A DNA stretch of 64,000 bases, taken from NCBI GenBank assembly GCA_965213685.1, contig CBDBZY010000007.1, forward strand, positions 160,001 through 224,000, written 5' to 3'. The stretch is from a bacterium (GTDB taxonomy: Bacteria; UBA8248). The first letter of the stretch is position 1. Each line of letters begins with the position of its first letter. Below the pieces are notes generated by a model. It ran no database searches, had not been told where the DNA came from, and worked only from the letters and a program-made list of their open reading frames with translations. The translations under genes were made by a program, and so were the position numbers. This document shows, piece by piece, positions 1 through 64,000 of this stretch.

Positions 1-3000
1 GGAGGGCCAGGGAGAACACACGCTGAAGGTAAGTGTTCAGGTTGCATTAAGGGCAGTAGGTCTACCATGAGTGTGATGCGTGAATAAATCAAGAACCATA
101 ACTCCCTAGGTCATGAACTGCCCTCAAGCCTAGATATTAACTAAAACAGTCACCCAAGATATGGTGATACTGTTTTTCACCTTCTGCAAGTGAACATGTG
201 AAATGGAAAGAAAAGTATGAGAAGATGCCATAAGACGTATTTCAGCAAATACCAGGCCTCATCAGCTATGCTGGGGTGACTGGGAGCATACCATAGGCTC
301 TAGTTTCACTGCATGTGTTGTTCAGTGTCTGGTTGAGATTGCTTCATCTTTGGCAGGTTCATGAGGCAGACGCTCCTTTGGATCTGCTGCAGGGAAAGAA
401 GGTCAGTCAATGTGCCCATGGGAGGAGGGTGGTAGGGGTAGGGAGAGGGTGCAGTGGACAGAGTGAGTGCTGAGGGGCTGTGTTGAGTTGTGTGTGCCAG
501 AGGTGTGGTTTGTTTTGCAGAAATCGGAGGTTGACTTCACGTCTGTGTGCTATGGCCAGCACTCCCGGCTCTTCGTTGGCTCCTCAACAGGTATATGTGT
601 ATGTGTGGAGGAGGGAAGGGAGGAGGAGGAGGAGGAGGAGGAGGAGGAGGAGGAGGAGGAGGAGGAGGAGGAGGAGGAGGGAGAGGAGGAGGAGGAAGGA
701 GGGAGATAGTGGGTTACATTATGCAACAGCCCACTGTTAGTCCTGTGTCATTGATAATATAGGGTATGTATAGGATTGTACTTGCCTACTAATGTATTAT
801 ATTGTGGATGGCTCTCTATGTACACTATCCATGCTTCCTATCCCCCAGGAGTGCTCTCCATGTGGGATACCTCTAAGAACAAGTGCATCATGTTCTGGAG
901 GACAGGTCCAGATGAGATCGGTGGGTAATGCATTGCACACTATTATAGTAATATACTGAGAAAGCACATATATGCTAATGTAAGTACATGTACATCAGGG
1001 GCATCTGATGTGTCGTACGTGTTTCCTCTTCAGTCAAGGAGTGTTCACTGTGGTCCTTCCCTCCTCTCCCCTGCAGGTGCCCTCCACTACAGCAGTGGGA
1101 GACTAGTGGTGGGGGCTGTCTCCGGCCAGCTGCAGCTGTGGGGCGTGGCCACCGAGGGCTGCCCTCCTCCTGTCAGCCAGGAGGCAGTGCTGGAGCTGGA
1201 CGGCTCCATCTTCTCCCTGGCCTTTGACCAGCAGATGAAGCTGGTACGTATATTGCTATAACTAAGCTTAGCTATCATGCGAAGGGGGCGGGGTGTTATT
1301 TTTTTTTCAGAAGGGATTTTCCTGTGCAAATAAATGTACATGTAGTTGGCTGAAACTTGGTCCATGGCAGAATGGGTAATTCACCACCTAGTGCTTGTTG
1401 AGGATTACCTCAATGCTATAGTTACTGCATCTCCAGGCAGCGGTAGTGTGCCAGTGAAGCACGCAGGCTTTCATAATGGTGAGTACGCTCCTTCCTTTCC
1501 CATTGGGAGAAGTCTGTGACCTGCATTCCACGTGTTATAGTTTAAAGGTCTCGAGTGTTAACCTTTGAACTGTAACACAAGGAAGCGATGGCCGAGTTGG
1601 GGAGACTTCGTCGTTTTCAGCTCTCCGGCGTGACGGAGACTGGCGTGGAGATCGGGCGAGGCTCGTACGCGGTGGTGGTGGAGCTGCGCTTTCGGGGGCT
1701 CAAGTGCGCGGGGAAGAAGCTGCACAGACAGCTGTACCACGAGTCGTCCAGGGCGGAGCGGGACAGCGTTCTGCGGCGGTTCGAGGAGGAGTGCGAGCTG
1801 CTGAGCTCACTCCGGCATCCCAACGTGGTCCAGTTCCTCGGCGTGTACGCGAGCGGCGCCGCCTCGGAGCCCCTGCCCGTGCTGGTGATGGAGTTCCTGC
1901 AGAGCACGCTGAGCGGCTGCCTGGAGCGGCGCGGGCGGCTCCCGGACGAGGTCAGCTACGGCGTGCTGGCGGACGTGGCCACGGGTCTGTGCTACCTCCA
2001 CGGCAGCTCTCCCGCCATAATCCACAGAGACCTGAGCGCCAACAACGTCCTCCTGAGCGGAGACATGCGCGCTAAAATCTCGGACCTTGGAGTGTCCCGA
2101 ATCTTGGGCCTAACTCCAGCCCAGATGACCCAAATGACGACCTGCCCCGGGACACCGTCCTACATGCCACCCGAGGCTCTCGGACATAAACCGAAGTATG
2201 ACACATCTATAGACTGCTTCTCCTGTGGGATGATGATGCTGCATGTGCTGACCGGGCAGTGGCCCATCCCGTGTGAGCCCAACCGTGTTGACCCAGACAA
2301 CCCAGACAAGCTCATTGCTCTTTCTGAGGCGCAGCGGAGGCAGGAATATCTAGAGAAGCTTGCAGAGGGTCACCCGCTGAAAGAGCTCATTGTCAAGTGC
2401 CTCAGCAACAGTCCCAGCCGGCGTCCTGATGCTGAGATGATTTTGAAACACGTTCAGCCACTAGCTGAGAAGTTAGCTGCCACTACCCCTAGCAAGTTTG
2501 CCCTGCTCAAAGAAGAGCAGACTGTGGTGAAGGAGAAGGAAGGTTTCTCAAAGGAGCTAAGACAGAAGTCAGCGGAAGTGGAGGGAGATGTAGTACTGCG
2601 TGAGATTGCTACTGAGAGTGCTCAACTTCAGATAAAGGAGCTCAGCACAGAATGTTCTGGCCTAAGGGCCCAGCTGAAGGCAAAGCAAGAGGAGATTGTG
2701 GTGAAGGAGCGTGAGTTCAGTGCCCAAGCGAAGGCTCAGCAGCAGAACATTAATGCCAAGGAACAGGTCTTTGGGTCGACACTGTCTCAGAGAGAAGCAG
2801 AACTGGTGGCCAGTCGTCAGGAAATGAGGTCATTGGAATCCATAAAGGAGCAGGAAGTGTCCTCTTTGAAAGAGGAGGTGGCTGCCTTGCATGCAAATCT
2901 AGATGCCAAAGAAGCAGTCATTGGTGGCTTGAAGGAGCAGATACAGAAGTATCTGTCCCACTCAAAGCAGGTATGTTCCATACAGCAGTGTATTCTGGAA

Positions 3001-5711
3001 ACAGTTGATTAGTTATTCACTTGTTTTATTGCAGGTACCAGTTCGACTTGACTTTGAGCAATGCAAGCAGCATGCTCCCTCTCCTCTCTATGCCTCTCCT
3101 GTCGTTATGTTTGAAGACCACGTCTTCATCAGCCACCCCTACATTGACGGCAGTGGAAAGCATGCCATTCTGTCGTACTCCATTGCAGATGATTCTTGGG
3201 ACACTCTACCCTGCCTCCCTGTGGATTTGGCATCTTTTGGCCTCGGCTGCTGTGGTGGTAGAGTGGTCACGGCTGGGGGCGTGGCTAACCTCTCGGTGGT
3301 CAGCGATGTGTATGTGTTCCACAAGGAGAGTCAGAGATGGAAGAAGTCGATTCCTCCTCTCCCAATGAAGCTCTGCCACTCAACTCTCATTGGACATGGA
3401 TCAGCACTGGCCGTGGTTGGAGGGCTGGACCCCTCAATGTATGCAGTGTCCAGCGTGTACGTGTACCTTGGTGGCAAGCAAGAGTGGTATTCGGTGGCAC
3501 CTCTTCCAATCGCCCTCAGTGGCCTTAGCCCAGTTGTGGTAGGAGACACGTGCTACTTGACTGGAGGGTTCTCCAAGGTATATGATCCCAGCAAGACGCT
3601 CCTTTCTGCCTCCCTGTCAAGACTGTTTGCCCCGAGGCAGAAGTCTGGCTACATGTGGAAGACCCTCCCAGATGTCCCCTACCTCCGCTCCTCCCCAGCC
3701 CTTCTTGGAGGGGCTCTGATTGTCGTCGGTGGCTACACGAAGCAAGGAGACTCTCTGTCAATTGTTGGTCTTGTTCATGTCTACTCCCCACAGTTGCAGA
3801 AGTGGATTGAGATTGGTAACCTTCCGGCCCCCAGACAACGTCCAATTTGCGTTACATTACCCACTGGTGAAGTGCTGGTTATTGGAGGGAAGGGGTCAGA
3901 ATCATCCACTGCAGACACAATGTGGAAGATCTCCTTAGCATTTTGAGCCCATCTTTTTATTTTTTGTAACCAAATATCTTTGTAGTTATGGAATCTACAT
4001 AATGCTATTAGTGTGTGAGTGTGATACCTGTGGATTTGTGTGCATTAAGATTTTTGAACAGCCATCAATAATTTGTCTTATGATAATTTTAATTTTTGTT
4101 ACTCAATGTGGAGCGCCACCACATGTAGCTTTTACACTCTTCCTATACCCATGCACCCATGCTATAGGGCGTGGCTGGTACGACTGGCGGTACTGTGTGG
4201 TACATTAACTGGCCAGAGAGGAGCAAGGTGAGGCTGGTCAGTGGCCACTCGGCTGAGGTGACTGGGGCAGCCTATAGTCCAGATGGCCTCCACCTGGCCA
4301 CTGGCTGTCAGGATGGTTCTCTCACTGTGTGGTCTGCGACCACTTTAGAACAGTACGTAGTCTTCCAAGCTCCAAAGAAGGTTTGCCTTTGGTTCTCTCT
4401 ACTTCCTCATACATAGTTCACCTCTTGTCTCTTTCCCTTACAGGCATGTACATGTGTTTCATTTGCTCCTGCAAAGGCAGCTAATAATGAGGAGGGACAT
4501 CCCCCTGAGGCTCAGTCCTCCCTCCTAGCAGCTGGCTACAGTGATGGTAGTCTCAGAGTGTTTAATGTTGCCAGGACTCAGGTCGAGAGGAAGATGCAGC
4601 CCCATGCTTCCCCCGTGACAAAGGTGGCTTTCTCCATGGATGGTATGGCCTGTGTGTGTATGTGCAAGTGTGCAGCTGTGGAGGGTCATCCCTTCTCTTA
4701 CACTCTTCTTCCTCTTCTCTTCTCACTGTGCCCCTATATCCTCCCATTTCCCGTGTTCCCACTCTTCCCTCCCTCCCTCCCAGGGTCTGCCCTCTTCTCT
4801 GGCTGTGCTGAGGGGGTGGTGGTTGTCAGCAGTGTCAGCTGTGGGCTGGTTATGAAGGTCATCGCTGACCACCAGGGGGCACCAATTACTGACCTCTGTG
4901 TGGCCTGCAAACCCTTGCAGGTATTCCAACAGGAGGGATTGACATTCTTTTCTCTCTTTGAGTCTCCTATCTTTCTCTTCCCCAGTTGTCTTCACTGCAT
5001 GTGGAGAGGGTGTGGCTGTGGTTGGTTGCCAGTGGTGACAGGAGAGTGAGTCTGTGGAGCACTGACTGGGCACAGGATGTATGTCATTTGGTGGACTGGC
5101 TCACCTTTCCAGGGCCTTCTGTTGCTCCCGATGGCACCAGACTGAGGAAAGGACACAAAGTCAGCCAGCAAGATCTCTGTATTCACATCCTCTTATATAC
5201 CCCCCTCCTCCCTCTCTCTGTCTCTTCCCCCTTCAGTGCCAGTATGACCTGCTGCCTCCAAGCCTAGCTCATTTCAGCCCATCTGATCCAGACATAGTAG
5301 TCTACACTGGCTATGGGCTAGAGAAGTGTGTCCAGTTCTACAGCATCTCACAGAAGACAGTGTTGAGAACCTCTGCCCTCACTCACTGGGCCAGCTCTAT
5401 GGACATCTCCCCTCAGGGTCACCTGATAGCCTTTGGCTGTGCAGGTACAGTTATCTAGCTAGTGCAAATATACTTGTCCTTGTTCTGAGTTAACAACACT
5501 TTGATGAATACTTGTGCCTTTTTGCTCACTTTGTCTTATGTTTCTCTTTCCTCCAGAGCGAATACTGACGCTGATGGACTATGAGGAGGGTTCATTTCAA
5601 GACTTCCCTGGACACCAAGACTCTGTTAGCACTGTACTGTTTTCACCCTCTGGGAAATCCCTGCTCTCTGTCAGTGACTGCATTGTTCATGTCTGGAATG
5701 TGCTACATTAA
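1..5711 (+). CDS. WDR90: WD40-repeat protein WDR90/POC16-like, 3' portion (multi-exon, begins upstream of the window)
   Basis: GT-AG exons at ~1-28, 357-401, 521-590, 849-920, 1077-1243, 4168-4380, 4444-4642, 4784-4920, 4986-5159, 5237-5444 and 5557-5711 join into WD40 repeats (GVAGTTGGTVWYINW, GHSAEVTGAAYSPDGLHLATGCQDGSLTVW, LMDYEEGSFQDFPGHQDSVSTVLFSPSG). These resemble the WDR90 C-terminus. Stop TAA at 5709-5711. Confidence 0.75.
79..283 (-). mobile_element. Short dispersed element carrying a hammerhead-ribozyme-like motif (Penelope-LTR/retrozyme-like), copy 1
   Basis: The reverse complement reads ccagtcaccccagcatagCTGATGAggcctggtatttgctGAAAtacGTCttatg...ttgggtgactg...cctagggagttatggttcttgatttattcacg. 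It is homologous to 38307-38428 on the + strand. Confidence 0.65.
228..283 (-). ncRNA. Minimal type I hammerhead ribozyme-like motif
   Basis: CUGAUGA core, stem II GGC/GCU, GAAA, very short stem III, GUC triplet, and stem I cauag/uuaug. Confidence 0.55.
1588..3946 (+). CDS. TKL-like protein kinase + coiled coil + Kelch-repeat protein (~764 aa, 2 coding exons), nested in a WDR90 intron
   Basis: Exon 1588-2970 has GRGSYAVV, CAGKKLH, HRDLSANNVLL, DLG and GTPSYMPPE, then a long coiled coil. A phase-0 GT-AG intron at 2971-3034 joins in frame to exon 3035-3946, which has Kelch GG...Y...W repeats. Confidence 0.9.
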
Positions 5712-6037
5712 TTAATTATTATGAGGTTGGCAGAACTGTGGTGTGAGCCAATACTTAGAGGTTTCAACCCTGGTATATGTGTGTGGGATGCTTGCATATT
5801 ATGAATGGAGTTTTTAGAGTTGATCTGATGCTGAGAGAAAGCTCAAAGGAGGATTCCATTGAAGAGCTGGAAAAGTGGTCTTCTGAAGAAAGCAAAGAAT
5901 GGCAGAAGATGCTCAAGAAGATAATCTGGGAGTTTCTGGAACAGTGATGGCTGCTGATTTGGAAAGAGGGATAAGATGCCCAGCACTTTGTCTTTCTAAT
6001 GAGTTTCAGGAGTAGTGATGGATAGTGAGGGTACACA

Positions 6038-6291
6038 GAGTACACAGGAAACTGGTATTTGTGTGTGTCCAGCTGCCAGGCTAGGCTGGGAATGGTTCTC
6101 CATTACTTGCTTGATAGCCTGTGGTTATGCTAAGAAAGCTTCCCAACCCTGACAGATGGTGCTTCAGGGCTGTTATTGTGTTGAGTACACAGGAAACTGT
6201 TATCTGTATCTGTACATGTCTAGCTGCCAGCTGGGAATTACCAATTACTTGATAGCCATGGTCATGCTAAGAAAGCTTCCCAGCCCCTGAC
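6038..6291. repeat. Imperfect direct repeat, 2 units of ~110 bp
   Basis: gagtacacaggaaactg...cagctgccag...tgctaagaaagcttccca.cccctgac occurs at ~6038-6153 and ~6183-6291. Confidence 0.75.
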
Positions 6292-6494
6292 TGCCTGGGA
6301 CTCTCTCTTGACCCTCCACCCTAGTATTCTTTATCACACACACTATCAAAGGTCAGTGGCACACTCAAGGGCTAGGCATACCTCAAGGTTCTCTCCCAAC
6401 ACACCCTCCATACCATCCTCTCCCCTCCTTTAATCCAGTGACTTTATCTCCACCAGTATTCCTTCTGACCCTGACTGTCTCTTCCTCCAAAAAT

Positions 6495-6950
6495 GTACAT
6501 GTGCTGAGGGGGTGGTGGTATCTGTGGGCTGATTATGATTCATTGATCACCAAAGGGTATCAATTACTGACCTATGTGTGGACAGAAGACCTCTCTCCTC
6601 CTCTCTCTCTTAGTCTACAACCTGCTCCCTCCTCATTCAGCCCATCTGATTCACACATAGTTGTCTACAATGGCTATAGGCTAGAGAAGTGTATCCAGGT
6701 GTATATACAGGATCTCTCAGAAGGCGGTGCTGAGAACATCTGCCCTCACTTACAGGCCAGTTCTATAGATATCTCCCCGCAGATACACCATACAGCTAGT
6801 GCAGATGCACTTGGTAACCATTCTGAATTTTAAGTCCTTTGATGAATATATAGTAGTCTGCTGTTTTCACCCTCTGGGTCTGTCAGTGACCATGTGTGGA
6901 ATGTATGTACTGAAGACTGGCTGGGATGTTATCACCCTAGCACATGTGTT
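6495..6950 (+). pseudogene. Decayed partial tandem duplicate of the WDR90 3' end
   Basis: Collinear, deleted copies of ~4805-4903, ~5200-5510 (including intron sequence such as gctagtgca...ctttgatgaata) and ~5640-5700. Example: ttcagcccatctgat...ggctagagaagtgt.tccag. Confidence 0.8.
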
Positions 6951-7827
6951 ATAAGAATGCTGAGCATTGTGGGTGAGCGAGAGTGAGCCAGCTACAATAG
7001 TCAGATACTTACCTGGAATGATAGTTTGATATGGTGCAATTTATGCACTAGATATATATACACAGATAGCAAAGCAGCCAAAGTATAATGTTATATCACT
7101 AGCTGTAATGTACAACCCCTAAGACTGGCCTCTATAGGTGGCTGCATGTCCATGCTTATATGGAGAATTGTGTGTACAGCCTGCTAAGCTATAAAGTGAT
7201 GTGTGCATGAATGCACCCTGCATGTATCCCACCAGCCAAGTCACTTTCTCAGCCTGTAGGGATCAAGGTGTTGTATAATCAGATGTGAACCTCAAGTGTC
7301 ATGAAAGATGGAAAGTATTTTTAAAGGAGACTGGAAGAGACAGAATTTGCTGACCTATGCCTCTATTTACTGCTACTCTCAGGAATCTCCCCTTCCCCCT
7401 GACGTGACAGCCCCTGAGACAACGTGTGTGCTCAAGATGTTGTATTACATATGCTGTGTGCATGTTGCCTCTTGTTCCGCTGTCGTATTTCTTATGTAGA
7501 TGATTGATAGTGTATACATGTCCATGCCCCTTGGAAGGGTGTTAACGAAGAACTTTACAGTTGAATTGACTTTGACAGAGAGAGAGAGAGAGAAATTTCA
7601 GCAGTTTGTCATTTTCTAGAAAGAAACGGAAATGGTAGAAGCCACTCATGAAGTCTCATAAGTTTCAAAAACAGTGGTGGCTGCTGAGAAATAATTCTAT
7701 CACTGAACATGTACCTAAACCATAGATCAAGGATCTACCGTATAGCATAAAATAGTAGGTAAATTCTCTATAGTAGGTAAAATTCTCTAATCGTACAAAG
7801 CGCCTATCATCGTTCCCGAAGGTACAT

Positions 7828-7903
7828 TCGGCGCGCGCCTGGCCGGAAGGTCACGTGCTATTTCCCTGCACTTAACTAGCACTAGTACTAGTGCTATAGC
7901 ACT
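7828..7903 (+). promoter_or_regulatory. CpG-rich UQCRC2 promoter region with ETS-like CCGGAA, E-box TCACGTG and a 20-bp palindrome
   Basis: ggccggaaggtcacgtg at ~7841-7857 and tagcactagtactagtgcta at 7877-7896, about 60-110 bp upstream of the ATG. Confidence 0.4.
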
Positions 7904-7951
7904 GTACATGATAAGCTAGCGTAGTGCAGGACTTCGGTGGGTGAAGTGACA

Positions 7952-12119
<4,168 letters not shown>

Positions 12120-12294
12120 ACTGTCTCACTGCCAAACTTATGCACTCTAGTCCAGCCATAGGTTGTATTTATCTATTGTACATAACAGAAATGTATGTAG
12201 AAAAGTGTGACGTAACATGTTCTCGGGTGTCGGAATAAATGACCTTTGACCTGACGTTAGGTGCGTGTTAATTAGAATTAACATACCGTCTCTC

Positions 12295-17835
<5,541 letters not shown>

Positions 17836-18944
17836 GAACTGGTGCACAGTTCATACAGATAATTGTATAAGTATAGACCAATTGTAGAGGTAGCTCATTA
17901 CAATGTATGTGTGATGTTAGTGGTTTGTGTTAATTTTTGTACACTATTCAGAGTTTTGTGTTGTGTTTTTTAAAGTTTCCCAGACTGTTGGGCTCAATGA
18001 GGAGGCCCCTATTAGTTAGTGCAGTGATACATTCAGTCATTCTCGTCTGTTGTGACATGCATCTCACTCGTGATTGCTGTCTCTTACATGATTGCAATGG
18101 AGGGCAAAATGTCATCTTTATAAGCATGTTTCACTTTCAACAGATATTTCACTCTACAATGTTATTCTGCAGGATTTATTCATTGTTGATAGCTATCACT
18201 GGAATGTAGTGGGATGAGGTTCAGGTGATTGCCCTGCCTGTGGGAAATTTCCTAATAAGGTCCTATTGTCTATTTGACTTCACCTGAGCCCTCGAAAAAT
18301 TGTTATAACTTGTCTACTTTACATCCCATTTAAAAAACGCTAACACCATTGGAATCCTCACACCTTTCCCGCTCTGGTGATATCCTTCACTAAACATGAA
18401 AGCTTACCAGTGAAATTTTAGCTGTATGTCCCATAAAGAAAGTATGTAGATACCACTGACCACAAGGAATTTAGTCCGCGTGACCTAACGGAGTGCGCGC
18501 GCCCCTCACGCGGCACTCGCGTTCTCGTTTCCAGAGGAAAAGCTCCAAGAAACGCAGGCTATGAAGATCAGGAAGGATTTTGGTGTGTACTAACCTCCTG
18601 CAAAGGCAGCGCAAGGGTAGAAAGCAGATCTACCCGAAGTCTCGCGCGTATACACAGCTCAGACCACGCCCAGATGCCCGCGCATTCCGTTACCCGCAAA
18701 TATGAGGGAAGTTGTAATAACGACGCACACTTGCGTAAGCGAGTAAACCACAGCTACTTCCGGGGCTCAGGTGAACGCGAATAGACAATAGTTCTGATAC
18801 TATGAATAACCTGTAGCATACAGATAGCTAGAGCTGCTGTAGTTCATCTGGAAGAGAGCTTCCTTTGGCCCTTGTGACTTGCTTGCTTGAGTCTCTTCAG
18901 TTCACTTGCACCAGTAATTGCTGCCACTAAATCTTCCAAGAGCA

Positions 18945-21155
18945 ATGGCCACGCCCACAACTCCCACTGAGCAAGCCCTCAAGAAGCTGGAGGACCAGCT
19001 CACCTGTGCCATCTGCCTGGACTCCTACACCGACCCCAAACTCCTCAACTGCTTCCACGTGTTCTGCACCAAATGCCTGCAGCCCCTGGTGCATCAGGGA
19101 GCACAAGGGCAGACCATCCAATGCCCCAACTGCCGCCAGCCCACCACACTGCCCCAGAACGGAGTCCAAGGCCTTCAGGGGGCCTTTCACATCCACCATT
19201 TGTTTGACATACAGTCTGCTCTCAAGAAGGTCACTGCGTCTCAGGATTTCCTGTGTGACAAATGCAAACAAGACAAGGCCACCCACTTTTGCCGCAACTG
19301 TGGCCAGTTCATCTGCCAAGTGTGTGTCATGGTCCACCAGACGTGGGAGGAGCTCTCCTCGCACGAGGTGATCACTATCCAGCAGCTGACCAGCGACGCT
19401 GCAAAGCTGGTCCCTTCCAAGAAGCAAGCCACGCCCTGTCCCAAGCACCCAGACAGGCAGCTGGACCTGTACTGTGAGACATGTGAGGAGCTGATCTGCC
19501 GCGACTGCATCGTCAAAGTCCACCGGGACCACCAGTATGACCTGGTGGGGGACGCCTTTTCAAAGCACAAAGATGTGATCGTTGCCTCCCTCCAGCCTGT
19601 GGAGCAGCAGCTGGCCACTGTCAGCAAAGCCCTTGAAGGTCTGGACACTCGATGTGGCCAAATCACAGAGCAGCAAAAGGCTATTGAGGCAGACATTGAG
19701 ACAAGCATCAGACAGCTCCACGAGGCTCTGGAGGCGAGAAAGCAAGACCTGATCGGGCAGCTTGAGCAGCTGACCCGACAGAAGCTGAAGAGCCTGGCAG
19801 CCCAGCGAGACCAGTTTGAGCTGGTGGGAACCCAGCTGAGGAGCTGCCGAGACTTTGTGCAGGAGAGCCTCCGAACTGGGAGCAAGGCAGAGATCCTGGC
19901 AATGAAGAAGCCAGTGGTGAAACAGATCAGAGAAATGACTTCCTCCTTCAAGCCTGAAGTCCTAGCACTCCAGGAGCAAGCCAACATGAAGTTCTCCCAC
20001 AATCAGCCTCAACTGGTTCAAGCATGTCAGGAGTTTGGAAGAGTCTATGCCCAACAAGTGTGCCCTGAGAAGTGTCGTGTCAGCAGTCCGGGGGTTGGGT
20101 TTATAATGGTTGGAGAAACAGCCACCACAACTCTCCTAGCCATGGACCAGGAGGGGCAGGAGTACCAGAGAGCTCTTGAAGATGTGAAATCAGAACTGGT
20201 TTCCAGTGATGGCTCCGTCAGAGTCGCAGCTGAAGTGAAGGGAAGAGGAGGGAACAAGTACGAGATCAGCTACCGACCACAACGCAGGGGACAGCACCAC
20301 CTGCACATTCGAGTGGAGGGCAGACACATCTCAGGAAGTCCATTCTCTGTCGTGGTTCACCCAAAGGAATTCACAGCGATCAGAACTATTGAATGTGTCA
20401 AGAGCCCATGGCGTCTGACATTTAATGGCAGGGGAGAGATGGTTGTTGCTGAGTATGGTGGACACTGTATCTCAATATTCAGTGCCAATGGAAAGAAGAT
20501 CAAGTCATTTGGCAGCCAAGGATCAGGTCCAGGACAGCTCCAGTGTCCCATTGGTGTGACAGTTGATGGCCAGGGGAACATACTTGTGTGTGATATGGGC
20601 AACAATCGTATTCAGAAATTCTCCCCTGACGGCACCTTCCTGAAGTCAGTTGGTACATTTGGCTCTGGACCACTGCAGTTTGATGGCCCACGTAGTATTG
20701 CCATACACCCTCACACTAAGAAATTGCATGTGATTGAAGGGCAAAATAATCGTATTCAGGTTCTGAATGAGGATATGACATTTTCCAGCACCTTCGGTAG
20801 TCGTGGTTCAAACAATAGACAGTTTATAACTCCATGTGACATTACTTTTGACTCTGATGGATATTTGTATGTAGCAGACTATATCAATCATCGAATTCAA
20901 GTCTTTAAAGAGGGCAATCAATATGTGAAAGAGTTTAGGAATGAGCTGATGAAACAACCCATCGGTGTCACTGTGTATGGAGGGGTGGTGTATGTTGCTG
21001 ATTATAGGAGCAGACACCTGTTGCTGTTCAGCACAGAAGGAAAGTTTTTGAGATCGTTCAAACCATTTGATGCTGGGCCCCACGGGGTAGCTGTGGATGA
21101 CAGTGGACTGATTTATGTGTGCTATGGCGGCAAGAGTTGTATAGAAGTATTTTAG
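18945..21155 (+). CDS. TRIM-NHL E3 ligase (RING, 2 B-boxes, coiled coil, filamin, NHL repeats; TRIM2/3/71-like), intronless CDS
   Basis: Single 736-aa ORF with RING CAICLD...CFHVFCTKC...CPNCR, B-boxes (CDKC...C..C; CPKHPDRQLDLYCETCEELICRDC), a filamin repeat (YEISYRP...HISGSPFSV) and NHL repeats (FGSQGSGPGQLQCPIGVTVD). Confidence 0.93.
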   Translation: MATPTTPTEQALKKLEDQLTCAICLDSYTDPKLLNCFHVFCTKCLQPLVHQGAQGQTIQCPNCRQPTTLPQNGVQGLQGAFHIHHLFDIQSALKKVTASQDFLCDKCKQDKATHFCRNCGQFICQVCVMVHQTWEELSSHEVITIQQLTSDAAKLVPSKKQATPCPKHPDRQLDLYCETCEELICRDCIVKVHRDHQYDLVGDAFSKHKDVIVASLQPVEQQLATVSKALEGLDTRCGQITEQQKAIEADIETSIRQLHEALEARKQDLIGQLEQLTRQKLKSLAAQRDQFELVGTQLRSCRDFVQESLRTGSKAEILAMKKPVVKQIREMTSSFKPEVLALQEQANMKFSHNQPQLVQACQEFGRVYAQQVCPEKCRVSSPGVGFIMVGETATTTLLAMDQEGQEYQRALEDVKSELVSSDGSVRVAAEVKGRGGNKYEISYRPQRRGQHHLHIRVEGRHISGSPFSVVVHPKEFTAIRTIECVKSPWRLTFNGRGEMVVAEYGGHCISIFSANGKKIKSFGSQGSGPGQLQCPIGVTVDGQGNILVCDMGNNRIQKFSPDGTFLKSVGTFGSGPLQFDGPRSIAIHPHTKKLHVIEGQNNRIQVLNEDMTFSSTFGSRGSNNRQFITPCDITFDSDGYLYVADYINHRIQVFKEGNQYVKEFRNELMKQPIGVTVYGGVVYVADYRSRHLLLFSTEGKFLRSFKPFDAGPHGVAVDDSGLIYVCYGGKSCIEVF

Positions 21156-21352
21156 AATGTATTCATGGTCCATTGAGTAGTTAGCGTGATGTATGTATGA
21201 TGTATGTATGATGTCATATCTTGTCTGGTATGTACATCATCTCTTAATTATGCTGTATTAGTATTTTATGCTTTAATGCCACAAAATTGTTTTTAGAAGG
21301 TCTTCTTGGTTTATTAAGTGAATCCCTGCTGGTTTCACATGGTGCGTATATA

Positions 21353-21421
21353 TGTTGCAAGACCCTAATTGGGATGCATGAGCTGCATGGGTGAATGCAT
21401 CCCAATTAGGGTCTCACAACA
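21353..21421. repeat. Inverted repeat/hairpin (27-bp arms, 20 bp perfect, 15-nt loop)
   Basis: tgttgcaagaccctaattgggatgcat ... atgcatcccaattagggtctcacaaca. Confidence 0.8.
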
Positions 21422-22191
21422 CATTTGTTGGCTGTTGTGGGCCTACTTACCCTAGCCACCCCATGACTTCCTCTACCACTTCAGCTTTGAGATATGGGCC
21501 TTTGAAATTTTGGCTGCCAGGCAACAGCCAACAAAATATAATACTCTGTACAGCTTGTATGTACATACTTCTCCTTGTATTATTAAACATTTTGAACTAA
21601 CCACCAAAATGGGGTGAATACAGCAGTATACATTCTAAAGCAGGGCACAAAAATGCATGGTGCATAAGGCTAAGTATATAGCATAGTGCATAAGGTTACA
21701 TGGCATGGTACAGTAAGGGTGAGAGGCTGGGATGAGGCTATATACAGCACCCCCTCCTCCAGGGAAAGGGGAACAAACCATTCACATGCAGTCAACACAT
21801 GTACTGTAAGATGGCTTCAGTGGATGTGGTGAAACTGACTTGACAAGTGTGTCTGTAGTTAGAAGGCTGGGGTTGCAGCACGCAATGCAATGCTGGGTTG
21901 ACTACGAAGATGTATAGTGGTCACTCAGCCACCTACTCAGGTCACTTGTGATATAATGGCATACACTTGAATCTCTATTAAACAGCCACCTCTCTATTAC
22001 AGCCATTTCACAATGTATTGCCCATAGGTGATCACTATAGTCATTATAAGCATGACTGTGATTGGTACTTTGTAATTGGAGTATTCACTATGGCATGGAA
22101 GGTAAAATTAATATTAACATTGAAAATTAAAATTAATTTTGGATGGTGTAAAACTCATAAACACATATACATAAATAATAGACTATCATGA

Positions 22192-26150
<3,959 letters not shown>

Positions 26151-26258
26151 AGCAAAGTTGGCGGCGCGCGCATACTGTTGTAGGCGTGTCTAACTGGCAG
26201 GTTAACGAGCCCCGCCCTCACATTGCAATGCAGCTTTGTGCGAGATAAACAAATCGCA

Positions 26259-27122
26259 ATGGGTTTTGACGTCCAACGTTTCGATGGAGAGGTTGGAGAA
26301 GACCTGATCTGTCAATTCTGCTCTAAAGTACTTGAAAAGCCCACCTCGAGCGCCTGTAGCCATGTATTCTGCTCTGGCTGCGTTCAGAAAGCGGCCGGTA
26401 AGGAGCTCGACTGTCCGAAATGTGGCAGTGTAATAAAACCGGCCGCCAGTGATTCGGACAAACATGCCGAAGAGCTGGCCGAGAGACTGAGTCAGTTGAG
26501 TATCCACTGCACGCACCACTCCGTCGGTTGCTCGGCCGTCATGCCTTGGGGGGAGTTGGAACATCACGCAGAGAGGGAGTGTGACTATCGCCCAGTTCCC
26601 TGCAAACACAGAGGCTGCTCAGAGCGCTGCCCGCTGAACCAACTGGAGACGCACATGGAGAAATGCGACCACCGTATCGTGGAGTGTAGAGTGTGCAAGG
26701 CCTGCCTACCCCGCAAAGACATGCCCGCGCACCAAGCCGTGAAGAGATGTTACGAGGAGCTGAACAAAAGGAAACGAGTGGCCAGCGCGCGTAGGATGTC
26801 CCAAGAGCTGAAGGAACATCGCTCGGAGATGCTCAGACAGCGACACCAGACAGAGCAGGCGGAGAGAAGGATCACGAGGGAGCACTACTTCCCTCCTCCC
26901 CAGCGTCGCCGCGCCATGAGCGCGGGACCCATCCTTCTGACGGCGCAGTCCGTGGGGGCGAGGGTTGGCAGCGCCATGGTCGTGCCGCACTACTCCCGCA
27001 ATCTCAAGAGCGCCGTCCTGGACACCTGCCGAGGCTGCTCGGACAAGTTCCTTTCCGGACGGAGACCAAGCGCGAGGAGACACTCGCACATGAAGGTTGG
27101 GAAGACAGCAACACTGTCTTGA
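26259..27122 (+). CDS. RING + TRAF-type zinc-finger E3 ligase (PDZRN3/RNF41/RNF151-like N-terminus)
   Basis: MGFDVQRFDGEVGEDLICQFCSKVLEKP...CSHVFCSGC...CPKC, followed by TRAF-type zinc fingers (CDYRPVPCKHRGC, CDHRIVECRVC). A short terminal exon at ~27294-27359 is possible via a donor at ~27096. Confidence 0.85.
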   Translation: MGFDVQRFDGEVGEDLICQFCSKVLEKPTSSACSHVFCSGCVQKAAGKELDCPKCGSVIKPAASDSDKHAEELAERLSQLSIHCTHHSVGCSAVMPWGELEHHAERECDYRPVPCKHRGCSERCPLNQLETHMEKCDHRIVECRVCKACLPRKDMPAHQAVKRCYEELNKRKRVASARRMSQELKEHRSEMLRQRHQTEQAERRITREHYFPPPQRRRAMSAGPILLTAQSVGARVGSAMVVPHYSRNLKSAVLDTCRGCSDKFLSGRRPSARRHSHMKVGKTATLS

Positions 27123-27645
27123 TTGTATGCACACTCATCTTATTATCTATCCTTTTCCCCCTCTTCTCCGTGGCCTGTGACGTGCTGTATCCCACACTAC
27201 CCATTACTGCCATAGCCGGTAAGCCAGCTCAAGAATATGCATGCTCCTGATAGGATTATACCTAATAAATGATCGCTTATTCTTTGCCTGCAGTGTGATC
27301 ACTGCGAGCACTGGAGGAGGTGGAACGGACCTCGAGGATGGGCCTCGGCTGTCTCCTGAGATCATGTGGAACACCCTCTATATTAATTTATACATGTTAT
27401 ATATAGTCAGTACATGTGCAGCATCTGTATCATGCAGGCAGTCTCCCCTATGAATATAATACTATGTTCATTACTTCATAAAATTTCTTTTTTGAGTGTT
27501 GTGGATGGATTCAATCATGAGATCACTGTGAATATAATAATGTATGCATAATAGGCTAATACAGAAAGCACTATCACTGTCATGGTTAGATTGTGTGGTA
27601 TTGAACACTGATCACTGTGTCTTGAGTCCTGTCGCTGGTGAGTAT

Positions 27646-28316
27646 TCATCCATCGGTTCTCTCTTTGATGCTGTGCTCTAACATGTTAGTAATGCCCTCA
27701 AACTTGAAGCTGCCGTCGAAGTACTGATTGTTGAGCATCATTGGATACCACAGAATGTCGTCTGGCCACATGTCACTATATGGGATCTCTGAGTGCGTAA
27801 ACCACTTGGGACGCATCTCTGAAAGACATTCACACAAGGAAGAAAGGGGCAGTAAATAAGAGGGAATAACAGGGGGATCGAGCAATGAAAGAATTAATAA
27901 CAGGGGCAGTAGTAATAGTGGTGTACGCTGTTTTGGTAATGCTGTGTACCTTCACTCTCTGTGACCTCCCCTGAGAAGTGTGTTGTCCGGAACACGTGCA
28001 CCTCCAAAATCTGGGGTTCGTTGACAAATTCAAAGAGTAGGACCCCCACTTTGTCTAAGTCAGTGACATCCAGACCGCATTCCTCTTTTGTCTCCCTGGG
28101 GGGAAGTATTGACCCATCAATTGAAATTCATACAGCCACTGCTCACCTCACTGCTGCTGCCTCGATGCTCTCGTCCTCCTGCACTTTCCCGCCAAACCCG
28201 TTCCAGCGCCCGACGGCAAAGCCACGCTTCTTGTAGCCCAGCAACACCTGCCGAGCGTCAGGCCTTAGCACGAAGAGCAACGTGAGGAGCTTGTTAGGAG
28301 GTCTGGCCTGCGACAT
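27646..28316 (-). CDS. NUDT1: 8-oxo-dGTPase MTH1 (Nudix hydrolase), 3 exons
   Basis: KLLTLLFVL...[42 protein letters not shown] (Nudix box)...EMRPKWF...[15 protein letters not shown]. Confidence 0.93.
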
Positions 28317-28481
28317 GGCTACGTGCTACGTGCTACGTGACGTGGCTAGCTAGTTGGCGGCTGGATCACGTGACGGTTGTGCAACAAATGTCACAATTCC
28401 GTTCTGCGGCTCTGGCGCACTGGAATGAGACTAGGAGAGGTGGGTGAGGCTGGTGTATAGACGAGGGGTCGGTACACAGCA
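28317..28481. promoter_or_regulatory. Bidirectional promoter NUDT1/EXOC3
   Basis: 165 bp between divergent ATGs, CpG-rich, with tandem TACGTG x3 and ATCACGTGAC. Confidence 0.6.
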
Positions 28482-35210
<6,729 letters not shown>

Positions 35211-35501
35211 TTTTGTCCAATAGCATGCTCTGCCATGCATCATGTGATCACAGAACCCACCCACTTGTAAAAATAGTGATATACAGTTATTCTGTAATTA
35301 CCCAAAGATATAGGGGTATACCCATCATGCTGTGAAAGGCAAAATTAATGTGGAAGTTAATTTTTAATCATTACACAGTAGAGGTATACTGTGTGGTGTT
35401 GGTGGTGTACAGTGTTTTGCACTATAATGAAAGTAGAACAGAAAGTTCAACTAAAGACATTTCTTTTGAATTGATACAATACTATTAATTGAATTAATGA
35501 A

Positions 35502-38500
35502 CTAGTCATCATCGTCATCCTCGTCCATAAGATGCAATAGGGTCATCTCTCCCTTCCCCCCCTCCCCACTCCCCTCTTCACCCATGGAGCTCTCGGCCAG
35601 CTGCTGGGAGAGGATCATCTGCTCCAGGTCGGGGTTGTGCTGCTGGTGAAGGGAGGAGGTGAAGGTGAGCTCCTCACACTCACACTTCCCCCCTCCCACC
35701 TTCACCAGCACACAACTGTGGGTGAGGTCAAAGCTAGGGACAGATACGACCAGTACTGACTGGCCCTCAGCGCCTAGAAGGGGTGGAGGGAGGGAGGGAG
35801 AAAGAGGCAGAAGGAGAGGGAGAGAGACGAAGAGAGAAGGAGGGAGAGTGTTAATTAGCTCCAGCTCAAAATTCAAGTACCTTACACTCACCCTGGACTC
35901 TGCAGTGGTGGAAGGCTGGCTGGTTGCCACAGAAATAGACGTGTGGACACTCATCCAGAATGTGTGGGTCTTCACTAGTGAATGGGTAGCAACCTGCCAG
36001 AGAGGTGGACGGTATAACCTCAGCAGTATAGCCCAACACAGCCGTATCACAGCCGTATCATCATGGATATTGACACATACAAACAGCACACGATAAAGCA
36101 GCATTACTATGGATATTCACACATACAAACATCCACATTAACGTGCAGAAGCACATAACAATATATCTCCTAAATCAATAGACAAAATCTATTCCATCAG
36201 TTACTTTCAGAGGAGTACAATTGTGCTATATAATTATTGCCTCTCATTAAGATCAGAGCAGTCTACTGTGTGCAGTGTGTAGCTCTGATGCCCTAGCCAC
36301 TCGGTCATTCTGGGCCCATGCTGCATGACTGTGCTCTGTGCTGCAGTCTCACTGAGGGTGTCCGGTGCTGTGGGGGTCATGTGTCTCCAGTGGAGGGTGC
36401 TCTCCAGTATTCGGAGTCTGTCGTTCATCGTGGAGAATCTATAAATATTGTCCACATTTTGACCCGAGGTCCCCACGAACCTGCAGCATTGAAATATAGT
36501 AAGGATGTTATATACTACTTCTTGCATGCTACTGGGGGTAGTCTTATGTGCTAAGTGCATGCTGGCAAGACTCAAATATTAAACTGTGGAATGTCAACTG
36601 AATGTAGCTAATTATTGTTCTATAAACACTTTACTGTCTACAGAATTAAAAAAGCCCCCCCCCCCCCCCCCCCAATTTCCCAGCAAAACACTACACACAG
36701 CCCCTCCCTCCTCTGCTTCATCCTCTGCCTCTCCTGCCCACACGTCTCCCCAGCTCCCTCACTCACAGCAGTCCACCGATGGAGGCCTGGTAGGGATTGG
36801 TCACCAGGGTCAGAGCTCCCGTTCTCCGAGCCTCCGGGAACATGCATGGATGCATTGGCTGCTGGGGTAGCTGGTAGTTGGCCGGGTCATGTGCTCCTGG
36901 CATGACGTCCACATGCACACACAACTGAAAGAGAATACTGCCAATGTAATTATGCAGATACTACACACATTGTGCAAAATCGAAACCATATACTGAGAAA
37001 TAGAAATGTACTGAGTTATTTAACTGAGTGACACAGTGAGTGCTATACTGAGTGATACATGTATATTGACTATATATGTGATATGTGCATTATGGGTTTT
37101 TTGGTAAGCAGATATTGTGAATGCTGATTAGAGGGCTTTGTGTGGACAGAGCTCAGCTCTACACTCACTGCTAGCTGTGCCAGCACATCGTCCAGCTCCT
37201 TCACTGCCTCGATGGTGTCAGCCGAGTAGTTTCGTGAGAGGAACTTGGTCTGCAGGGGGCCAGAGTCACGTGTGTCAATACTGCAAGTCATGGCAGCACC
37301 CATGCAGCACACAGCACTGGGAGGTGGGACACGGCAGTGTGTGGCTGTGATCCTGTCCCAGTACCTTCTCATCTTTGGGTTTGGAGGCCTTTGCTGGCTT
37401 GTCAGTGATGGAGTTCCCTGCAATGATAACTTGCACTATGTTGGAGCAGAGCCTCTGGTCCTGTGGGGGGAGGTGGTGCATGCTATTGCTGGAGGTCACG
37501 TGGTGTGCATAGCCTCGTACCCAGGCTCTTTGGGGGCGGAGGAACCAAAGAGCCTGGGTATGAGGCTAGTGGTGTGCAGTGCCCACTCACAGCTGGCCCA
37601 CCCAGCTGGCCTGTGACGTAGTCCACCAGCAGCTCTACGCTGAGCTGGTCACACCACGAGGACCCGAGATTCAGCCCTGACACCAGCAACACGTACCTGC
37701 ACACAGGAATGAGGACAACTATAGAGGCCTATGTGGCTAGATACATGATGAAAAGGCTTAGGAATACTTTTAGAGAACCGTGAAAAACCAGCAGCCACCC
37801 GGGATTGAACCGAGGGCCTCTGACTTAAGCTGTAACATCTGAGCTATGGCGATGTACATACTCCTTACTAGAAATACTACTTATCTCTAGGGAGTTTTTG
37901 TTCCACCATTTCGACATCTATGCAAGCATCATCACCAGGGAATTAAGCTTATTCTCATAGGTGCTAAAGATGCCTAGAATATAGATGCAGTTAGAAAACA
38001 AGGACTTAAATTGGTATGCACAACCTATAAGCCAACAGGCAAGCATATTGTAATGAGCTGGTGTGCTGACTTCTCTTCCTCCTCTGTGTCCATGGTGTCG
38101 GGGTCAGTCTGCTCAGGAAGCTCAGCAAATGTGTAGTCCTCAACCTCGAATGTTCCGTTCTTCAGCTCCTTCCCCAAGAGAGCCACGATGATACCTGCAG
38201 AGGCACAGAGCACACACTGACCTCCCACACCTGGTGTACACACAGTAACGGTATGGGGTCACCTGTACATGATGTGACGTGTGTATGATGTGTGATACCC
38301 ACACTGCCGGTCACCCCAGCACAGCTGATGAGGCCTGGTATTGCCGAAACGCATCCAGCACATTGGGTGACTGTTTGGCCTGAGGACCGTTCGTGGCCTA
38401 GGGAGTTGTGGTTCTCGATTTATTCACGATGAATGGTCATAATAATAGGGTGTGGGAGGCTGGGACAATGCTACATGCTGGTTAGAATTTAAACACATCT

Positions 38501-39388
38501 GTCTTGCTATTACATAACTGCAAAGGTCATATTTTCTCCTTGTGACCATGGGAACAACCCTGGGAGTAATGGGCTAGCTATTGTGATCTCATGCTTGGTG
38601 ACATTGGTACTGTGAAGCTTGATGTCTTGCCTCACCAGTCACAAGTTCTTGTGAGGGTATGGCTCCGCAGAGGGTGATTCTCTGACTGGAGTCCTCCACT
38701 ACTAGCTCATCGCTACTGCTCACACACTTCACTCTGGGAGGCTGGGGAAGGAGGTGGTGCTGGGAGGGGGGGAGGGGGGGGGGGGGAGGCAGAGAGATGA
38801 GGAGGGAGGGTGGTCAGGAGAGGGAAGAGGAGAGGGAGGGTTGCCTTACTGTGCTGCTGATCTCCTTGAGGATGGAGGGCTTGAGCTCCATCTTCTTGAA
38901 AAGTGTTCCAATAATGTAGCACCTTTGCCCCTCCTCCAACTCCATCAGCTTCTTCTTCACAATGACATCACTTCCTGCAAGTGAACGCAGGAAGACACAC
39001 TAAGACACACTAAAATACCACGCTTGTTTTTTTGCAGAAAATTATAGGCCACAACGTTGCAAATCTCTTAGCTTATTAGCGAATTTAATTACCTCCTGAG
39101 CTAATTAAATTACCTCACAAGTTATCAGGCTAAAGATTGCATCTCTCGACTGCCTCCCCTTCCAGACTGTTTCTTACCCCATTTCTTGGTTGCAGCTGCC
39201 TCCAAGTGACGTCTCATCTGCTCCAGTCGCCAGAAGTAAATGTGAGCGTACTGCGTGGCGTAGTGCCGCTCCTTCACCTGAAACTTGGAGCAACGGTTCT
39301 CGTAGCTGCAGCTGCTCCTGGTGTGCGTCTTTTCGAACTCTTCGTCCTTTGCTGTTGGAAGGGAGAGGTACTCTTCCACTTCAACCAT
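35502..39388 (-). CDS. POLD2: DNA polymerase delta subunit 2, multi-exon
   Basis: [106 protein letters not shown]. Confidence 0.95.
37510..37568. mobile_element. 59-bp palindromic insertion (mini-MITE) with a 10-bp target-site duplication, in a POLD2 intron
   Basis: 24-bp arms tagcctcgtacccaggctctttgg / ccaaagagcctgggtatgaggcta (1 mismatch). gtggtgtgca lies at 37500-37509 and 37569-37578. Confidence 0.75.
37740..37851 (-). mobile_element. tRNA-derived SINE-like fragment
   Basis: The minus strand reads gccaTAGCTCAG...gaggccctcGGTTCAATCCCgggtggc (partial A box, B box/T-arm), followed by a non-tRNA tail. The D/anticodon region is truncated. Confidence 0.6.
38307..38428 (+). mobile_element. Hammerhead-carrying dispersed element, copy 2 (POLD2 intron, antisense to host)
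   Basis: ccggtcaccccagcacagCTGATGAggcctggtattgccGAAAcgcatc...ttgggtgactg...cctagggagttgtggttctcgatttattcacg. It is homologous to the reverse complement of 79-283. Confidence 0.65.
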
Positions 39389-39456
39389 CGCGCCATTCAC
39401 CCGCCAATACAAGTAGCCACACCCCCATGTGGGCGTGGCAGTTGAAGCTCGAGGAG
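39389..39456. promoter_or_regulatory. Ultra-compact bidirectional region POLD2/MLST8
   Basis: 68 bp between divergent ATGs, containing CCAAT and an inverted pair gccacaccc...gggcgtggc (39416-39439). Confidence 0.55.
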
Positions 39457-42135
<2,679 letters not shown>

Positions 42136-42511
42136 CTTCACACACACACAGCATCTTGTCCCTACCTACTGTAGTCATTTTTGAAATACTGAACAATAAT
42201 TACGTATATTATACGTATGATTGTGGTATTATTAAAATCACAATTGTTTTGTGAGTTTTGTTTACATTGATAGTGTGAGTGTATGTGTGTAAAAATGTGT
42301 CACAATAATTATAAATACATGGTATATAGCAGTACATGTAAGTTACACAAATTTAATGTTTTCAAAGAGCTTATATATAATGATGTAAGTGCTCACTCTG
42401 TTGCATAAACCAAGGTTCAAGTAAACAGGGCAAAGGAAATGATACTGAAAGTGCACGTGTTGGGACTAGTACTACTGCTGTGCTCTGTAAGATAAGTGGG
42501 TAGTTAAGAGG

Positions 42512-50329
<7,818 letters not shown>

Positions 50330-50496
50330 CGCTGCTCACTCTTTCCACTGTGATACTCGGCACGGAATGTACTTGCTCTTGTACTTACGTTAATTTCGCG
50401 CAGAACAGTTCGCGATCTGCGCATGATACAAATTTAAAATCAACAAATACGGGGGTGACGCAGAACAAAACTGTTACATGAGTTGGATACAGATTC

Positions 50497-51297
50497 CTAC
50501 TGACTGACTGGTCCTATCTCCTCTTCACTCAGTTGGAAGTCATGCACAACTTTGAGGAGGACCACACAGTATATTGCAGTAACAATTCCAAGAATGGTGA
50601 CAGAGAGAACTTTTGCTGCCACAGACCACATAATCCAGCGCTGCGCTCTCTTGGCAAGCTTCACTGAGCCCTCGTAGTCTCCCATGTCATAGCGGTCCTC
50701 AGCCTGTGGAATTCAAACACTTGAAGTCAGGACTGAGCCTATGCTTTACACGCCAACTTGCCCCCCCCCCCCCCAGGCATAGATACTATATTCAGTACCC
50801 ACCCCAAATAAGTATCTATGCCCTAGGCCCCCACCCAGCCCCTTGCATTTTGCAGACCAAGCCCCCCCTTAAGCACCCCCAGACCAATTTGTTAACCCCT
50901 CCTAGTCTTCAGACCAGTCTTGAGGGCAACTGAGTTCAGCAAGGGGCTACAGGGTTAGGCCATAGATATTTAATATCTATGGTTAGGCACGGCCTGGGAC
51001 CGTAGCGCCGCCATTCTCCTCTGTTAAGACTCTCTGCTCACCTGGTAGGCCGTGATAAGTGCTATGATGGCGCAGGGCATGCAGCACAGGATCATCGCCC
51101 CTAGCGCTGGCCACCAGTGGGTCTCTGGACGGCGGGGGAGGGGGTCTAGCTCCGCCATCGCCTGCGTGAACGCCAGGACGGCATGGCATGGACATTGTAC
51201 CAGCATCGAGGTTGCGGTACATATACCAGCTCAGTAGTGATTATCTCACCTTTAGCTTCTCTTCTCCTGGCGGCACGAGCGCTATGTGCTCCTCCAT
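50497..51297 (-). CDS. CD225/dispanin family protein, paralog 1 (3 exons)
   Basis: MEEHIALVPPGEEKLK / ...RPETHWWPALGAMILCCMPCAIIALITAYQ / AEDRYDMGDYEGSVKLAKRAQRWIMWSV plus a TM segment. Confidence 0.8.
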
Positions 51298-51560
51298 CTT
51301 CCCAATAATGACGTTATCGGTGTTTCAGCGGGGGTCTAAATATTTTTTGTACTAGTTCCCGCGAACGGCAGACCATGCCATAGTATTCTTAAAACGATTG
51401 CCTACACAGAAGAAAAACTTTGCCTCTGAACACAAAATTACAAATTAATGCAGCTTGCCTGTATGAGCATGCATGACCCTATTTACAATGTCATAATGAG
51501 GGAAAAGTACACTGTTATATCATGTAAGCAAAAACTGTTCATGAAAATTTACGATGGCAA

Positions 51561-53210
<1,650 letters not shown>

Positions 53211-53555
53211 TCTCGTAGCGAGAGGTGTCTGTAGTGAAAGAAAATACCGTATCTGTTGTGCTTTTACAGTCGACGATAAAGCGCTCACTTAGTAGTCAAT
53301 AGTCTGCTAGTCTCTGCCAGCCGCACACTGTTCCCCTCTAGCTCTGGTTCCTAGACCTTCCGCGATCTGCGCATGCGCTACCCCTCCCTCCGCGCATTAT
53401 ATACCTTCCGAAATCCTTCGGCAAGTGGAATAAAACATTGGCACAACGGCAGTGACAACCTATTAAGCAAGGATTTTGTAATAAAATAGCTTGTTCTACA
53501 TTCAACCGCATGAGTTTTTTTCTCTGCAGGCGCTAGGTCCGCGTAGGCCAGGAGT

Positions 53556-53595
53556 CTCGCGCGCCAGCCCCTCACGTGAGGGGCTGGCGCGCGAG
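53556..53595. repeat. Perfect 40-bp palindrome
   Basis: ctcgcgcgccagcccctcac|gtgaggggctggcgcgcgag. Confidence 0.9.
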
Positions 53596-53942
53596 CTAGC
53601 TAGACTGTACTAACTAGCTAGAAGAATGCATGCTCACGCGACAATCCGGCCACAGTTATTTCAGTAAACCGCACGGGATTTTCTCCACGGAGCCGGCAGG
53701 GCCAGGAAGCCATCTGCCAAGACTTGGGGACACAAAACTTAGCAGTTGTTGTTTACAAGCTATGGAAAAGCAGACAGCAGTGAAAAAGTGGGCAAATATG
53801 CACAGCCAAGAATAGTGAATTATCAGAACATTATCATGTACAAAATTAATATAATTCAGTTAAAAATACTACTACTCCACACAATGTTATACAACAGCAA
53901 TATAACACACCAAAAGCCAACAGGAAACAGCCTACTAATCAG

Positions 53943-55418
<1,476 letters not shown>

Positions 55419-58400
55419 TTTTTTTTGACAACTTTACTTATGACATCATTGTAACGTCATTGTTAATCGCGTGAGCGTACCTCTGCGCGCGCTGGGATCT
55501 ACCGGGAAAACGACTGGGAAGCATCTTGTCTTTGTACTGCAGTACTCTTTGTGCGTGCACTGAGCGAGAAGTATCGTTTGAGTATCTTAAGCCCAGAATA
55601 CCACGGTTGAGTGAGAGTGTTTTGGCGAAAGACCCACTCTTCGCGTTATATAGTTCATGGAGTAATCTACGACCTCTACTGAGACGTAATCTACACAGCT
55701 CTTCTTGAACCTAAAAGACTTGGATATCTCTATGCAAAGAGCTTTGTGGAGCGAAACCAGAAATCCGCGCATGCGCAGTAATTTTCATTGCGATACAAAA
55801 GGCGTGAACGGTTCACTATGTGCGCAGACAGACTGTGCGAGGCGCGGACTACTCTGGGCCTCGGGAGTCAATCACGCAGTCTGTGCTAATTCTCTCAACG
55901 GCCAGTCGCTCTGAAGTCTGGTCTCTCCATGCGCACGGCAGTACTACGACCTTCGCGTACGGAGTGCAGAAAACGCCGCGGACTATATAGTACTTCACAA
56001 GTGACTGCTGGCCTATGGCTAGTTGACCTGACTCGGAAACGTGCATGATGTACCTCTCCTACCCACGTCTGCCCTGCCCGCCATCAGCGTCAACAACGCA
56101 GCACATCTGAATGCAGGAATGAAGTACGCAGCGGCAACCAGACAGACACCGGCCGTGTCCAGCTACTCCTCTGCCATGGCGAACTTGAAGTAGAACGGAA
56201 CTATTGGAAGGTATGTACGCAGCTGCGCTGCATGCAGTGAATGTCCTGTTACAGAATCTATATGTCCATCCACCGACAACTATGGACGTGTGCTGATTGA
56301 CAATGTTCTCTTTCTCTTCGCAGTCCCCCACAAGCTTGAAGCTGTTCCACCATACTTAGACGTACCACTCTAATATCTATGGTTCCACATAGGTTGCTAC
56401 ACCGCAGCGGTGAACAACGGAACTCTGTGACTATGGCGTGAACTGAAACTTCCGTGTTTATATTCTTGTGAGTACTTTAAACTATATCATAAGAGGACAG
56501 GGTTCATTATTCTCTTTCTCTTCACAGCAGTTTCCACAAGCTTGAAGTTGTTCCACAGATGTTACTGCAATGAAGTGGTAAACAATGCGACTGACTAACA
56601 TGGACAGAGTTTTTGTTTTTTTGCTTTCTTTGTTTTGCTTGTGAGTGAAAGGGAAGGGGAGTGGGGGAGAAGGGCTGCACTGTTTTGTGTCATGTGATAG
56701 GACTGGGAGCATTTAAATTCAGTCACTAAAGTGCAGAGCACCAGCACAGCTTGCCAACAGAGACAAACTCAAGTATTCATGCATGTTGTTTACAGTGGTG
56801 TGCAAGGAGGGTATTGTGCTTTCTTGTGGATATTAATTAGGTACATTCCACACTGGCCACTGCCCATTGTTTGGTTTCTAGTTTCAGTCTCCCACTGCTC
56901 CACCTCATACACCACATACACTGACACTTAATTGTCTCCCTGACCACCCACCATGTATGAATGAGGAGGGGGTGAGGGTTGGGAATGGGGAGCCTGGTCA
57001 CAGTAGGTGTGGGGACATTGCAGCCTCTTTGCCTGTGCCATTTTCACTAGAGGCCTGCCCTGTGCTAGCAGAACTGGTGAACACTGGGAGAAGCTCTTTG
57101 GTGTGAAGTAAATCATTTGCTGTTGGACTGGAAATATTTGCAGTTGACAATATTTTTCATGCTTTGCGAATTTTCTCGAAATAAAATTTACCTCAACCAC
57201 GCTTTTCAACACACGTGACATTTACGCTGTTCAACTGCAGACATGTCCAGTCCAATGGTATAGGAAGCACTGATGACAGATGCATGTGAGAGGTGACTTC
57301 ACACTTGGAACCCCTCAACTTGCCAGCCTGTTGCGAGGCTTGCCCATACAACGGCCCATCCAGAGCTGGCCTGGATGGACCAGGTGAGGGCAAGCCCTGG
57401 AGCAGGGTTGAGTGGACACAAGTCTAAAGCACCCCACACTGCCTCTGTCAGAGGTGCTGTAGGACTAGGCCTCATCACTTCTCCCACTGTTCTATGCTGG
57501 TCCAGGGCAGGTTGCTAGAGTTGGTGGGTCAGACAAGAGGCTCTGATGTTCCCACATGCACCTACAGCTCAGTACATGACCTAAATACTAGTGTGTACAT
57601 TGTGGCATGTTGTGAGGGAAGGGGAGGAGTTGACCTTGCTTGGGAAGGTCATGGTGGGTTGTTGAGGTGACACTCTGTGTTGTGTGTGGTGTGTGGGGGG
57701 AGCCAGAGGAGGTGAGGTGAGCATTAGGTGCCTGGCATTGGCTCAGTGTGGGGTGGACTGCTATAGGTGACTACATGGAGAGCATGGGGCAAGGTCGTGC
57801 CCCAGAGCATCGTGCTGGTGGGTGGGTTTGGGAGAGGAAGCTTCATGTCTTGATTTTCTATATACGTGGCACAAAGCACAGCAGTCCTTCTGCATGAGAA
57901 TGAGCTTGGGAGGAGAGACACTACCTTTTTTCTTTTGAAGTTTCATTTTTGCATTTAATTTTGTATGACGATGACAGACAGTGACACAACACATCCAATG
58001 CTCAGCACTGGAAGTTGATCAGGTATTAAATGTGTTCATGGAATTTTAGCTGATTATTTGTTAATTATTAAATGTTCCCATCATTTCCTCCATTGTGATT
58101 CTCTTCCAAACAGCAATCAGTGCACATCACATGGGCCCTAACCCCTCTATCTTGGGCTGTTGTGGTGACCCTGTCCCATCCTGTGCTCTACAACTGATGG
58201 GACTGCTAGTAAGTCACTTTGTAGAGAGTTTGTCTGTGTCTGTGTCTTGGTGGATAGAAATTAGTTGGTACCCTTAATTGGTTCATTAAATTTGAAGGGT
58301 CCACTGTATACTTTTCCCAAAATCGTTCTTGTACAGCTAACTGTGCTGGTGTATATTTCAATGCTGGAAAGAGAGAATCTTGCAAGCAAGACTCCCTAAC

Positions 58401-58977
58401 TCACCTCATCCTCCTCCCTTTCCTTTCCTCCTTCTCCATCTCTCTTGTTTCTCTGCTACTACAGATTCCATGGGCTGTGCTCCACTACAGCATGGAAGCC
58501 AGCAGCTGCAGTGGTGAGGCAGTCGTTCCAGGAGCCCGTAAGCCCTCAGTTGGCCAAGGGACAGAGTCCAGGCGACTGTCTCCCCTGCAGCTGCTCCACT
58601 GCCACCGTTCTTCCCAACAACTGACACCACATGGTGCCAGATGTCACCTGAACCATACCAGAGCTACCTGCCGTCCCACTGAGGGAAGAGGTGGAATTGC
58701 AGCTAGTGTGGGACCGTGAAGAAGGTGCGTATATAATCACAATGGGTAGCGTATGGGTAGTGTATAAGTTTTGCTTCATGGTGGAAGTGTGCAATGCATT
58801 GTCATGCAGCCTACAAGGCTACACACTCTATTGACAGTATGAGTAATCATCTGGCTGTATCTTTCTCTCCCTACAGATCTGATCAATCTGTATTAGCACC
58901 ATCATACACATCATCATTTTGGACTTGAACCTACATTGGGTGGTGGAGAACCAGAGGAAGCCAAGAGTATTGTCAAT

Positions 58978-59372
58978 GAACAATAATCGCCGTCTTGCAG
59001 CTCACGAGCTAAATCATCCTCCACCCAAAGCCACTGATGCATCAGTACACTGGACATATAGCAAGCACCAGATACATGATGCTACACTGCTATTCACTGA
59101 CCATCCAGCCCAGTTCAGATTTCAACTTTAATAGCACATGATCAAAGTGAAATTGTGTAACTGAATTGAACTAAGAAAGTTAAGGGGGCCCCCATTCTGA
59201 TACATCTGCTGCAAACAAATACAAACTAAGCAAACTGCAGTGGAAAGACTCAAACAATACCTCCATTTTGCCTAAAGCAAGGAACTTCATTCTTCAAAGA
59301 ACAATAATTGGATTAATCGCTGTCTTGCAGCTCATGAGCTAAATCATCCTCCACTCAAAGCCACTGATGCAT
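58978..59372. repeat. Dispersed direct repeat, ~60 bp, 2 copies
   Basis: taatcgc.gtcttgcagctca.gagctaaatcatcctccac.caaagccactgatgcat occurs at ~58984 and ~59314. Confidence 0.8.
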
Positions 59373-59754
59373 ACATTATTTGTATTAATGATGGTGTATT
59401 ATTTGTTAATTATTAAATTAATAATTATGAAGCTCACCTACATATGCCACCAGTTTTTCTGACTGGAGAATGGTGGGAGGGGTAGGTGCACATGTGGGGT
59501 GCATGTGTAATTCATTGGTGATGAGTTACGGTATGCAGCAGGTCTGGACTGTGAAACGTTTAGCTGTGGGAATGGCAGCCCCACCCACACATTCCTAGCC
59601 TGTGATCTGACCCATGATGTCAATCTTTGTCACACCACTTTACACTCTGGACTGGTCAATCATTCATTTCATATGCAATAAACCACAGACCATCTATTTA
59701 AGTAAGTAAAAGTGGGCTTAGCCCACATAACAAGAATACACACATGTACATAAT

Positions 59755-60735
59755 TTATGTGTCTGTGGTGGTACTGTTCTTAGCAGCAATAGCGGCAAAT
59801 ACAGCAGTGGGGATGATCCAGCCAAGCTGCAGGAGGAACACAATCACAAGGATTATGACCCCCACGAGAATGGACAGCTTGTTGAAGGTCCGGGCAGAGC
59901 GAGTGGCAACACTTGCCTCCTGGTACCGACCCGCCTGGTAGGCTGAGCGGGCCTGCAGGGGAAGGAGACATCGGGTGTTGAGTGAATGGAGAGCAAAAGA
60001 CACAGTATAATATACATGTGTTCAACATGGACACAGGCAATTGTCACTGAACAAGGAAATGAAGGTCATGTGGAACTGCCATGAGTGAAGTTACCCCTCA
60101 TCTCACTCCTTTACCAAACCTTCCATCCCTCTACATAAGCATTGTTATTCTATTGCCATAGCCAGTCGGTTATGGTGGCAATTTATACATGCAGTTTGTC
60201 GTGACACATGTTGAGCTCTGGAAAGAAGAGTTGACCTTCGCAACATCATGACTTCAGATCACCTAGAGGAACCAACTTGCACACTCAACAGCTGGACGTG
60301 TCCCAATGCTATCTCAAAGTCTGCAAAAAATGGATGTCTACAATCAGTAGCAAAGTCTGTGCGGTAGTACTGTGCAGTGCAATGGCTGGTGAGTGAATGC
60401 ATCGTGGCACATGATGGTGTTATGGAGCTCCTAAGGCTCACTCAGCTCTCACCTCCATACTCTTGATAATGGCGAACACTCCCAGGGGCCAAAAGCAGCA
60501 GAAGGTGGTGAAGAGAGACATCAGCAGCTGGTCGTCAGGCGGAGCTGGTTCAAACTGAGTTGGCTGGTACACAACTGTAGGAGGGGCTGCCGTGTAGTGA
60601 GCCGTACCGCCATCCAGCAGAGGGGCTGCGTGAAGTGCGTAAGGATGCTGCTGGTTGCGTACACTCTTGTATACAGTTTAAAACGTCCTCTCAATCTAAC
60701 TCTCACATCTTACCCTTCTCTTTCTTGGTGCTCAT
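59755..60735 (-). CDS. CD225/dispanin family protein, paralog 4 (3 exons)
   Basis: MSTKKEK / APLLDGGTAHYTAAPPTVVYQP...PPDDQLLMSLFTTFCCFWPLGVFAIIKSME / ARSAYQAGRYQEASVATRSARTFNKLS plus a TM segment. Confidence 0.85.
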
Positions 60736-61211
60736 GTTTGGTGAAAAAAAAAAACACAAAGGGGACTAAACACTAAACTTAGTCCCGTGATAGTTGCGTC
60801 AGCCGGCCATATCATGCGCCCGGCGCCCACTCCCACGCATCGCGAAGTCATGGGGTGTGTTTAACACTCTTGCAGTTGCGTCCATAATAATGCATGACAT
60901 TGTATAAATAATGAAATCGGCCAAAATAATTTAACTCCAGCTATAATGAACAGACGGGCTATATAACTTTGGTAGAGATGGCTACTATGCTAACTGGCTA
61001 CTAGCTAGCGTAATAATTATACGCTAAGGTTCCATGAGAGAAACAATCATTGCTAGCTTTGCATACATATGCACATTATATACATGTAATATATACACTT
61101 GTTATTGTCCAATTACTACTACTGACACACACATAAACATAAGATCAGCTTGAGTCATACAGCAAGGATAAAATGACTGAATACAAAACATGCCACATTG
61201 GTGGCAGTAGT

Positions 61212-62220
61212 TCAGTCTTCACCGCTCCTATCATCCGGTGCAGTGGCAGCCAACACTGCAGTAGGAATGATCCAGGTAAGTTGCAAGACCAGTACAGCCA
61301 CGAGGATTATGACTCCCACGAGGATGGACAGTTTGTTGAATGTTTTTGCAGAGCGTGTGGCGGCAGCTGCATCCTGGTGCCGACCCGACTGGTAGGCTGT
61401 ACGGGCCTGCAAGGGGACAGGCATCAGGTGGTGAGTGGATAGAACAAGGTGCAATCATGTGTTCTAATAGACATGAACAACTGTTGTGATGGCAGTGAGG
61501 CAGTTTCTGAAAACTGGTCAAACTTTGCTTGCCATACCACCAAGCATAGCACTATACGTGCGCATCAATTATTTGTGGCGAGAGTTCAATGTTTTATGTT
61601 CCATTTTTAATGATTTTGTTTACACAACTGCTCCAAATATGGTTCAGATTCAGTCTCTGAAGGCCTGACATTCAACATTTTCCTGGGGGGGGAGGGGCAT
61701 GCCCCCAGACCCTCCTAAGTACTGCAGTGTTTCGTCTACAGCAAATTCTTGGCCCTTTGAAATTATTTTTTGTTCAGGAGCTGTATCTAGGTCTGAGACA
61801 AGTCTGGCCCTACAGTTGTCTACCATCTGTAAGTGACTGAAGTATTGTGATTGTGAGAAAACACGGCCTCTAGAAGCTCTCACCTCGATACTCTTGATGA
61901 TGGCAAACATTCCCAGGGGCCAAAAGCAGCAGAAGGTGGTGAAAAGAGACATCACCAGCTGGTCGTCAGGGGGAGCTGCACTGACTACAGTTGGCTGGTA
62001 CACGACTGTAGGAGGGGCTGCCGTGTAGGCTGGAGGCTGAGCTTTCTCCTCAAGTACCAGAGGACCTGTGTGTGGACGAGAGAGAGAGAGAGACCATGGG
62101 GTGAGGGGGGGGGGAGAGAGGGGGGGCGACATAAAACAGAGGAAGACAGAGAACTATTGTTATTACTCCTGAAGTAGCGACTTCTCAAGCTGCCTTACTC
62201 TTGTCTTTCTCAACGCTCAT
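61212..62220 (-). CDS. CD225/dispanin family protein, paralog 5 (3 exons)
   Basis: MSVEKDK / ...QPPAYTAAPPTVVYQP...PPDDQLVMSLFTTFCCFWPLGMFAIIKSIE / ARTAYQSGRHQDAAAATRSAKTFNKLS plus a TM segment. Confidence 0.85.
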
Positions 62221-62395
62221 ACTTCACTTCTCACAACGTCTCTAAGACACCGATCACGGTTTATAATTGGTACTAAGTGACGTCATGCCCTAATTTGCGC
62301 GTGCGTCGCAGGGTCTTACTCATCATTAAATTCCTTGCCATTTGCTGCCCCGTTTCACTGAAGGCTTCTTTCTGCAAGTCCTCCGCAATCCCATC

Positions 62396-62865
62396 ATGTC
62401 GGCCAGACGTAAGTGGACCGGTTTGTATGTGTGTGCGCGCCTTCAGCATGCCTGCCACGTCAGCATGTACATGTACGAGCATATGCACGAGAGTCATACT
62501 GCCACTCGCCAACGCTTCGTTGGCTAACGAAGTTACTGAGAGAGAGTTGCGGTACATCATCCTTGCCTCGGCCCCCCCTCCAATGGCCCTCTTTTGTAGC
62601 TAAGTGCGCAATTGAACTGTTTTGCAAGTGTAGCAGACGGTGTGATCAGCCTATGTCCACTTTAACCCTTTCCTCCCTCCCTCTCCTTCCTCTTCCACTA
62701 TCTCCTCTTCACCTCGCTCCATCTCTCCTTCCTCCCTCCCCCAGCACCGCTCAAGAAGATGAACCTGAGCAAGCAGCCTCGGCTGCCTGGCCTCAAGACA
62801 CCTGGAACCTCCACCCCAACCCCTTCCAAACCCCTCCCCACCAGTGAACCCACCCCCCCTCCTCC
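62396..62865 (+). CDS. Probable first two coding exons of an unidentified gene continuing rightwards
   Basis: atgtcggccagac|gtaagt (62396-62408, phase 1) joins in frame to ...cccccag|caccgctcaag (62745 onward), giving MSARPPLKKMNLSKQPRLPGLKTPGTSTP. It is divergent from dispanin paralog 5. No domain is recognisable. Confidence 0.35.
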
Positions 62866-64000
62866 GTAAGCCCCACCCCCTCTGTAAGCCCCGCCCCCTC
62901 CTCTGTAAACCCCGCTTCCCTCTGTAACTCATCAATCTCCCCCACCCCTTTTCATAGGCACCCCCTCCCTATTTTTCACTTGAAAACTATTTTTTTAAGC
63001 ATCTCATCACTCCTCACTCTCTTCGTGTCACCTCCCCACAACTCCTAGCTACCACATCACCATGCACATCACCCCCTCACCTCTCACACACTACACCTGT
63101 ACACAATCACTCATACAACCTCTTCCTCCCAAACCTCCCTCCCTAGTCCCCCTCCCCCCCCCCCCCCCCCCTTCAGTACTGTCCCAACTAACCACATGTC
63201 TCACTTCACATTCACTTGGCTTAGCTTGCACCCCTTTTTGGGGATGGTGTTGCTATAGTAACCCTTGACCCCTTGTATTCTGCTATATGCCTCCTGGTAG
63301 AAGTGTGGGGAGGACATGCTGTGTGTCTCAGCTGGTCGGCCATTGGATGCGTCTCCCTCCTAGTGCATGTCTCCATCTGGACTGTGCTGGTGGTGGTGAT
63401 TGGGAGGGGAGAGGGGGGGGGGGAAGGGAAGCACACTCAGCATGATGACATGTTATGTTCAGCTTCCATTGGTGGTTCCAGGATTTACAGCTAGGAGTCT
63501 ATAGTAAAAAGTGGGTGTGGAAAGGCCTGCTTGTGAGCTGGACAGGCAGCTGCATGTAGGGCTTCACTGACCATTTGTACACTCACAGTTGGTGGAGCCA
63601 CCCTGGGGAAGGTTGCTAGCCACCCGCCTCCTGGGGAAGGTTGCTAGCCATGCCTCCTGGGGGAGGTTGTTACCCACCCCTCCTGGAGGGGAGGGTTGTT
63701 GACCACAGCCTGGGGTAGCCATGCACACCTGGGAAGAGGTGAGTTAGTTTTACTATCACCACCATTAGTATTTCCTTCCTGTCAGTGTCAGTAGCAATAC
63801 CCCATGCAGTCTAGGGAAGCTTGATCTGAAGGTTAGAAGGAGGAGGGGGGGGGTCTAGCTGGAAGACATTTGGTATGAGGCAATAGGCAGTCTTAGGAAG
63901 CAGTTAGAGAGGCTATATCTCACAGCTGTTGCTTGCTGCCATAGTTCCTGGTCCCTGCACACATCACTTCAGGTGTGTGTGTGTGTGTGTGTGTGTGTGT

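Follow-up and report, generated by a model that had tools for sequence, protein, structure and literature searches.

Does the start of this stretch of DNA hold a self-cleaving RNA motif and, if so, what kind of element brought it there? Working from the letters of the window (the whole stretch analysed, 64,000 nucleotides long), a sequence-only reading had assigned positions 79–283 of the minus strand to a hammerhead-bearing mobile element in a WDR90 intron, with a second copy at 38307–38428. Each hammerhead part which it listed for the first copy is present on the minus strand exactly where it had been placed. We asked what the two copies preserve, to which family they belong, and which known elements that family resembles.

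Two decayed copies of one repeat

Copy 1 is a solitary, 5'-truncated member of the repeat on the minus strand, at about 79–290; family members align to it from approximately 290 down to 81, and the shared 3' end is at 79. The core boxes CUGAUGA (hammerhead positions 3–9) and GAAA (positions 12–15.1) occupy 259–265 and 240–243, respectively, and helix II (244–258) lies between them, with GGC (258–256) and GCU (246–244) forming 3 bp around a 9-nt loop. The stem II reported as GGC/GCU therefore exists, but its closing pair is G-U, not G-C, and it is weaker than the 4-bp GGCC/GGCC helix deduced for the family. A minimal helix III with the triplet GUC (236–234) follows at 234–239, with cleavage predicted after C234, and helix I is built from CAUAG (266–270) and UUAUG (229–233) as 5 bp, one of them G-U. 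Farther out, CAGUCACCC (282–274) pairs over 9 bp with GGGUGACUG (147–155), the former strand being paired in the minimum-energy fold. This 9-bp pairing had been described as an extra long-range helix; the pairing stands, but not its separateness, because copy 1 carries an insertion of ~67 nt inside helix I and the pairing is the distal part of that helix, on the evidence of copy 2 and the family. The tail of copy 1, at 79–146, ends at the sharp 3' boundary of the family.

The insertion (158–224, limits approximate) sits on the 3' side of the helix I internal loop, and neither copy 2 nor the family members seen have it. As a candidate subfamily feature it was rejected, since family proteins need a gap to align across it, and a search with its 40-residue ORF found no candidate among ORFs of 22–70 aa. 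We tentatively regard it as a possible private insertion on the basis of these alignments. Relative to the deduced master sequence, copy 1 has two helix pairs changed on both sides, and the changed state is common to family member P0131 on the 5' strand. Overall, copy 1 keeps an intact core, while its helix II is weakened, the palindrome of helix III is lost, a competing hairpin is present and helix I is interrupted by the insertion. The exons of WDR90 are on the plus strand, so that copy 1 is antisense to them; it lies 4.1 kb upstream of the first Pfam-verified exon (4417–5046) and is likely within a WDR90 intron.

Copy 2, also solitary and 5'-truncated, occupies about 38289–38428 of the plus strand, in an intron of a minus-strand POLD2-like gene whose flanking exons are at 36237–36578 and 39128–39550; it too is antisense to its gene. 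Weak similarity may extend 5' to 38262. CUGAUGA, helix II (GGC/GCC) and GAAA are found at 38325–38349, helix II being 3 bp long with a G-C closing pair and a 3' strand that has lost one G. A remnant of helix III and the triplet AUC (38350–38355) come next, with A at position 16.2, where the family master would have had G. The distal strands of helix I are CGGUCACCC (38308–38316) and GGGUGACUG (38365–38373), and the proximal part (38319–38324 with 38356–38361), checked by hand, has 3 of 6 pairs left. The damage to copy 2 thus comprises half of helix I, one helix II base and position 16.2.

The window holds only these two copies, which lie 38 kb from each other and run in opposite directions. 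The ~50-nt tail said to be common to both loci is borne out by 86.5% identity over 52 nt (130–79 of copy 1 against 38377–38428 of copy 2), and a 5' block (286–240 against 38304–38349) is 89% identical over 47 nt; within the ribozyme itself the copies differ by indels. The notion of whole ~200-bp units has to be abandoned, both copies being 5'-truncated fragments, and neither locus in the window has a tandem array.

Across the whole window no Rfam family reached its gathering score, and no hammerhead model gave a match at E≤10 on 1–500 or 38200–38600, so that the expected covariance-model support failed to appear for either copy. The sole Rfam match over copy 2 was NEAT1_1, at a chance-level E of 9.3. 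For copy 1, the hammerhead fold was calculated at +0.3 kcal/mol versus −9.3 kcal/mol for a competing hairpin burying GAAA, and the predicted probability of its hammerhead helices was ~0. Folding energies of the copies were no better than those of shuffled sequences (z = −0.40, −1.37 and −0.02). Neither window copy is predicted to fold as a hammerhead, or to be active.

The repeat family and its hammerhead consensus

The family was read by means of the stop-to-stop ORF running through copy 2, which was searched against protein and ORF databases. This ORF matches four unrelated ORFs (E from 2e-9 to 1e-6), and the one-frame profile built from such matches finds 341 cluster representatives at E≤0.001, 110 of them at E≤1e-10, in keeping with the high copy number that had been supposed from two copies. 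Outside the repeat, the flanks of the members are unrelated. On this comparison, the two loci belong to an abundant repeat family. The nucleotide copies seen are the two in the window, all others having been read as protein; no match to the core or the tail turned up in scans of prokaryotic genome contigs. A text search of the literature with a 14-nt stretch of the element returned no relevant paper, only an unrelated mouse one, and none of the papers listed for hammerhead ribozymes and Salmo salar describes the repeat; the family may nevertheless match a published fish hammerhead family.

The consensus is read through amino acids in a single frame, in which copies with stops are invisible, and its third-codon bases, including positions 2.4, 16.2, 1.1 and 1.4, are deduced. 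Codons were tabulated for 148 of the best 150 of the 341 representatives, leaving out two tandem-array proteins. From the 5' side they read L in 79/86 (C3 U4 G5), M in 89/108, or M or K in 97/108 (A6 U7 G8), R in 98/108 (A9 G10.1 G10.2) and P in 105/111 (C10.3 C10.4 and the first loop base); then G in 104/113 (G11.4 G11.3 C11.2) and R in 63/117 with Q in 37 (C11.1 G12 A13, a CpG site); and finally N in 105/124 (A14 A15.1 C15.2), S in 116/138 (U16.1 C17 C1.1), C in 128/140 (U1.2 G1.3 Y1.4) and A in 100/144 with T in 36 (G1.5 C1.6 A). C-to-U change at second codon positions amounts to 15–24% before a G (columns 11, 42 and 50) and to 0–3% elsewhere (columns 20, 35, 38 and 44). Since columns 15 (21%) and 26 (24%) behave as CpG sites, we infer G at positions 2.4 and 16.2 of the master; G at 2.4 was seen directly in two of the three copies read in another open frame.

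Among the best 150 of the 341 representatives, every visible core codon is kept in 37 of the 82 that cover the core, and every visible hammerhead codon in 23 of 77. The consensus codons of helix II (R, P..G, R) are kept in 41/82, and those of helix I are all at consensus in 38/77, where position 2.4 is a deduced base. A subfamily (8/108) has A at position 7, the sole core position that is free to vary, and seven of its eight members share other diagnostic changes. At non-CpG codons the tail is 85–95% conserved, a level that the core does not exceed, so that conservation reflects common descent rather than selection on each copy. Covariation, put forward earlier as a mark of a genuine ribozyme, was not significant for the one helix I pair testable through amino acids: V15 and T29 were both changed in 5 copies, one or the other in 10 and 10, and neither in 52 (Fisher p=0.15).

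Based on these codons, the family consensus would encode a complete type I hammerhead of the canonical metazoan form, its stem III being tiny and palindromic. Motifs of this class (Rfam RF00163, Hammerhead_1) are known from newt satellite 2, Schistosoma and amphibian retrozymes. The master sequence would have both core boxes, a 6-bp helix I (GCGCAG/CUGCGC, as deduced from codons), a small internal loop beyond it followed by an 8–9-bp distal helix, a helix II of 4 bp (GGCC/GGCC) capped by a 7-nt loop, and a helix III of two pairs inside the palindrome ACGCGU. Because such a helix III is too small to stand alone, cleavage after C17 would need two units, which, in tandem or as two RNAs, would form a double hammerhead. 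The designation of the locus as a ribozyme-carrying element fits the deduced consensus of the family, which is complete, but not the window copies, both of which are decayed and not predicted to fold.

According to PMC4209133, the canonical type I hammerhead of metazoans works as a dimer and combines helices I and II of 6 and 4 bp with a helix III of 1–2 bp that is capped by a palindromic loop. The core boxes of the family match this description, as do its deduced 6-bp helix I, 4-bp helix II and two-pair palindromic helix III, and a dimer would likewise be needed to form helix III; the window copies differ in being decayed below any Rfam score. In the same account (PMC4209133), the 'min-HHRs' of metazoan Penelope-like elements have a helix II of 7–8 bp, an unpaired base after A9 and a helix I of 4–5 bp, whereas the repeat family has the canonical 4-bp helix II without the bulge and a 6-bp helix I. 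The earlier assignment to type I with a tiny stem III, as in animal retrozymes and Penelope-like elements, agrees with the family consensus so far as the class is described there (PMC4209133).

Ends of the element and its relatives

Family members share a sharp 3' boundary, which falls at profile column 54/55, ~111 nt beyond the AUG in CUGAUGA; their 5' starts are scattered over profile columns 1–33. Upstream extensions of family members reach ~120 nt before the core, and the full unit would be at least about 240 nt, with no conserved ORF, a size that depends on the deduced consensus. The AUG within CUGAUGA was considered as the start of a Penelope-like ORF and rejected, the ORF of the Anolis element PAc starting at stem II, after G8, as given in PMC11167929; moreover, copy 2 and the family do not keep the same frame. 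The window was scanned for RVT and GIY-YIG domains with the 150 longest of 262 low-complexity-filtered stop-to-stop ORFs of at least 75 aa, and 0/150 matched at E≤0.001. This accords with the previous remark that no reverse transcriptase (RT) or endonuclease ORF is visible. A pLTR-ORF-pLTR or partial tandem arrangement was not found in the window either.

Hammerheads are reported from the fish elements Xena, Poseidon and Neptune, and also as widespread single motifs (PMC4209133). Compared with the pLTR hammerheads of such Penelope-like elements (Poseidon, Neptune, Xena and PAc of Anolis), the repeat has an animal host with vertebrate genes, its hammerhead is likewise near the 3' end, its copies are 5'-truncated and solitary, and it shows a similar, modest excess of microsatellite flanks. 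For the host, an ESM Atlas search with the TRIM-NHL ORF pointed no more narrowly than to Eukaryota, with animal phyla; gene content and microsatellites tentatively suggest a teleost, perhaps a salmonid. In the Anolis Poseidon element, reverse transcription is stated to start 111–118 nt into an ORF that begins at stem II (PMC11167929), a distance comparable to the sharp boundary of the family ~110 nt downstream of the ribozyme. The repeat differs from Penelope-like elements in that no RT/GIY-YIG ORF or pLTR pair is linked to it in the window. In the experiments described for the Anolis element, hammerhead mutants had no effect on insertion in vitro (PMC11167929), and a role of the ribozyme in mobility is therefore unproven even there.

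Vertebrate non-LTR retrozymes are described as derived from the pLTRs of Penelope-like elements, monomeric copies included, and as occurring in five of seven ray-finned fishes sampled (bioRxiv 10.64898/2026.07.22.740005). Their units are given as 170–400 nt (Cervera and de la Pena 2020) or 51–972 nt (Li, Clavereau and Pollet 2026 preprint). Judged by its deduced consensus, the repeat shares with them a small non-coding unit and a type I hammerhead which, in vertebrates, needs dimers. Non-LTR retrozymes are, however, defined by tandem arrays and circular RNAs, whereas the window has two lone copies.

Origin of the loci

Cumulatively, we consider it probable (roughly 0.6) that the two loci descend from a non-autonomous retroelement with a hammerhead, of the Penelope-like/retrozyme kind, and are its fossils, truncated at the 5' end and worn by CpG decay. 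In the RNA strand of such an element, a type I hammerhead of the canonical metazoan form would lie ~110 nt from the 3' end, and, by analogy with Penelope-like elements and non-LTR retrozymes, the transcripts of the element may be processed by the ribozyme, presumably through dimeric cleavage. Non-autonomy and Penelope-like mobilisation are suggested by the same analogy: a Penelope-like RT/GIY-YIG enzyme would copy the transcripts into DNA from a fixed internal site, and a start at such a site would leave a sharp 3' end and variable 5' truncation.

We entertain only tentatively a more specific version, in which the family is an undescribed, high-copy, SINE-like one of a fish-like vertebrate genome, with a canonical rather than minimal hammerhead, spreading mainly as dispersed monomers, not as tandem arrays, and copied by a Penelope-like enzyme whose starting point lies ~110 nt downstream of the ribozyme. 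If this were true, the intact copies elsewhere, a sizeable share to judge by the 23 of 77, could still yield self-cleaving or circular RNAs, and the SINE-like family would form a bridge between Penelope-like pLTRs and tandem retrozymes.

The same end structure would be left if there were no separate short family and the loci were the 3' ends (pLTR plus tail) of a heavily 5'-truncated autonomous Penelope-like element, an origin we consider somewhat unlikely. The sharp 3' end and ragged 5' ends fit it, as does a hammerhead lying ~110 nt from the 3' end, near the 111–118 nt given for Anolis Poseidon (PMC11167929); moreover, most Penelope-like hammerheads are described as single motifs thought to be truncated elements (PMC4209133). 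It is at odds with the best 150 of the 341 matches, which include no long RT-like protein and in which the only proteins >325 aa are two tandem-array ORFs, with upstream conservation, which in independent copies (P0032 and P0073 among them) gives out ~120 nt ahead of the core, and with the lack of an RVT or GIY-YIG domain among the 150 ORFs scanned in the window. These objections weigh little because ORF databases show one reading frame only.

A hammerhead-like motif could also have arisen by accident in an ordinary repeat, be it a SINE, a MITE or a piece of satellite, and never have been active as a ribozyme. Both core boxes, CUGANGA and GAAA, occur in the right order and spacing in both copies, but 1.25 matches to the core pattern by itself would be expected in the window, and the two found are not a significant excess. 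Further, an accidental origin would sit well with the missing Rfam match to either copy, the missing thermodynamic signal, the lack of significant covariation and a core no more conserved than the tail. It accounts poorly for a consensus in which all the defining traits of the class coincide: the two boxes, closure of helix II by G10.1-C11.1, helices I and II of 6 and 4 bp, an NUH site and a palindromic helix III. This architecture equals that of metazoan hammerheads as described in PMC4209133. A much looser descriptor (full relaxed type I) has copy 1 as its sole match over the window, copy 2 failing because its stem I is lost, and when the window was dinucleotide-shuffled 300 times, any match at all arose in only 6 shuffles with a stem I of at least 4 bp, or in 2 with at least 5 bp. 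The sole subfamily-level change in the core, too, sits at the free position 7. We therefore judge a chance motif to be improbable.

That the copies are exapted intronic ribozymes cutting the WDR90 and POLD2 pre-mRNAs as a regulatory device is highly improbable, since, although intronic hammerheads conserved in amniotes are described (PMC4209133) and both copies are in or beside introns, each is antisense to the exons (copy 1 minus against WDR90 plus, copy 2 plus against POLD2 minus), the helices of both are damaged, and the ribozyme itself differs by indels between them.

Taken as remains of a Penelope-like or retrozyme-like retroelement, the two fossil copies add nothing new in principle, since retroelements that carry hammerheads have already been documented widely across fishes, amphibians and reptiles. 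In an annotation, both intronic stretches should be treated as repeat debris and not as host regulatory RNA. In the family as a whole, dispersed monomers combine the canonical architecture of the hammerhead with ends like those of Penelope-like elements, a combination relevant to the present question of how Penelope-like elements gave rise to retrozymes. Finally, the consensus of the repeat was recovered from spurious ORFs that protein databases contain, and the same approach may help in other windows.

Motifs of the two window copies

All of the hammerhead motifs that the sequence-only reading had listed for the first repeat copy (copy 1) were found on the minus strand within 290..79. They comprise an outer helix in which CAGUCACCC (282..274) pairs with GGGUGACUG (155..147), stem I (CAUAG, 270..266, with UUAUG, 233..229), the core box CUGAUGA (265..259), stem II (GGC, 258..256, with GCU, 246..244), the core box GAAA (243..240) and a two-pair stem III followed by GUC (236..234). 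Copy 2, at about 38289..38428 on the plus strand, resembles copy 1 in three blocks: a 5' block of 47 nt (89% identity), a 14-nt stretch of the outer helix (100%) and a tail of 52 nt (86.5%). The presence of two motif-bearing repeat copies is confirmed. Neither BLASTN nor tblastn with family members detected a third copy in the 64-kb window, and no tandem arrays were found at either locus. Since Pfam placed WDR90 propeller exons at 4417..5455 on the plus strand and POLD2-like exons at 36237..36578 and 39128..39550 on the minus strand, each copy is antisense to its host gene.

The bare core pattern CTGATGA-N6-30-GAAA proves nothing alone, because it occurs twice in the window against 1.25 occurrences expected. 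Only copy 1 was matched by a relaxed type I descriptor that requires the core boxes, a helix I, a helix II of 3 bp or longer and a spacing of 0-8 nt ahead of UH; any match was obtained in 6/300 dinucleotide shuffles of the window when helix I had to span 4 bp or more, and in 2/300 when the minimum was 5 bp. Copy 2 fails this descriptor because its helix I is gone. The sequence-only reading had called for comparison with the Rfam hammerhead models, which neither copy matched: a scan of the whole window gave 0 families at gathering score, that of 1..500 at E<=10 no match, and that of 38200..38600 at E<=10 just two lncRNA matches at chance level. One of these two, the sequence-only Rfam model NEAT1_1, aligned to copy 2 at 38327..38414 (+) with 11.6 bits and a chance-level E=9.3, matching 21/24 bases over GAUGAGGCCUGGU..GAAAC. 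Folding energies of the copies were no better than those of shuffles (z = -0.40, -1.37 and -0.02) and, for copy 1, the 42-nt core gives +0.3 kcal/mol when paired as hammerhead helices I and II against -9.3 kcal/mol for a rival hairpin that buries GAAA, with a probability of ~0 for the hammerhead pairs.

A repeat family and its inferred master

A 47-aa stop-to-stop frame through copy 2, searched against a protein collection, matched four unnamed ORFs (60-69% identity, E 2e-9 to 1e-6) in which the likeness was confined to the repeat. A profile built from these five sequences matched 341 cluster representatives at E<=0.001, 110 of them at E<=1e-10; no Pfam domains were present in the representatives for which these are listed, and the flanks of the repeat were unrelated. 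We read the matched proteins as spurious ORFs across copies of one repeat in other contigs; if so, the 341 representatives show the repeat to be abundant, as had been supposed for this family.

For the codons, 148 of the best 150 of the 341 representatives were aligned to the profile, excluding the tandem-array proteins P0011 and P0142. In hammerhead numbering, the alignment of these best 150 reads A (53/78, V 16; G2.6 C2.5 N), Q (73/81; C2.3 A2.2 G2.1), L (79/86; C3 U4 G5), M (89/108, K 8; A6 U7 G8), R (98/108; A9 G10.1 G10.2), P (105/111; C10.3 C10.4 U), G (105/111) and I (106/113) in loop 2, G (104/113; G11.4 G11.3 C11.2), R (63/117, Q 37; C11.1 G12 A13), N (105/124; A14 A15.1 C15.2), A (63/133, V 32, T 25; G C N), S (116/138; U16.1 C17 C1.1), C (128/140; U1.2 G1.3 Y) and A (100/144, T 36; G1.5 C1.6 A), after which come the distal-helix codons. 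The frequent alternative residues are those expected from CpG decay. Among the same best 150, C-to-U change affected 15-24% at second codon positions that precede G in the window copies (columns 11, 42, 50) and 0-3% at those without a following G (columns 20, 35, 38, 44); because it reached 21% and 24% at columns 15 and 26, the master, or family consensus, would have had G at helix I position 2.4 and at 16.2. Copies read in another frame gave G at 2.4 directly in 2/3, the third having the A-U state of copy 1.

From these codons we infer a master with a 6-bp helix I (GCGCAG/CUGCGC) continued by a small internal loop and an 8-9-bp distal helix, a 4-bp helix II (GGCC/GGCC) with a 7-nt loop, both core boxes, and a helix III lying inside the palindrome ACGCGU before C17; its third-codon bases are inferred, and the alignment covers only copies without a stop in the chosen frame. 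Again among the best 150 of 341, all visible core codons were kept in 37/82 core-covering representatives and all visible hammerhead codons in 23/77. K replaces M in 8/108, so that core position 7, the sole free position of CUGANGA, is A; as 7/8 of these have other diagnostic residues in common, they form a subfamily. The tail, at 85-95% for non-CpG codons, was no less conserved than the core, so the conservation reflects a shared master rather than selection acting on the copies. At the only helix pair testable via amino acids, 2.5/1.5, there were 5 double changes versus 10 and 10 single changes, and covariation was not significant (Fisher p=0.15).

The profile has weak matches to the two tandem-array proteins, in 16 stretches of P0011 (1151 aa) and 6 of P0142 (480 aa). 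Both contain a ~80-nt repeat read in all three frames by turns, of which the frame RPGIQQKHP faintly resembles the helix II-to-GAAA part of the hammerhead repeat; the likeness may reflect a related satellite or be coincidental. In another matching protein, P0003, a unit of 9 residues (27 nt), LPVTPAQPT, which spans the distal helix I 5' strand, is expanded five-fold in tandem.

Decay, ends and flanks of the copies

Compared with the master, copy 1 keeps the core, and its helix II has a G-U closing pair and a mismatched fourth pair. The helix III palindrome is lost; in helix I the first pair is G-U, two pairs are double-changed with pairing retained (C-G to U-A, G-C to A-U), and a ~67-nt insertion (about 224..158) lies on the 3' side of the internal loop. 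In copy 2, helix II is short of one G and the tail of ~8 nt, position 16.2 is A, and 3/6 proximal helix I pairs remain. Both copies begin near the distal helix and are thus 5'-truncated; both are dead fragments.

Conservation of the family ends abruptly at profile column 54/55, ~111 nt past the AUG of CUGAUGA and exactly where copies 1 and 2 cease to match. The 5' starts are scattered, the first aligned column ranging from 1 to 33 across the 102 proteins in which 8 or more residues precede it, and frameshifts add to this scatter. Eighteen representatives extend further upstream, and since two subfamilies have ~18-20 more residues in common there, the unit is about 240 nt or more. Hexamer microsatellites of the HVHV type flank the repeat upstream in 9/102 and downstream in 14/99 cases versus 5/237 control windows, a modest excess measured in one frame. 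Variously 5'-truncated copies adjoin such CATGTG-like microsatellites in P0002, P0004, P0008, P0014, P0031 and P0067, which suggests that the element either prefers such targets or seeds the microsatellite itself.

Relation to known elements and other window features

The repeat is a hammerhead-bearing, probably non-autonomous mobile family. The earlier interpretation was thus right in kind; the two copies are dead, however, and neither is backed individually by a model match or covariation. In agreement with its claim that no reverse transcriptase or endonuclease ORF is visible, no RVT or GIY-YIG domain was found in the 150 longest of the 262 window ORFs of at least 75 aa.

As described in PMC4209133, canonical metazoan type I hammerheads have a 6-bp helix I, a 4-bp helix II and a helix III limited to 1-2 bp, whose palindromic loop measures 2-4 nt, and are active as dimers; the inferred master has this architecture. 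Hammerheads are described as universal in canonical Penelope-like elements, where they lie in the terminal repeats (pLTRs) near the 3' end, and as widespread single motifs in fishes. The repeat family has the canonical form, unlike the metazoan Penelope-like 'min-HHR', for which a 7-8-bp helix II, a bulged base after A9 and a 4-5-bp helix I are given (PMC4209133). For the Anolis Poseidon element, PMC11167929 reports that reverse transcription begins 111-118 nt into an ORF starting at stem II, which would account for a constant 3' end past the ribozyme, and that insertion in vitro was unchanged by ribozyme mutants. Vertebrate non-LTR retrozymes are described as pLTR derivatives of Penelope-like elements, with a varying monomer fraction and occurrence in 5/7 ray-finned fishes (bioRxiv 10.64898/2026.07.22.740005), and non-LTR retrozymes as units of 170-400 nt that require dimers in vertebrates and are circularised by a tRNA ligase (Cervera and de la Pena 2020). 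By analogy, the family may depend on a Penelope-like enzyme; it adds another member to an already known kind of hammerhead-bearing element.

Elsewhere in the window, two overlapping long open frames at 1576..3943 (+) encode a protein kinase domain (1576..3009) and kelch repeats (2933..3943). They have WD-repeat-like sequence (929..1258) on one side and the verified WDR90 exons (from 4417) on the other, and may be an intronless gene nested in or adjoining WDR90. At 607..702, 38762..38840 and many other places, purine-rich (GGA)n and (GGGA)n microsatellites, together with long tracts of (CA)n, yield dozens of spurious SLPPSL- or HTHT-type open frames. An unbroken 736-aa TRIM-NHL ORF at 18945..21152 (+), whose domains are RING, B-box, filamin and NHL, has the look of a TRIM71/TRIM2-like gene without introns.
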